A stretch of 62,283 nt of DNA, filler included, from Actinomycetota bacterium (GCA_013152275.1; 6 parts of 6 records of this genome joined end to end with filler, not necessarily neighbours in it), one strand, 5' to 3'; positions 1-62,283 are shown, counted from the first letter of the whole stretch. The notes: a model not told the origin generated them from the letters alone. A program made the numbers and translations.

Positions 1-352
1 CATACAGCGCCTCGAGGTGATCGGGTCGGAGTCGACGGATCGGGACCCTGCCGAGGGTGGGGAGGATGTGCCGGTTGATCTTGCGCCGATATCCATCCCA
101 GGTCGAGTGCGCCAGGGCGAGCTTCTTGCCCGGCAGCCACCTGGTCGTCAGGTAGGCGCCGAAGGTGAGCGCCCGGCCCTCGTCGTTGCGGCCATTGATC
201 GTCCGGGCGAGGTGCGCCGCCAACCGTTCCGCGTCCTGACGGTTGGTGCCGGCAGGGTGCCAGGTGCGGCGTTCCTTCCCGGTGACCGGATCGAGACCTT
301 CGTAGATGACCGCATACCAGCGGTCACCCTTTCGTGCGACGTAGCCCTTCAT
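1..352 (-). CDS. Tyrosine integrase copy 1, N-terminal part (runs off contig start)
   Basis: Manual translation from ATG at 352 (RBS GGAGAGGAG) gives an open frame MKGYVARKGDRWYAVIYEGLDPVTGKERRTWH...KKLALAHSTWDGYRRKINRHILPTLGRVPIRRLRPDHLEALY, near-identical to the integrase at 1536-2665. Confidence 0.9.
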   Translation of the reverse strand, partial: MKGYVARKGDRWYAVIYEGLDPVTGKERRTWHPAGTNRQDAERLAAHLARTINGRNDEGRALTFGAYLTTRWLPGKKLALAHSTWDGYRRKINRHILPTLGRVPIRRLRPDHLEALY

Positions 353-401
353 GATGTTCTCCTCTCCGGGTCCCGACGGTCGGAACCCGGTAGAAGAGCA
401 G

Positions 402-524
402 CCGGAGCTTCCTGAGCACGTCAACGCCCTTTTCGACGACTCGATCGGCCAGGTCGAGGCCGAACTGGCTTGGATCGAAGACATGACGTCACGCCTCCAA
501 GGAGGAAGCCATGGAGAAGATTGA
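402..524 (+). pseudogene. C-terminal fragment of a probable PadR-type regulator
   Basis: Frame reads PELPEHVNALFDDSIGQVEAELAWIEDMTSRLQGGSHGED*; AELAWIE resembles PadR C-terminal helices; overlaps the start of the GyrI-like fragment; no N-terminus. Confidence 0.45.
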
Positions 525-606
525 TTTCAAGAAGACGCGCAAAGACCTCTACCTGCCATCTGCGAAGGACTTCAGGATCATCGATGTTCCGGAGATGCAG
601 TTCTCC
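511..606 (+). pseudogene. N-terminal fragment of a GyrI-like domain protein
   Basis: RBS AGGAGG then MEKIDFKKTRKDLYLPSAKDFRIIDVPEMQF, a typical start for this family; sequence stops looking protein-like after about 31 aa. Confidence 0.6.
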
Positions 607-723
607 ACCGGCCGAGTCGGATGCTTTGCGCAGCGAACCTACGCGGAATCACTGCAGTCCCGACATCGATCCTCCAGGTCGGGCACTCCCCTGATCGCAG
701 TGAGGACTTCCGTCCGCAGGTCC

Positions 724-1002
724 TCACTGCAAAGAAACGTGGGTAGGTGTGAGCGCAATCAGCCAAATCAACAAGCTCGCCGAAGTCATCAAGATGCCGA
801 CCAGCACTCTATCCCTGGTGATGGCCTGACGAAGCAAGATGACCCAAGCCACAATCAGGGCGACTGGAGTGACGACGGGAGCTAGGAAGCTCGAGAGAGC
901 CGCTACCACAAACGCCAACCAGTCGATCGCCCTGAACTGGGTGATGGCTGGTCGATCACGGTTCCCCTTGGCATCTCTCGCCATCCATGATTCTTTCATC
1001 AT
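724..1002 (-). CDS. Small hypothetical membrane protein
   Basis: Hydrophobic stretches WLAFVVAALSSFLAPVVTPVALIVAWVILL and VLVGILMTSASLLIWLIAL; start uncertain. Confidence 0.45.
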   Translation of the reverse strand: MMKESWMARDAKGNRDRPAITQFRAIDWLAFVVAALSSFLAPVVTPVALIVAWVILLRQAITRDRVLVGILMTSASLLIWLIALTPTHVSLQ

Positions 1003-1499
1003 CCGTCGGGCCTGCCACCGGGTAGTCCAGCGCGAGGCATCTGAAGTTACCCAAGCTTTCCTAACACACGGAGCACGGCGACTGTCCCCTTCTTCACACT
1101 GGCAATCCAAGGACCATAGACCTATATACTACTAGTCCATCCCTTCTCTATCAACTGCCTGGAGAGAAGCCATGGGTCCCGTCTGGGAGCGTGGTGTGTG
1201 AGTGGCAGCGCGTCGTCCCCGTCGTTATCGCCGTTGGGGGCGGACTCGATCCCGCTCGCGTCGTTGGGGTTTGCTCAATTGCCATCGACACCAGCTGCAA
1301 GATCATCCCGGGTGGGGTCACGACTTCTGCCAATCCTTTGCGAACGACGCTTCCGACCTGGCGACCCGCCTGCAGGAGTTTCGACAGCGAAGGCGTTTGG
1401 AGTGACCTACGTCCTCGAAGCGTGAGTTGCGCGGTTGGCCTGATACCACGGCCACAGTTTGAGCTGGGCTGGGTGGAGGTTGCGGTTGTCTGGCGGGGG

Positions 1500-1541
1500 C
1501 TTCTACCGTTTGGCGGTGCTCTTCTACCGTCGCTTCTACCG
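1500..1541 (+). repeat. Three CTTCTACCG direct repeats (putative arm-type integrase binding sites)
   Basis: Exact copies at 1500-1508, 1521-1529, 1533-1541; the last overlaps the integrase stop codon. Confidence 0.75.
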
Positions 1542-2665
1542 GCCGTTGGCGATCAGCCTCTCGAAGACGCGTGCCGCTTGGGCTTGCATGCCGGGCAGGA
1601 CGTGTTGGTAGGTGTCGATGGTGAATACCGGGTTGTTGTGGCCGAGGCGTTCGGACACGACTTTGACGGGGACACCTTCTTTGATTAGCAGGGTTCCGTG
1701 CGTGTGGCGCAGGTCGTGCAGCCGGATCCTGGGGATCCCGGCTCGTCGTACGATCCGTTCGAAGGCCTGCGAGATCGAGTGCGGGTGGACGGGTTCGCCG
1801 TAGGCGTTGGTGAACACCCATCCGGATGCCTCGACTCCGGCGACGTCTTGTTCGATGTGCTGCCAGTTCCGCCACGCGGTCATCACGGCGACGGTGGTGG
1901 GGTCGAGGTCGACAGCCCGGCGTGAGGTGCGGGTCTTGCCACGGGTCTCACGCAGTTCGTACCCGACCGACACCAGGCCCCGGTTGATCGAGACCGTCGC
2001 GGTGTCGAGGTCGATGTCGTCCCATTTGAGGCCGAGGAGTTCGCTGCGCCGCATCCCGGTGTTGGCTTCGAGCCAGAACGCTGGGAACAGGCGGTGGCCG
2101 GCTGCGGCATGCAGAAACCCTTGGAGTTGTTGGGCTGTCCAGGCCTGCTGTTCCACCTTGGGGATCGCACACAGCTTCGGGGCGTGCGCCGCCAACGCGA
2201 CGTTGCGTGACACGATGCCACGTTCGACGGCGTCGTTGAGGGCACCGCGGATTATGAGATGGATCTCCAACACCGTCTTCGGTGCCAACGCACGGGTCTC
2301 GTCGGTGGGATGCAGCTTGGAGTCATACAGCGCCTCGAGGTGATCGGGTCGGAGTCGACGGATCGGGACCCTGCCGAGGGTGGGGAGGATGTGCCGGTTG
2401 ATCTTGCGCCGATAATGCTGGATGCCAACTCCAGCTTCTTGCCCGGCAGCCACCTGGTCGTCAGGTAGGCGCCGAAGGTGAGCGCCCGGCCCTCGTCGTT
2501 GCGACCGTTCACCTCCCTGGCGAGCCGCGCTGCCAACCGCTCCGCGTCCTGACGGTTGGTGCCGGCAGGATGCCAGGTGCGGCGCTCCTTGCCGGTGACC
2601 GGATCGAGACCCTCATAGATGACCGCATACCAGCGGTCACCCTTCGCTGCGACGCAGCCCTTCAT
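1536..2665 (-). pseudogene. Tyrosine integrase copy 2, full length but frameshifted near 2415
   Basis: Split between ORFs 2252-2692 and 1536-2453; catalytic TGMRRSE, HDLRH, LGH and TYQH motifs intact; 10 bp shorter than copy 1 at the STWDGY segment. Confidence 0.9.
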
Positions 2666-2704
2666 GATCTCTGCTCCTTTCCGGGCTACCAACGATCGGG
2701 AACC

Positions 2705-2725
2705 CGGTAGAAGAATCGGTAGAAG
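2705..2725 (-). repeat. Two CGGTAGAAG repeats (inverse of CTTCTACCG) upstream of integrase
   Basis: 2705-2713 and 2717-2725; another copy at 388-396 upstream of integrase copy 1 in the same GGAACCCGGTAGAAGA context. Confidence 0.75.
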
Positions 2726-2846
2726 AAGCGGCGAGCCGGAGATGCAACCTGCCGCCCCGGTTTGAGGTACATACTCGGCTCTTGACCTCGTCCCGGGAAC
2801 AGTGGTATGGTGTCAACATCTCGTAGCGAATAATTGACTGGATGGG

Positions 2847-3524
2847 GTGATGAAAAGCCGACCTGTCGCAGCAGAGGTTCACGACCGGGTGGTTGCGTCG
2901 CGGGAGCGGTTCTGGAGACCGGAGGACTTTCGGGGTGCTCCATTGACGGTCGCGAAGGCGCTGTCGCGTCTTGAGAAGGCGGGTGAGCTGCGACGTATCC
3001 GCCGGGGCCTGTACTGGCGTGGTGCAGTGACACCGTTGGGGATGGCTCCGCCGCCTACGATGCGACTGGCGAAGGAGCTGGTTGGAGTGCGAGGCGTCGG
3101 CCCCGGGGAGGGGAGTGCCGCTTTGGCGTTGGGTCTGTCGACGCACGTGCCGGCTGCAACGACGATCGCGGTGCCGGGTCGGGTACCCGATAGTCCGTTC
3201 GATACGGTGCGGTTCGTCAGCCGGAGTGCGTCGACGAAACGTCTCGACGAGCGGCTCCGTCCGGGCGAGGTAGCGTTGTTGGAGGTACTGCGCGATTGGG
3301 ACCGCTACGTGGACGCGCCGGAGGCGGTGGCGTACGATCGGATCGGCCGGTTGATCGAAGACGGGACGATCCGCCTCGAACGGGTCGTCGCTGCGTCGGT
3401 GACCGAGCCGGCGCGCACCCGGAGCCGGTTGCGGGCCGTGCTCGAGGCGCTTGGGTTCACCGACGCCGCCCACAGGGTTCCGCCTCCCCGGTTTGTGAAG
3501 TACTCGGAATCCCGGGTGGCGTGA
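2847..3524 (+). CDS. AbiEi-like type IV TA antitoxin (DUF6088-like)
   Basis: N-terminal wHTH motif KALSRLEKAGELRRIRRGLY, LGLSTHVP; directly upstream of an AbiEii gene. Confidence 0.85.
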   Translation: MMKSRPVAAEVHDRVVASRERFWRPEDFRGAPLTVAKALSRLEKAGELRRIRRGLYWRGAVTPLGMAPPPTMRLAKELVGVRGVGPGEGSAALALGLSTHVPAATTIAVPGRVPDSPFDTVRFVSRSASTKRLDERLRPGEVALLEVLRDWDRYVDAPEAVAYDRIGRLIEDGTIRLERVVAASVTEPARTRSRLRAVLEALGFTDAAHRVPPPRFVKYSESRVA

Positions 3525-3528
3525 CGTC

Positions 3529-4476
3529 GTGTTCCGGGACGAAGCCGTCTTCCAGGCGACGATCGAGGCAGCGGCCGAGCGTCTCGGCATCACCGCAACT
3601 GCGGTCGAGAAGGACTACTGGGTGACCCAGGCGCTGCGGGTCCTTGCAGGCGAGTTTCCCGACGACTTCGTCTTCAAGGGAGGGACGAGCCTTTCGAAAG
3701 GGTACGGGCTGATCGAACGGTTCTCCGAAGACATCGACCTGCTGATCATCACGGGAACCCGTGGGAAAGGTGCGGTCGACCGGCTGATGAAAGACATGGG
3801 CGGAGCCGTCGCCCACCACATGGGGGCAACGCCGCAGTCCGAGCACCCCGAACGGGGCGTCCATCGGACGTACCGGATCGCCTATCCGACCGACCGTCCC
3901 CAGACCACCGCGATCGAACCGTCGGTGCTGCTCGAGATGGGTGTCCGTGGCGGAGATCAACCCTCGCGCCGGGTTGAGATCCGGATGCTGCTCGGCGACG
4001 TGCTCCACGACGCGGGCACCGATGTCTCCCGATATCCGGATCTCGAAGCGTTCGCGGTGCGTGTTCTGCATCCGGGTCGCACCCTCCTCGAGAAGTTCGC
4101 CGCGATCCACGCCGAGGCGACCCGTCTCGCTGCTGATACCGACGCTCACGCGACGCCTCGGATCGGTCGTCACTTCTACGACGTGGCCCGGCTCCTCACC
4201 AACGATGAGGTTGCCTCGTTCCTTGCCGACGACGCCACCGTGGAGAGGGTTCTCGAAGAGATCGAGCAGGTATCACGGGAGCACTTCACCGCAAACACCA
4301 GCGGGGAGATTCGCCCGGAGGGCGGGTTTCGACACAGCCCGGCGTTCGATCTCTCCTCGGACGTCGCCGACCGCCTCAGGGTCGCGTACGAATCCGACAT
4401 GGAAGACCTCTTCTATGGTGTCGCGCCGCCGACGTGGGAAGAGATCTGCCGGCAGGTCACATCGAGCCCCGTCTGA
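3529..4476 (+). CDS. AbiEii/AbiGii nucleotidyltransferase toxin
   Basis: VEKDYWV, FKGGTSLSK, RFSEDIDL, TLLEK and RHFYD motifs. Confidence 0.92.
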   Translation: MFRDEAVFQATIEAAAERLGITATAVEKDYWVTQALRVLAGEFPDDFVFKGGTSLSKGYGLIERFSEDIDLLIITGTRGKGAVDRLMKDMGGAVAHHMGATPQSEHPERGVHRTYRIAYPTDRPQTTAIEPSVLLEMGVRGGDQPSRRVEIRMLLGDVLHDAGTDVSRYPDLEAFAVRVLHPGRTLLEKFAAIHAEATRLAADTDAHATPRIGRHFYDVARLLTNDEVASFLADDATVERVLEEIEQVSREHFTANTSGEIRPEGGFRHSPAFDLSSDVADRLRVAYESDMEDLFYGVAPPTWEEICRQVTSSPV

Positions 4477-4612
4477 TCGTCGTCTGCGTACCGTTCCCTC
4501 GTGCGCCCGTCGGCGCGAGGGGGCGGGACGGGAAGTGGTGAGAAACGATGAGAGGCGGAACCCGAGTCAGGACAAAGGTTGTCGGGGATTCTGCCAGCTC
4601 GGCGGCCGGGGT

Positions 4613-4655
4613 CTCATGCCCCGAAGGTCGCGGGTTCAAATCCCGCCCCCGCTAC
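4613..4655 (+). mobile_element. tRNA-fMet 3' remnant (att-like site 1)
   Basis: CTCAT-gc-CCCGAAGGTCGCGGGTTCAAATCCCGCCCCCGCTA matches the anticodon-to-3' half of initiator tRNA-Met; 5' half degenerate. Confidence 0.85.
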
Positions 4656-4657
4656 TA

Positions 4658-4688
4658 CCGAAAACCCTTGTGCTACAAGGGTTTTCGG
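4658..4688. terminator. Perfect 14-bp hairpin after the tRNA remnant
   Basis: CCGAAAACCCTTGT-GCT-ACAAGGGTTTTCGG. Confidence 0.6.
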
Positions 4689-4724
4689 CGTTTGAGGTAT
4701 CCCTCGGATCGGCCGTTGTGAGTC

Positions 4725-4746
4725 TCCATACCGCGTCCATACCGCG
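4725..4746 (+). repeat. Tandem 11-bp repeat TCCATACCGCG x2 (arm-site-like)
   Basis: Exact tandem duplication about 70 bp after the att core. Confidence 0.55.
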
Positions 4747-5007
4747 AGCCGACAAGTTCGCACTGTTTCGGGACCCTGTTTCACGGCCTCCACCGAGGCT
4801 CGACGGGCATTGACGACAGTCCGGGTGTCGATTCTCGCGGCTGCGCACGGCGTCCGATGTCGGCCGTGGCCGGCGCACAGACATACCTGCGCACTCGGCA
4901 AACTGCTTGTCATGAAGACAGATCAGGGTGATCTGCTCGACTAAACGTGGGGCCACTGCGCCGGTTTCAAAGAGGCGGCTCTGCAACGATCGGTTCAGTC
5001 GCGCCGA

Positions 5008-5796
5008 TCAGAGCGTGGCGAGGCCTCCTGAGACCGGGATCACTGCGCCGGTGAGGTAGGAGCCGGCGCGGGATGCGAGCCAGACGGCGGTGCCGCCGGC
5101 ATCGTCGGGAGTCCCCGCCCGGTGCATCGGTATGCGATCCATCACGATCCTCGTGACGCCGGGGTCACCAAACACAAAGGCGGTCATCTTCGACTTGAAC
5201 AGCCCGGGAGCGATCGCGTTGACGGTGACGTTCCGACCGGCGAGGTGGCGGGCGAGATGTCGTGTAAGCATATGCACGGCCGCCTTGGAGGCGCTGTAGC
5301 CGTAGCTCTCGAACTCCGGAGACACCAGCCCGTCGATCGAGCCGATGTTGATCACTCGCGAGGGGTCCTCGGGAGACGCCCGTTCGGTCAACAACGGCAC
5401 GAGTTCCTGGGTGAGCAGGAACGTCCCCCGCGCATTGGTGTTCATGACCTTGTCCCAGGCTTCCAGCGGATGGTCCCCGAGCGGGGCGTTCCACGTGGTT
5501 CCGGCGTTGTTGACCAAGATGTCCAGCCCGGCGGCCCGCTCGCGGATGTCCGCCGCCAACGCCGCGCACCCCTCCGCGGTCGACACGTCACCGGCGAAGC
5601 CTTCGCAGGGCCCACGCCCTGAGAGCTTGTCTGCGGCCTCGGCACAGGCGTCTGCCTTCCGAGAACTGATATAGACGGTCGCACCCGCATCCAGCAACGC
5701 CCCGGCGATCATTGTCCCGATCCCCCGGCTCCCGCCGGTCACCAGAGCAGTCTTTCCATCCAGCCCGAACAACTCCACAATACGATCAGTGTTCAT
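5008..5796 (-). CDS. Short-chain dehydrogenase/reductase
   Basis: TGGSRGIG, NNAG, YSASK motifs. Confidence 0.93.
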   Translation of the reverse strand: MNTDRIVELFGLDGKTALVTGGSRGIGTMIAGALLDAGATVYISSRKADACAEAADKLSGRGPCEGFAGDVSTAEGCAALAADIRERAAGLDILVNNAGTTWNAPLGDHPLEAWDKVMNTNARGTFLLTQELVPLLTERASPEDPSRVINIGSIDGLVSPEFESYGYSASKAAVHMLTRHLARHLAGRNVTVNAIAPGLFKSKMTAFVFGDPGVTRIVMDRIPMHRAGTPDDAGGTAVWLASRAGSYLTGAVIPVSGGLATL

Positions 5797-5805
5797 AACA
5801 CACAG

Positions 5806-6200
5806 TGTAGCTATTGAACGTCTGGACATCGTTCCGTTGTGGGGTGAGGTCGGGTTCCGCAGGGAGATCGTTCCGGTGGTTGGGGTGGGTTCGGGTGCGG
5901 TGTTGTGGGGTCGTCGGAGGGTTCGGGCGAGGTCGTTATCGCCGCTGTGGATGATTTGACCGTCGAGGGTTACGACGATGAGTCGTTTGGCCCAGACTTT
6001 GATGATCGCGGTGACGTACCGGTGGGTTTGGTCCTCGGCGAGTGTGACTTGTTTGCCGAAGTGATTCGCCGACTTGTATGTGGGGACCCTGGGATTCTTG
6101 GAGGTTCTCGGGTGTGGAAAAGGACGGGCGAGGCGGCGAAGGAGCGGTCACGGGCAAGAGTGGAGTTGACGGCGGTGATTGATCCCACTGTGTCCACGGA
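5806..6200 (-). mobile_element. Possible degenerate IS481-like transposase C-terminal remnant and end
   Basis: One minus frame reads HFGKQVTLAEDQTHRYVTAIIKVWAKRLIVVTLDGQII; end begins TGT and has GACATCGTTCCG / GAGATCGTTCCG repeats; no intact ORF. Confidence 0.3.
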
Positions 6201-6381
6201 GAGTGGTTGGTTCTTGAGGATCCTTCCTTCTTTGTCGCCGCGGTGCCTGAAGCCAGACTGAAGCCCAACGACCTGACACAGCCCGACATCACGCGTTACT
6301 CGTTGATAGGCATACCCTGCTGTGAGGATGTTGATTGTCGTTACTCATTGGAGTGCAGCGGTATCGAAAGCCCACTCGTAG

Positions 6382-6422
6382 CTGATAACCCGAAGGTCGC
6401 GGGTTCAAATCCCGCCCCCGCT
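6382..6422 (+). mobile_element. tRNA-fMet 3' remnant (att-like site 2)
   Basis: 6389-6422 is identical to 4620-4653 (34 bp); preceded by CTGATAA instead of CTCATAA. Confidence 0.85.
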
Positions 6423-6432
6423 GCGAACGGAC

Positions 6433-6455
6433 ACCCCTGTAAACACAGGGGTTTT
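6433..6455 (+). terminator. Hairpin after second tRNA remnant
   Basis: ACCCCTGT-AAAC-ACAGGGGT then TTT; related to the 4658 hairpin. Confidence 0.55.
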
Positions 6456-7103
6456 CGGCTTTCTGGGTTTCGGTCGGCCGGGCTCAGATGCCCTCCTGAA
6501 GCCAGACGGTCGGTGGACCGCCGATCATCTCGTGGTCGAGCTTGCTGGCGGGTGGTCGCAAGACCGCCGTATGGTCACCCTTTGTGTTGAACGGATGTCC
6601 GGAGAATGGTGCTGAGTGCCGGTAATGTGCCGGCGGTAACGAAGGTGCGACAGTCTGTGAACCCGTCGTGTATTCGGCCAGCTGTCGAGGAACGACGTGT
6701 TACGAATCAGCCCTGCGTGACCGTTACTTACCGATCATCAAAGTAATCAGAACCGTATACACATCCGTGCAATCACCGGCATCAACACCAGCTACGGAGT
6801 CGTTGAGAGCCTGCACCATCTCAAGGGCTGTCGCATGTACTCCGTTGTCAGCGAGAACCTGAGTCGGCTCCACGCGGTTTGTGCTTGCTCGGTGTGCAGC
6901 GACGAGGAGGACCAGCGACACCGGAACGCCCATCGCCACGAGGAACGGGGCGACGAAAAGCGGAGACACCATACGGATTCGTGTCCAGTACACGTATGTA
7001 CGTGTCTGACAGGAGTGAAACCGCAAGAGCGAACGTAGCCGGCGATGTAGTCGAAGTGCCGCGATGGCAGTTCTGGGGAGCACCGGTTCTCTGCGTTCAG
7101 GGC

Positions 7104-8210
7104 CTACAGGAGAGCTGATGCGGTGGCAACCGCCATCCGATTGAGGCGTCTGGGTCTGACCTGGTTCGAGATCCAGCCGAGGGTGCCCGCGATGACTGGG
7201 CGGATTCGCTCGGCTGCGCAGTGCCCGGCGCCTTTGACACCCCACACGGTGGCTCGGTCGAACCGGCGGAACACATCTGTGTCGCTCACCGGGAGGTATG
7301 GGTCGTTGAGTCCGTTCACGACCAGCAGGGGAACAGAGAGCTCCGCAGTCGTGGAGATCTCTCGTCTGAGGGAGAAGTCTCGAAAGAGACCGTCCAGCTC
7401 TGTCTGGGTCGGGAGGTGATCGAGCCAGAGGCTGTGGGCGATGATGCCGCTCATCCCGTTCGATAGTGCAGCGAGCTCATCGAGACTCCGGTTCTCTGAT
7501 CCGACGGGGCCACCCAGATCGATCGCGAAGTCGACCGATCCTCCGAGAGCGAGCTTGACGGCCCACAATCCACCGAAGCTGATGCCCATGATCCCTGTCG
7601 GTTGGATGTCAGAGCGGATGTGGTTGAGCACTCCGGCATAGATCTCGTCGGCATCCGCGGCGAGGGGAACAGTCGACTCTCCGGTTCCGGGCATGTCGAA
7701 CACGGTCACATCGAGTCGGCCCAGCCGAGACATCGTCGAGGCCAGCCGGTGCAGTTCGACCTTCCAGGTGTCCACGCCACCAGTGAGGCACAGAGCGGCG
7801 CGTGCTCGACGAGCGCGGTAGCGATGAGTGACGACCTCAATGTTGTCGCCTCGATAGGGCAGGGAGAGGGCATGACGCTCGGCCAGGCTGGTTGATCGGA
7901 ACGTTCGCAGCTGATTCTCATAGGCGTCGCATCGCGAGTCGCTGCCCAGAGCGGGGAACTTGGCTGCACCGAACGCTAGGGATGCCTGCAGGGTGGCGCC
8001 GCGATCCTCGAGCCTTCTTGCTATCCGGCACCACTCGAACACCCACCCGCCCGGGCCTTCGTTCCAGGTGTCGGTCACCCGCGATTCGGCCTCGGCGAGC
8101 GTGCGCCTGGCTATTCCCCACCCGAGGAACTGCCCTCTGCGCTCCGCCAGGAGGTCGCGTGCGTTCAGGTCGAAGTGGAACATCGGTCGGGGGTGATTCG
8201 ATTGAGACAT
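7104..8210 (-). CDS. Alpha/beta hydrolase (FrsA/DUF1100-like esterase)
   Basis: DMPGTGES, nucleophile GISFGG, NDPY, GHCA; start at 8210 or 8183 rather than 8414. Confidence 0.85.
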   Translation of the reverse strand: MSQSNHPRPMFHFDLNARDLLAERRGQFLGWGIARRTLAEAESRVTDTWNEGPGGWVFEWCRIARRLEDRGATLQASLAFGAAKFPALGSDSRCDAYENQLRTFRSTSLAERHALSLPYRGDNIEVVTHRYRARRARAALCLTGGVDTWKVELHRLASTMSRLGRLDVTVFDMPGTGESTVPLAADADEIYAGVLNHIRSDIQPTGIMGISFGGLWAVKLALGGSVDFAIDLGGPVGSENRSLDELAALSNGMSGIIAHSLWLDHLPTQTELDGLFRDFSLRREISTTAELSVPLLVVNGLNDPYLPVSDTDVFRRFDRATVWGVKGAGHCAAERIRPVIAGTLGWISNQVRPRRLNRMAVATASALL

Positions 8211-8220
8211 CTCGGTTCGC

Positions 8221-8264
8221 ACCGTAACCGTCTCTTGACTGACAATCAAGAGACGAGTTACGGT
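8221..8264. promoter_or_regulatory. Long inverted repeat, probable TetR operator
   Basis: ACCGTAACCGTCTCTTGA-N7-TCAAGAGACG(A)GTTACGGT between divergent hydrolase and TetR genes. Confidence 0.75.
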
Positions 8265-8274
8265 ACTGGAGCGC

Positions 8275-8853
8275 ATGCCGGCGACACGAACAGACCAGAC
8301 CCGAGAACAAAAGCGTGGAGAGCTCGTCCGAGCCGCCCGCCGGCTCTTCTTCGCCGATGGCTTCGACTCGACAACGGTCGCGGCGATCGGCCAGGAATGC
8401 GGTGTGGCCTCCAATGTCGTCTACTGGTACTTCGACTCGAAGGACCATCTGTTCGTCGCCGCTCTCGAAGACTTCCTCGACCTGCGCCTTGCCGCAGCCG
8501 GACAGAGCCAGGAGTTGGACCTCGCGGCGACCCTGAGCCGATTCGTCGGGGATCTCATGCAGGCTCGTCACCTCATCGCAGTCGTGCATGACCGTTCTCA
8601 TCACAGTGAGGTCGTTGCCGAGTTTCACAACCGAGTACACGCCACGTACAACAGCCTCCTGGGGGAGGCGCTGACATCCCGTGGTGTCGCGCTCCACGAC
8701 CGGCCATTGGTGGTCGAGGCCCTCGTGACGGCGATCGAAGCTCTGATCATGCATGGCGCGCCGTCGGCTCACGCCGAAGAGATGATCTCGTTCCTGGTGG
8801 AGTCGCTCGTGTCGGCCGGGAGCACACGAGATCCAGGGAAGCAGGGCACCTGA
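8275..8853 (+). CDS. TetR/AcrR family regulator
   Basis: AARRLFFADGFDSTTVAAIGQECGVASNVVYWYFDSKDHL HTH. Confidence 0.93.
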   Translation: MPATRTDQTREQKRGELVRAARRLFFADGFDSTTVAAIGQECGVASNVVYWYFDSKDHLFVAALEDFLDLRLAAAGQSQELDLAATLSRFVGDLMQARHLIAVVHDRSHHSEVVAEFHNRVHATYNSLLGEALTSRGVALHDRPLVVEALVTAIEALIMHGAPSAHAEEMISFLVESLVSAGSTRDPGKQGT

Positions 8854-9087
8854 TCCCGCCGAGGAGAGAACCATCCAGTCCGACGAGTCGTCACCGGGTA
8901 CGGCCAGGAAGCTGTCGTCGACGACGTTGACGCGTTCATCCACGATCTCTACCGGGATACGAGCCCCCGTCCTGGCCGCGGCCCGAGGCCGCTCTCGCGT
9001 GATACGTCGCCGTGACGTACGTGGAGCCCACGCGCCGAGAGTCTGCCGATCGGCGGGCGAGCGAACCACCTGACACCATGGTTGACC

Positions 9088-9251
9088 AGTCGGCGGATCG
9101 GAACCGTGCCGAGGGTGGGGAGGATGTGGCGGTCGATCTTGCGCCGGCACCCATCCCAGGTGGAGTGCGCCAACTCGAGTTCCTTGCCGGGCAGCCATCG
9201 GGTCGGCAAGAACGCCCCGAAGGTGAGTGAGCGCCCCTCGTCGTTGTGGCC
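9088..9251 (-). pseudogene. Tyrosine integrase copy 3, internal fragment
   Basis: GHNDEGRSLTFGAFLPTRWLPGKELELAHSTWDGCRRKIDRHILPTLGTVPIRRL aligns to copies 1 and 2. Confidence 0.88.
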
Positions 9252-9308
9252 TGTCAACACCGCTTGAATACTGACCCCCTGGCACCGCTTGGGTTCTAGG
9301 GGTCAGCA
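9252..9308 (+). mobile_element. IS21-family-like terminal repeat remnant
   Basis: TGTCAACACCGCTTGAATACTGACCCCCTGGCACCGCTTG: TG terminus with repeated CACCGCTTG, starting exactly where integrase copy 3 breaks. Confidence 0.65.
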
Positions 9309-9341
9309 CAACGCTTCAGCGAGACAGAGCGTCTCCATTCC

Positions 9342-9441
9342 NNNNNNNNNNNNNNNNNNNNNNNNNNNNNNNNNNNNNNNNNNNNTTAATTAATTAANNN
9401 NNNNNNNNNNNNNNNNNNNNNNNNNNNNNNNNNNNNNNNNN
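9342..9441. other. Artificial contig linker
   Basis: 100-bp N run with central TTAATTAATTAA; identical linkers at 26381-26480, 33162-33261, 46054-46153, 52375-52474. Confidence 0.97.
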
Positions 9442-9751
9442 CCGGCTCGGGCTCGGACGCTTCTTCGGAGGCGGGTTCGGGGGCAGGCGCTGACGCCACA
9501 GGGACCTGCTCGCCGGCCTCACCGACGACGACCAGCGGCGTGCCCACCTTCACCGTCTCGCCTTCCGAGACGAGGATCGCCAGGATCGTTCCCTCGACGG
9601 GGGACGGGATCTCGGTGTCCACCTTGTCGGTGGAGACCTCGACGAGGACCTCGTCCTCACGAATCGTGTCGCCCACCTTCTTCGGCCAGGAGAGAATCGT
9701 TCCCTCCGTGACCGTCTCACCCAGCTGCGGCATGTTGACCGTCGTGGCCAT
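9442..9751 (-). CDS. 2-oxoacid dehydrogenase E2, N-terminal lipoyl domain (partial)
   Basis: MPQLGETVTEGTI...EVSTDKVDTEIPSP lipoyl motif; follows lpdA. Confidence 0.92.
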
Positions 9752-9787
9752 CCTCGCTCCTCTCACATGGCGGCCCGTGCCGCCGGT

Positions 9788-11161
9788 TCAGTGCAGACTT
9801 CTTCCGCTTGCGCTGAGCAATGTTTCGCCCACCGCCTCCGAAAGGGTCGGATGGGCGTGAATGAACGCCGCCGCCTCGGACGGCAGCGCCTCCCAGCCCA
9901 CTGCGTACATCATCTCATGGATCAGCTCGCCCGCTTGGGGCCCGACGATCACCGCTCCCAGGATCGGACCGTTCTTCTCCGCGACGATCTTCACGATGCC
10001 GCGATTCTGCCCGATGATCCTCGCGCGGCTCACCGCGGCGAACCCGTGGCTGGTCACCTCGACGTCGAACCCGAGTTCTTTCGCCTTGGCTTCCGAGTAA
10101 CCGACCTCGGCCATCTCGGGGCGCGTGTACACGACGAGCGGGACTGCGCGATAGTCGACCGGCTGCGTCTCTCCGGTGGCGATGTAGGTGATCGCCGCGA
10201 TCGCCTCGGCGAACCCGACGTGGGCGAGCTGCGGTGTCCCCGCGACGATGTCGCCGATCGCGTACACGCCCGGTTCGGCCGTCTGCATCGTCGCCTTGTC
10301 GACTTCGACGAACCCGCGATCCACCACGGCTTTGGTGCTCTCCAGGCCGATCCCGTCGGTGAGGGGCTTGCGACCGACGGCGACCAGCACGACGTCGACA
10401 TCGACCGAGTCGTCGCCGAACGGCACCGTCACCCCCGTGTCGGTGATCTGCGCGGGTCCGACCTGCACCGACGTACGGATCTTGACGCCGTGACGCTTGA
10501 GGTTGCGGGTCAGTTCCTTCGCTGCGTCCGCGTCGGCCCCGGGAACGATCTGATCCATCATCTCGAACAGGTGCACTTCGCTGCCGACGTCGACGAGCAT
10601 CGAGGCGAACTCGCACCCGATCGCCCCGGCACCGATGATGGCGACCCGCTTGGGCTGCGTCTCCCAGTCGAGGGCGTCGTCGGAGGTGACGATCTTCGTT
10701 CCGTCGAACTCGTACCCGGGAATCGAGCGAGGACCCGAACCGGTCGCGACGATGACGTTGCGGCCCTCGAGAACTCGTTCGCCGTCGACACCGGCCACCC
10801 GCACCTTGCCGGGGCCCTCGATGCGACCGAACCCGGAGATGATCTCCGCGCCGCGGGATCGAAGGAGGCCGGCGAGGCCTTTGGTCAGGCCGGCGACGAT
10901 GTCGTTCTTGCGGGCGTGGGCGACGCCCCAGTCGAGTGTCGGCTCGGTCGAGTTGACGCCGAAGCCGGCCGCCTCCTTGACGGTGGTGAACACTTCGGCG
11001 GTGTGGAGCCAGTGCTTTGCGGGGATACAGCCGCGGTTGAGACAGGTCCCACCGACCTGCTGGTCTTTCTCGACGAGGGCGACGCTGAGGCCGAAATTGT
11101 GCGCATACAGGGCAGCCGCGTACCCCCCGGGCCCGGCACCGATGATGACGACGTCGTACAA
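9788..11161 (-). CDS. lpdA: Dihydrolipoyl dehydrogenase
   Basis: GAGPGGY, GGTCLNRGCIP, HAHPTLSE. Confidence 0.96.
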   Translation of the reverse strand: MYDVVIIGAGPGGYAAALYAHNFGLSVALVEKDQQVGGTCLNRGCIPAKHWLHTAEVFTTVKEAAGFGVNSTEPTLDWGVAHARKNDIVAGLTKGLAGLLRSRGAEIISGFGRIEGPGKVRVAGVDGERVLEGRNVIVATGSGPRSIPGYEFDGTKIVTSDDALDWETQPKRVAIIGAGAIGCEFASMLVDVGSEVHLFEMMDQIVPGADADAAKELTRNLKRHGVKIRTSVQVGPAQITDTGVTVPFGDDSVDVDVVLVAVGRKPLTDGIGLESTKAVVDRGFVEVDKATMQTAEPGVYAIGDIVAGTPQLAHVGFAEAIAAITYIATGETQPVDYRAVPLVVYTRPEMAEVGYSEAKAKELGFDVEVTSHGFAAVSRARIIGQNRGIVKIVAEKNGPILGAVIVGPQAGELIHEMMYAVGWEALPSEAAAFIHAHPTLSEAVGETLLSASGRSLH

Positions 11162-11223
11162 GGAGATCCTCCGTGTGGGGGGCCCGAGGATAGTGGCCTC
11201 CCGGCGGTGCAGTATCTACAAAA

Positions 11224-11336
11224 CGGTTTCTGGTCAATGCTGGCGTCGCATACCGACGCTGCCATTGACAGGAAAAACAGAGGTCGGTTTCTGGTCAATG
11301 CTGGCGTCGCATACCGACGCCGGCATTGACGAGAAC
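11224..11336. repeat. Tandem pair of ~49-bp palindromic REP-like elements
   Basis: TTTCTGGTCAATGCTGGCGTCG-CATAC-CGACGC..CATTGAC..GAA x2, 61-bp period. Confidence 0.88.
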
Positions 11337-11356
11337 GCTGGCTACTGTGTTTGGCC

Positions 11357-11989
11357 GTGATCCAACTCCCCTCCTCCAACCACGTGATCGACACCGAGGC
11401 GGGCATTCGCCTCGAGGCACGTTGGGACGAACCGGACGTTGCCACCGGCGTGGTCGTGTTCTGTCACCCGCATCCACAGGCCGGCGGCACCATGCACGCC
11501 CCCCTGATGCATCGGGTGACCCATGGCCTCGTCGAGCGCGGCTTTGCGGTGCTGCGCTTCAACTTTCGGGGTGTCGGGGCATCAACAGGAACCTGGGACC
11601 GGGGAGAAGGCGAGATCGACGACGTCGCCGCCGCGGTGCAGGACGCTCGAGACCGCCACGCCGACCTCCCCCTCGGTCTGGCAGGCTGGTCGTTCGGTGC
11701 CCTGACCTCGCTTCGCTGGCAGGGACGGTCCGACGACGACTCCCCCTACGCCGGTATCGCGCTGCCGGTCGGCATGTTCGCCGAGCCGAAACGATTGGCC
11801 CCGGCACCCAGGGTGCTGATCATCGGAGATCGTGACCAGTTCGCCACCGTCGAGGCGACCCGTACCTACGCGAAGTCGATCGGAGCGACGGTGGAAGTCC
11901 TCGAAGGCAGTGACCACTTCTTCACGTTCCGGCACGACCGTGTGACCGAGATCGTCGCCCAGACACTCGCTCAGCGACACGAGCGGTAG
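11357..11989 (+). CDS. Alpha/beta hydrolase
   Basis: CHPHPQAGGTM, RFNFRGVG, GWSFG, DHFF. Confidence 0.92.
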   Translation: MIQLPSSNHVIDTEAGIRLEARWDEPDVATGVVVFCHPHPQAGGTMHAPLMHRVTHGLVERGFAVLRFNFRGVGASTGTWDRGEGEIDDVAAAVQDARDRHADLPLGLAGWSFGALTSLRWQGRSDDDSPYAGIALPVGMFAEPKRLAPAPRVLIIGDRDQFATVEATRTYAKSIGATVEVLEGSDHFFTFRHDRVTEIVAQTLAQRHER

Positions 11990-12135
11990 AACAGGACCCC
12001 GACGAGCACCCCGCCGGCCACCCCGTACCCGAGCCAGGCGGTCGATTCGCGTCCCAAGGCCCAAGCGGCCATGAACGCGAACGCGACTCCGAAGAACACA
12101 CCCACGACCAGCCACCATCCGACGCTTCGACCCAT
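11971..12135 (-). CDS. Small two-helix membrane protein
   Basis: MGRSVGWWLVVGVFFGVAFAFMAAWALG...GYGVAGGVLVGVLFY. Confidence 0.55.
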   Translation of the reverse strand: MGRSVGWWLVVGVFFGVAFAFMAAWALGRESTAWLGYGVAGGVLVGVLFYRSCR

Positions 12136-12337
12136 GACGAACCCCTCGCAGCCCCCAGCCCGGTTCAATGTATCGCACTTGAGCCGCCGCGTGAAGGGGC
12201 AAGCACGGCTTTGCACCCGTCTCGTGAGGATTCACGCCGAGATTCCACGCCCGTGGGCACCGCCCGGTAATCTCCCGACTGTTGGTCGTTGGGGGAGACG
12301 GCCGGAGACAACCGGAGCGAGACATGAGGAGGCCACC

Positions 12338-13423
12338 GTGCCGCAATACCGTATAGCAGCAATCCCCGGAGACGGAGTGGGCGCCGAGATCACCCAGGAG
12401 GCCACCCGAATTCTCAACGCTGCGGCCCAGATCCACGGATTCGACGTCGAACTCGAGACGTTCGATTGGTCATGCGATTACTACCTCCAAAACGGCGTGA
12501 TGATGCCCGAGAACGCCCTGTCGACACTCGCAGATTTCGACAGCATCTTCCTTGGTTGCATCGGGGACGCGAACAAGGTCCCCGACCACATCTCCCTGCA
12601 GCTCCTCCTCGCGATCCGTACCGGCTTCGACCAGTACGTCAATCTTCGCCCGATCAAGCTCTATCCGGGAGTACGTACTCCGATCACCACGGCCACCCCG
12701 GAGACCGTCGACATGCTGGTCATCCGTGAGAACACCGAAGGCGAGTACTCGCGGGTCGGCGGCATCTTCAAGCAGGGAACGCCCGAAAGCTTCGCGCTGC
12801 AGACGGGCGTGTTCACGTGGAAGGGCTGTGAGCGCGTCATCCGCTATGCGTTCGACGCCGCCGTCCAGCGAAGAGACACCGCCGGCTCCCCCGGACGCGT
12901 CACCAACTGCACGAAGTCGAACGCACTGAACTACTCGATGGTCTTCTGGGACGAGGTGTACGCGGCGGTGGCCCAGGACTACCCGACCGTCGAGACGGAC
13001 ATGGCGCTCGTGGACGCCCTCACGATGTGGTTCGTCAAGAACCCCGGCTGGTTCGACGTGGTCGTGGCCTCGAACCTCTTCGGAGACATCATCACCGACC
13101 TCGGCGCGATGCTCCAGGGCGGAATGGGGTTCGCCGGCGGCGGAAACGTCAATCCGGAGCGGACCTACCCGTCGATGTTCGAACCCATTCACGGTTCCGC
13201 ACCCAAGTACACGGGCAAACGTATCGTCAATCCGATCGCCTCGATCGAAGCGATCAGGATGATGCTCGAACATCTGGGCGAGAAGGAGGCGGCGGACAAC
13301 GTTCAGCAGGCGGTTGCATCGACCCTGGGAAAGGGCGAGGTCCGCACCAGGGACATGGGTGGGAACAACACAACCGATGAAGTCGGCCTGGCCGTCGAGA
13401 AGGCGATGAGGGCGACCGCATGA
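12338..13423 (+). CDS. Tartrate/D-malate-type decarboxylating dehydrogenase (IDH/IPMDH family)
   Basis: IPGDGVG, FDQYVNLRP, RENTEGEYS, TKSN, SNLFGDIITD, MFEPIHGSAP; RBS GAGGAGG before GTG. Confidence 0.88.
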   Translation: MPQYRIAAIPGDGVGAEITQEATRILNAAAQIHGFDVELETFDWSCDYYLQNGVMMPENALSTLADFDSIFLGCIGDANKVPDHISLQLLLAIRTGFDQYVNLRPIKLYPGVRTPITTATPETVDMLVIRENTEGEYSRVGGIFKQGTPESFALQTGVFTWKGCERVIRYAFDAAVQRRDTAGSPGRVTNCTKSNALNYSMVFWDEVYAAVAQDYPTVETDMALVDALTMWFVKNPGWFDVVVASNLFGDIITDLGAMLQGGMGFAGGGNVNPERTYPSMFEPIHGSAPKYTGKRIVNPIASIEAIRMMLEHLGEKEAADNVQQAVASTLGKGEVRTRDMGGNNTTDEVGLAVEKAMRATA

Positions 13424-13449
13424 CAGGACGCGGCGAGGAGGTTCCAACG

Positions 13450-14469
13450 ATGGCAAAGGTCAAAGTGGGTGTTGCGGGCTATGGCGTGATCGGGCAACGC
13501 CTGGCCGATGGTGCCGCCCGGCAGGAAGACATGGAGGTTGTCGGTGTCGCCGATGTGGCCCCCACCCTCTCGGTGCAGGCGCTCGCAGAACGCGGCATGC
13601 CCTTCGATCTCTACGCCGCCAATGCGGACGGCCGGACCGCGCTGGAGGGGGCCGGCATCCCCGTCACGGGAGACTTCGACGACCTCCTCGGACAAGTGGA
13701 CATCATGCTGGACGCCACCGGGGCAGGCATCGGCGCCAAGAACAAGGAGAAATACGTCCAACGCGGCATCAAGGCGATCTTCCAGGGGGGAGAAGCAGGC
13801 GAAGTGGCGGACGTGTTCTTCCACGGCTACGCCAACTACGAGAAGGGCCTCGGGCGTGACTACCTGAAGCTCACCTCCTGCAACACGACCGGCCTGATAC
13901 GGGCGGTCGACTGTCTCGATCGTGCCGTCGGCATCGAGAAGGTCGCCGTCACGATCATCCGACGTGTCGCCGATCCGGGTGACACCCATCGCGGTCTGGT
14001 CGACTCTCTCCTCATGGAGCCGATTCCCAATCATCAAGCGGTCGACCTGATGAACATCATGCCCCACATCGACGCGACGGGCCTGCTGGTGCACGCTCCG
14101 GTCACTCACGGCCACATCATCAGCATCGTCGCCACGCCGAAACGCTCGATCGGCAAGGACGCGGTCATCGAGGCCTTCCGGGAGCATCCCCGCATTCGAG
14201 TCGTGAAGATCGCCGACGGGTTCACCACCAACACGTCGCTCTTCAACTATGCCCGCTTTCTCGGTCATCCTCGTGGAGACATGTATGAGATCGGACTGTT
14301 CGAAGAGACCGTCGGCATGTCTGGCGATGACGTGATGTTCGCCATCAACATCCCCCAGGAGTCGGTGGTCATCCCGGAAACGATCGATGGAATCCGGGCG
14401 GCGCTCGAGCTGCAGACCGACCGCCTCGAAGCCGTCGGACTGACCAACAAATACCTGGGCATCGGCTGA
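13450..14469 (+). CDS. gap: Type II (archaeal-type) glyceraldehyde-3-phosphate dehydrogenase
   Basis: GYGVIGQRLAD, FQGGE, SCNTTGL, RRVADP, QESVVIPETIDGIRA are class II signatures (class I has SCTTNCL). Confidence 0.9.
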   Translation: MAKVKVGVAGYGVIGQRLADGAARQEDMEVVGVADVAPTLSVQALAERGMPFDLYAANADGRTALEGAGIPVTGDFDDLLGQVDIMLDATGAGIGAKNKEKYVQRGIKAIFQGGEAGEVADVFFHGYANYEKGLGRDYLKLTSCNTTGLIRAVDCLDRAVGIEKVAVTIIRRVADPGDTHRGLVDSLLMEPIPNHQAVDLMNIMPHIDATGLLVHAPVTHGHIISIVATPKRSIGKDAVIEAFREHPRIRVVKIADGFTTNTSLFNYARFLGHPRGDMYEIGLFEETVGMSGDDVMFAINIPQESVVIPETIDGIRAALELQTDRLEAVGLTNKYLGIG

Positions 14470-14488
14470 ACCAGGGATCGGACACGTC

Positions 14489-15739
14489 ATGAAGATCGCA
14501 TCGCTCGACGACTTCGACGTCCGCGGCTCTCGGGTCCTGCTCCGCGTCGACATCAACTCTCCGATCGACCAGGAGACCGGCGCGATCGCCGACGACAACC
14601 GGCTGAACAAGAGCCTTCCCACAATCGAGGACCTGGCGAGCGCGGGAGCGAAGACCGTGATCATCGCCCACCAGGGCGACACGCTGGACTACCACAACCT
14701 CGTCTCCCTCGAGGAGCATGCGGTGAAGCTCTCGGAGAAGCTGAGCCGCACGGTGTCGTTCATCGACGATGTGGCCGGTCCGGCGGCGCGGCGCGCGATC
14801 CTCGATCTGGAAGACGGGGAGATCCTCCTTCTCGACAATCTTCGCTTCCTCACCGAGGAGGTCTCCACGTTCGAGAACGCGGTCAAGCTCACACCGAAGG
14901 AGATGACCAGGACCTACCTCGTGCGGAACCTTGCGCCGCTCTTCGACCTGTACGTCAACGATGCGTTCGCGGCTGCGCACCGGAGCGCCCCGTCGATGGT
15001 CGCGTTCCAGGAACTCCTGCCCACGGCGGGAGGGCGTCTCCTCCTCGAAGAAGTCGCCGCACTGTCGAACATTGCCGAGAATCCGGAGCGGCCGTGCGTC
15101 TTCGTCCTGGGCGGATTGAAGATCTCCGATGCCTTCGGGATGATGACGAAGATCCTCGCCGAGGGAACGGCCGACACGCTGCTCACGACCGGTATCACCG
15201 GGCACATCATGCTCATGGCGGCCGGTATCGACCTGGGGCCGGCCTCGGTGCGCTTCATCCGGGATCGGTCACTCGACGCCTTCGTTCCCCAGGCCGTCGA
15301 TTACCTGGCGCGATACGGTGATCGGATACGGGTGCCGATCGACGTCGCCGTGGATGACCATGGCCGCAGGCGCGAGGTGCCCGTATCGGACCTTCCGACC
15401 GACCTGATGATCATCGACATAGGCTCCGAGACCATCGCCGAGTACGGCCGGGTCATCAACGAGGCCGCGACCGTGTTCGTCAACGGCCCGGCGGGTGTGT
15501 ACGAGTCGCAGATCGGCGCCACCGGCACACGCTCCCTCTGGGAGGCGGTGGCCGCCACATCGGGACGCTCGGTGATCGGCGGCGGCGACACCGTCGCCGG
15601 CGCACGTCGGTTCATCGATCTGAACGACATCGACTTCGTGAGCACCGGTGGTGGTGCGCTGATCCGCTACCTGAGCGGCCGGCCTCTCCCCCTCCTGAGG
15701 GCGATGGAGAAGGCGGCCGAACGGGACCTGGCACGGTGA
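14489..15739 (+). CDS. pgk: Phosphoglycerate kinase, archaeal-type
   Basis: LRVDINSP, AHQG, NLRF, NDAFAAAHRS, GGLKISD, NGPAGVYE, GGGDT, STGGGA. Confidence 0.9.
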   Translation: MKIASLDDFDVRGSRVLLRVDINSPIDQETGAIADDNRLNKSLPTIEDLASAGAKTVIIAHQGDTLDYHNLVSLEEHAVKLSEKLSRTVSFIDDVAGPAARRAILDLEDGEILLLDNLRFLTEEVSTFENAVKLTPKEMTRTYLVRNLAPLFDLYVNDAFAAAHRSAPSMVAFQELLPTAGGRLLLEEVAALSNIAENPERPCVFVLGGLKISDAFGMMTKILAEGTADTLLTTGITGHIMLMAAGIDLGPASVRFIRDRSLDAFVPQAVDYLARYGDRIRVPIDVAVDDHGRRREVPVSDLPTDLMIIDIGSETIAEYGRVINEAATVFVNGPAGVYESQIGATGTRSLWEAVAATSGRSVIGGGDTVAGARRFIDLNDIDFVSTGGGALIRYLSGRPLPLLRAMEKAAERDLAR

Positions 15740-16005
15740 GCGCCGGCGGCGCGGACCGGGCCCCTGTGATGGGTTCGGCTCGCTCCCCGTGGCTGCGCGA
15801 CGATGGCCACGGATACGCCGACAGTGCCCTGGCTACGCCCGGACGCTCTTCGGGCCGTCCGATGATGCATCCGCCGCGATGGTGATGAACACACCGGCGT
15901 GACCGACCCGGGTGCTCGATCACCCGCCGGAACGGCTCCGGTGCACGCCTGGCACAATGGGCGCTACATTGAGGCGCAAGCAGGCCAAACGAGGAGGATA
16001 CGGAC

Positions 16006-16404
16006 GTGGCTGGAACCTTTGTACCGAATGCATCGGTCGATTTCGAAACACTGGACTGGGGACAGCTCGGTTGGCTGTCCCGACCGGCATCCACCGGAGC
16101 GAAACAGCTCGTCGTCATCGATGTTCGGCTCGATCCAGGCGGCTGCCACAATTTCCACAAGCACCCCGATCAGGAAGAGGTCCTCTTTGTGGTCGAAGGG
16201 GCGGTCGAACAGTGGATCGGCGACGAGAAGCACATCATGGCGGCGGGCGACTCCTGCTTCGTCCCGAAGGACACGGTCCACGCCTCGTTCAACGACTCCG
16301 ATGACGATGCGAAGTTGCTGGCCATCCTCGGTCCTTGCGTCGGTGAGGCCGGATACGAACTCGTCGACGTCTCCGGGGAAGAACCTTGGGCTTCGCTTCG
16401 CTGA
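16006..16404 (+). CDS. Cupin domain protein
   Basis: HNFHKHPDQEE and GDSCFVPKDTVH motifs. Confidence 0.9.
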   Translation: MAGTFVPNASVDFETLDWGQLGWLSRPASTGAKQLVVIDVRLDPGGCHNFHKHPDQEEVLFVVEGAVEQWIGDEKHIMAAGDSCFVPKDTVHASFNDSDDDAKLLAILGPCVGEAGYELVDVSGEEPWASLR

Positions 16405-16532
16405 TCGCCGACGTCGGCCCGACCCGTACGAGATCCGCTGCGCGCGCCCGCCTGACGNNNNNNNNNNNNNNNNNNNNNNNNNNNNNNNNNNNNNNNNNNN
16501 NNNNNNNNNNNNNNNNNNNNNNNNNNNNNNNN

Positions 16533-16703
16533 AGCGACCGATTCGTCGACGACGTCGCCGCTCACGGGTCACACGAAAAGCTCCGGGCGGCGATCGCACG
16601 CGTGCACGCGCCCGGAGCCGACCATGTGGCCGCCATACGCCCGGCTCCGCAGGGATCTCCTGTCGATCGGACCGGTCTCGAAGCGATGGGGCCCACCTCT
16701 TGA
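16533..16703 (+). CDS. C-terminal fragment of an LLM-class F420-dependent oxidoreductase (next to gap)
   Basis: SDRFVDDVAAHG...GADHV resembles LLM C-termini; remainder missing or in the N gap. Confidence 0.45.
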   Translation, partial: SDRFVDDVAAHGSHEKLRAAIARVHAPGADHVAAIRPAPQGSPVDRTGLEAMGPTS

Positions 16704-16791
16704 CCGGTATCTCTGGGCCCGACTATCGTAAATACTCGATAATCGATGATTTGCCCGGGTGTGTCCGATCGACCTGGCCGTGGAGGTGACG

Positions 16792-17160
16792 GTGGAACTC
16801 AAAGCCGTGACGAGAGAAGAAGCGCGGGTGTTCAATCTGCCCGGCAGGGATTGGCTGCACTACATCGGCCCGGAGATCGGCGATGCCCGGAATCTGACCG
16901 TCGGCTACTCGGTGTTCCCTCCAGATTCGGCCCCCGAGGGGCATGTCCACCCGACCGAGGAAGAAGTCATCTACATCGTCTCGGGCAAGGGTGAGCTGGT
17001 GACACCCGAGGGCACGGCCATCCTCGAACCCGGCACCTGCGTGTACATTCCGCCGGGTCTGCACCACCAGACCGTTTCCCGCGGCCCCGGACCCCTGGAG
17101 ATGGTCACCGCCTTCTCTCCACCTATTGTTCCCGGCTCATACGAGAAAGAGAACGAATGA
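16792..17160 (+). CDS. Cupin domain protein
   Basis: GHVHPTEEE and PGTCVYIPPGLHH; RBS GGAGG. Confidence 0.9.
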   Translation: MELKAVTREEARVFNLPGRDWLHYIGPEIGDARNLTVGYSVFPPDSAPEGHVHPTEEEVIYIVSGKGELVTPEGTAILEPGTCVYIPPGLHHQTVSRGPGPLEMVTAFSPPIVPGSYEKENE

Positions 17161-17191
17161 ACGTGAGCGCACCGCCCGAACCGAGATCCGA

Positions 17192-18058
17192 ATGAAGACA
17201 GCCGAGCCGACCATCGCCGAGATCGCCGACATCGCCCGCAGGGCTCGTATCCAGATTCTCAAAGCGGTCGCCCATGCAAAAGGTGGCCATGTGGGCGGCC
17301 CCTATTCGGCAATCGACATGCTGGCCACCCTCTACTTTCGCGTTCTGAATGTTCGGCCCGATGAACCGGACTGGCCCGACCGAGACCGGTTCGTGCTGTC
17401 CAAGGGCCACAGCTCCATCGCCTTGTACACCATCCTGGCGATGCGGGGCTTCTTCGACATGGAGGAGCTGGCGACGTTCGACTCGATCGACTCCAGGCTG
17501 CAAGGCCATCCGGACATGACGATCACCCCGGGTGTCGACATGTCGTCCGGCTCGCTCGGCCTCGGTTTCGCCGGGGCACTCGGCATCGCCCTCGGGGCCC
17601 GAACATTGGGCAAGGACTTCACCACCTATGTGATGCTCGGCGACGGTGAGTGCAACGAGGGGATCGTGTGGGAAGGGGCCCATGTGGCCAACCGCTATCA
17701 CCTCGACAACATCGTGGCGATCATCGACCAGAACAACCTCCAGCAGTTCGGCTGGCGCGGCGACACGGAGACCGAACGCCTCACCCCGTACGTCGGAGAC
17801 GAGCTCGCCGGCCGCTGGAAGGCGTTCGGATGGCACGTGCTGGAGGTGGACGGTCACGACATTCAAGCGTTCCTGGACACCGTGGAGAAGGCCCGGGCCG
17901 TCTCCGGAAGCCCCGTCGCGATCGTGGCCCACACCATCAAAGGCAAAGGGGTCTCCTACATGGAGGACAACTACACATGGCACAGCAGGGTGCCGACCGA
18001 GGAGGAGTTCGCCATCGCGATGCAGGAACTCGGCGACACGAAAGCCGGTGAACGATGA
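17192..18058 (+). CDS. Transketolase N-terminal subunit
   Basis: GHVGG, RDRFVLSKGH, LQGHP, GSLG, TPP motif GDGE..EG...N. Confidence 0.94.
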   Translation: MKTAEPTIAEIADIARRARIQILKAVAHAKGGHVGGPYSAIDMLATLYFRVLNVRPDEPDWPDRDRFVLSKGHSSIALYTILAMRGFFDMEELATFDSIDSRLQGHPDMTITPGVDMSSGSLGLGFAGALGIALGARTLGKDFTTYVMLGDGECNEGIVWEGAHVANRYHLDNIVAIIDQNNLQQFGWRGDTETERLTPYVGDELAGRWKAFGWHVLEVDGHDIQAFLDTVEKARAVSGSPVAIVAHTIKGKGVSYMEDNYTWHSRVPTEEEFAIAMQELGDTKAGER

Positions 18059-19008
18059 CCAGTCTCGCACCGGGGAAAGCGCTCAGAGTGGCCTTCGGTG
18101 AGACGATCGCCGAACTCGCAAGGACCGATCCCCGACTTGTCGTCCTCGACGGCGATACCGGGAGCTCCACCCGGACGGACTTCTTCGAGAACGAGCATCC
18201 GGAACGGTTCTTCCAGATGGGGATCACCGAACAGAACATGCTCGGCATGGCAGCCGGCATGGCGACGCTCGGGTTGATCCCGATCGTCAGCACCTTTGCC
18301 TGCTTCATCGTCTCTCGGGCACACGACTCGATCCGGGTGCTGATCGCCCAGCCGAAGCTGAACGTCAAACTGATGGGCGGATACGCCGGTCTGCTTGCCG
18401 GGATGACCGGCAAGACACACCTCATCTTCGATGACATCTCCATCATGCGAGCAATGGCGAACATGACGGTGATCGCCCCCGCCGACGAGATCGAGACCCG
18501 CAAGGCGCTGCCCGCGATCATCGACCATCCCGGTCCGGTGTACCTGCGGCTGACCCGCCCCAACTCGCCGATCCTCTTCGATGACGACTACGAGTTCGAG
18601 ATCGGCAAGGCGGTCACCCTTCGAGAAGGGTCCGACATCACCGTCTTCTCGACGGGTTTGCAGAGCGTCCGCGCGTACGAGGCCGCGCAAACACTGGCAA
18701 CCGAGGGCATCGACGTGCACCTCGTCCACGTGCCGACGATCAAGCCACTCGACGTCGACGCAATCGTGAGCGCCGCAGCGAAGACGGACCTGGTGATGAC
18801 GTCGGAGGAGCACACCATCGTGGGCGGTCTTGGCGGGGCGATCGCCGAGACTCTGGCGGAGCACCATCCCGTAACGGTCAAGCGACACGGTCTGCAGGAC
18901 GTGTTCGGAGAGTCCGGGCCCGACGCGGCTCTCCTCGAGAAGTACGGCATCTCGCCGTCGAAGACGGCCGAGGCGGTCCGTGAGACGGTCCGCTCTCACA
19001 AGGCGTGA
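18055..19008 (+). CDS. Transketolase C-terminal subunit
   Basis: GITEQNM, GPVYLRL, TIKPLD, EEHTIVGGLG; ATGA overlap with previous gene. Confidence 0.94.
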   Translation: MTSLAPGKALRVAFGETIAELARTDPRLVVLDGDTGSSTRTDFFENEHPERFFQMGITEQNMLGMAAGMATLGLIPIVSTFACFIVSRAHDSIRVLIAQPKLNVKLMGGYAGLLAGMTGKTHLIFDDISIMRAMANMTVIAPADEIETRKALPAIIDHPGPVYLRLTRPNSPILFDDDYEFEIGKAVTLREGSDITVFSTGLQSVRAYEAAQTLATEGIDVHLVHVPTIKPLDVDAIVSAAAKTDLVMTSEEHTIVGGLGGAIAETLAEHHPVTVKRHGLQDVFGESGPDAALLEKYGISPSKTAEAVRETVRSHKA

Positions 19009-19061
19009 CCGGAGGGACGGTCGGTAGAGGCATGGAACTGGAGAAGGTGGAGGGAACGTAA

Positions 19062-19847
19062 GTGAGCCAACTGGATATCTTCAGGCTCGACGGCAAGGTT
19101 GCCATCATTCCCGGTGGCAGCGGTGGCATCGGGTCCACGATTGCAGAGGGACTCGCAGCGGCCGGCGCCAGAGTTGCGATCGTGGGCCGATCGGCGGAGC
19201 GTGCCCAGGTCGTGGCCGAGAGAGTGCTCGATACCGGCGGCCAGGCCCTGGCGATCGCGGCCGATGTCACACAGAAGGAAGAGGCGGACCGTGCCGTGGC
19301 CGAGGCCACCGGCCGGTGGGGCCGCCTCGACATCATCGTCAACGCGGTCGGAGGCGGGGCCGGCAACGTCCTGTTCGATGCGCAGGACTACCCGATTCCC
19401 GAATGGGACTGGATCTTCGAGTTGAACGTTCGCAGCACCGTGCTCCCCACACAGGCGGCGGTCAAGGCAATGATCGAAGCCGGGCACGGGGGCAAAGTCC
19501 TGAACATCTCATCGGTCCGGGGCCAACTCGGCATCAATGCCGGCTACTCGGCGTACGTGGCCGCAAAAGGGGCAATCGATTCACTGACGCGCCAGTGGGC
19601 CACGGAGTGGGCGCGGCACGGAATCTGCGTAAACGCGATCGCCCCGACATTCATCGACACACCCCAGGTTGCGATGTTGTTGGAAGATCCCGACTTCAAG
19701 GCCGGCGTCGTCAACCGCATCCCGCTCAACCGGGTCGGTGAGACCGCGGACCTGGTCGGCGCGAGCCTGTTGTTCTGCTCGGAAGCCTCGTCGTTCATCA
19801 CCGGACAGATCCTCACCATCGATGGCGGACTGACCGCCACGCAGTAA
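19062..19847 (+). CDS. SDR oxidoreductase (gluconate 5-dehydrogenase/KduD-like)
   Basis: GGSGGIG, NISS, YVAAK, EWA..GI.VNAIAP. Confidence 0.9.
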   Translation: MSQLDIFRLDGKVAIIPGGSGGIGSTIAEGLAAAGARVAIVGRSAERAQVVAERVLDTGGQALAIAADVTQKEEADRAVAEATGRWGRLDIIVNAVGGGAGNVLFDAQDYPIPEWDWIFELNVRSTVLPTQAAVKAMIEAGHGGKVLNISSVRGQLGINAGYSAYVAAKGAIDSLTRQWATEWARHGICVNAIAPTFIDTPQVAMLLEDPDFKAGVVNRIPLNRVGETADLVGASLLFCSEASSFITGQILTIDGGLTATQ

Positions 19848-19874
19848 CCACCAATCAAAGGAAGACCCAGAGAA

Positions 19875-20729
19875 ATGCAGAACGTCACACCCAACGTATT
19901 CACGGAGACGAAGCTCCGCGGATGCAACCCGAGCTATGTGACGACATCGGACGGCGTGGTCGTCATCGATACGCCCCAGCTCCCCACCAAGGCGGTAGCC
20001 ATGCGCGAAGAGGCCGAATCTCACGGCCCGATCCGCTACCTGATCAACACCGAGCATCACGTCGACCACATCTTCGGCAACTACTACTTCAAGGGCGCCG
20101 GCACCGTCGTGCACCACCAAGGCGTCTACGACAATTTCATGGTCGTCAGCCCCGAACTGGACCCCTTCGCGTACGCTGCGGAAGCGATCCCGACCGACGA
20201 CCCGGACGGCGAGGCCATCTTCCCCGATCGGGACGAGTACTACTCGAACCCCAACAAGGGCCAGATCGTCTTCTCCGAGAATCTGACACTGCGAGTGGGA
20301 GGCCACACCTTCGAGCTGCTTCACACTCCGGGCCACACCCCCGGCCAGGTGGCGGTGCACGTCCCGGAAGAACGAGTCGTGTTCACCGGCGATACCGTCT
20401 TCTCCCAATGTCAGACGTGGCTGATGACCTCGAACGTGGACCAGTGGCTCGACGCCCTCGACACGGTCCGGGCACTCGATGTCGATCACATCGTTCCGGG
20501 TCATGGGCCCGTCACGACCAAGTCGTATCTCGACGTGCAGCGGTCCGTGCTGCTCGAGTGGAAGACGGCCGTGGCGATCGGCATCGCCAAAGGCTGGTCG
20601 AAGGAGGAGACGATCGAGCGGGTCAACTTCTCGGATCGGTGCCCGGTCGACATCGGCCAGGAGTACATGATGGACTTCATCCAGAACCTCAACGCAGGAT
20701 CCCTCTACGACAAACTCACCACGGTCTGA
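19875..20729 (+). CDS. MBL-fold metallo-hydrolase (cyclase-like)
   Basis: TEHHVDH, PGHTPG, FTGD, PGHG. Confidence 0.9.
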   Translation: MQNVTPNVFTETKLRGCNPSYVTTSDGVVVIDTPQLPTKAVAMREEAESHGPIRYLINTEHHVDHIFGNYYFKGAGTVVHHQGVYDNFMVVSPELDPFAYAAEAIPTDDPDGEAIFPDRDEYYSNPNKGQIVFSENLTLRVGGHTFELLHTPGHTPGQVAVHVPEERVVFTGDTVFSQCQTWLMTSNVDQWLDALDTVRALDVDHIVPGHGPVTTKSYLDVQRSVLLEWKTAVAIGIAKGWSKEETIERVNFSDRCPVDIGQEYMMDFIQNLNAGSLYDKLTTV

Positions 20730-20763
20730 AGTCGGAGCGACACGGCCGTTCGAGGAGCGTGCA

Positions 20764-21990
20764 ATGAACGCACCGTCCCACTCTGCCGTCTCGTCTGTCC
20801 ACGTGGCCTGGCGAGCGGTCGTCCCGGCCTTTGCGGCAGTGACGGTGAGCGTCCTTCCAGGTTTCCTGACCGCCGGTCTGGCCGTCCAGATCGGCAACGG
20901 CATCGGGCTCGGCCTTACCGGGTTGGGCGTGGTGATCGGGGTCTTCTTCGCCGCCTCAACGCTGGGATCCCCACTGATGGGGGCGCTGGTCCAACGGGTG
21001 GGCTGGGCTCGCGGCCTGCGTCTGTCGAGCTTCATGGCGGCCGTGTCGCTGGCCGGAATAGCCTTCGCCGCGCCAACACCCGTCGCGTTCGGCGCATGGC
21101 TCGTCCTCGGTGGATTGGCGATTTCGCTGGCGCAACCTGCTGCAAACCTCACCGTTGCCCGCTGCGTCGGCAGCCGGCGCCGGGGCTTCCTGTTCGGCGC
21201 GAAGCATGCGTCCGCTCCCGCAGCGATCTTCCTCGGCGGCTTGGCAGTGCCGGCAGTGGCACTGACGGTCGGATGGGAATGGGCGTTCTGGGGAGGGTCG
21301 GCTCTCGCCCTGTTGACCGCGCTTGCGGTCCCCCTCAGACCCGCCGACCACGAAGTCGACTCCCCGAACCGCCCTGTCGAGCAGGTCGGGCGCCCGAGCA
21401 CGCCTCTGGGATTGCTGATTGCTCTCGCCGGTGCCGCGATGCTGGGCATCGGAGGAATCAACGCTCTCGCCTCGTTCACCGTCACCTACGCCGTGCATGC
21501 AGGCTTCGGTGAGAGCACCGCCGGACTCTTGCTGGCCGGCGGCAGCCTGGCCGGCATCACTACACGTCTGGTCGCCGGATGGCTGATCGACCGGACCGAC
21601 CGCGCCGACCTCACCGCCGTTGCATCGATGTTGACCGTGGGTGCCCTGGGCGTGGCCGGCATCGCCCTCGGGACGCACGCCGGGCTGATCCTCGGCGGCG
21701 TGCTGGCGTTCGGTGCCGGATGGGGATGGTCGGGGCTTTTCACGTTCGCGGTCGTCAAAGACAACCCCGAGGCACCCGCCACGGCCACCGGCATCACGCA
21801 GACGGGCGTCTTCCTGGGAGCGGCGATCGGCCCTCCCGTCTTCGGCCTCGTGGCCGACACGGTCTCGTTCACGGCCGCCTGGTGGATGACCGGAGCGGCA
21901 CTGGTCGGAGCAGCCGCCATCATCCTCTTCGTGCGCAGCCACCGCCACACACACCTATGGTCGGCGTCGACATGGCGGGCCGCAACATGA
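20764..21990 (+). CDS. MFS transporter
   Basis: About 12 hydrophobic segments, G.L..R.G motifs. Confidence 0.88.
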   Translation: MNAPSHSAVSSVHVAWRAVVPAFAAVTVSVLPGFLTAGLAVQIGNGIGLGLTGLGVVIGVFFAASTLGSPLMGALVQRVGWARGLRLSSFMAAVSLAGIAFAAPTPVAFGAWLVLGGLAISLAQPAANLTVARCVGSRRRGFLFGAKHASAPAAIFLGGLAVPAVALTVGWEWAFWGGSALALLTALAVPLRPADHEVDSPNRPVEQVGRPSTPLGLLIALAGAAMLGIGGINALASFTVTYAVHAGFGESTAGLLLAGGSLAGITTRLVAGWLIDRTDRADLTAVASMLTVGALGVAGIALGTHAGLILGGVLAFGAGWGWSGLFTFAVVKDNPEAPATATGITQTGVFLGAAIGPPVFGLVADTVSFTAAWWMTGAALVGAAAIILFVRSHRHTHLWSASTWRAAT

Positions 21991-22152
21991 ACGCGGAGCA
22001 GACATCTCCGATGCTTCGAGAACAACGGCTCACCGGGACCCATGGAGAGCCGCAGAGAACTCCCACCCTTTCGTTCCACGGACGGCCGGCCACGCAACGC
22101 CTGTCGATCCATCCGGTGACCCACCGGATCCACAGCCCAACGGGTTCCCATC

Positions 22153-23052
22153 ATGAGTGACTATCACCTGCACCTGCATCCCCATTTCCCAACGCCCGGT
22201 TCACCACCAATGGGCGTCTATCCCCCCGGTTACATCGACCAATACGTGGAGACGGCGCTGTCCCGAGGAGTCACCGAGCTCGGCTTCACCGAGCATCTCT
22301 ACCGGTGCGTCGAATCCGCTCCGATCCTGGGCACCTGGTGGGAGCACGACCCCGACCCCCGCCTGTCGGCCGAGATGGAACGCTACGTCACACTGGAGCG
22401 CAACCTGTCACTCGAGGCGTATGTCGACGTCGTACTCGACGCCAAGCAACGCGGGCTCCCCGTCAAGCTCGGCCTCGAGGTCGACTTCGAGCCCGGAACC
22501 GTCGACTCCGTGTTGGATCTGCTCGCGGGCTATCCCTTCGACTTTCTCATCGGTTCCGTTCATTGGATAGGTGCCTGGTCCATCGACCGCCCGAGCGCCG
22601 CCCCCGAGTTCGCCAGGCGCGGCGTACGGCGCGCCTATGAGCAGTACTTCGAACTGGAAACCGAGCTCGCCGCCTCGGAAATGGTCGACGTTCTGGCCCA
22701 TGCCGACCTCGTCAAGAAGCTCGGCATCCACCCGAAGGGGTCCTTGGACGACCTGTACACGCCACTGGTGGCCGCCGCGGCCGCAAGCGGTGTCGCCGTC
22801 GAAGTATCAAGCGCCGGCCTGCGAAAACCGGTTGGCGAGATCTACCCCGCCCCGCGTCTCCTTCGGAGCTTTCGCGCGGCCGGCGTTCCCATCACGCTCG
22901 CCAGCGACGCCCACATCCCCGACGAGGCAGGCTGGGGGCACATCCCGGTCGTACGCGCCGCGAGAGCCGCCGGATACACCCATCATCTGCGTTTCTCCGA
23001 CCGCAAGAGATACGAGATGCCCTTGCCACATCCAACGGGAGACGACGCATGA
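22153..23052 (+). CDS. PHP-family phosphatase (histidinol-phosphatase HisJ-like)
   Basis: DYHLH, FTEH, GLEVD, GSVH, AHADL, SDAH. Confidence 0.88.
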   Translation: MSDYHLHLHPHFPTPGSPPMGVYPPGYIDQYVETALSRGVTELGFTEHLYRCVESAPILGTWWEHDPDPRLSAEMERYVTLERNLSLEAYVDVVLDAKQRGLPVKLGLEVDFEPGTVDSVLDLLAGYPFDFLIGSVHWIGAWSIDRPSAAPEFARRGVRRAYEQYFELETELAASEMVDVLAHADLVKKLGIHPKGSLDDLYTPLVAAAAASGVAVEVSSAGLRKPVGEIYPAPRLLRSFRAAGVPITLASDAHIPDEAGWGHIPVVRAARAAGYTHHLRFSDRKRYEMPLPHPTGDDA

Positions 23053-23876
23053 GAGTGTCGTTCAAGACCCGACCGCAAAACACGGAATGGCGACCGATGA
23101 TCGACTTCTGGCTCGAGGCCGATCGCATCGATCTGTACTCCGCCGGTTGGACCTTCGACCACTTCTACCCGATCTTCTCCGATCCCACCGGACCCTGCTT
23201 CGAAGGATGGACGATGCTGTCCTATCTGGCAGGGGTGACGGACCGGCTGCGCCTCGGTGTGCTCGTCAGCGGGAACACGCACCGGCATCCCGCGCTGCTC
23301 GCGAACATGGCGGCGACGCTCGACGTCGCATCACAAGGTCGTCTGGAAATCGGTCTCGGCGCCGGATGGAGCGAGGAGGAGCATGCGGCCTACGGGATAC
23401 CCCTGCCTCCCTGGCCGGAGCGATTCGACCGGCTCGAAGAGTCCTGCGAGATCATCGACAGCCTCCTGACACGCGAAACCACGACTTTGATCGGAACGCA
23501 CTACCGGCTCACGGACGCCAGGTGCGAACCGAAGCCGGTACAGAAGCCACTGGTGATCGGGGGCAAGGGTGAGAAACGGACCCTTCGTATCGCCGCACGT
23601 TGGGCCGACCAGTGGAACTTCCCGTTCGGAGAGCCGGCGGAGCTCCGTCACAAGATCCAGGTGCTGCACGCCCACTGCGCCGACATCGGGCGGGATCCGT
23701 CAGAGATCGAGATCTCGGTGAAGGCGGAGGCCGGTGAAGAGCCGGCCGCCTTCGCCGAACTCGCCGCCGCCTATCGGGAGGCCGGAGCCCAGCACATCAT
23801 CGTCCACTTCCCGCCACCTCACGATCCGGCGACGCTGGGAGCGTACGCCGAGAGCCTCGCGCAGGTGGTCCGATAG
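23049..23876 (+). CDS. LLM-class F420-dependent oxidoreductase
   Basis: FDHFYP, RHPALLANMAATLD, GRLEIGLGAGW, GGKGEKRTL. Confidence 0.92.
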   Translation: MRVSFKTRPQNTEWRPMIDFWLEADRIDLYSAGWTFDHFYPIFSDPTGPCFEGWTMLSYLAGVTDRLRLGVLVSGNTHRHPALLANMAATLDVASQGRLEIGLGAGWSEEEHAAYGIPLPPWPERFDRLEESCEIIDSLLTRETTTLIGTHYRLTDARCEPKPVQKPLVIGGKGEKRTLRIAARWADQWNFPFGEPAELRHKIQVLHAHCADIGRDPSEIEISVKAEAGEEPAAFAELAAAYREAGAQHIIVHFPPPHDPATLGAYAESLAQVVR

Positions 23877-23949
23877 CCCTGCCCCATCCTCGACGTCTCT
23901 TGGCGCGGCGCCGGGCGTCCTCCGAGATTGCCGCCTCGTCCCGCGACGC

Positions 23950-26088
23950 TCAGGCGCGGCCGGCGGCCACCTCGTCGGCCCGGTTGCGACCGGCGAGAAG
24001 GATCAGGTCCTCGTGAAGCTCGAACCAGACGCCGTGGTAGCTGTCCACTCTGGGCGAGGCGATGTAGCGATGATCGCCGCCGCGAACGAGACCCGCCGCC
24101 CGCTCCAGCCGCTCGAGGTAGAAGCCGAGTCGAGGGAGCCCGTCGCTGAGCGACTGGAGCAACGCGGCGGCATCTTGGTGCAGGAAACCGAACTCGGCCA
24201 GCACCGATGCGTCGTAGGCCGCGTCGGAGTGATCGTTCAACACTTGCCGGCCGTCGACCTCACGCATCTGCCAGGCGGTCACGATGCCCTTTGTCCGGTG
24301 GTCGAGCGATAGGAATGCATCGAGTGCCTCGATGGCATTCTCCACGCCCCAGGACTCCTGATCGGCAATGATCAGCTCTCTGCCGAGCGTCTTGCCTTCC
24401 GCTGTCAGCTGGAACATGCCGCCGGAGGACTCGACGAGTCCGTCGGCGGTCATCCGCTCGAGAACCTGATTCGCCCCTTCCTCTGTCGTGAAGAACGCGG
24501 ACGCGATGCCCTCAGCTGTCACAAAGCCCTTGATGACGAGCGTCCGAACGACGGCATCGACGCTCGGCCCGCCCTCCTCCGAGGTTTCGCCGCCCTCCTC
24601 CGAGGTTTCGCCGCCCTCTTCCGAGGCTGGGATCTCGATCCCGAGATCCTGAGCCCAGGACAGGAGCTTCGTCGCCTCGGGAACGACCGTCGCGCTGCTC
24701 GAGACCGCGCCGGCGAATACCTCCCCGCTGCCGCCGTCGATCGTCAGCATGTCCCCGGCGGTGAACACGCGATCGCCGATGGAGATCGTCCCCTCCCCCA
24801 CCTTCACCGCGGAGGCACCGACGACCGCCGGGATCCCCCATCCTCGTGCGACCACTGCCGCGTGGCTGGCGAGGCCACCGGTCGAAGTCAGGATTCCGAC
24901 CGCCCTGGCCATGCCGTGAACGTCATCGGGTGACGTTTCGCGACGAACGAGGATCACGCTCCGACCCGCATCGGCCGCGGCGACGGCGTCCTCGGGTGTC
25001 GTGACGATCTCGCCCGATGCCACCCCTGGAGATGCCGCGAGGCCGGTCGTGACGACCGGAACGTCCGCGGGCCGCTCGCCAACCGTGGTAGGGGGATTAT
25101 CCAGGTGGCGAGCGACCCGGCGGACAGCTTCTGCGCGAGAGAGGGGAAAGTCGTCGTCCTCTGCCATGTCGACCGCGATCCGCAGCGCGGCCTGTGGACT
25201 CCGCTTGCCGATCCGGACCTGCAGCAGCCAGAGTCGACCTTGCTCGATCGTGAACTCGATATCACACAGATCGACGAAGTGGTGTTCGAGCGTGTGGGCG
25301 TATCGCCGCAGGTCCTCGGCAACCGCGGGCATCCGCTCATCGAGCACGGCGATCGGCTCTGTCTGGCTCGTCCCGGCGACGACATCCTCGCCCTGTGCAT
25401 CGAACAGGATGTCGCCATAGAGGCGAGGCTCCCCGGTCGCCGGGTTCCTGGTGAACAGGACACCGGTGGCCGAATCGGAGCCCCGGTTGCCGAACACCAT
25501 GGCCTGTACGGTCACCCCCGTCCCAAGGTCGTCGGCGATGCCCTCGCGGGCACGGTAGCTTCTGGCCCGGCCACAGTTCCAGGAACGGAAGACCGCCTCG
25601 ATCGCACCGCGCAGTTGCTCCCACGGATCCTCGGGAACGACCTCCACACCGACGATCTGCCGATACATCGTCGAGAAGCGATCCCGACAGACGTCCACAA
25701 ACGCACTGTCACCCGATACGGCGGCGAGCCCCCGAGCCGTCATGTCGTTGAGACCCAGGTTCAGGATCGTGTCCATCATCCCAGGCATCGAGACCGGCGC
25801 TCCGGAGCGGACGCTCACGAGCAAGGGATCTGTCGGATCCCCGAACCGGCGCCCCACGGCCGTCTCCACGCGGCGCATGTGCTCGCGGATCTCCTCGTCG
25901 AGTCCCTCCGGCCAGCCCCCTGCCAGGTACGCCCGGCACGCCTCTGTCGAGATCGTGAAGCTGGGAGGTACCGGAAGACCAAGCTCGTTGGCCATGACGG
26001 CGATGTTGGCCGCCTTCCCCCCGATGAGGGCCTTGACCTCGGCATGTGGCAGATCGTGCGGGTGGTCGAAAGCAAAGACGTATGCCAC
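23950..26088 (-). CDS. Truncated pyruvate phosphate dikinase-like protein (ATP-grasp + phospho-His domain) fused to wHTH/Rv1126c-like domain
   Basis: GGKAAN, LLVSVRSGA..SMPGMMDTILNLG, VQAMVFGN, QGEDVVAG, DIEFTIE, GGLASHAAVVARG; no pyruvate-binding barrel; tail with DSYHGVWFELHE; GTG start after GGAGAG. Confidence 0.88.
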   Translation of the reverse strand: MAYVFAFDHPHDLPHAEVKALIGGKAANIAVMANELGLPVPPSFTISTEACRAYLAGGWPEGLDEEIREHMRRVETAVGRRFGDPTDPLLVSVRSGAPVSMPGMMDTILNLGLNDMTARGLAAVSGDSAFVDVCRDRFSTMYRQIVGVEVVPEDPWEQLRGAIEAVFRSWNCGRARSYRAREGIADDLGTGVTVQAMVFGNRGSDSATGVLFTRNPATGEPRLYGDILFDAQGEDVVAGTSQTEPIAVLDERMPAVAEDLRRYAHTLEHHFVDLCDIEFTIEQGRLWLLQVRIGKRSPQAALRIAVDMAEDDDFPLSRAEAVRRVARHLDNPPTTVGERPADVPVVTTGLAASPGVASGEIVTTPEDAVAAADAGRSVILVRRETSPDDVHGMARAVGILTSTGGLASHAAVVARGWGIPAVVGASAVKVGEGTISIGDRVFTAGDMLTIDGGSGEVFAGAVSSSATVVPEATKLLSWAQDLGIEIPASEEGGETSEEGGETSEEGGPSVDAVVRTLVIKGFVTAEGIASAFFTTEEGANQVLERMTADGLVESSGGMFQLTAEGKTLGRELIIADQESWGVENAIEALDAFLSLDHRTKGIVTAWQMREVDGRQVLNDHSDAAYDASVLAEFGFLHQDAAALLQSLSDGLPRLGFYLERLERAAGLVRGGDHRYIASPRVDSYHGVWFELHEDLILLAGRNRADEVAAGRA

Positions 26089-26232
26089 GTTCTCTCCGAT
26101 CCTCGATAATCGATTACCCGAGCCTACGCGTCTTCCCATCCCAGCGTCAACCTGGAATCGAGATGAGAACCAATGAAGCCGCCATTCGAGCCAACTCTCC
26201 TCGGGACAATGGACACTACCGGCGGGGCCACG

Positions 26233-26380
26233 TTCTTCCTTCCCCTAGCAGGGGAAGTGGCCTCGGGGCTTTGGCCGAGGTCGATGGGGTAGAGCCTGTT
26301 CCTGGCAGGTCCAGCGGTCTGGGCGAGGAACGACCCCACTTCTTGCTTCCCCTAGCAGGGGAAGTGGCCTCGGGGCTTTG
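26233..26380. repeat. REP-like repeat family CTTCCCC-N-GGGGAAG, two units
   Basis: CTTCCCCTAGCAGGGGAAGTGGCCTCGGGGCTTTG at 26239 and 26346; contig ends within it. Confidence 0.85.
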
Positions 26381-26480
26381 NNNNNNNNNNNNNNNNNNNN
26401 NNNNNNNNNNNNNNNNNNNNNNNNTTAATTAATTAANNNNNNNNNNNNNNNNNNNNNNNNNNNNNNNNNNNNNNNNNNNN

Positions 26481-26555
26481 CCGTGGTCGCGGTGAGGACC
26501 GTGGTCGCGGTGAGGACCGTGGTCGCGGTGAGGACCGTGGTCGCGGTGAGGACCG
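26481..26555 (+). repeat. 18-bp tandem repeat CCGTGGTCGCGGTGAGGA x4
   Basis: Four exact units at contig start. Confidence 0.93.
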
Positions 26556-26779
26556 CAGCGCAGAGTCAGGTCGCGGTGAACGCCCTCGACGCAAGGTCGT
26601 CTCCTTCGAAGAAGAGTTCGAGAAGAGAAACGATTCTTAGGAGACTGTTACTCGAAGAGGGCGGGCCACGACGGCCCGCCCTTCTTTCTCTCCGAAGCCC
26701 ATGTGGTCGGTCGGTGACGGCCTGCTCCACACTGCATCTTCCCGGGTCCATGCCGCCGGCGGCCACCTACGCTTGACGT

Positions 26780-27667
26780 GTGCCCGAACTGCCCGACATC
26801 GTCGTCTATCTGGAAGCTCTCGAGCGGCGCATCCTCGGGGCGCAGCTGGAGCGCATCAGAGTGGTCTCGCCATCGGTGCTGCGGACCTATGACCCGTCGA
26901 TCAGCGAAGTCGAAGGTCGTCGTGTCGAAGGTCTGCGCCGGATCGGCAAGCGCATCGTCTGGCACATGGAAGCCGACCTGTTTGTCGTGATCCATCTGAT
27001 GATCGCCGGTCGGCTCCGATGGAGGAATCCGGGGGCTGCGGTTCCGAAGAAGGTGGGCCTGGCCGCTTTCGACTTCCCCGACGGCACGCTGGTCTTCACC
27101 GAGGCATCTCAGAAGAAGCGGGCTTCACTCCACCTGCTTCGCGGTCAGGAGGAGATCGCCACAATCGATCCGGGCGGTCTGGAACCGCTCACGATGACCC
27201 TCGAGGAGTTCTCTGAGGCCCTGAACCGTCAGAACCGAACCCTGAAACGTGCCCTCACCGACCCGAAGGTCCTGAGCGGCATCGGGAATGCATATTCGGA
27301 CGAGATCCTGCACAGGGCACGCCTTTCGCCGCTGCAGCTCACCGAGCGGCTCGACAGTGGCGCGATCGTTGCGCTCTTCGATGCCACCCGGGCCGTGTTG
27401 ACCGATTGGACGGACCGTCTCCGAAGGGAGGTGGGGGAGGGCTGGCCGGTGAAGGTCACGGCTTTCAGACCGGAGATGGCGGTCCACGGCAGGTACGGAC
27501 AGCCGTGCCCTGTGTGCGGTTCCCCGGTACAGCGGATCGTGTATGCAAGCAACGAGACCAACTACTGCGCTACGTGCCAGACGGACGGGAGGTTGCTCGC
27601 CGACCGGGCCCGATCCCGGCTTCTCAAAGGAGACCGACCCAGGCGGATCGAAGAGGTCGGCGGCTGA
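26780..27667 (+). CDS. Fpg/Nei family DNA glycosylase
   Basis: MPELPD start, HLMIAG, GIGNAYSDEILH, C-terminal CPVC...CATCQ zinc finger. Confidence 0.95.
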   Translation: MPELPDIVVYLEALERRILGAQLERIRVVSPSVLRTYDPSISEVEGRRVEGLRRIGKRIVWHMEADLFVVIHLMIAGRLRWRNPGAAVPKKVGLAAFDFPDGTLVFTEASQKKRASLHLLRGQEEIATIDPGGLEPLTMTLEEFSEALNRQNRTLKRALTDPKVLSGIGNAYSDEILHRARLSPLQLTERLDSGAIVALFDATRAVLTDWTDRLRREVGEGWPVKVTAFRPEMAVHGRYGQPCPVCGSPVQRIVYASNETNYCATCQTDGRLLADRARSRLLKGDRPRRIEEVGG

Positions 27668-27725
27668 AGGTGCGATAGCCGGTCGTTCAGGAGCCTCTAA
27701 CATCGAGCGGGACGAGAGGAGCTGA

Positions 27726-28619
27726 ATGTCGGTCGTGATTCGAACCGAGAAGCTCACGAAGTACTATCGGAAAGAGCGCGGTATCGTCGACCTCGGCCTC
27801 GAAATCGTCGAGGGAGAGGTGTTCGGCTATCTGGGACCCAACGGCGCCGGAAAGACAACGACGATCCGGCTTCTTCTCGGTCTTCTCCACCCGACGAGCG
27901 GAAAAGTCGAAGTCCTCGGGCACGACACCCGGTCGGTGAAGATACGACGGGCGATCGGCTATCTGCCGGGCGAACTCGCCCTCTATGAGGACATGACCGT
28001 CAAGAAGCTGTTCACCTATCTCGCCAATCTCAGAGGATTGCGCGGCCTGGGCAGCGCCAAGGAGTTCGCGGAGCGGCTCGAACTCGACATGGCTCGAAGG
28101 ATCGGCGACCTGTCGTCCGGGAACAAACAGAAGGTCGGGTTGGTACAGGCATTCATGCACCGACCGAGACTTCTCATCCTGGACGAGCCGACCGGCGGTC
28201 TCGATCCGCTCATGCAGCAGGAGTTCTACCGAATGATCCGTGAGGTCCGTCGAGAAGGACGCACGGTGTTCCTGTCGTCGCACACGCTGTCGGAGGTCGA
28301 GCGTATCGCAGACCGGGTCGGCATCATTCGGGATGGCGATCTGGTCGTCGTGGAGGGTTTGGACTCACTCAAGGCGCGGGCCCCGCGGCGCATCGAGCTG
28401 CACTTCTCCGGGCCTGTTCCGTCGGAGCGATTCACGGCCTTGCCGAACGTCGAGGATGTCGCCGTCGATGACGGTGTCGTGTCGTGCCGGGTGTTGGGAT
28501 CGGTCGATCGACTCATCAAGGCGGCCGCCGAGTTCGAAGTCACCAACATCATCAGCCATGAGGCAGATCTCGAAGAGCTCTTCCTCGGGTACTTCCGGGG
28601 TGACGGCGATGCTGCGTAA
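27726..28619 (+). CDS. ABC transporter ATP-binding protein
   Basis: GPNGAGKTT, LSSGNKQK, LDEPT. Confidence 0.95.
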   Translation: MSVVIRTEKLTKYYRKERGIVDLGLEIVEGEVFGYLGPNGAGKTTTIRLLLGLLHPTSGKVEVLGHDTRSVKIRRAIGYLPGELALYEDMTVKKLFTYLANLRGLRGLGSAKEFAERLELDMARRIGDLSSGNKQKVGLVQAFMHRPRLLILDEPTGGLDPLMQQEFYRMIREVRREGRTVFLSSHTLSEVERIADRVGIIRDGDLVVVEGLDSLKARAPRRIELHFSGPVPSERFTALPNVEDVAVDDGVVSCRVLGSVDRLIKAAAEFEVTNIISHEADLEELFLGYFRGDGDAA

Positions 28620-29421
28620 CGTGTTCACCAAAACGATGTGGGACCGCCGCAAAGCCATGCTCTGGTGGCTCTCGGGTTCGGCCGCATACATGTTGGTGAT
28701 TGTCCTCACCTGGTCGGCCTTCAGCGATCCGGGTCTGCAGGAATCCTACGACAAGCTCCTGGCAGCCTATCCCCCCGAACTGCTTGCCGTGTTCGGTATG
28801 AGCCCGGGGCAGTCGGTCTTCTCGCCTGTTGGGTACTTGACTGCGGAGGCGTTTGGCTTGATCGGTCCACTGTTGTTGCTGATCCTGGCGGCGGGGATCG
28901 GTGCCCGCGCGATTGCTGGAGAGGAGGAGGCCGGGACGATGGACCTGCTGCTCTCCAACCCGGTTTCCCGGAGGTCCGTGGTACTGCAGAAGGCGCTCGC
29001 GATGCTGGTACTCGTCGTGCTGCTCGGCGCAGCGATCTACGTCGGAGTCGCGATCGGAGCTTTGGCGGTTGGGATGGAGGTCTCCATGGCAAACGTGGCT
29101 GCGACCACGCTTCAGGCGGTGATGCTTGCCCTCGGGTTCGGTGCACTCGCCCTGGCGCTCGGTGCCGCAACGGGTAACCGCGGTCTCGCCCTGGGTGGCG
29201 TCTCGGGCGTTGCTCTGGCCGCGTTCCTCGTCCAGTCGATCGGTCCGCTTGCGAACTGGCCGCTGTGGTCTCAGAAGCTCTCGCCGTTCTACTACTACTC
29301 GGCGCACACCCCTCTCGAGAACGGCCTGTCCTGGGGTGACTTCGGAGTCCTCGCGGCGATCTTCATGGTCCTGGTTGGAGTTGCAGTGCCGCTGTTTGCC
29401 CGAAGGGATGTACGGATATGA
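28609..29421 (+). CDS. ABC-2 type permease
   Basis: IAGEEEAGTMDLLLSNPVSR, SPFYYY, multiple TM segments. Confidence 0.92.
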   Translation: MLRNVFTKTMWDRRKAMLWWLSGSAAYMLVIVLTWSAFSDPGLQESYDKLLAAYPPELLAVFGMSPGQSVFSPVGYLTAEAFGLIGPLLLLILAAGIGARAIAGEEEAGTMDLLLSNPVSRRSVVLQKALAMLVLVVLLGAAIYVGVAIGALAVGMEVSMANVAATTLQAVMLALGFGALALALGAATGNRGLALGGVSGVALAAFLVQSIGPLANWPLWSQKLSPFYYYSAHTPLENGLSWGDFGVLAAIFMVLVGVAVPLFARRDVRI

Positions 29422-30254
29422 AGCAGGATCTCTATGCACATGTGGAAGAGGGGGTTCGCGAGTCGCTGTCCGGGTTCCGTCGAGATCGTAAGGTGCGTGG
29501 GCTGCGCGTCGACGATCACGTCTGGCACTACGTCTCGTTCGGTGCAGGCGATCAGACGATTCTGTTTCTGCATGGGATGGGTGGCGCCTATGACATCTGG
29601 TGGCAGCAACTCGAAGCGTTCGCCGACCGGTTTCGTGTCGTGTCGGTCACCTATCCCGACGTTGCGACCCTTGCCGGTCTTCGTCGCGGGCTCCTTGCGA
29701 TCCTCGATGCAGAGGGAATCGACCGTTTCGGTGTCGTTGGAACATCTCTGGGCGGGTACCTCGCGCAGTACCTCGTTGCCCACGACGCCGACCGGATCGA
29801 TCGAGCGGTGTTCGCCAACACGTTCCCTCCGAATGACATCATCGCCGCCGAGAACGTCTGGACGGCAGCGATCGCCTCATACCTGCCGGAGAGGCTCGTC
29901 ATGGGAGTGTTCCGCAAGCGCGTCGCCTCGGGCGCAGTTCCGGCGGCCGGCGGCTCGCCTCTGGTGCGCGCCTACCTGTATGAGCAGTCGCGCGGGTTGA
30001 TGTCCAAGGCACAGTTCCAGGCGCGATACCGGTGCGTGATCGACCGGTTCGAACCGGTCGAACCACCGATGCCGGTGTTGATCATCGAATCCGACAACGA
30101 CCCTCTCATATCGCGCGAGCTGCGGGAGATGCTGAGACGCACGTATCCCAAGGCCGAAACCCACACGTTTCACAAGACAGGCCACTTCACCTATCTGAAC
30201 GAACCCGTGGCCTACACGCGGGTGCTGGCCGAGTTCCTGGAACGACAGGACTGA
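29418..30254 (+). CDS. Alpha/beta hydrolase
   Basis: FLHGMGG, GTSLGG, NDPL, GHFTYL. Confidence 0.88.
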   Translation: MKQDLYAHVEEGVRESLSGFRRDRKVRGLRVDDHVWHYVSFGAGDQTILFLHGMGGAYDIWWQQLEAFADRFRVVSVTYPDVATLAGLRRGLLAILDAEGIDRFGVVGTSLGGYLAQYLVAHDADRIDRAVFANTFPPNDIIAAENVWTAAIASYLPERLVMGVFRKRVASGAVPAAGGSPLVRAYLYEQSRGLMSKAQFQARYRCVIDRFEPVEPPMPVLIIESDNDPLISRELREMLRRTYPKAETHTFHKTGHFTYLNEPVAYTRVLAEFLERQD

Positions 30255-30307
30255 GGCGGGTCGCGAGCGTTTAGGCTGCACGGCGACCGTTGTCCTGGAG
30301 GTTCCTT

Positions 30308-31162
30308 GTGAAGTTCGGTGTTTCCATGTTTCCTACCGATCAGGCGATCCAGCCGGTCGATCTCGCAAAAGAGGTGGAGGCTCGCGGGTTCGAATCGCTG
30401 TGGTTCCCCGAACACAGTCACATTCCGGTGAGTCGTCGCACTCCGTGGGGAGGTGTCAAGGGCGCTGCACCATTGCCCGAGTATTACGCCCGCACCCACG
30501 ATCAGTTCGTGGCCCTCGGCGCCGTAGCCGCCGTGACCACGACGTTGAAGCTCGGTACCGGCATCACCCTCGTTGCCCAACGGGATCCGATATGGCTGGC
30601 CAAGCAGGTCGCGTCACTGGACACGATCTCGAACGGCAGGGTGCTGTTCGGGATCGGGTACGGCTGGAACAAGGAGGAGATGGCAGACCATGGTGTCGCG
30701 TACCTCGAGCGAAGAGCAATCCTGCGGGAGAACGTCCTGGCAATGAAGGAGCTCTGGACCCAGGACATCGCCTCTTTCGACGGTGAGCATGTTCACTTCG
30801 AGCCAAGCTGGTCTTGGCCGAAGCCGGTCCAGAAGCCCCACCCGCCGATCATCCTCGGTGGTGCCGCCGGCCCGCGGACCTTCGGCGACATCGTCGAGTT
30901 CTGCGACGGCTGGATGCCCATTGCCGGCCGCCACGACCTGTTCGACAAGATCGACGCACTCCAGGCGGCGGCCGCCGCCGCGGGCCGAGATCCGATCGAG
31001 CTGACCGTGAGCGGAGCGAAGCCCGAGTCCGGAGTGATCGAGCGGCTTGCAGAGGTCGGGGTTTCTCGCGTCGTGTTGGGCGTGCCTCCGAAACCCGCCG
31101 ACGACGTGCTCCCTCGGCTCGACCGGTACGCGGCGCTTCTGGACGAGTTCTCCGGGGTGTGA
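30308..31162 (+). CDS. LLM-class F420-dependent oxidoreductase (Rv2161c-like)
   Basis: FPEHSHIP, LAKQVASLD, GIGYGWNKEE, PKPVQKPHPP. Confidence 0.92.
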   Translation: MKFGVSMFPTDQAIQPVDLAKEVEARGFESLWFPEHSHIPVSRRTPWGGVKGAAPLPEYYARTHDQFVALGAVAAVTTTLKLGTGITLVAQRDPIWLAKQVASLDTISNGRVLFGIGYGWNKEEMADHGVAYLERRAILRENVLAMKELWTQDIASFDGEHVHFEPSWSWPKPVQKPHPPIILGGAAGPRTFGDIVEFCDGWMPIAGRHDLFDKIDALQAAAAAAGRDPIELTVSGAKPESGVIERLAEVGVSRVVLGVPPKPADDVLPRLDRYAALLDEFSGV

Positions 31163-31259
31163 ACTCAGCCCGGGCGCGCCGTTCTGTCCGCCCGGAGCGG
31201 ATGATCTGCGGCGTTTCGACATCGAATCGGTCAGGGAGGAGTTGGTGGATCGGACCCGG

Positions 31260-32366
31260 TCAGGGCGGGTCGGGCCCACCCTGCGGTTTGCGGAAACGGA
31301 GTCTTCCCGGCGGGCTGTCGTGGTCGATGGTGTAGCCCATGCCGTGGATGACGACATGGTGGTGGTACCAGCAAAGTGTGGTGAGGTTGTCCGGGTCGGT
31401 TCGACCCCCTTGGGAGAAGGGGGTGACATGGTGGGGTTGGAGTCGGTACCGGCTGGTACATCCATCGGCCGTGCAGGATCCGTGGTCACGATGCAGGATG
31501 GCTCGGCGAAGGGGAGGGGAGATGACTCTGGTCTTGCGTCCGACCGTCAGGGGCCGTTCACCGGCGACCGTGATCGTCTCGATCGAGCCGGTGCAGAGCG
31601 CCTCGGCGAGAGATTCGGGCCCGATGCGGATTCCGGTGTCGAGGCACACTCCCGTCTCGGCTCCGGTTCTTGCCGCCTCCCCGGCGTTGACGAAGATGCT
31701 CACCAGCGGGGCGGCGGTTCCGGTTGCAGTCGTTGCGTCGAGTGAGTCCTGGGCGATGGATATGAGGGCGTCGGCGTTGCGTTGTCCGAGGGTGGGTCTG
31801 GTTCCGTCGGGGAGGGCAGGGAAGCGGTCGGCCCGGTGGACGAGCGCCTCTTCGACGATCCTGCCGTCGACACCACCGAGGATTCCCCACAGATGCCATG
31901 AAGTTTCGTCGAGATTCGGTTGCATGGCCACGTAGCGGTCCGTGAACGAGGCCGTCTGCTGACGGCGGGTGAGTCGCCTGCGGTGGGCGACGGCTCGTCG
32001 CAGACCGGCGATGTCGAGATGCCACACGGATTCCACAGGATCGTCCGCTCCGGTCGCGGCGTACCTGCACAGCTCGACGGCCCGATCGAACGATACGCGA
32101 CCGGCAGACAGTGCGTCGCCCACCCCGGGAGCATCGGTCAGGGCCTTTGCGGTGTGCGTGAGCGCCGACGCAGTCTCCGGTGCCACGTCCAGGCGGCTCG
32201 ACACCCATTCACACATGCTCCGACACCCGTCACCCAACGGAATCTGGCGGCGATCCACTTCGGCCAGCAACGTCATCTGACGGGCACGGGCCCGGCCGAT
32301 GAGCATCTCCAGGCCGGCGAGTTCCTGCTCCAGACCATCGGCTGTGACTTCATCCGGTACATCCAT
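31260..32366 (-). CDS. DUF222 / HNH endonuclease (13E12-repeat-like)
   Basis: QRNADAL, RRAILHRDHGSCTADGC, HHVTPFSQGGRTDPDNLTTLCWYHH. Confidence 0.9.
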   Translation of the reverse strand: MDVPDEVTADGLEQELAGLEMLIGRARARQMTLLAEVDRRQIPLGDGCRSMCEWVSSRLDVAPETASALTHTAKALTDAPGVGDALSAGRVSFDRAVELCRYAATGADDPVESVWHLDIAGLRRAVAHRRRLTRRQQTASFTDRYVAMQPNLDETSWHLWGILGGVDGRIVEEALVHRADRFPALPDGTRPTLGQRNADALISIAQDSLDATTATGTAAPLVSIFVNAGEAARTGAETGVCLDTGIRIGPESLAEALCTGSIETITVAGERPLTVGRKTRVISPPLRRAILHRDHGSCTADGCTSRYRLQPHHVTPFSQGGRTDPDNLTTLCWYHHHVVIHGMGYTIDHDSPPGRLRFRKPQGGPDPP

Positions 32367-32372
32367 ATGCGC

Positions 32373-32394
32373 AACGTATCATCCGGGTGTGACA
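32373..32394 (-). promoter_or_regulatory. RecA-NDp/PafBC-like DNA-damage promoter, leaderless
   Basis: Minus strand TGTCAC-N10-TACGTT, 6 nt before the ATG of the HNH gene. Confidence 0.6.
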
Positions 32395-32446
32395 GAAAAC
32401 GTCCTCTGGCGATGGTCGACGACATATAGCCGAGATTGGTACTTCG

Positions 32447-33161
32447 TTACGGTGAGAGGACGGCGCGTACCTCGGAGACCGGATACGTGAAGGTCGTGGC
32501 GATCACCGCCGGGTTGTCGGCGAACGGAATCGGGGTGGACCACGCTCCGCCTGGGAGTTGCCGCCAGCGATACGTGCCGTTCCATTCGGCCACGAAGGTG
32601 ATCGTGTAGTCGCCCTTGCGCTCGTAGAGATGCGTGGCCGCCGCACTGCCGGGCAGGTCGTCGGCGCTGCCCGGGACGGCGGATGTGAGGATCGTCCCGT
32701 CCCCCATGTCCCAGGTGAACGCCTCGAGGGTCGCCCACGCCTCGATCTCCATGGTGATGTTCGATCCGGGATCGGTGAAGGTGAGCGTGAACGGGAGGAT
32801 CTCATCGCCGCCCTCGTACCAGAGCCACGTGTCGAGGCCGGTGAGACCTTCGCTGATCGGGCTCGTGGCGGTCTTCCCGGGCGGGGCGCGTCTGCGGATC
32901 TCTTCGCTCAGGTCGATGCCGTCGAGGGGATACACGCAATAGGCGACGTCGGGGACGAGGTTGTCGGCGGCGAAGACCGCTGGGCTTCCGTCCGAGCGGC
33001 GGGGTGCGTAGGGGACGAGATCTCCCTGGCCGAACCGCCAGCCGAAGTCGAAGGCGGTTACGGGACTGTTCCAGAGTTCGCCGTCGAGCCAGTAGAGCTG
33101 TCGCAGCACCCGCGGGCTGCCGTCGGGGCACTGACCGACAGATTCCCTGTGCCATCCTTTT
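32447..33161 (-). CDS. Protein with PKD-like C-terminal domain (partial)
   Basis: GLTGLDTWLW, FTWDMGDG, THLYERKGDYTIT, VSEVRAVL; 5' end lost at linker. Confidence 0.75.
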
Positions 33162-33261
33162 NNNNNNNNNNNNNNNNNNNNNNNNNNNNNNNNNNNNNNN
33201 NNNNNTTAATTAATTAANNNNNNNNNNNNNNNNNNNNNNNNNNNNNNNNNNNNNNNNNNNN

Positions 33262-33330
33262 CGATGGGGGTGTCCCCGCGGCCTCAGGAGCAAGTGCCGA
33301 GTCTTCGAGGCGATGGGGGTGTTCCCGCGT
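33262..33330. repeat. REP-like repeat (same family as 56205-56400)
   Basis: AAGTGCCGAGTCTTCGAGGCGATGGGGGTGTTCCCGCG shared with 56229-56266. Confidence 0.85.
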
Positions 33331-33411
33331 GGGCGTCGAAGACCTCGCGCACCTCGACCGCGGCTTCACAATGTTTCACGTACGCTTGGTGGTGCACGAA
33401 AGGAGCTGACC

Positions 33412-34050
33412 ATGACCGTCGGACTCGACGAAACGTACCCGGCGCGGTTGAGCATCGAGTACCCGGACCGTGACCTGGACCGCCTGTCGACGCTGCTACG
33501 CCTTCTCTACGTCATCCCGATCGCGATCGTGCTGGGCCTCGTCGGGGGGTCCTCGTTCGGCGCCACGTTCGGTGAGAGCGGCGCCCGGATCGGGGAGGCA
33601 GGTGGCGGGTTACTGGTGGCGCCGGTCCTCCTGATGATCCTGTTCCGGCAGAAGTACCCGCGTTGGTGGTTCGACTTCAATCTGCAGCTCACCCGGTTCT
33701 GCACCAGGGTGGCCTCCTATCTGGCCCTGATGTCGGACACGTATCCGTCCACCGACGAGGAGCAGTTCGTTCGCTTGGACCTGGATTACCCGAACGTCGA
33801 ACGGGATCTCAACCGTTGGCTGCCGTTGGTGAAATGGCTGCTCGCCATTCCCCACTACATCGTCCTGTTCTTCCTCGGCATCGCGGCGATCGTCGCCGTG
33901 GTCGTCGCCTGGTTCGCCATACTCTTCACCGGCCGTTATCCCCGGGGCATCTTCGACTTCGTGGAAGGCGTCCTACGGTGGGGGCTTCGAGTCGAGGCCT
34001 ACGCGTTGCTCTTCATCACCGATCGCTACCCGCCCTTCTCACTCGCCTGA
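33412..34050 (+). CDS. DUF4389 domain membrane protein
   Basis: Two repeats: ILFRQKYPRWWFDF..YP and ILFTGRYPRGIFDF...DRYPPFSL. Confidence 0.9.
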   Translation: MTVGLDETYPARLSIEYPDRDLDRLSTLLRLLYVIPIAIVLGLVGGSSFGATFGESGARIGEAGGGLLVAPVLLMILFRQKYPRWWFDFNLQLTRFCTRVASYLALMSDTYPSTDEEQFVRLDLDYPNVERDLNRWLPLVKWLLAIPHYIVLFFLGIAAIVAVVVAWFAILFTGRYPRGIFDFVEGVLRWGLRVEAYALLFITDRYPPFSLA

Positions 34051-34128
34051 AAGGACCGAAGCGCTGCAGGACGAGACGTACGGCGGAGCGTTGCGACCTC
34101 ACGCGCCGGCACCAAGGATGAGCGACGG

Positions 34129-34974
34129 CTACCCGAGTGCACACCCTGTGCCACCGGCGCCGCCGCCGGGGACGACGCCGAGGGATGCGAGCACGGCGGT
34201 GATGTTGCGCTGCCCGGAAGCCGAGAACCGGTCACGGGAGAGGAGGACGGCAGGGTCCTCGGTGGACCAATCGTGACCGCCGGCCTGAACGCCGGCGTAC
34301 GCGCCGGAGATCGCCGCCTGCGCCGGGAACCAGAGTGCAGAAACCCAGCGCGCCGCGTCGAACATGGCGTCCTGGGACGCGTTCTCCGATGCCATGACGG
34401 TGAGCAACCCCAACATCGCCATGCCGTGGTTGCAGTCTGGAAACGATGTCGGGTTGTCACAGCAAGGGCGATACACGGCGTGGGCGACGGCCTCGAGTCG
34501 TGCCTGCTGAGCCGGTGACAGCGTCACGAGGGGGATCGACGCGAACAGCTCGGCCCCGGGGCGCGCCCCGACGGTCCAACCGCCGGTCGACGCGAACCGT
34601 CCGACGTCGCCGTTCGAGGACATGGGTCCGGATGTGAGGATGGGGTTGTCGTTCGCGAGTCCGGCCGCCCAGAAGAAGTTCAGCAGGAATCCGGCCGAGG
34701 ATGCATCGACGACGAACCGGCCGTCGAAGGTCCCGTCGAGAATACGTTGCTCATCCGCGGTCAGGGAACGTCCACCGCTTGTCGCCATGGTGAACCGTTC
34801 AGGGTCGATCACTCCTGCGGCGACGAGTCGAGGTCCGAGGTCAGCGAAGGTGACGGGGACGGCGTATGCGACGGGAAGTCCGGTGGCGGTCGTGACGGGG
34901 ACAGACTGCTCCCATCGAGTCGGCGGCGTCGAGATGGACACCGCCGCGACGATCGCACCGACGACCATCAGCAC
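34129..34974 (-). CDS. Hypothetical membrane-anchored protein with RPCC..T.FPDCNHG motif
   Basis: N-terminal hydrophobic segment; LNFFWAAGLAN, FASTGGWT, YRPCCDNPTSFPDCNHGMAMLG; ends in GCALG. Confidence 0.75.
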   Translation of the reverse strand: MLMVVGAIVAAVSISTPPTRWEQSVPVTTATGLPVAYAVPVTFADLGPRLVAAGVIDPERFTMATSGGRSLTADEQRILDGTFDGRFVVDASSAGFLLNFFWAAGLANDNPILTSGPMSSNGDVGRFASTGGWTVGARPGAELFASIPLVTLSPAQQARLEAVAHAVYRPCCDNPTSFPDCNHGMAMLGLLTVMASENASQDAMFDAARWVSALWFPAQAAISGAYAGVQAGGHDWSTEDPAVLLSRDRFSASGQRNITAVLASLGVVPGGGAGGTGCALG

Positions 34975-35147
34975 GGCGTAGTTGGCCAGGCGACCTCGTG
35001 TCGGCCGGTCTGGCCGCGATGTGGCGTGTCTGATCGTCTACCGTCCCTGTTCGGCTTGTGCGTGTCCGGTGCGAGTGCGTGCGGGTTTGCAGCCGTGAGT
35101 GTAGGCCGGGCGGGGCGGGTGGTTCGACCATCCCACCCCCTCCAATT

Positions 35148-35200
35148 CCGTTCTCGTGACGGTTGGGCCGGTTTATTCCGGCGAGACGTCACGAGAACGG
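35148..35200. repeat. Palindromic element GTTCTCGTGAC...GTCACGAGAAC
   Basis: 13-bp terminal IR; near-identical copy at 41991-42042. Confidence 0.88.
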
Positions 35201-35224
35201 GGGAAAAGCCCGGAGTGCGCCCAT

Positions 35225-36637
35225 TCAACCGACCGCGCCGGCGTCGGCCATGTTCAGCTCGATGAGACGATTCAGCTCGACGGCGTACTCCATGGGGAGT
35301 TCCTTCACGATCGGCTCGATGAACCCTGCGACGATCATCGACGTCGCCTGCTCCTCGCTGAGCCCGCGGCTCATCAGGTAGAAGAGCTGATCCTCACCGA
35401 CCTTCGAGACGGTCGCCTCGTGACCGATCTGGGCGTCTGCCTCCTCGATCTCCATGTAGGGATACGTATCGGAGCGTGAGTCCTTGTCCAGGATCAACGC
35501 GTCGCAGCGCACGAACGACTTGGTCTTGTGCGCTCCGGGTTCCACACGAACCAGGCCACGGTATCCGGCACGACCGCCGCCCTTCGAAATCGACTTCGAC
35601 GTGATCGTCGACGTCGTGTTCGATGCCGCATGCACCATCTTCGCCCCGGCGTCCAGATGCTGGCCCTCACCGGCGAACGCGATGGAGAGCACCTCACCGT
35701 GGGCGCCCTTGCCCATCATCCAGACGGCCGGGTACTTCATGGTCAGGCGGGATCCCAGGTTGCCGTCGACCCATTCCATCGTCGCGTTCTCGTACGCGAC
35801 GGCACGCTTGGTGACGAGATTGAAGACGTTGCGCGACCAATTCTGGATCGTCGTGTAACGGCAGCGGCCGCCTCGTTTGATGATGATCTCCACGACGGCC
35901 GCGTGCAGCGAGTCTTTCGAGTAGACCGGCGCCGAGCACCCTTCGACGTAGTGCACGAAGGCGTCCTCGTCCACGATGATCAGCGTCCGCTCGAACTGCC
36001 CCATGCTCTCGGCGTTGATCCGGAAATAGGCCTGCAGCGGCTGGTCGAGGTGTATCCCGGGCGGGATGTAGATGAACGAGCCGCCCGACCAGACCGCAGA
36101 GTTGAGGGCGGCAAACTTGTTGTCGTTGGGTGGGATCACCGTTCCGAAGTACTCGCGCACGATGTCCGGGTGCTCCTGGAGGGCCGTGTCCATGTCGGAG
36201 AAGAGCACGCCCTGCTTCGCGAGACTCTCCCGGTTGCGGTGATAGACGACTTCGGAGTCGTATTGGGCACTCACCCCGGCGAGATACTTGCGTTCGGCTT
36301 CGGGGATGCCGAGCTTCTCGTAGGTTTCCTGGATCGACTCGGGCACCATGTCCCAGTCTTCGACGGTGCCCTCGCTCGGTTTCACGTAGTAGTACATGTC
36401 GTCGAAATCGATCTCGTCGAGGAGACCGCCACCACCCCAGTTCGGTATCGGCCTGCGAAGGAAGCGCTTGTAGGCCTTGAGACGGAACTGGAGCATCCAC
36501 TCCGGCTCCCCCTTCATGGCCGACATGTCACGGATCATGTCCTCGTCGAGGCCCTTGCGGGCCTTGTAGACCGTGGTCTCTTCCGAGTCGTGCCACCCGA
36601 GGGAGTATGCGCCGAGGTCGAGATCAACTGTGGACAT
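35225..36637 (-). CDS. sufB: Fe-S cluster assembly protein SufB
   Basis: [53 protein letters not shown]. Confidence 0.97.
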
Positions 36638-36707
36638 GCTTCACACCTTTTACACTACGCCGGTAGTGCATAATATCATGGGTCGGAACTCGCAGGTTAC
36701 TCGGCCT

Positions 36708-36843
36708 TTTCCTTCCCCTCACAGGGGAAGTGGCCGAGGCGAGGAACGAGCCGGGGACGATGGCGTGGAGCATCCCCCCTCCTTCGGCCACGCCCCCCTC
36801 GCAGGGCCCGACACTTCACCCTCCAGACCAAGAAGGGGAGAGC
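36708..36843. repeat. REP-like repeat, degenerate
   Basis: CTTCCCCTCACAGGGGAAGTGGCC...GATGG. Confidence 0.7.
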
Positions 36844-36855
36844 CCCGGCGTGTAC

Positions 36856-38637
36856 CTATCGCTTTCCGACCCCTCGCGACCACACCTCGTTCAGGTGGGC
36901 GTAGGCACCCCCCGCCCGCAGCAACTCTTCATGGCTGCCCTCTTCGACGATCCGGCCGTCGTCCATGACGACGATCCGGTCGGCGCGCTTCGCGGTTCGT
37001 AACCGGTGGGCGATCACGATCGCCGTGCGGTTCTCCAGAAGATGATCGAGGGCGGCCTCGACGACACCCTCGGTCTCGGGATCCAGGTTGGAGGTCGCCT
37101 CGTCGAGCACGATCACCGCCGGGTCCGCGGCGAGTGCCCGGGCGAGCGCGACGAGCTGACGTTCCCCCGACGACAGCCTGCTCCCCCGCTCGCGCACGTC
37201 GGTATCGAGGCGTTCGGGCAGGCTCCTCACCCAATCCGCGATCCCGACCGTCTCACAGATCCGCCACAGCTCCTCGTCGTCGATGCCGGGCCTGGCGAAC
37301 GCGAGATTGTCCCGCAGCGATCCTGCGAACAGGAACCCCTCCTGCGGAACCATGGCGATGCTGCGCCGCAGCTCTTCGTAGTCGAGGTCTCGAAGGTCCA
37401 CGCCGTCGAGGGTGATGCGGCCCTTCGTCGGGTCGTAGAAGCGGATGGCGAGCTTGGCAATCGTAGATTTGCCCGCGCCGGTCTCACCGACGATCGCCAG
37501 TCGCTCTCCGCACCGCAGGTGCAGGTTCACATCATGCAGCACCGGCAGCTCCGGGTCGTATCCGAACGTGACGTCCTCGAACGCGACCTCGCCACACGCC
37601 CCATCGGGCAGGTGAACCGGTTCGGATGCTTCGGCCAGGCCGGGTTCGGTGTCCAGGATCCCGAACAGCTTCGAGAGCGCAGCGAGTGCCGCCTGCAGCA
37701 GGTTGTACACGTTGGAGAGCTGCACGATCGGATCGAAGAAGTACCCAAGGTAGAGCAAGAACGCGACGAGGGAGCCGAAACTCAGCTGGCCGGTGAGCAC
37801 CCGGCGACCACCGACCAACAGCACCAGACCGGTCCCGATCGTGGCGATGAAGTCGACGGACGGGAAGTAGGAGGCGATGGCCTTCGCCGCCTGCAGGTTG
37901 GCTTCGAAGTACTTCTGGTTCACCCGTCCGAACTCGATGGCCTGACGGCGCTCCTGCGTGTACGCCTGCACCACCCTCACGCCGGAGATCCCTTCCTGCA
38001 GCGTTCCCAGGACACGACCGATCTGCTCCCGGATCGCCTCGTACGCCCTGTTCGCGTACTTGCGGAAGATCATCGAGACACCGACGAGGGCCGGCAGCAG
38101 CGCGAGCACCGTCCATGCCAGCGTCGTGTCGATCGCGAACATCGCGATCGTCACGCCGGTCACCATGAGCCCGCTCGTGATCACCGAGATCGCCCCCTGA
38201 TCGACGAACGCGGTCAAGGCTTCAACATCGGACGTCATCCTCGAAACCAGCACACCGACCTTCGACCGGGAGAAGAAAGCGATGTCGAGGCTCATCATGT
38301 GGCGAAACAATCGCACCCGCAGGTCGCGCAGATACCGCTCTCCGACCGCGGCCACCTGAAAGACAGAGAAACGCTGCGTGAAGTACTGCGCCACCAACAC
38401 GACGAGATACACGCCGGTGTCGCGCAGAATGACCCCCACGTCGCCTGCCATGACGCCGCTGTCGATCCCCGAACGCATAATCAGCGGGACCGACAGCCTC
38501 GCGACCGTGGCGAGGACCGTGAGCAACAGTGCCCACAGCGCTGCCCGGAGCAGCGGCCGGCCATATCGTCCTGCTCTGGCGAGCAGCCTGAACGGGCGGT
38601 CGATCTCGTGCTCCCCGCCGTAGCGTGCATACATCAT
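36856..38637 (-). CDS. ABC exporter, fused TMD-NBD subunit 2
   Basis: GETGAGKST, LSSGERQ, LDEATS. Confidence 0.95.
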   Translation of the reverse strand: MMYARYGGEHEIDRPFRLLARAGRYGRPLLRAALWALLLTVLATVARLSVPLIMRSGIDSGVMAGDVGVILRDTGVYLVVLVAQYFTQRFSVFQVAAVGERYLRDLRVRLFRHMMSLDIAFFSRSKVGVLVSRMTSDVEALTAFVDQGAISVITSGLMVTGVTIAMFAIDTTLAWTVLALLPALVGVSMIFRKYANRAYEAIREQIGRVLGTLQEGISGVRVVQAYTQERRQAIEFGRVNQKYFEANLQAAKAIASYFPSVDFIATIGTGLVLLVGGRRVLTGQLSFGSLVAFLLYLGYFFDPIVQLSNVYNLLQAALAALSKLFGILDTEPGLAEASEPVHLPDGACGEVAFEDVTFGYDPELPVLHDVNLHLRCGERLAIVGETGAGKSTIAKLAIRFYDPTKGRITLDGVDLRDLDYEELRRSIAMVPQEGFLFAGSLRDNLAFARPGIDDEELWRICETVGIADWVRSLPERLDTDVRERGSRLSSGERQLVALARALAADPAVIVLDEATSNLDPETEGVVEAALDHLLENRTAIVIAHRLRTAKRADRIVVMDDGRIVEEGSHEELLRAGGAYAHLNEVWSRGVGKR

Positions 38638-40400
38638 GGCGTCGCCCCTTTGGGCATCACGCCGGTCTCGGCAAGCACTTCGCGATATCGGGGTGACTCG
38701 GCGAGCAGCTGGTCGTGCGTCCCTGAGGCGATGATCTCACCGTCGTCGAGCAGCACCACCCTGTCGGCGAGGGTCAGCGTGGAGGTGCGGTGGGCGATGA
38801 TGATGGTCGTGCGGCCTGCCATCACCTCCTCGAGTGCTTCCCTGATCTCCATCTCGGTGACGGCGTCGACCGATGAGGTGGCGTCGTCGAGGATCAAGAC
38901 CCGCGGGTCCCGGAGAATCGCCCGCGCCAGTGCGATCCGCTGGCGTTGACCGCCACTGAGGCTGTAACCGCGCTCTCCGACGACGGTGTCGTAGCCGTCG
39001 GGGAGCCGGCAGATGAACTCGTGCGCCTGCGCGAGACGAGCCGCCAGCCTGACCTGCTCGTCCGTCGCGTCGGGGGCACCGAACGAGATGTTCTCGCCGA
39101 TACTCGCCGAGAACAGAAACGGTTCCTCGAACACCAGCGCCACCTGGCTGCGGAGGTCGTCGATCCGTAGACGGCTGATGTCGACGCCGTCGAGCAGGAT
39201 CGAGCCGCTGTCGGGGTCATAGAAGCGGGGCACGAGGTAGGCGAAGGTCGTCTTGCCCGATCCGGTCGAGCCGACGACCGCGACCGACGTGCCGGCGGGA
39301 ATGGTGAGGTCGACGTCGCGAAGCACGGCGGAACCCTCCGGGTAGGCGAACGAGACATGGGAGAAGCGCAGTGAACCCTGCCCGTCCGGCAGCGGCACCG
39401 GCTTCTCGGGAGTCTCGATGTCCGGCCCGGTCTTGAGCAGCTCGGTCACCCTCGACGCGGCGGCGGCCGACCGGGGAAGCTCGGCGAAGAACCAACCGGT
39501 GATCCGCAGCGGGAACGTCAGCACGGCCATGTACTGGGTGAACGCGACGAAGTCGCCCAGCGTCATCGCCTTCGAGACGACACGGATCCCGCCGATGGCG
39601 AGGACCGCCGCCGTCCCCAGGGCAGGGATCATCTCGAACATCGGCACGAACACCGACCGCAGCCGCAGCATCTTCATCGTCCGCCCGAAGATGCGATCCG
39701 CGCTCCTGCTCAGGCGGTCGACGACCTGCTCCTCCTGGCCATAGGACTTCACGACCCTCACCCCCGCCACCACCTCTTCGACGACCCTGGAGAGGTCGGC
39801 GAGATTCTGCTGCACCTCCCAGGACACTCCCAGAATCCGGGTGGCGTAGCGATTGGCGAGCAGGTACAGCGCCGGTACGGACAGGGAGGCGATGACTCCG
39901 AGCACGGGGTCGAGCGCGATGAGGGCAACGACGATGATGATCGTGAGGGCGACGTTCGCGATCGTGATCGGCATCATGGCGAAGATCAGTCGAACCTGCG
40001 ACAGATCCGACGATGCTCTCGCCATCAGCTCACCCGTCGAGACCTTGTCGTGAAAACTGAACGCGAGGCGCTGGACGTGTTCGAACAGGCGGTTCCGCAA
40101 GTCGGTCTCGGCACGGTACGAGAGACTGAACGCGAAGAATCGGCGGCCACCGATCCCGAGTGCCTTGAGGAATCCGACGGCGACGATCAGCCAGAACAGT
40201 GGCACGAGCAGATCGGGCCGCTTGCCGTCGATGCCTCGGTCCACGACGAGTTTCGTCAGGTATGGCACGAGCGCCACCATCGACATCCACAGCAGGGCGC
40301 TGCCGATCGAGAGCGCCGATGCCTTGCGGTACCGCAACAGCGTCCGGCCGAGGAGGCTCAGCCCGGCCTTCACCGTCGGGTCGCGCAGCGTCGAACTCAT
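38634..40400 (-). CDS. ABC exporter, fused TMD-NBD subunit 1 (degenerate Walker B)
   Basis: GSTGSGKTT, LSGGQRQR, ILDDATS; heterodimer pair with 36856-38637. Confidence 0.95.
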   Translation of the reverse strand: MSSTLRDPTVKAGLSLLGRTLLRYRKASALSIGSALLWMSMVALVPYLTKLVVDRGIDGKRPDLLVPLFWLIVAVGFLKALGIGGRRFFAFSLSYRAETDLRNRLFEHVQRLAFSFHDKVSTGELMARASSDLSQVRLIFAMMPITIANVALTIIIVVALIALDPVLGVIASLSVPALYLLANRYATRILGVSWEVQQNLADLSRVVEEVVAGVRVVKSYGQEEQVVDRLSRSADRIFGRTMKMLRLRSVFVPMFEMIPALGTAAVLAIGGIRVVSKAMTLGDFVAFTQYMAVLTFPLRITGWFFAELPRSAAAASRVTELLKTGPDIETPEKPVPLPDGQGSLRFSHVSFAYPEGSAVLRDVDLTIPAGTSVAVVGSTGSGKTTFAYLVPRFYDPDSGSILLDGVDISRLRIDDLRSQVALVFEEPFLFSASIGENISFGAPDATDEQVRLAARLAQAHEFICRLPDGYDTVVGERGYSLSGGQRQRIALARAILRDPRVLILDDATSSVDAVTEMEIREALEEVMAGRTTIIIAHRTSTLTLADRVVLLDDGEIIASGTHDQLLAESPRYREVLAETGVMPKGATP

Positions 40401-41398
40401 TCGTCGTCCCCGCCATCGGCGTCGTCGGCGTCTTCCCCGCCATCTGCGTCGTCCCCACCGTGGTGCCCATCTGCGTATTCGGCGAAGTACCCGTCAGGAC
40501 CTTCATCTCCGACGGAGTCTCTCTTCGCGTGTTTCGTGGGTCCGGCCGGCTCCAGATCCGGTACCGACCGGCCGAACCGGTGGACAAGCGCCGCCGAGAC
40601 GGATGCAGACACGATGATGACGTAGGCGATCACGTAGAGCCACACCAGCAATACGGCGAGGGTGAACACCGCGAACGTTGCTCCGGGTGCGCCGCCCCGC
40701 CAGTCGATGAACGCCTGGAATGCCAGCGAGAATCCGACGATGCCGCCCGCGGCAAGCGGGGCGGCCAGGGCGATCCCGGGAAGCCGGCGCGGAGGCCCGT
40801 ACCGGTAGAAGAGCCACAGGAACACGAGGATCCCGATCGCCGCTATCGGGACGCGCAGAGCGCTCCAGACCGCGTGGATCCCACCGATCCCGGTCGTCTC
40901 CTCGAGACGATCGGCGATCACCCCGCCGGCGGGGATGAGGACCATCGTGAGGGTGAACACGACCGCTCCGCCGATGGTAAGTGCCATGGCGATGAGGCGG
41001 ACCTTCCACCACGGACGGTCCTCGTCGAGCTCCTCGATCTGGAGCAGCACCCGGATCAGCGTGATCACGCCTCGCGAAGCGGACCAGCCGGCAACGATGA
41101 GGCCGACCGCGATGAAGATCCCCCGCCTCTCGGGAAGCAGCTCGGCGACGCTGCTGAGCACCTGGGCGACCGTCTTCGCCATGTCGGCCGGCAGCAGACC
41201 GGTCAGTGCATCTTCGGTGGCCTTGGCGTCCTTGCCGAGCAGCGACGCGACGATCAGCAGGACCGCCGCGACGGGGACGAGCGCGAAGAAGAGGTTGTAG
41301 GCGACCGCCGCCGCGAGCACGCCCGGCCCGGCGGCGTTGAACCGCTTCCAGAAGCGGACGACGGGCTGGCGTTCGATGCGGTCGATGATCGGTTTCAC
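40397..41398 (-). CDS. YihY/BrkB family membrane protein
   Basis: AAAVAYNLFFALVP, WSASRG, LLVWLY. Confidence 0.88.
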   Translation of the reverse strand: MKPIIDRIERQPVVRFWKRFNAAGPGVLAAAVAYNLFFALVPVAAVLLIVASLLGKDAKATEDALTGLLPADMAKTVAQVLSSVAELLPERRGIFIAVGLIVAGWSASRGVITLIRVLLQIEELDEDRPWWKVRLIAMALTIGGAVVFTLTMVLIPAGGVIADRLEETTGIGGIHAVWSALRVPIAAIGILVFLWLFYRYGPPRRLPGIALAAPLAAGGIVGFSLAFQAFIDWRGGAPGATFAVFTLAVLLVWLYVIAYVIIVSASVSAALVHRFGRSVPDLEPAGPTKHAKRDSVGDEGPDGYFAEYADGHHGGDDADGGEDADDADGGDDE

Positions 41399-41416
41399 CC
41401 CGCAAGGTTAGAAGCT

Positions 41417-41528
41417 CCGTTTCCTGTCAATGCCGGCGTCGAATGGCGACGCCCGCATTGACGAGAAGACACCAACCCCGTTTCCTGTCAATGGCAGCGT
41501 CGAATGGCGACGCCCGCATTGACGAGAA
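41417..41528. repeat. Tandem pair of ~49-bp palindromic REP-like elements
   Basis: TTTCCTGTCAATG..GCGTCG-AATGG-CGACGCCCGCATTGACGAGAA x2, 61-bp period; same family as 11224-11336. Confidence 0.88.
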
Positions 41529-41531
41529 AGG

Positions 41532-41972
41532 TCAGGGTTGGTCGCGCTCCCGCACCCGGAACGAGATCCGGTGCGCCTCGGCGCCGTCGATGGCCACGAC
41601 GAACGAGTAGCCACCGGAGCGCGAGAAGACCAACCCGTTGATCGTGAGCGCCCGAACGATCCCCACGTCGGCGCCGTCCGGAAGCCCTGGAGGGTGCCCT
41701 GCACGAAACGTCTGGGTGATCGTCTTGCCCCCGAACGCGCTGTGGCCGTCCTCGTCGAGCAGATCCACGGACAGGCGGAACTCCTGATCGACCGAGCTCC
41801 ACGGCACCCTGATGCGCACGCCGATCCCGAGGCTCGGATGTCGTGCAGGAAACTTGGTGGCAAACAGCGTGTCCCAACCGCCGCCCAGAACGTACAGCTT
41901 GCCGCCGACCGCCTGGACCGCGTCGGCCAGGATGGCCACCTCGATTTCGGGCTTCGGACCGTACAGTGTCAT
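41532..41972 (-). CDS. Conserved hypothetical protein (DUF6941-like)
   Basis: LADAVQAVGGKLYVLGGGW, LLDEDG, GGYSFVVAIDG. Confidence 0.8.
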   Translation of the reverse strand: MTLYGPKPEIEVAILADAVQAVGGKLYVLGGGWDTLFATKFPARHPSLGIGVRIRVPWSSVDQEFRLSVDLLDEDGHSAFGGKTITQTFRAGHPPGLPDGADVGIVRALTINGLVFSRSGGYSFVVAIDGAEAHRISFRVRERDQP

Positions 41973-41990
41973 GCCTCCAGCCTAAACTTC

Positions 41991-42042
41991 CCGTTCTCGT
42001 GACGGTTGAGCCGGTTTATTCCCGCGAAACGTCACGAGAACG
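41991..42042. repeat. Palindromic element GTTCTCGTGAC...GTCACGAGAAC
   Basis: Copy of 35148-35200 with few substitutions. Confidence 0.88.
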
Positions 42043-42062
42043 AGGGGCCTAGGCTCCACCCG

Positions 42063-43676
<1,614 letters not shown>

Positions 43677-44066
43677 TCGCTCCCCTGGCCCGCTTGGCCT
43701 CGAGCCTGCGGCGCCGGGCCCCGCCGGATGGCCTGGTCGGTTTGCGCGGCTTCGGTTCGGTCATCGCCTCTCGAAGCAGATCGGCGAGCCTGCGCCTGGC
43801 CATCTGCCGGTTCCGCCACTGCGAGCGTGACTCGTCCACCGCGACGGTGACGACCCCGCCGTGGGCTCGGTGTCCGAGGCGAGCCAGCATGCGCTGCTTC
43901 ATCTGTGCGGCGACGGCGTCCGACGCCCCCAGGTCGAAGCTCAGCTCGGCACGGGTCCGTGACCGGTTGGCGTGCTGGCCACCGGGACCGCCGGTCGTCT
44001 CGAAGCGCCAGACCAGCTCATCACCGGGAATCACGAAGTCCTCGGCGACGCGGAGCGGCTCCTCGC

Positions 44067-45398
44067 TCATCGCCCCTCCAGCGCCCGCCGGTCGATCTTG
44101 CCCATCGCCGAGCGCTCCACGGTCTCGACGAGATGCCACACCTTCGGCACCTTGTATCCGGCGAGCCGCTCTCGCGCCCACGTCCGCAAGGCGTCTTCAT
44201 CGATCCCGTCGGCAACGACCGCCGCGTGCAGCGTGGCGCCCCACTGCGGGTCATCGGCTCCCCACACGGCGGCGTCGGACACGGCCGGATGTGCGAGCAG
44301 CACCCGTTCGACCTCGACCGGGTATACGTTCTCTCCCCCGGTCACGACCATGTCGTCGACGCGCCCGAGCACCGTCAGGTTCCCCTCCTCGTCGAGCATG
44401 CCGAGGTCACCGGTGCGGTACGGGCCCACGCGTGGCTCGGCACCCTGATATCCGGGCGAGATCATCGGACCGTCGATCACGATCTCGCCCACGGTCCCCC
44501 GCCCGAGGCTTCGTCCACTCCGGTCGGTGATGCGCAGATCCACCGACGGCAGCGGACGCACGCCGGCTTCTCCCGGCCGGCCCGTGGCGATCTGTGCCGC
44601 CGTCTCGGTGGCGCCGTAGGTGGGCACGGCGGGGATGCCGGCCGCTCGTGCATCGTCGAGCAGCCCCGTCGGGAGCGGGCCGCCTCCCACGAGCACGGTC
44701 GAGAGATCCGGGAACGGCCCTTCGGCGTGTTCGAGGATTCGGGTCAGCATGGTCGGTACGAACGACGCGAACCGCACCTGGTGCAGGAGCGCCGCGGCGC
44801 GCCGTGACTCGAACGCCGGTTCCAGCACGACGGTCCCGCCGACCTGTGCCGATCGGATGAGGATCGAGAGCCCGCCGACGTGATGGAGGGGAAGTACGCA
44901 GAGCCACCCGTCCCCTCGCCGATGGCCCAAGAACGCAGCGGAGGCTTCGGCCGCCGCGACGAGGTTCCGCCGGGTCAGCACCACCCCCTTCGGATGTCCG
45001 GTCGTCCCCGACGTGGGAACCACCGCATAGGGATCATCCGGGTCCGCGCCTGCCGGCTCGGCCGGAGCCCCGTCGAGCTCCACGGAACCGTCGAGGAGCA
45101 GATCGACACCCAGGCGGTCGCACAGATCGTCGACCTCTGCCCGGGTGAGCCGTGCGCCGATCGGAACGAGGATCCCCCCGGCACGGGGAATGGCAAACAT
45201 CGTCACCACCGTCTCGACGTCCGACGAGGCGATGACACCCACGAGTCGACCGGAACGAATCCGCGGGGCGAGCCCGCCTGCGGCGCGCCGCACCATCTGC
45301 TCGATACGGGCGTAGGAGAACGTCCGATCCGGCGTGACGAGGAACGGCACGTCGGGGTTGTGCTCCGCCTGTTCTGCCGGCCAGTCTTTCACGCTCAC
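44067..45398 (-). CDS. menE: O-succinylbenzoate-CoA ligase
   Basis: TSGTTGHPKG, LPLHHVGGL, TYGATET, TGDLG, GGENVYP; divergent from menB. Confidence 0.88.
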   Translation of the reverse strand: MSVKDWPAEQAEHNPDVPFLVTPDRTFSYARIEQMVRRAAGGLAPRIRSGRLVGVIASSDVETVVTMFAIPRAGGILVPIGARLTRAEVDDLCDRLGVDLLLDGSVELDGAPAEPAGADPDDPYAVVPTSGTTGHPKGVVLTRRNLVAAAEASAAFLGHRRGDGWLCVLPLHHVGGLSILIRSAQVGGTVVLEPAFESRRAAALLHQVRFASFVPTMLTRILEHAEGPFPDLSTVLVGGGPLPTGLLDDARAAGIPAVPTYGATETAAQIATGRPGEAGVRPLPSVDLRITDRSGRSLGRGTVGEIVIDGPMISPGYQGAEPRVGPYRTGDLGMLDEEGNLTVLGRVDDMVVTGGENVYPVEVERVLLAHPAVSDAAVWGADDPQWGATLHAAVVADGIDEDALRTWARERLAGYKVPKVWHLVETVERSAMGKIDRRALEGR

Positions 45399-45427
45399 TA
45401 CAGTACCGGGCAAGCAATGGAGGCTCG

Positions 45428-46053
45428 ATGACAAACAGCGTCTCGGAGCTGTTCGATCCGTCCGCGTGGAGGCCGGTCGACGGGTTCACGTTCACCGATA
45501 TCACCTATCACCGGGCCACCGACCAGGGCACGGTCCGCATCGCGTTCAACCGGCCGGAGGTGCGCAACGCGTTCCGGCCGCACACGGTCGACGAGCTCTT
45601 CGCCGCCCTCGACCATGCCCGCATGACCAGCGACGTGGGTGCGGTGCTGCTCACGGGCAACGGACCGTCCCCGAAAGACGGCGGATGGGCGTTCTGCTCG
45701 GGCGGCGACCAACGGATCCGCGGCGCGGACGGCTACCGGTATGAAGGTGAAGGCGGGATCGACCCTGCCCGTCTCGGACGGCTGCACATCCTCGAAGTGC
45801 AACGGCTCATCCGCTTCATGCCCAAGGTCGTCATCGCCGTCGTGCCCGGATGGGCGGTCGGCGGTGGCCACAGCCTCCACGTGGTCTGCGATCTCACCAT
45901 CGCGTCGAAGGAGCACGCCATCTTCAAACAGACGGATGCCGACGTCGCCTCGTTCGACGGCGGGTATGGGTCGGCGCTGCTCGCCCGTCAGATCGGGCAG
46001 AAGAAGGCACGCGAGGTCTTCTTTCTCGGCCACGACTACTCGGCCGACGAGGC
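45428..46053 (+). CDS. menB: 1,4-dihydroxy-2-naphthoyl-CoA synthase (partial)
   Basis: RPEVRNAFRP, AFCSGGDQR, GGGHSLHVVCDLT, SFDGGYGS. Confidence 0.96.
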
Positions 46054-46153
46054 NNNNNNNNNNNNNNNNNNNNNNNNNNNNNNNNNNNNNNNNNNNNTTA
46101 ATTAATTAANNNNNNNNNNNNNNNNNNNNNNNNNNNNNNNNNNNNNNNNNNNN

Positions 46154-46668
46154 CCTTCACCACCCTCATCACCCCCCACGTCTACCCCGAAACCCTCCCC
46201 CCGGACACCATCCGCAACATCCGCACCATGAAAGCCCGCATCGAACACGAGCGCCTCCCACGCGGCGCCGCGTTTCACTTGAAGCTCGGGCCTGGAGGTC
46301 TGACGGACATCGAATTCTTCACCCAGCTTCTTCAGCTTCGCCATGGCGGACTGATTCCGGCGCTCCGTACCCAAGGGACCATATCGGCGCTGAGGGAACT
46401 TGCCCGAGCCGGCATCCTCACCGTCGAGCAAGCCGACACAATGATCGCTGCATACTCCTTCTGCGCCAGAGTCCGCAACCGCCTGTACCTTCAGTTGGGA
46501 AAACCCGCCGATGCGCTCCCGACCGACGGCCTGCAGGAAGTCCGTCTTGGACGCTCGCTCGGGTACGAGGATGCACCGCGGTCGGCGCTCCGTGAGGAGT
46601 ACCGTCGGTTGACGAGGCGAGCCAGGCGGCTGGTCGAGACCGGTTTCTACCACGATTCGATGCGATAG
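46154..46668 (+). CDS. glnE: Glutamine synthetase adenylyltransferase, C-terminal part
   Basis: MKARIEHERLPRG, HLKLGPGGLTDIEF..QLLQL. Confidence 0.92.
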
Positions 46669-46681
46669 CATCCCTGCCACC

Positions 46682-47869
46682 ATGAACTGCACCCCCCAAC
46701 ATCTCAAATCCGTTGTTGAGGAAGTCCTCCCCCTCGCGGTCGAGACACGCCGCCACATCCATCGGTATCCCGAGATCGGACACCAGGAGTTCGCGACGAC
46801 GCAGTACATCGCCGGGATCCTCGCCGACGCCGGTCTCGAACCGCGCGTCCGGCCCGCAAGAGCGGGTCTTGTCGTCGACGTCGGGTCCGTCGATCCCATC
46901 GTCGCTTTTCGCGCCGACATCGACGCCCTCCCCATCCAAGAGAAGACGGGGCTTCCTTTCGAGTCACAACACCCCGGACTCATGCACGCGTGCGGACATG
47001 ACGTGCACAGTGCCGTCGCCGTAGGCATCGCGATCGTGCTGTCCAAGCTCGATGCGCTCGACGGCACGGCCCGCTTCATCTTCCAACCCGCCGAAGAGCA
47101 GTTCCCTGGCGGTGCACAGGACTTGATCGACGAAGGACTCCTCGACGGTACCGACTCTATCATCGCGTTCCATGTGGATCCGACGCTCCCGGCCGGCAAG
47201 ATCGGCTTCCGGGCAGGACCGATCACAGCCTCGTCCGATCAGTTCCGCATCACCGTGGAAGGGCCCGGTGGACACACGGCGAGACCGCACCTCACCGCGG
47301 ATACGGTCTACGCGGCAGGAAGGATCGTTACCGAACTCCCTGCGCTGCTGGATCGCCTGATCGACAGCCGGGTGCCCCTCGTCGTCGTCTTCGGGTCCAT
47401 TCACGGCGGCACCGCCAACAACGTCATCCCGTCGGAGATCGAGTTGCGCGGCACGGCGCGAACACTGGGCCGCGAGGTGTGGGAGCAGATGCCCAAACTC
47501 GTCGACCAGTTGGTCCACGAAATCGCATCACCGACCGGCGCGATCGTCACTGTCGACTACATGACCGGCATCGCCCCGGTCATCAACGACGAACACACGA
47601 TCTCCGAAGCCGCCTTCGCCGTCGGCCAGGTGCTCGGACCGCACTCTGTCGTGTCGACGCAGCCAAGCATGGGGGCCGAGGATTTCTCCGCCTATCTGCA
47701 GGACATCCCGGGTGCAATGTTCCGTCTCGGTGCCGCGCCGGAAGGCCGTGATCCGGTCGATCTGCACTCATCACAGTTCGACGTCGACGAACGGGCGATC
47801 GAAGTGGGGGTCCTCGCGGGAGCGGCAACCTTGCTGGGAATGCTCTCCTGCAACTGGGTCGGCGAGTAG
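46682..47869 (+). CDS. M20D family amidohydrolase
   Basis: RADIDALP, MHACGHD, FQPAEE, GGHTARPH, MGAEDF. Confidence 0.94.
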   Translation: MNCTPQHLKSVVEEVLPLAVETRRHIHRYPEIGHQEFATTQYIAGILADAGLEPRVRPARAGLVVDVGSVDPIVAFRADIDALPIQEKTGLPFESQHPGLMHACGHDVHSAVAVGIAIVLSKLDALDGTARFIFQPAEEQFPGGAQDLIDEGLLDGTDSIIAFHVDPTLPAGKIGFRAGPITASSDQFRITVEGPGGHTARPHLTADTVYAAGRIVTELPALLDRLIDSRVPLVVVFGSIHGGTANNVIPSEIELRGTARTLGREVWEQMPKLVDQLVHEIASPTGAIVTVDYMTGIAPVINDEHTISEAAFAVGQVLGPHSVVSTQPSMGAEDFSAYLQDIPGAMFRLGAAPEGRDPVDLHSSQFDVDERAIEVGVLAGAATLLGMLSCNWVGE

Positions 47870-48017
47870 GGAATCCAACGTACCCGGTACCGCTGCAAGG
47901 TCGCGGGCCGAGCGTGGCGGCCGTGGCGAGACAACGTGCAGCGACGTCGTGCGCCGAGGCGGAGACAAGACGATGCGCGGTCGCCGAGATGCGTCCCGAG
48001 CACTGCCCGGCAGGCTT

Positions 48018-49031
48018 CTACAGCGTGCGGTCGAGCACTCCGGCGAGGCGGCGAACGTCATCCATCAGCTCGGCGAATTCCTCCGGCAGGAGCGCCTGGG
48101 ATCCGTCGACCAGGGCCGACTCAGGCTCTGGATGCACATCGATCATGACCCCGTCGGCACCGGCTGCAATCGCGGCGCGTGTCAACGGGGCAACCAGCGA
48201 CCGTTTCCCCGACGCATGCGACGGATCGACGAAGATCGGCAGATGGCTCATCGACTGGACGACAGGAACTGCGGTGATGTCGAGCGTGTTGCGAGCGGCC
48301 GTCTCGAACGTGCGGATACCCCGTTCCACCAGGATGATCTCGTGGTTGCCTTCCTTGTAGATGTACTCCGCGGCATTCAGCCACTCGTCGATCGTCGCAG
48401 TGAAACCGCGCTTGAGCTGGACCGGCCGGGATTGACGACCGACTTCGCGAAGAAGCGGGAAATTCGCCATGTTCCGGGAACCGATCCGGACGATATCGGC
48501 ATAGGAAGCAACCAAGGCAACATCGCGAGGATCAAGCACCTCGGCAACAAACGGTATCTCGAGCGTTTCTCGTACGGCCGCCAGGAGTTCGAGGCCCTCT
48601 TCGCCAAGCCCCTGGAACGAATATGGGGAACTGCGCGGCTTGAACACATCGCCACGCAGGATGTGTGCGCCGGCCGCCTTGACGGCCTCCCCTGCACGCA
48701 ACAATTGATCGCGATTCTCGACGGCACAGGGACCGGCGATGATTGTGAGTGTCCCTCCACCGATACGGTGACCACCGACATCGATGACGGTGCTCTCTTC
48801 CTGCAGATCACGATCGACGAATCGGAGCGGTCTTGTGACGGACACCGTTCGGGCGACGCCGTCTACCGCTTCCCATGGAATCTGGCGCACCGCATCGAGG
48901 TTGCCCATCGCGCCGATCACTGTTCTGATCTGCCCTTCGGATATGTGAGGCTCGGCACCTGCTGATCGAACCCGCCCGACAACGGCTTCGACCTGCTCGG
49001 GACGTGCGTCCTTCTTCATCACAATGATCAT
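48018..49031 (-). CDS. aroF: DAHP synthase, type I-beta with N-terminal regulatory domain
   Basis: MIIVMKK start, IAGPCAVE, FKPRSSPYSFQGLG, ERGIRTFE, DPSH. Confidence 0.95.
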   Translation of the reverse strand: MIIVMKKDARPEQVEAVVGRVRSAGAEPHISEGQIRTVIGAMGNLDAVRQIPWEAVDGVARTVSVTRPLRFVDRDLQEESTVIDVGGHRIGGGTLTIIAGPCAVENRDQLLRAGEAVKAAGAHILRGDVFKPRSSPYSFQGLGEEGLELLAAVRETLEIPFVAEVLDPRDVALVASYADIVRIGSRNMANFPLLREVGRQSRPVQLKRGFTATIDEWLNAAEYIYKEGNHEIILVERGIRTFETAARNTLDITAVPVVQSMSHLPIFVDPSHASGKRSLVAPLTRAAIAAGADGVMIDVHPEPESALVDGSQALLPEEFAELMDDVRRLAGVLDRTL

Positions 49032-49328
49032 CGATTCACCCGACCCTCGGGTCCACCAATTGCATCCTCCGCACCCTGTGGCCGTCCTCGGCCCTGAACC
49101 CCTCTTCCATTTCGCCGACCGTGTCGGCGTCCTAAATGGTAACGAGTGTTGCGCCCTTATCATCCATCCCGACGAGTGCTCCCATACAACGGGGACCCTG
49201 GACCACCTCATCTGCGGGGACAGGAAGGCTGCCGGGATCCTCGTCGAGCATCTGCTGCGCGATGACGGCGTCCCCGGCAACGGATGGTACCTGGGAAACG
49301 GTGCTTCGGCCGCCCCTACACTCGACAT

Positions 49329-50228
49329 GTGGAACGCATCCTGGTCACCGGAGCGGCTACCTGGACGGGCGCCGGACTGGTCCGACGGCTCAATCGCCAT
49401 GCCGACGCAAAGATCGTTGGCGTAGACGACATCGAGACCTCCACCCCCGCAGGTTTTCATCGGACACGTCTCGACTCGCTCGACTTCGCGAACCGTGTCG
49501 TGGATCTCGCCCCCACGACGGTCCTGCATCTGCAGACCGTCCATCGAGCAGAACGCTCGATCCCGATCGCAGCTCAGACGCTGCTCGGCGCGCTCGGCCG
49601 CCTCCCGACAGTCAGACGGCTCATCGTTCGCTCCGATCTCGCAGTCCATGGAGCGGGCCCGCGGCTGCCATCGGTGATCGCGACCGAGACCCGCTCGACC
49701 GGTGATCCCACGCCATACGAGCGCGCCCTCAGAGACATGGAAGCTTCTGTCGGCTCCTTCGCGCAGGAGCGCCCCGACATCACCGTGACCGTCCTGCGGT
49801 TCGCTCCGATCTTCGGAGGAACCCTGGATAACACGCTCAGTCGTTTTCTCTCTCGTCGCATCGTTCCCACCATCCTCGGCTATGACCCTCGCCTTCAGTT
49901 CCTCCACGAGGACGACGCGATCCGGCTGCTCGAGCACACCCTTGCGCACCCGATCCCCGGCACGTTCGACGTGGCGGCCGATGGCCAGATCTATCTCAGC
50001 CGAACCTTGCGACTCGGAAAACGGATTCCCCAGCCACTCCCAGAGCGCCAATTCCGCAGGGTCGTGCGAACGCTCGAGCTGCGGGATTCCGGCCTTCCCG
50101 AGCACCTCATCCGCCTGTTTCGTCACGGGCGAGTCGTCGATCCGAGTCCACGCATGGAGGTTCTGGGATTCCGACCCGACAGGAATTGCAGAGAGACGGT
50201 CCTCGCGAGCTACGGGCGGAGTCCCTGA
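49329..50228 (+). CDS. NAD-dependent epimerase/dehydratase family protein (Rv0501-like)
   Basis: RILVTGA, VLRFAPIFG, PTILGYDPRLQFLHEDD. Confidence 0.85.
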   Translation: MERILVTGAATWTGAGLVRRLNRHADAKIVGVDDIETSTPAGFHRTRLDSLDFANRVVDLAPTTVLHLQTVHRAERSIPIAAQTLLGALGRLPTVRRLIVRSDLAVHGAGPRLPSVIATETRSTGDPTPYERALRDMEASVGSFAQERPDITVTVLRFAPIFGGTLDNTLSRFLSRRIVPTILGYDPRLQFLHEDDAIRLLEHTLAHPIPGTFDVAADGQIYLSRTLRLGKRIPQPLPERQFRRVVRTLELRDSGLPEHLIRLFRHGRVVDPSPRMEVLGFRPDRNCRETVLASYGRSP

Positions 50229-51398
50229 ATGGAGACGTTGTTGAGGCGGCTGCCGGTCACGCAGCTCCGTTCTCTCGCCCGCTCGCTGGAGATCACCGGG
50301 CGCTCGAACATGCTGAAGGAGGATCTCGTCATCGCCGTTGCGCGAGCGCTCCGCTCCGCCGAGACGACCCGGCCGCATCTTTCCGTCCCGAAGCCTCGAG
50401 CGTCCGATCGACGCGATGCAGCCCAGGAACGGTTCGCGGAGATGGTCGATGGGGAGAGAATCTGCGACTTCTCCACCGCGGAGAGATTCATGTGTGGTTT
50501 GCCGGTCGTCAAAGGGGAACACCGATGTTCCCTGCACGGAGGAGTCGATATCTCGGACGTGTCGGTCCCCGCACTCGGAAGGCTCGGGTTCGACACGTGG
50601 CCGGCACTGATCCGGCACCTCCTCCTCGCCTCCTACGACATCGACGCACTCGGGCTCGATCCCGTCGTGGCAGAGATGGCCTGGCATCTTGGCAACTACC
50701 TCTACTACGACTACTTCCGTGTCGATGTGTCCGGAATCGATCGTGTACCGGTCACCGGCCCAGCGGTTCTCGCAGCAAACCATGGAGGCGCCGCCCTGCC
50801 GTACGACGGCCTCATGCTCTCTCTCGCCGTGGCCAACGAGTGCACCGTCCCTCGCCGGCTCCGGGTCGTCGCAACCGAGATCTTCAACATGCTTCCTGCA
50901 CTTTCACACCTGTACCGGAAAGCCGGAGCCGCGTTTGCGGCGCCGGAGGACGCGCGTTGGGTTCTGGACCACGGGCATCTCCTCGGTGTCTTCCCCGAAG
51001 GTGTTCGCGGCTTCCAGAAGCCGATGTCGGAGGCGTATCGGCTTCGCAGATTCGGCAGGGGCGGCTTTGTCCAGCTTGCCATGAGAACCGGCGCCCCGAT
51101 CGTGCCGGTAGCCATCGTCGGGTCCGAGGAAGTGCACCCTGCGCTCTTCACTTCCCGCAAGCTTGCGCAGCTCGTCCGTCTCGCCTTTCCCGAGCAACGC
51201 GTCGACGAGATCGCCGTATGGCTCAATCCGATTCCGCTCCCCGTCCACTGGCGGATCCACTTTCTTGCGCCCGTCGATCCCGGTCCGGCCACCGATCATC
51301 CCGATCGCATGGCCATCCTCGAGATCACCGAGCATGTCAGACGCACGATCCAAACAGAGATCGATCGCATCCTGTCCACACGAATCACCATCTTCTAG
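50229..51398 (+). CDS. PlsC-type acyltransferase (Rv0502-like) with N-terminal Rho-N-like and Cys/His domains
   Basis: ANHGGAALPYD, VFPEG, FGRGGF, APIVPVAIVGSEE; N-terminus LRSLARSLEITGRSNMLKEDL. Confidence 0.88.
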   Translation: METLLRRLPVTQLRSLARSLEITGRSNMLKEDLVIAVARALRSAETTRPHLSVPKPRASDRRDAAQERFAEMVDGERICDFSTAERFMCGLPVVKGEHRCSLHGGVDISDVSVPALGRLGFDTWPALIRHLLLASYDIDALGLDPVVAEMAWHLGNYLYYDYFRVDVSGIDRVPVTGPAVLAANHGGAALPYDGLMLSLAVANECTVPRRLRVVATEIFNMLPALSHLYRKAGAAFAAPEDARWVLDHGHLLGVFPEGVRGFQKPMSEAYRLRRFGRGGFVQLAMRTGAPIVPVAIVGSEEVHPALFTSRKLAQLVRLAFPEQRVDEIAVWLNPIPLPVHWRIHFLAPVDPGPATDHPDRMAILEITEHVRRTIQTEIDRILSTRITIF

Positions 51399-51439
51399 AC
51401 TGCTTGCAACAGTTAGCAGTTATGCCTATACTGTTAGCC

Positions 51440-51805
51440 ATGAGCAAAGGACCAAAGGAAGAGCGCCGGGGTGTCGATCTTGGTGCGTTCATACGTCAGC
51501 AGCGCGAACGGGCGAATATCTCGCTCCGCAAGCTGGCCGATCGCGCCGGAATCTCGAACCCCTATCTCAGCCAGATCGAACGCGGGCTGCGCAAGCCGTC
51601 CGCGGAGATCCTCAAGTCGATCGCTCGCGGGCTGTCGATCCAGGCCGAGTCGCTCTACCAACGGGCCGGTCTACTCGACGAGGGCTTCCATCCACCGTCG
51701 GTGGTCGAAGCCGTCGAGGCGGACCTTCAATTGAACCAGCGACAAAAGCGTGTACTCCTGGACATCTACCGAACCTACGTCCAGGAAGAGGAGGAACCAT
51801 CATGA
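51440..51805 (+). CDS. XRE-family HTH regulator (Rv0474-like)
   Basis: LGAFIRQQRERANISLRKLADRAGISNPYLSQIERGLRKPSAEIL. Confidence 0.93.
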   Translation: MSKGPKEERRGVDLGAFIRQQRERANISLRKLADRAGISNPYLSQIERGLRKPSAEILKSIARGLSIQAESLYQRAGLLDEGFHPPSVVEAVEADLQLNQRQKRVLLDIYRTYVQEEEEPS

Positions 51806-52326
51806 TCATCGAGACATCCAAGAAGGTGCTCTATGCGGCAGTCGGCGCACCGGTCGTCACGGCTCGCCGCTTCACCGAGCGGATCACCGACGTCTCGGGC
51901 AAGGTTCATGATCTTCGCGATCGGATGAACGAAGAGCTCACCAAGGAACTCGACGCCTGGGCCGTCGAGGGTGAGAAGCTCATCGAGCGAATCAGAGAAC
52001 GCGAAGGTGTCGAGGAACTCGTAGACGACCTCGCGGGACGTGTCGACCTCGATCAGATTCAAGAGCAGGTCGGCAAACTACGCGAGCACCTCGACGAGAT
52101 GCTGCAGTCGTGGCGGAGCTCTTTCCGTCCGACTCCCACGACACCACACAGGGTCGAGGTCGTGGAGGAACCCGCACCCGAGGCACCTGTAGCCAAGAAA
52201 CCGGCCGCAACCAAGGCATCCGCAGCCAAAAAGGCACCGGCCAAGAAACCGGCCGCAACCAAGGCGCCCGCAGCCAAGAAGGCACCGGCCAAGAAACCGG
52301 CCGCAACCAAGGCGCCCGCAGCCTGA
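51802..52326 (+). CDS. HBHA-like coiled-coil protein with AKKP-rich tail
   Basis: LYAAVGA N-terminal motif, coiled coil, repeated AKKPAATKA; follows Rv0474-like regulator as hbhA does. Confidence 0.72.
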   Translation: MIIETSKKVLYAAVGAPVVTARRFTERITDVSGKVHDLRDRMNEELTKELDAWAVEGEKLIERIREREGVEELVDDLAGRVDLDQIQEQVGKLREHLDEMLQSWRSSFRPTPTTPHRVEVVEEPAPEAPVAKKPAATKASAAKKAPAKKPAATKAPAAKKAPAKKPAATKAPAA

Positions 52327-52342
52327 ACCGAAGTTGGAGTTG

Positions 52343-52374
52343 CGGAAAGGGGAACCGGCGGGTTCCCCTTTCCG
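52343..52374 (+). terminator. Intrinsic terminator-like hairpin
   Basis: CGGAAAGGGGAACC-GGCG-GGTTCCCCTTTCCG. Confidence 0.8.
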
Positions 52375-52474
52375 NNNNNNNNNNNNNNNNNNNNNNNNNN
52401 NNNNNNNNNNNNNNNNNNTTAATTAATTAANNNNNNNNNNNNNNNNNNNNNNNNNNNNNNNNNNNNNNNNNNNN

Positions 52475-52556
52475 ATCGCCTCGAAGACTCGGCACTTCCC
52501 CCTGAGGGGGAAGAAAAGAGTGACGCCACCTCTTGCTTCCCCTGGCGGGGAAGGAA
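52475..52556. repeat. REP-like repeat
   Basis: ATCGCCTCGAAGACTCGGCACTTCCCCCTGAGGGGGAAG is the reverse complement of the unit at 56213-56251. Confidence 0.88.
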
Positions 52557-52558
52557 GA

Positions 52559-53338
52559 TCAGAAGGTGAAATGCTTGATCGGCTCGCCCTTCACGGCGAT
52601 CTCGGTCATGGCTTCGATCCCCAGGCTCAGGTGGGTATCCGTCCAGTTGCGGGTGACTTCCTGGTCGCTCTCTTCGGTCTTGACGCCCTCGGGGGTGGTC
52701 GGAACATCGGATACGAGCAGCAGGGCGCCACGGGCGATCTGATTGGCGTGGCCGACGATGAACAGGGTCGCGGTCTCCATGTCGATGGCGAGTGCCGTCA
52801 ACTCGTGGAGGCGGGTCAGGAACTTGTCGTCGTGCTCCCAGACCCGGCGGTTGGTCGTGTACACGACGCCGGTGCGGTACTCGTAGCCGTGTTCGGCGAG
52901 CTTGTCGGAGACGAACTTGTGCAGCTTGAACGAAGGGAGCGCCGGAACCTCGGGTGGGAAGTAGTCGTTGGACGTGCCTTCGCCCCTGATCGCTGCGATC
53001 GGGAGGATGAAATGTCCGATCTCGGTCGAGTGTTTGAGGCCGCCACACTTGCCGAGGAACAGAACACCTTTCGGATGGGCTGCGATGAGCAGATCCATGA
53101 TCGTGGCGGCGTTCGCCGTGCCGATGCCAAAGTTGACGATGGTGAGGCCGTCGTGGTTGGTGGCGGCCTGCATCGCGTGGTCCGTTCCCCTGACGGTGCA
53201 CCCGAACCGATCGGCGAATCGCTCGACGTAGGTGCGGAAGTTCGTCAGCAGGACGTAGTCGCCGAATCCGTCGAGTGGCATCCCGGTGTAGCGCGGCAGC
53301 CAGCTCCTGGCGATGCTCAGCTTGTCGAGCGACCCCAC
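52559..53338 (-). CDS. amn: AMP nucleosidase, short form
   Basis: WLPRYTG, LLTNF, NFGIGTANAATIMDLL, FLGKCGGL, AIDMETAT, LLVSD. Confidence 0.9.
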   Translation of the reverse strand: MGSLDKLSIARSWLPRYTGMPLDGFGDYVLLTNFRTYVERFADRFGCTVRGTDHAMQAATNHDGLTIVNFGIGTANAATIMDLLIAAHPKGVLFLGKCGGLKHSTEIGHFILPIAAIRGEGTSNDYFPPEVPALPSFKLHKFVSDKLAEHGYEYRTGVVYTTNRRVWEHDDKFLTRLHELTALAIDMETATLFIVGHANQIARGALLLVSDVPTTPEGVKTEESDQEVTRNWTDTHLSLGIEAMTEIAVKGEPIKHFTF

Positions 53339-53339
53339 G

Positions 53340-53612
53340 TCACTTCTTTCCCGACAGCAGGTTGAGGATGGCGACGAAGAGCGCGGCGCCGATGACCGCC
53401 CAGATCACCGGAAGGCCACCTGCGGTCGGTCCGAGGGGCAGCCCCAGTCTCGAGGCGAGCCAGCCACCCAGCAGGGCCCCTATGAATCCGAGAACGATCG
53501 AGGTCAGGCATCCCATCCCGCGACGGCCGGCCAGTCGTGCGCCGAAGGCACCGGCGATCGATGCGATGAAGAGTGCCCAGAGCAGGTTGAACGGGAAGAT
53601 CAGGCCGAGCAT
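53340..53612 (-). CDS. GlsB/YeaQ/YmgE family membrane protein
   Basis: GCLTSIVLGFIGALLGGWL, WAVIGAALFV. Confidence 0.88.
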   Translation of the reverse strand: MLGLIFPFNLLWALFIASIAGAFGARLAGRRGMGCLTSIVLGFIGALLGGWLASRLGLPLGPTAGGLPVIWAVIGAALFVAILNLLSGKK

Positions 53613-53652
53613 GAGCGCATTGTATCGAAAACACGCGCTGCGGCACCCCGGA

Positions 53653-54585
53653 TCAGAGCAGAGCCGCCAGGTCGAGATCGCAGGAAGGGTGGCGCAGCTT
53701 CGACAGCGCTCTCGCCTCGATCTGGCGGATCCGTTCCCGGGTGAGGTTCAAGAGCTTGCCGACATCGGACAAGGTGCGGGGGATGCCGTCGTCGAGTCCG
53801 TAGCGCAGGATCAGCACTTGGCGTTCGTGCTCGTCGAGGATGCGCAGGGCGTCACGCAGGTGAAGTCTTCGCATGACACCCACGGCGTAGCCGAACGGGT
53901 CCGGGGCGGTGCCGTCCACGACAAAGTCGCGCAGTTCCGCGTCACCGTCGTCACCGACCGGCCGATCCAGGGAAACGGTGTCGCCGGGGGCGGCTGCGGC
54001 GGCGGCGACACGGTCCAGTTCCAGGCCGCTCGCCTGCGCGATCTCGTCGGGGGTGGGGTGCCGGTGCAGGATCTCGGTGAGGGTCTGCTCGGTTTCTTGG
54101 ACGGTGCGCACGACGTCGACCATGTGGACGGGGAGTCGGATCGTTCGGGCCTGATTGCCGAGCCCCCGGGTGATCGCCTGGCGGATCCACCACGTGGCAT
54201 AGGTGGAGAACTTGAAGCCCTTGCGCCAGTCGAACTTCTCGACCGCCCTGATGAGGCCCAGATTCCCTTCCTGGATCAGGTCGAGGAGATCCAGTCCTCT
54301 TCCCGCGTACCGTTTGGCGATGGAGATGACCAGACGGAGATTGCAGCGGATGAACGTCATCTTGGCTTCGGCGCCCTCGTGGACGAGGCGATACAGGTGG
54401 GCGCGTTCCTCGGGTGTCAGCGGCTCGTCGTCGTCGAGGCGATGCTGGGCCTTGCGGCCCGCTTCCATCGTGCGTGAGAGGCGCACCTCGTCTTCTGCAG
54501 TGAGCAGATCGTGAGACGAGACTTCTTCCAGATACATCCCGACCGTGTCGTAGATCGGCACAGACAATCGTCGTGTCTTCGCCAC
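53653..54585 (-). CDS. Sigma-70 factor, RpoD/SigB-like (lacks region 1.1)
   Basis: NLRLVISIAKRY, DLIQEGNLGLIRAVEKFD, KFSTYATWWIRQ, TRERIRQIE. Confidence 0.95.
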   Translation of the reverse strand: MAKTRRLSVPIYDTVGMYLEEVSSHDLLTAEDEVRLSRTMEAGRKAQHRLDDDEPLTPEERAHLYRLVHEGAEAKMTFIRCNLRLVISIAKRYAGRGLDLLDLIQEGNLGLIRAVEKFDWRKGFKFSTYATWWIRQAITRGLGNQARTIRLPVHMVDVVRTVQETEQTLTEILHRHPTPDEIAQASGLELDRVAAAAAAPGDTVSLDRPVGDDGDAELRDFVVDGTAPDPFGYAVGVMRRLHLRDALRILDEHERQVLILRYGLDDGIPRTLSDVGKLLNLTRERIRQIEARALSKLRHPSCDLDLAALL

Positions 54586-54678
54586 AGCTTCTGGTCCCCC
54601 TGACGTCTCCAGAACAAGACAAAGGTACCACGAGGCGCCGACACGCTCAATTGGAACTGCCGCTGGAAGTTCAGACCG

Positions 54679-56193
54679 GTGTACCCTTCCTGCGTGCCGG
54701 GTTCATCTTCTCGTTTCTGGGTGCTTGTCTTCGCTCTTGCCATCGTTGTGGCAGGGTGCGCGTCCGTCGTGACGGTCGGCAGGAAGGTGTTCTCCAAACC
54801 AAAGCCGGTACCGGTCTCCGTTCTGGTTCTCGACACCGCAGGGAGCAGGATCTTCCGGGCGGATATCACCATCGCCGGGGAGTCTGTCGTGAACGGTGAG
54901 GAGTTCGGAGTGCTCCCGAACGACTTCCCGGTGGCGGTCACCGTCTCGGCCGAGGGATACCGTCCGGCGTCGCTGAGCGTGCCGGAACCTCCCGAAGCGC
55001 CCGTTCAGGTGCGGCTCGCACCTGTTGTGCTCGAGGGTCGCATCACCACGGAGTCGGGCGATGTGCTCTCGGACGCCACCGTTCGCCTGGGCGATCTCGG
55101 TGTGACGACCGGGGCCGACGGTGCGTTCGAGCTGCAGCCCGCCGTACCGGGGACGGTGACGGTCGAACGGCCGGCGTGGATGCCTGCCGAAGTCGAGTGG
55201 GATGGCACGGAGGCACCGCTCGAGATCACCCTCGAGCCTCGGGTCGTGCGTGCCACCCACGCGGTCATGTGGCTGCCAGGACGGGACCTGTGGGAACCGT
55301 TCCTCGACCTTGCGAGCCGGACCGAGATCAACGCGGTGGTCCTCGATATCAAGGATGAGTCGGGGTCGATCGCCCATCGATCCGAGGTTCCCCTCGCCCT
55401 CGACGTCGGTGCGGTGATCGGCTCGTACGCGTTGGATGACGCCGTCGGCGCCATCCACGAACGGGGCCTGTACGCGATCGGCAGGGTCGTCTCCTTCGAG
55501 GATCCGATCGTTGCGAAAGAGCGCACCGACCTCGCGATCCGGCGGGGATCGAAGCCGTACCGGCAGGGCGGCCAGGCGTTCCTCGATCCGACCGATCCCG
55601 AAGCCCGCCGCTACAACATCGACATCGCGGTCGAGGCCTGCAAGGCGGGTATCGACGAGATTCAGTTCGACTATGTGCGATTCCCGACAGGGATGACGGC
55701 CAAGATGTCACTCGACGGGGATGGTGTGTACGTCGGATCGAAAGGGCAAGCGGCGCGTCTCGCAGCGATCGGCGGTTTCCTTGCCGAAGCCAGGGAGGCT
55801 CTTCACCCGCTCGGCTGTGCCGTGTCTGCCGATGTCTTCGCCATCGTGCTGTCGACACAGAACGATCAGGGGATCGGTCAGCGTCCCGAGGAGATCGGGG
55901 CGGAGGTGGACGCTCTCTCGCCGATGATCTACCCGGATCACTACAGCGACGGATGGATCGGCTACGACAAGCCCGCGGATCATCCGTTCGAGGTGGTCGA
56001 CAAGGCGCTGGCCGACGGGACTCCGCGTATCGGACCGACCACGATCATGCGTCCATGGATCGCCGATTTCAACTATGGAGCCAAGAGCGTCCGGGCAGAA
56101 ATCGATGCGGTGGAGGGCTACGGCCTCGGATGGATGCTGTGGAACGCCGGCTCCCGGCACACCGAAGGAGCGCTGCTCCCCGCCGAGAAGTAG
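54679..56193 (+). CDS. Exported putative glycoside hydrolase (DUF4015-like) with carboxypeptidase-regulatory-like domains
   Basis: INAVVLDIKDESG, DEIQFDYVRFP, SADVF, GIGQ, SPMIYP.HY, WMLWN; lipobox-like VAGC. Confidence 0.85.
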   Translation: MYPSCVPGSSSRFWVLVFALAIVVAGCASVVTVGRKVFSKPKPVPVSVLVLDTAGSRIFRADITIAGESVVNGEEFGVLPNDFPVAVTVSAEGYRPASLSVPEPPEAPVQVRLAPVVLEGRITTESGDVLSDATVRLGDLGVTTGADGAFELQPAVPGTVTVERPAWMPAEVEWDGTEAPLEITLEPRVVRATHAVMWLPGRDLWEPFLDLASRTEINAVVLDIKDESGSIAHRSEVPLALDVGAVIGSYALDDAVGAIHERGLYAIGRVVSFEDPIVAKERTDLAIRRGSKPYRQGGQAFLDPTDPEARRYNIDIAVEACKAGIDEIQFDYVRFPTGMTAKMSLDGDGVYVGSKGQAARLAAIGGFLAEAREALHPLGCAVSADVFAIVLSTQNDQGIGQRPEEIGAEVDALSPMIYPDHYSDGWIGYDKPADHPFEVVDKALADGTPRIGPTTIMRPWIADFNYGAKSVRAEIDAVEGYGLGWMLWNAGSRHTEGALLPAEK

Positions 56194-56204
56194 CCACGGC
56201 CACC

Positions 56205-56400
56205 TCTCTTTCCTTCCCCCTCAGGGGGAAGTGCCGAGTCTTCGAGGCGATGGGGGTGTTCCCGCGGCCTCAGGGGGAAGTGGGCTCGGCGAGGGACGAG
56301 CCGAGGTCGATGGGGGTGTCCCCGCGTGGCGGCGGTGCAAGCGGCTCTACCCCATCCCTTCGCTCGGGTACTTCCCCTGCTAGGGGAAGGAAGAGATGGG
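56205..56400. repeat. Composite REP-like cluster (three units, last one inverted)
   Basis: CTTCCCCCTCAGGGGGAAGTG...GATGGGGGT x2 then CCCCATC...ACTTCCCCTGCTAGGGGAAG. Confidence 0.88.
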
Positions 56401-56465
56401 GGTGTTCTCGAGCCGGCTGGGCCGGAGTCCTGGAGGGGAAAGAAGACACGACCGCAAAGAGCCGC

Positions 56466-56497
56466 TTGACTTTCCAGCCGACTGGAAGGTGTACCGT
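56466..56497 (+). promoter_or_regulatory. MerR-family (CueR/ZntR-type) promoter-operator
   Basis: TTGACT-N20-TACCGT with dyad TTCCAG-CCGA-CTGGAA in the spacer, upstream of the Cu ATPase. Confidence 0.8.
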
Positions 56498-56569
56498 CGA
56501 CTCGTCGAGAACGAGACGGAACCGTCCGACCGTGAGGCGAGCGGGGCCCGTCCGACGAGAAAGGACATG

Positions 56570-59056
56570 ATGATGAGAGATCCGGTATGTGGGATGCACG
56601 TGAGCGCAGGTTCGCTCACCGTGGACGGCCATGCGGATGTCGCGTTCTGCTCCGAGCATTGCCGGAGCGCGTTCGCTGCCGATCCTGAGCGCTACGTCGG
56701 GGTCGGCAACGGCGAGGATGACGACGAGGAGGAAGACGAGCCCGCCGGCCATGGGCACGAGCCCGCCGGCCATGGGCACGAGCCCGGCGGGCACGAGTCT
56801 GCCGCTCGAGAAACGGTCCACTTGGCGATCGGCGGGATGACGTGTGCGTCATGCGTCGCGACGATCGAGCAGGCCCTGAGTTCGACGCCGGGTGTCATCG
56901 ATGCCCGGGTGAACTTCGCCACCGAGGAGGCGACCGTCGACGTGGAGGCGGTCCCGGTCGGCGTGCTCACCGCCGTGGTGGCCGACGCCGGCTACTCGGC
57001 GAGGCCCGTCACAGACGATGACGACCCGGACGCGGAAACCGAGGCGAGAGAGCGCCTGTATCGATCTCTGCTCCGGAAGTTCTGGTTCGCGGCGATCGTC
57101 GCCCTGCCGGTCATGTACTTCTCGTATCCGGAGCTGTTCCCAGGTATCCCGGCGAAAGGCTCGGCGGCGCTGAACGTCATCTGGGGTGCGATGGCACTCG
57201 TGACGATACCGGTGCTGCTGTGGGCCGGCTCGCAGTTCTTCACCGGGGCGTGGGCGGCCCTCAAGCACCGCTCGGCGAACATGTACACGCTCATCGCCAC
57301 CGGCATCTCTGCCGCATGGCTCTATTCGACGGCGGCGCTGCTCTTTCCGGGGCTCTTCCCCGAGGAGCGGCTTCGTGACGTGTTCTTCGACGTCACCGCC
57401 GTGGTCACCGCCCTGGTGGTCTTGGGGATGGCACTCGAGATTCGGGCTCGCGCCAAGACGTCGGAGGCGCTGAAGAAACTGATCGGCATGCAGGCGAAGA
57501 CCGCCCGGGTACTCCGTGGGGGCGAAGAGATCGATATCCCGATCGAGGATGTCGTTGTCGGCGACACGATCGTGGTTCGGCCCGGGGAGAAGATCCCCGT
57601 CGACGGCCAGGTACTCGGCGGCGCATCCGTCGTCGACGAGTCGATGGTCACCGGCGAACCGATCCCGGTCGAGAAGACACGAGGTGACCCGGTGATCGGG
57701 GCCACCATCAACAAGACCGGCAGCTTCCGGTTCGAGGCCACCCGCGTGGGCAAGGACACGATGCTGTCCCAGATCATCCAGATGGTCCGCGACGCCCAGG
57801 GTTCGAAGGCGCCGATCCAGCGCACCGTGGACAAGGTGGCGAGCTACTTCGTTCCCGCTGTGATGATCGTCGCCGTGCTGACCTTCATGGTCTGGTACAC
57901 GTTCGGTCCGTCTCCGGCGCTGCTGTACGCCGTGATCACCACCGTGACCGTGCTGGTCATCGCGTGCCCCTGCGCCTTGGGCCTGGCGACCCCGACGTCG
58001 TTGATGGTCGGGATCGGCAAGGGCGCCGAGAACGGCATCCTGATCAAGTCCGGCGACGCGTTGGAAACCGCACACCGGATCACGACCGTGGTGCTCGACA
58101 AGACCGGGACCGTGACGCGCGGCGAGCCGTCGCTCACCGATGTGATCATCCTCGGATCGGTCGACGAGGACACCCTGCTGGCGCTGGCCGCTTCGGCGGA
58201 ACGAGCGTCGGAGCATCCTCTCGGTGAGGCGATCGTCGCCGGCGCCCGGAGCCGGCAACTCGCCCTCGACGACCCCGACACGTTCCTGGCGACACCCGGT
58301 CACGGCATCGCCGCGACCGTCGACGGGCGCCGTGTCATCCTCGGCAACCTCAAGTTCATGGCCGATCAGGGCGTGGGAGCCGGAGCCGCCGAGGCCGTCC
58401 TGGAACGTCTCGCCGACGAAGGCAAGACCGCCATGGTGGTCGGTGTCGACGGTGAGCTCGCCGGGATCGTCGCGGTGGCCGACACCATCAAGGACGACTC
58501 GGTCGCCGCGATCCGCCGGATGCACCGGCTTGGCCTCGAGGTGGTGATGTTGACCGGCGACAACGTGCGCACGGCCAAGGCCATCGGCGCCGTGGTGGGG
58601 ATCGATCGGATCCTTGCCGAGGTCCTCCCGGAGGACAAGGCCCACGAGGTCGCCAAGTTGCAGGCCGAAGGCAAGGTCGTCGCGATGGTCGGCGACGGGA
58701 TCAACGACGCACCCGCGCTCGCCCAGGCGGATGTGGGCCTGGCGATGGGGACCGGCACCGACGTCGCCATGGAGTCCGGCGATATCACCCTCGTGAAGGG
58801 AAGCCTGACCGGGGTGGTGACCGCCATCGAGCTGTCGCAGGCGACGATGCGCAACATCCACCAGAACCTGGTCGGAGCGTTCGCGTACAACTCGCTTGGG
58901 ATACCGATCGCCGCCGGAGTGTTCTTTCCCTTCTTCGGGCTGCTGCTGAGCCCGCTGCTCGCCGGGGCCGCCATGGCGTTCTCGTCGGTGACGGTGGTCT
59001 CCAACGCCAACCGGCTGCGCCGCTGGCGGCCCTCTCTCGCAAAGGAGACAGTGTGA
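56570..59056 (+). CDS. copA: Cu(I)-translocating P1B-1 ATPase with YHS, His-rich linker and HMA domain
   Basis: [48 protein letters not shown] and MAFSS. Confidence 0.95.
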
Positions 59057-59427
59057 TGGATATCGTCATCGTCGACCTGGCCGGACTCGGCCTCATCGGA
59101 CTGATCGTCTGGTACTTCTGGCTCTCGTCCAGCTCGGGCACGGCCGCCGCGGTGACGACCGGTGGCGTGCAGGAGACCAGAGTGGTCGTCAAGGGCGGCT
59201 ACTCGCCCGACACGATCCGGGTTCGGGCCGGCCGCCCGGTCAGGCTCGTCTTCGACCGTCGCGAGGCCGACCCTTGCTCGGAGCGTGTCGTCTTCGACGC
59301 GTTCGGCCTGTCCGCCGACCTGCCGACGGGCACCGAGGTGCCGGTCGAGTTCACGCCCGCCGAACCCGGTGAATACGACTTCGCCTGCCAGATGGGCATG
59401 CTGCGGGGAAAGGTCATCGCAACATGA
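59056..59427 (+). CDS. Membrane-anchored cupredoxin-domain protein (CupA-like)
   Basis: TM helix, GGYSPD, F.R....CSE, GEYDFACQMGMLRG. Confidence 0.9.
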   Translation: MDIVIVDLAGLGLIGLIVWYFWLSSSSGTAAAVTTGGVQETRVVVKGGYSPDTIRVRAGRPVRLVFDRREADPCSERVVFDAFGLSADLPTGTEVPVEFTPAEPGEYDFACQMGMLRGKVIAT

Positions 59428-59703
59428 GAGCCACGGAATCGAATCCACGCTCCACGTCCGGGTGGGAGATGGCCTGCGCCTGGTGCCCTCCGGAGGACTC
59501 ACCGTTCCTCGGCGGAACGCCCGAGCGGCGCGGCGATGCAGACACGTTCGTGAGTGCCACCGCCGAAGGTTCCATCACAGGGACCCGTCGACGATGGCGG
59601 ATCATCCGGTGGCCGTATTCGTGACGTGCCGGTCACCCTTGGCGGCGTCGCGGCGCACACCGATGCCGGATCGGCCCGGCTTCCACGGCGCGGAGAGACG
59701 CTG

Positions 59704-60249
59704 ATGTCCACCGAAGCGCCTGGCCGCGCGGTTCCCGACCGTGGCGCCAAGCCACGCTCGGGGGACAGGTGGCGCGCCGGGCTCGCGGCCTTGGCGGTCG
59801 CTGCGGGCGCGTTGGCGATCGACCAGGCGACCAAGGCCGTCGCAGAGGTGGCCCTGGCATCGGGACCCGTCCACGTGGGGATCCTTCACCTTCGTCTGGT
59901 CGCGAATCGGGGGATCCTCCTGGGACTGATCGTGCTACCGATCTGGCTGCTCACGCTGGTTGTGTTGACGGTCGTCGCCGCGGCGCTGCGAGCCGTCTGG
60001 CGCGGAGGCATCTACCAGTCGATGGTGTATGCCCTGCTGAGCGGCGGGGCGATGGGGAACCTGCTCGATCGGTACCTCCACCGGACGGCGTTTCCGCCGC
60101 ATGCGGTCGTGGACTGGTTGTCGTTCGGTGGGATGACGTTCAACCTGGCAGATGTGTTCGTCGTCGCCGCTGCCGTGCTGCTGCTGCTCGGTCAGGAGTC
60201 TGGTGAGCAGGTCGAGGCGGGCGGCGCCGGCGTTCCCCCTGGTGGCTGA
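59704..60249 (+). CDS. lspA: Signal peptidase II
   Basis: DQATK, NRG, GGAMGNLLDR, VVDW, FNLAD. Confidence 0.9.
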   Translation: MSTEAPGRAVPDRGAKPRSGDRWRAGLAALAVAAGALAIDQATKAVAEVALASGPVHVGILHLRLVANRGILLGLIVLPIWLLTLVVLTVVAAALRAVWRGGIYQSMVYALLSGGAMGNLLDRYLHRTAFPPHAVVDWLSFGGMTFNLADVFVVAAAVLLLLGQESGEQVEAGGAGVPPGG

Positions 60250-60372
60250 GCGCCAGCGGAACGGTCATGGGCCACCGATCCCACCCGCTCTTGGTCCGAT
60301 GAGGACCATACGGCGGTTGCCGGCGGGTGTGGGCTGCATCCCAGGCGGCGGACGTGCGGCGCCGGCAGGTGC

Positions 60373-62130
60373 TCAGCGGTTGCGTGTCCACCACATGCGA
60401 GCGCCGAGCCCGGCGAGAAAGACTCCGCCGGCGGTGAGGAGGACCCGCAGGAATACGAGCCGGCTCGATCCCGTCTGGGCCACCTCGGCGGCGAGCACGT
60501 AGACACCGACGGCGACGAGAAACACGGTGACGGCGACTCCCAGCGTCAACCGGTCGACGGAACGGTGGAGCCTCTTCGTCTCCATCTCCAGGCGGAGGTT
60601 GCGAGTCGCGAATTCGAGGTCGCCGGTTTCGAGCCGCTGGACGAGCCTGTTCACTCGGTGGGGGAGACCCTCGAGGAGCCTGACCGTGTCGAGCGCCTCC
60701 CGCCCGACGCGCCGCCCCACGTTCGTCGGCAGGACCCGCTCTTTGAGGAGTGCCGCCACTTCGGGCTCGAGGGCTTGAAAGAACAGGAACTCGGGGTCGA
60801 CGAGCACGGCGGCGCTTTCGAGCATCGCGACCACTTTGAACAAGAGAGCGAGGTTGGGCGGGAATCGGAGCTGATGCCGATAGGCGATCCGCATCAGCTC
60901 ACCGACCATGTCGCCGGCGGCGAGGTCGTCGACGGACTTGTCTCCGAGCCGATAGAAGAGGTGGTCGAAGTCCTGAGCCACGCTCTGTCGTTGGGCCTCG
61001 GGTTCGGTGGCGCCCAGGGCCCAGAGGGCGTCGAGGATCCCCTCGGTGTCTCTCGAGCTCATCGCATAGGCGAGGTCGAGGAAGTGCTCGCGCTGGCGTT
61101 CGGTGAGCGTGCCGACCATGCCGAAGTCGAGGAGCCCGATCCTGCGGTCCTCCACGACGATGAAGTTGCCGGGATGCGGATCCGCATGGAAGAAGCCCTC
61201 TCGGAAGATCTGGGTGAAGGCGATGTGCAGCGCCACGCTCGCGAGGCGATGACGATCATCGGGTGTCAGGCGGGTGTCGAGGGCGGCGTCGGCGAAGTCG
61301 GTGCCTCGGATCTCGTCCATGACGAGTACTCGCGGTGTCGAGTAGTCCCAATAGATCGTCGGGATGAACACGTCGGGGTCGTCCCGATGGATGCTCTTGA
61401 TACGGTCTGCGTTGTAGCCCTCGTTGGTGTAGTCGAGTTCGTTTCGCAGTGTGAAGGCGAACTCCTCGAAGAGGCCCGCAATGTCATAGAACGTCGCCGG
61501 AGAGTCCCGGGAGGTGCGGCGACGGATCCAGCTTCGCAGGATGGCGAGGTCCATCTCGATCGTTGTGCGCACCCCCGGCTTTTGGATCTTGACGACGACG
61601 GCTTCGCCGCTGTGCAGTGTTGCCCGGTAGACCTGCGCGATCGAGGCGGATCCGATGGGCTCGGTGTCGAACGTTGCGAACACGTCGCCGTAGGGCATCG
61701 GGAGCTCGGCGTCGAGAACCTCGACCATCTCGGAGAACGCAATCGGCGGTACGGCGCTGCGGAGTCGGGCGAGCTCCGAGGCGTACTCCGGCCCGATCAG
61801 ATCGCCTCGCGTGCTGAGGATCTGCGCGAGCTTGATGAAGGTCGGACCAAGGTCCTCGAACGCCATGCGGAGATGCTCAGGACCCGAATAGGGCTCGGCA
61901 CGACGCGGGTGGCTCAACAGCCCCCACTGGAACGGCAGCAACGATCCCATCCCGGTCCGCACGAGCGTCAAGCCGAGACCGTGGCGTACCAGAGCACCGA
62001 CGATCTGGCGCTCTCGCCGCCACCGCCGGCGCCGGCTCCACGACTCGTCGCGCCGCCATCGTACGTTCAGAAGCGGCATCCCTCCCTGTGTCCTTCCGGT
62101 CGGCGCCCGGTCATCATAGTGGTGCGCCAT
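60373..62130 (-). CDS. ABC1/UbiB/AarF family kinase
   Basis: LGPTFIKLAQ, SASIAQVY, VVVKIQKP, ELDY..E, FFHADPHPGN, LDFGMVG; start may be 62079. Confidence 0.93.
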   Translation of the reverse strand: MAHHYDDRAPTGRTQGGMPLLNVRWRRDESWSRRRRWRRERQIVGALVRHGLGLTLVRTGMGSLLPFQWGLLSHPRRAEPYSGPEHLRMAFEDLGPTFIKLAQILSTRGDLIGPEYASELARLRSAVPPIAFSEMVEVLDAELPMPYGDVFATFDTEPIGSASIAQVYRATLHSGEAVVVKIQKPGVRTTIEMDLAILRSWIRRRTSRDSPATFYDIAGLFEEFAFTLRNELDYTNEGYNADRIKSIHRDDPDVFIPTIYWDYSTPRVLVMDEIRGTDFADAALDTRLTPDDRHRLASVALHIAFTQIFREGFFHADPHPGNFIVVEDRRIGLLDFGMVGTLTERQREHFLDLAYAMSSRDTEGILDALWALGATEPEAQRQSVAQDFDHLFYRLGDKSVDDLAAGDMVGELMRIAYRHQLRFPPNLALLFKVVAMLESAAVLVDPEFLFFQALEPEVAALLKERVLPTNVGRRVGREALDTVRLLEGLPHRVNRLVQRLETGDLEFATRNLRLEMETKRLHRSVDRLTLGVAVTVFLVAVGVYVLAAEVAQTGSSRLVFLRVLLTAGGVFLAGLGARMWWTRNR

Positions 62131-62283
62131 TCTGTGCCCTGGAGGCCACCAGGCCGACGGTTTTCTCTCCCTGGAGGCCGCCCCAGGGCCGGAAGGGGTC
62201 CTGGGGGAGGTGGCCGCTCTCCCCGCTTCGCCGTACTCCCCCCTGCGGTCGCTTCGCTCCCTGACAAAGACCCCCCTACGCCG

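Follow-up and report, generated by a model that had tools for sequence, protein, structure and literature searches.

The question raised by this locus is what an archaeal-type glyceraldehyde-3-phosphate dehydrogenase (GAPDH) and a phosphoglycerate kinase (PGK)-like protein do beside a split transketolase in an actinobacterial genome, and on which substrate they act. The window, the whole stretch of 62,283 nucleotides that was analyzed, consists of contigs of the genome joined end to end, and the whole finding lies within one of them, C22.

Architecture and genomic setting of the cluster

Profile and domain searches located all genes named in a first-pass annotation on the plus strand between 12338 and 23876, and bore out both the absence of tpi from the cluster and the presence of a 75-N scaffold gap at 16458..16532. 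The pair is distinct from the housekeeping enzymes, as that annotation had supposed, with a separate class I gap on contig C69 and pgk-tpi on C98. The concern that the gap joins unrelated loci was settled by neighbourhood comparison: gene order across it is conserved in the related genome G001 and in other relatives, which share it without any N, ruling out a misjoin. At this position G001 has roughly 0.8 kb belonging to a second LLM oxidoreductase gene of the F420 type (216.9 on TIGR03620 against a cut-off of 219.8), and the gap hides or replaces about 0.8 kb of that gene, of which the window retains the 3' end alone (16533..16703; TIGR03620-like). This fragment was absent from the first-pass annotation, as was the broken remnant of a C_GCAxxG_C_C redox-protein gene (PF09719) at about 15736-15890 on the plus strand, where residues 1-55 of the G001 protein match in two frames (tblastn, E 2.7e-6); the gene is intact in relatives. 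Cupin 1 (16006..16404; PF07883, Cupin_2) is an accessory member that recurs at 45% identity or more in only 1 of 65 metagenomic transketolase loci. The distal part of the cluster encodes an MFS transporter (20764..21990; PF07690), a PHP (HisJ-like) phosphatase (22153..23052; PRK07328, 228 against a cut-off of 202) and an F420-dependent LLM oxidoreductase (23049..23876; TIGR03560, 263 against 231).

Horizontal acquisition had been proposed for this module, and a recent event is not borne out. The GC content (0.62-0.66) and GC3 (0.81-0.86) match the genome (0.638), and the Acidimicrobiia-rich copies of the PGK-like protein form one clade of 33 rows with a support of 100 in a FastTree phylogeny, in which the outgroups raised long-branch warnings and which did not include five partial representatives, most Arg-bearing sequences beyond the first 40 and the short-sequence loci. 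Genome-like composition and a single clade together indicate that acquisition is old and distribution patchy. A recent transfer from archaea likewise found no support in GC, GC3 or the tree, whose representatives carried no taxonomy labels.

The kinase-dehydrogenase pair and its probable product

We propose that the class II GAPDH and the PGK-like protein are a repurposed couple whose substrate is D-malate semialdehyde (3-hydroxy-4-oxobutanoate), an analogue of glyceraldehyde 3-phosphate with a carboxylate in place of the phosphate. The semialdehyde, NAD+ and phosphate would give D-malyl 1-phosphate, from which the kinase, as an acyl-phosphate:ADP kinase, would release D-malate and ATP, and the upstream dehydrogenase would decarboxylate D-malate to pyruvate.

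The kinase (14489..15739; PF00162) carries a charge reversal. It scores above the PGK cut-off, its predicted structure is a two-domain PGK fold (pLDDT 95.2) with the ATP-site motifs present, and its closest PDB entry is 2cun from Pyrococcus horikoshii (sequence E 1.8e-79, fold TM 0.88). Asp21, Asn23, Arg38, His61, Arg119 and Arg165 are all kept. Arg65 of pig PGK binds the 3-phosphate (PMC7729029), and its equivalent here is Asp64, such that the basic patch of three 3-phosphate-binding arginines is incomplete with the other two retained. Asp64 is found in all 81 members selected by pattern and all 7 selected by score, whereas 104 of 117 full-length representatives carry Arg or Lys at the position. 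By sequence, the kinase is a member of a widespread bacterial clade in which Asp replaces a phosphate-binding Arg.

The GAPDH-like protein (13450..14469) lies well above both family cut-offs (PRK04207, 385 against 185; TIGR01546, 296 against 233). The catalytic Cys144, the Arg171-Arg172 pair and the catalytic His are invariant among the 63 aligned members, as are the subfamily-specific Gln196, His215, His220 and Pro302, and 62 of the 63 have Asp35 where archaeal structures have Lys, Ser or Thr. Retention of the Arg-Arg pair counts against the proposal. Asp35 suggests NAD+, a point that bears on direction. Archaeal class II GAPDH and PGK are mainly gluconeogenic and the reactions are reversible, such that the pair might run in the reductive direction, with D-malate or tartrate activated and turned into an aldehyde acceptor for the transketolase; with a residue suggestive of NAD+ in nearly all members, partner drains that are decarboxylating and irreversible, and contexts that are catabolic, we regard this direction as extremely unlikely.

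Functional evidence for bacterial class II GAPDHs was said to be absent as of 2019, and the type II GAPDH of Pseudoclostridium thermosuccinogenes was inactive on glyceraldehyde 3-phosphate when assayed in crude extract (PMC6543838). The primer-encoded ends of that protein resemble the ends of the present family, making it, as judged from its termini only, a probable homologue. Its inactivity (PMC6543838) weighs against the pair being ordinary triose-phosphate isoenzymes that handle glyceraldehyde 3-phosphate for the transketolase acceptor or in gluconeogenesis, as do the invariant Arg-to-Asp reversal, the canonical gap, pgk and tpi elsewhere in the genome, and the many loci that combine the pair with racemase and malic enzyme genes in the absence of a transketolase. 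Even though both proteins exceed the GAPDH-II and PGK cut-offs, most substrate-site residues are retained and transketolase requires an aldose acceptor, the isoenzyme explanation is very improbable.

The genes that accompany the pair point to D-malate. The upstream dehydrogenase (12338..13423), whose closest PDB entry is 3flk (E 7.6e-101), probably belongs to the decarboxylating tartrate/D-malate family, scoring slightly below the cut-off on the tartrate/D-malate model (TIGR02089, 464.3 against 470.4) and 393.9 against 393 on an IPMDH model; three of five scanned homologues exceed the TIGR02089 cut-off, and a paralogue of 44% identity lies among ilv/leu genes on C24. Across 80 loci, a class II GAPDH gene adjoins the PGK-like gene in 69 and no GAPDH was found in 11. 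Candidate drain genes comprise the LarA (malate-racemase-like) family in 29 loci, tartrate/D-malate dehydrogenase in 17 and malic enzyme in 15, with LarA and the dehydrogenase never sharing a locus and 32 loci having no drain gene within the DNA covered at each. All 29 LarA proteins score best on the malate racemase model, 17 of them over its cut-off. From these neighbours we consider D-malate the likely product of the kinase family. Neither LarA nor UxaA/SuyAB partners were found in this genome with the queries used. The isosteric 3-sulfolactaldehyde, which would be converted to sulfolactate and ATP in a variant of sulfoglycolysis, could account for the UxaA/SuyAB-like genes that two of the 80 loci have divergent to the pair and for a distant SftI-like gene in one; yet LarA in both UxaA/SuyAB-like loci passes the cut-off of the malate racemase model LarAH5, the window locus showed no sulfoglycolysis family, and a decarboxylating dehydrogenase requires a second carboxylate, rendering this substrate scarcely credible.

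Related loci also offer possible sources of the semialdehyde. Inositol genes occur in 16 of the 80 pair loci, 11 of these with a split transketolase; such loci carry iolG, iolE, iolD and iolB, and IolC is over its cut-off in one of the 16 genomes concerned and lacking in 15. Among 250 evenly sampled Clostridia genomes, the core kinase occurs outside the query genomes in four, each of which has iolD and lacks IolC, and it is absent from all seven IolC-positive genomes, although this exclusion is not significant (p 0.077) and, since related genomes are not independent, all p-values overstate. The core kinase is absent from four of eight IolC-negative genomes, and one genome, G068, has both IolC and kinase. 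On stereochemical grounds, transketolase cleavage of the IolB product would yield the D semialdehyde. Aminotransferase or methylamine-methyltransferase neighbours, present in 8 of 80 loci, would fit a carnitine-derived route to malate semialdehyde. The window cluster itself has no iolG, iolE, iolD or iolB, which in this genome lie on C94 and C25, and, because C94 carries canonical iolC/D/E/B, the cluster is unlikely to be this genome's inositol route.

The transketolase unit and the operator-linked second arm

In the proposed feed, the split transketolase (N-terminal subunit, 17192..18058, PF00456, ThDP motif conserved; C-terminal subunit, 18055..19008) would take a two-carbon unit off an unphosphorylated C6 5-keto acid to leave the semialdehyde. 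The keto acid would be made by cupin 2 (16759..17160; PF07883, Cupin_2), a core partner and possible isomerase present in 23 of 26 long metagenomic loci, the SDR (19062..19847) and the MBL-fold protein (19875..20729; PF00753), possibly a ring-opening hydrolase or lactonase. PDB searches with the MBL, cyclase and PEP-utiliser proteins gave no close functional match, and the ESM Atlas returned nothing beyond generic labels for the MBL protein ('cyclase'-labelled clusters) and an uncharacterized second-arm protein.

The substrate loop of the C-terminal subunit is altered: relative to 6yaj, Tyr and Thr replace the canonical His and Asp (E. coli H461 and, presumably, D469), and Lys takes the place of Ala. 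The altered loop recurs in 59 of 64 metagenomic homologues, the other five not matching the pattern. The loop Asp recognizes an alpha-hydroxy aldehyde, and the inositol-linked transketolase also lacks it, having Asn there. The window transketolase is 34-44% identical to those of the Bacillota, Spirochaetota and Thermotogota loci, so the inositol logic is not directly transferable. The pair flanks a window-type transketolase in 7 of 26 long metagenomic loci. Among 250 genomes of the host class, occurrence is nested, the kinase (3 genomes) within the transketolase (5) within the window-type dehydrogenase (6), and two of the five transketolase-positive genomes have no kinase. This transketolase is less firmly connected to the pair than the pair is to D-malate, while an acid/aldehyde interconversion tied to the transketolase, as first suggested, is still the best reading.

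The SDR bears on a further candidate. Its closest models are gluconate 5-dehydrogenases (PRK08213, 223 against 279; closest PDB entries 1vl8 and 5u9p), which would suit formation of 5-keto-gluconate or a related 5-keto-aldonate, its cleavage to tartrate semialdehyde, conversion by the pair to tartrate and ATP, and action of the dehydrogenase on tartrate. The engineered E. coli transketolase variant R358I/H461S/R520Q is reported to cleave 5-keto-gluconate to tartaric semialdehyde (PMC12016104), and malate racemases are reported to epimerize tartrate also (PMC11770544), both in keeping with such a route. The SDR, however, reaches the cut-off of no gluconate 5-dehydrogenase model, the inositol and amine contexts lead one to expect the deoxy (malate) aldehyde, and 15 of the 80 loci have malic enzyme nearby; we judge the tartrate route quite unlikely. 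Among the substrates initially listed, D-malate is favoured and tartrate second, with little support for sulfo-acids, threonate or erythronate.

A palindromic sequence, predicted to be an operator, lies ahead of cupin 2 (16736..16747, plus strand) and holds this position in 32 of 34 related loci. Exact copies number three in the 3.07-Mb genome against 0.2-0.8 expected; a search of the window allowing two mismatches was at chance level (7 versus 4.6), and sites other than exact ones carry no information. Scanning for promoters and terminators gave no more than chance would, and the same holds, taken alone, for a weak promoter-like site at 16700-16729 just upstream of the operator. A second copy (26103..26114, plus strand) is placed 15 bases ahead of the likely start of a PPDK-like dikinase subunit gene (23950..26088, minus strand; PRK05878, 501 against 456). 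This gene, which lies outside the first-pass coordinates, is the last of a convergent second arm, and in G001 it is contiguous with the Mo-hydroxylase arm. The operator joins the transketolase unit to this second arm, a new finding. The arm encodes a GntR-FCD regulator, which together with the operator predicts a GntR/FadR-type regulon, as well as aromatic-kinase-like proteins, a Mo-hydroxylase, a cyclase-family hydrolase, a Zn-ADH, a UPF0261 protein, a PEP-utiliser plus PPDK-like pair and phosphatases. Since the operator ties the unit to an arm resembling ring-compound catabolism, the feed is probably a ring compound and not simply a sugar acid, and the notion of a stand-alone sugar-acid pathway is not supported; the cluster would be one arm of a GntR-type regulon of about 25 genes, whose probable role is to open the ring of a hydroxylated compound. 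Candidates considered for the upper-pathway substrate were vitamin B6, pyrimidine, hydroxyhydroquinone, flavin and cyclitol, none of which appears to fit all genes.

The operator is absent ahead of the dehydrogenase-GAPDH-PGK block in this genome and in G001, and present there in 3 of 12 metagenomic loci. It also precedes a methylmalonate-semialdehyde dehydrogenase (MMSDH)-type gene in relatives (L036, L064, L087 and G480), which makes malonate semialdehyde a possible product of the transketolase. In that case the pair would still make D-malate from a semialdehyde of other origin, and the transketolase would release an aldehyde without an alpha-hydroxyl for the co-regulated MMSDH. Thr at the loop Asp position, the proximity of an MMSDH gene and of E1 alpha/beta genes to the second arm on C59, and the lack of an operator at the dehydrogenase block all favour this scheme, which we rate as unlikely: all five transketolase-positive genomes have the window-type dehydrogenase, all three kinase-positive genomes have the transketolase, and the inositol-linked transketolase lacks the Asp as well. 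On balance we lean slightly towards the whole proposal, with the window transketolase feeding D-malate semialdehyde to the pair.

Significance and relation to known systems

More tentatively, and with rather less confidence than an even chance would warrant, the pair may be a natural lower module shared by several phyla, a phosphorylating D-malate-semialdehyde dehydrogenase and D-malate kinase derived from archaeal-type GAPDH and PGK, that ends an IolC-free transketolase fermentation of inositol, a carnitine-amine route and, here, a regulon of about 25 genes for phosphorylation, hydroxylation and opening of a ring compound and transketolase cleavage of the resulting keto acid. No description of such a module was found in the literature searched, which covered few subscription journals. 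If correct, the proposal would assign a role to a set of bacterial class II GAPDHs, remove some pgk-annotated genes from glycolysis, and predict an additional ATP-yielding step and, for anaerobes of gut and sediment, a new branch of inositol fermentation. It would also provide natural malate kinase and keto-acid transketolase activities, both so far obtained by engineered mutation, and an extensive orphan catabolic regulon of uncultured Acidimicrobiia would be delimited by the operator.

The archaeal class II GAPDH and PGK (1cf2, 2czc and 1b7g; 2cun) share with the window pair the fold, catalytic Cys and His, Arg-Arg pair, ATP-site motifs and gap-pgk adjacency. In contrast, the window pair has Asp in place of Arg or Lys in the PGK patch, Asp35 and the subfamily His, Gln and Pro in the GAPDH, and is bacterial, accessory and coupled to genes predicted to remove D-malate. 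Apiose AptAB and the sulfo-transketolase SqwGH reportedly serve special transketolase-based pathways. With them and the engineered cleavage of 5-keto-gluconate (PMC12016104), the window system has in common a split or altered transketolase and, as predicted here, a non-standard ketol donor. No apiose or sulfoquinovose pathway family was seen among the 14 proteins scanned. The synthetic malyl-phosphate pathway is said to be built on enzymes of the aspartate pathway, which act on L-malate at its other carboxyl group. Its malate kinase and malate semialdehyde dehydrogenase chemistry is reportedly alike, in an engineered and reductive setting (PMC5481828).

Canonical myo-inositol catabolism (IolG-E-D-B-C-J-A) has iolG, iolE, iolD and iolB in common with the related loci, which in 15 of 16 genomes have transketolase and the pair in place of IolC. 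The second arm shares UPF0261, the PEP-utiliser/PPDK-like pair and phosphatases with acetovanillone catabolism (MarK, HpeHI/AcvAB; PMC12624787) and differs in having a Mo-hydroxylase, cyclase-family hydrolase and Zn-ADH and, as far as seen, no carboxylase. Aerobic L-carnitine degradation in Acinetobacter baumannii relies on a non-phosphorylating aldehyde dehydrogenase without ATP gain and is fed by a Rieske monooxygenase rather than a transketolase, but it runs from malic semialdehyde to D-malate and, through a beta-decarboxylating dehydrogenase, to pyruvate and CO2 (PMC11353897), the same sequence of intermediates as proposed here.

Organization of the cluster and its convergent arm

The cluster lies within C22, one of the 100 contigs of a 3.07-Mb genome, contigs of which were concatenated to form the window. 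Judged by gene content, the near relatives of this genome carry the label Acidimicrobiia. All twelve genes named in the first-pass annotation were recovered in the same orientation, among them a gene of the tartrate/D-malate dehydrogenase family (12338..13423), a class II GAPDH-like gene (13450..14469) that exceeds both class II profile cut-offs, a PGK-like kinase gene (14489..15739) and the split N and C subunits of a transketolase (17192..19008). A PPDK-like gene (23950..26088, minus strand) converges on the cluster from 26088; upstream of it, near the contig end, a sequence of about 40 bases occurs twice as a direct repeat (26140-26380). In G001, a genome of the same genus, the gene order runs uninterrupted and without N: dehydrogenase, GAPDH, PGK, C_GCAxxG, cupin 1, LLM, cupin 2, transketolase N, transketolase C, SDR, MBL, MFS, PHP, LLM and PPDK-like. 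Of the extra LLM gene the window retains just the 3' end, past the 75-N gap, and the C_GCAxxG gene is a broken remnant. Because the G001 order is contiguous and the LLM 3' end follows the gap, the gap joins related DNA, and the concern that it might unite unrelated loci was not borne out; it would represent either about 0.8 kb of absent sequence or a truncation of the extra LLM gene.

In G001 a long convergent arm ends with the PPDK-like gene; the counterpart of this arm in the window's genome lies on contig C59 (L198:600-19850). Encoded in this second arm are a Liv-type ABC transporter, UPF0261, PEP-hydrolase-like and PEP-utiliser proteins, a GntR-FCD regulator, a Mo-hydroxylase of three subunits, a hydrolase of the cyclase family, a Zn-ADH and a low-molecular-weight phosphatase; the opposite strand carries E1 alpha/beta and MMSDH. 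The arm also encodes a 292-aa protein with no Pfam match, which carries PEPCK/HPr-kinase-like labels in the ESM Atlas. The palindrome TCGATAATCGA has three exact copies in the genome against 0.8 expected, positioned upstream of cupin 2, the PPDK-like gene and the ABC transporter. Across metagenomic loci, this putative operator precedes cupin 2 in 32 of 34 and the dehydrogenase in 3 of 12, and was absent before GAPDH (0/7), kinase (0/10), transketolase N (0/47) and SDR (0/46). It is absent upstream of the dehydrogenase in the window's genome, and in some relatives it lies upstream of MMSDH, E1 alpha, UPF0261 or GAPDH. Together, the sites define a probable regulon that spans the cluster and its convergent arm. 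Since UPF0261 proteins and heterodimeric dikinases of the PEP-utiliser type phosphorylate aromatic compounds (PMC12624787), the upper pathway, judged from gene families, probably acts on a hydroxylated ring, either aromatic or heterocyclic.

A PGK-like kinase apart from housekeeping glycolysis

Among PDB structures, the kinase matches the Pyrococcus horikoshii PGK best, in both sequence and fold. Scanning GTDB genomes gave at least 522 relatives; 80 of these relatives were examined as loci, and class II GAPDH was present in 69 of the 80. A FastTree phylogeny of 127 rows groups the family in one clade (81 rows, support 100), and the Acidimicrobiia-rich copies form their own clade of 33 rows. 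Pig PGK binds the 3-phosphate through Arg65, Arg122 and Arg170, and the 2-oxygen through Asp23 and Asn25 (PMC7729029). At the position of Arg65, all 81 aligned family members have Asp64; the set carries a bias, since that residue was part of one search pattern. Asp also occupies the position in all seven members picked by score. Among 117 full-length representatives the position holds Arg in 102, Lys in 2, Asp in 4, Ser in 4 and another residue or a gap in 5, and canonical bacterial PGKs have Arg in 13 of 13 (one from another genome, G023). With the remaining substrate residues retained in the family, this pattern would fit a 2-hydroxy acid whose distal group is less charged than phosphate. 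A sister group with Ser at the same position (L206, L207; P0004, P0010, P0023, P0121) likewise has a GAPDH of this family and a LarA gene as neighbors, and may act on a related substrate. In L032-L035, the kinase occurs without GAPDH, downstream of PIG-L deacetylase and CapC-like capsule genes.

The pair is not the only one in the genome: C69 carries a class I gap gene, and C98 has pgk together with tpi. The cluster pair is not the housekeeping one, and a canonical triose phosphate role for it is a weaker explanation. A clostridial type II GAPDH showed no glyceraldehyde 3-phosphate activity in crude extract, and the primer-encoded ends of that protein resemble those of the cluster's GAPDH family, although as a hint only (PMC6543838). 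A second class II GAPDH on C93 (L006:9320-10498, minus strand), 35-37% identical to that of the window, has no PGK beside it on that contig; its flanking genes encode a P-type ATPase and a Glu/Leu/Phe/Val dehydrogenase, and it does not have the subfamily His residues. The accessory kinase is patchily distributed (7 of 60 relatives and 3 of 250 genomes of the host's class), and the GC and GC3 of the cluster are like those of the host genome.

Neighboring genes and D-malate

Drain-type neighbors in the 80 loci, themselves drawn from at least 522, comprise LarA-family proteins (29), tartrate/D-malate dehydrogenase (17) and malic enzyme (15), with at least one of the three in 48 loci and none in 32. 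LarA and the dehydrogenase never share a locus (0/80; Fisher p = 1.6e-4, inflated by kinship). For all 29 LarA proteins the best-scoring model is malate racemase, 17 of them over its cut-off, and malate racemases of this kind have been characterized (PMC7583248 and PMC11770544). Tartrate and sulfolactate are weaker alternatives to D-malate as the product of the pair. On the tartrate dehydrogenase model, the first cluster gene scores 464.3, with a cut-off of 470.4. An aminotransferase (GABA-type-like) or trimethylamine-methyltransferase gene in 8 of the 80 loci fits demethylated carnitine yielding the same malate semialdehyde that we propose for the cluster; an aerobic route has been demonstrated in which carnitine is converted to malic semialdehyde, then to D-malate and finally to pyruvate (PMC11353897).

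The kinase adjoins trimethylamine-methyltransferase genes in L063, L081 and L041, with corrinoid protein genes also in L063 and L081, a context in which an anaerobic carnitine route is possible. In L060 and L097 (Acidimicrobiales), UxaA/SuyAB-like, LarAH5 racemase and MBL genes lie divergent to the pair. The purB gene lies directly upstream of the dehydrogenase-GAPDH-kinase block, in the same direction, in L036, L064, L070, L073, L087, L093, L151 and L179, and an Asp/Glu/hydantoin racemase-family gene accompanies the pair in 7 of the 80 loci (L046, L047, L049, L050, L051, L088, L096).

Sixteen of the 80 loci contain iolD or iolE, 11 of them together with a split transketolase, and IolC exceeds its cut-off in 1 of the 16 genomes of these inositol-type loci. 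In a control sample of 250 Clostridia genomes, with the query genome left out of the counts, iolD occurred in 15 and IolC in 7 of these; none of the 7 had the core kinase. The four genomes with the core kinase all had iolD and were negative for IolC, and each showed a run of GAPDH, kinase and transketolase genes. Four of the eight IolC-negative genomes were without the core kinase; the association of core kinase with iolD was strong (p = 8.7e-6), and exclusion of IolC by the core kinase was not significant in this control (p = 0.077). We infer that 5-dehydro-2-deoxy-D-gluconate, minus two carbons, would yield the (R) semialdehyde of malate, which would be isosteric with D-glyceraldehyde 3-phosphate. 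The window's genome has a canonical inositol cluster on C94 (L111; iolC over cut-off, iolD, iolE, iolB-like, MMSDH), and C25 carries iolG and a second iolE-like gene.

Transketolase and a proposed route to pyruvate

The window transketolase represents a subtype of its own. It shares 34-44% identity with the transketolases of Bacillota, Spirochaetota and Thermotogota loci, and its loop has Tyr, Thr and Lys in place of the His, Asp and Ala of 6yaj. An engineered E. coli transketolase in which the same His is lost shows improved cleavage of 5-keto-gluconate (PMC12016104). In 26 metagenomic transketolase loci of at least 8 kb, where contig ends limit the counts, the partners were SDR (24), cupin 2 (23), MBL (21), C_GCAxxG (20), the decarboxylating dehydrogenase (10) and GAPDH with kinase (7). 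The 250 class genomes give a nested profile, with the kinase (3) within the transketolase (5) within the dehydrogenase (6). From this profile and the partner counts, the dehydrogenase is therefore the constant partner of the transketolase and the ATP-yielding pair the optional one.

In the mechanism that we consider most likely, a ring compound would be phosphorylated and either hydroxylated or reduced, and its ring then opened by the hydrolases, after which cupin and SDR would produce a C6 5-keto acid. Transketolase would transfer a C2 unit to an aldose phosphate, releasing D-malate semialdehyde, from which the GAPDH-like enzyme would make an acyl-phosphate with NAD+; the kinase would convert this to D-malate and ATP, and the dehydrogenase would convert D-malate to pyruvate and CO2. 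Several gene contexts converge on the last three steps, and a pair working in the reductive direction is a weaker alternative. The transketolase as source of D-malate semialdehyde is less sure, because the Asp is lost in its loop and MMSDH is co-regulated. We found no description of the module in the literature searched, outside of which lay most subscription journals and supplements. The cluster pair is a real and conserved variant of the GAPDH/PGK couple, one that has probably gone undescribed so far, and its mechanism, as read from sequence, would be a directly testable proposal.
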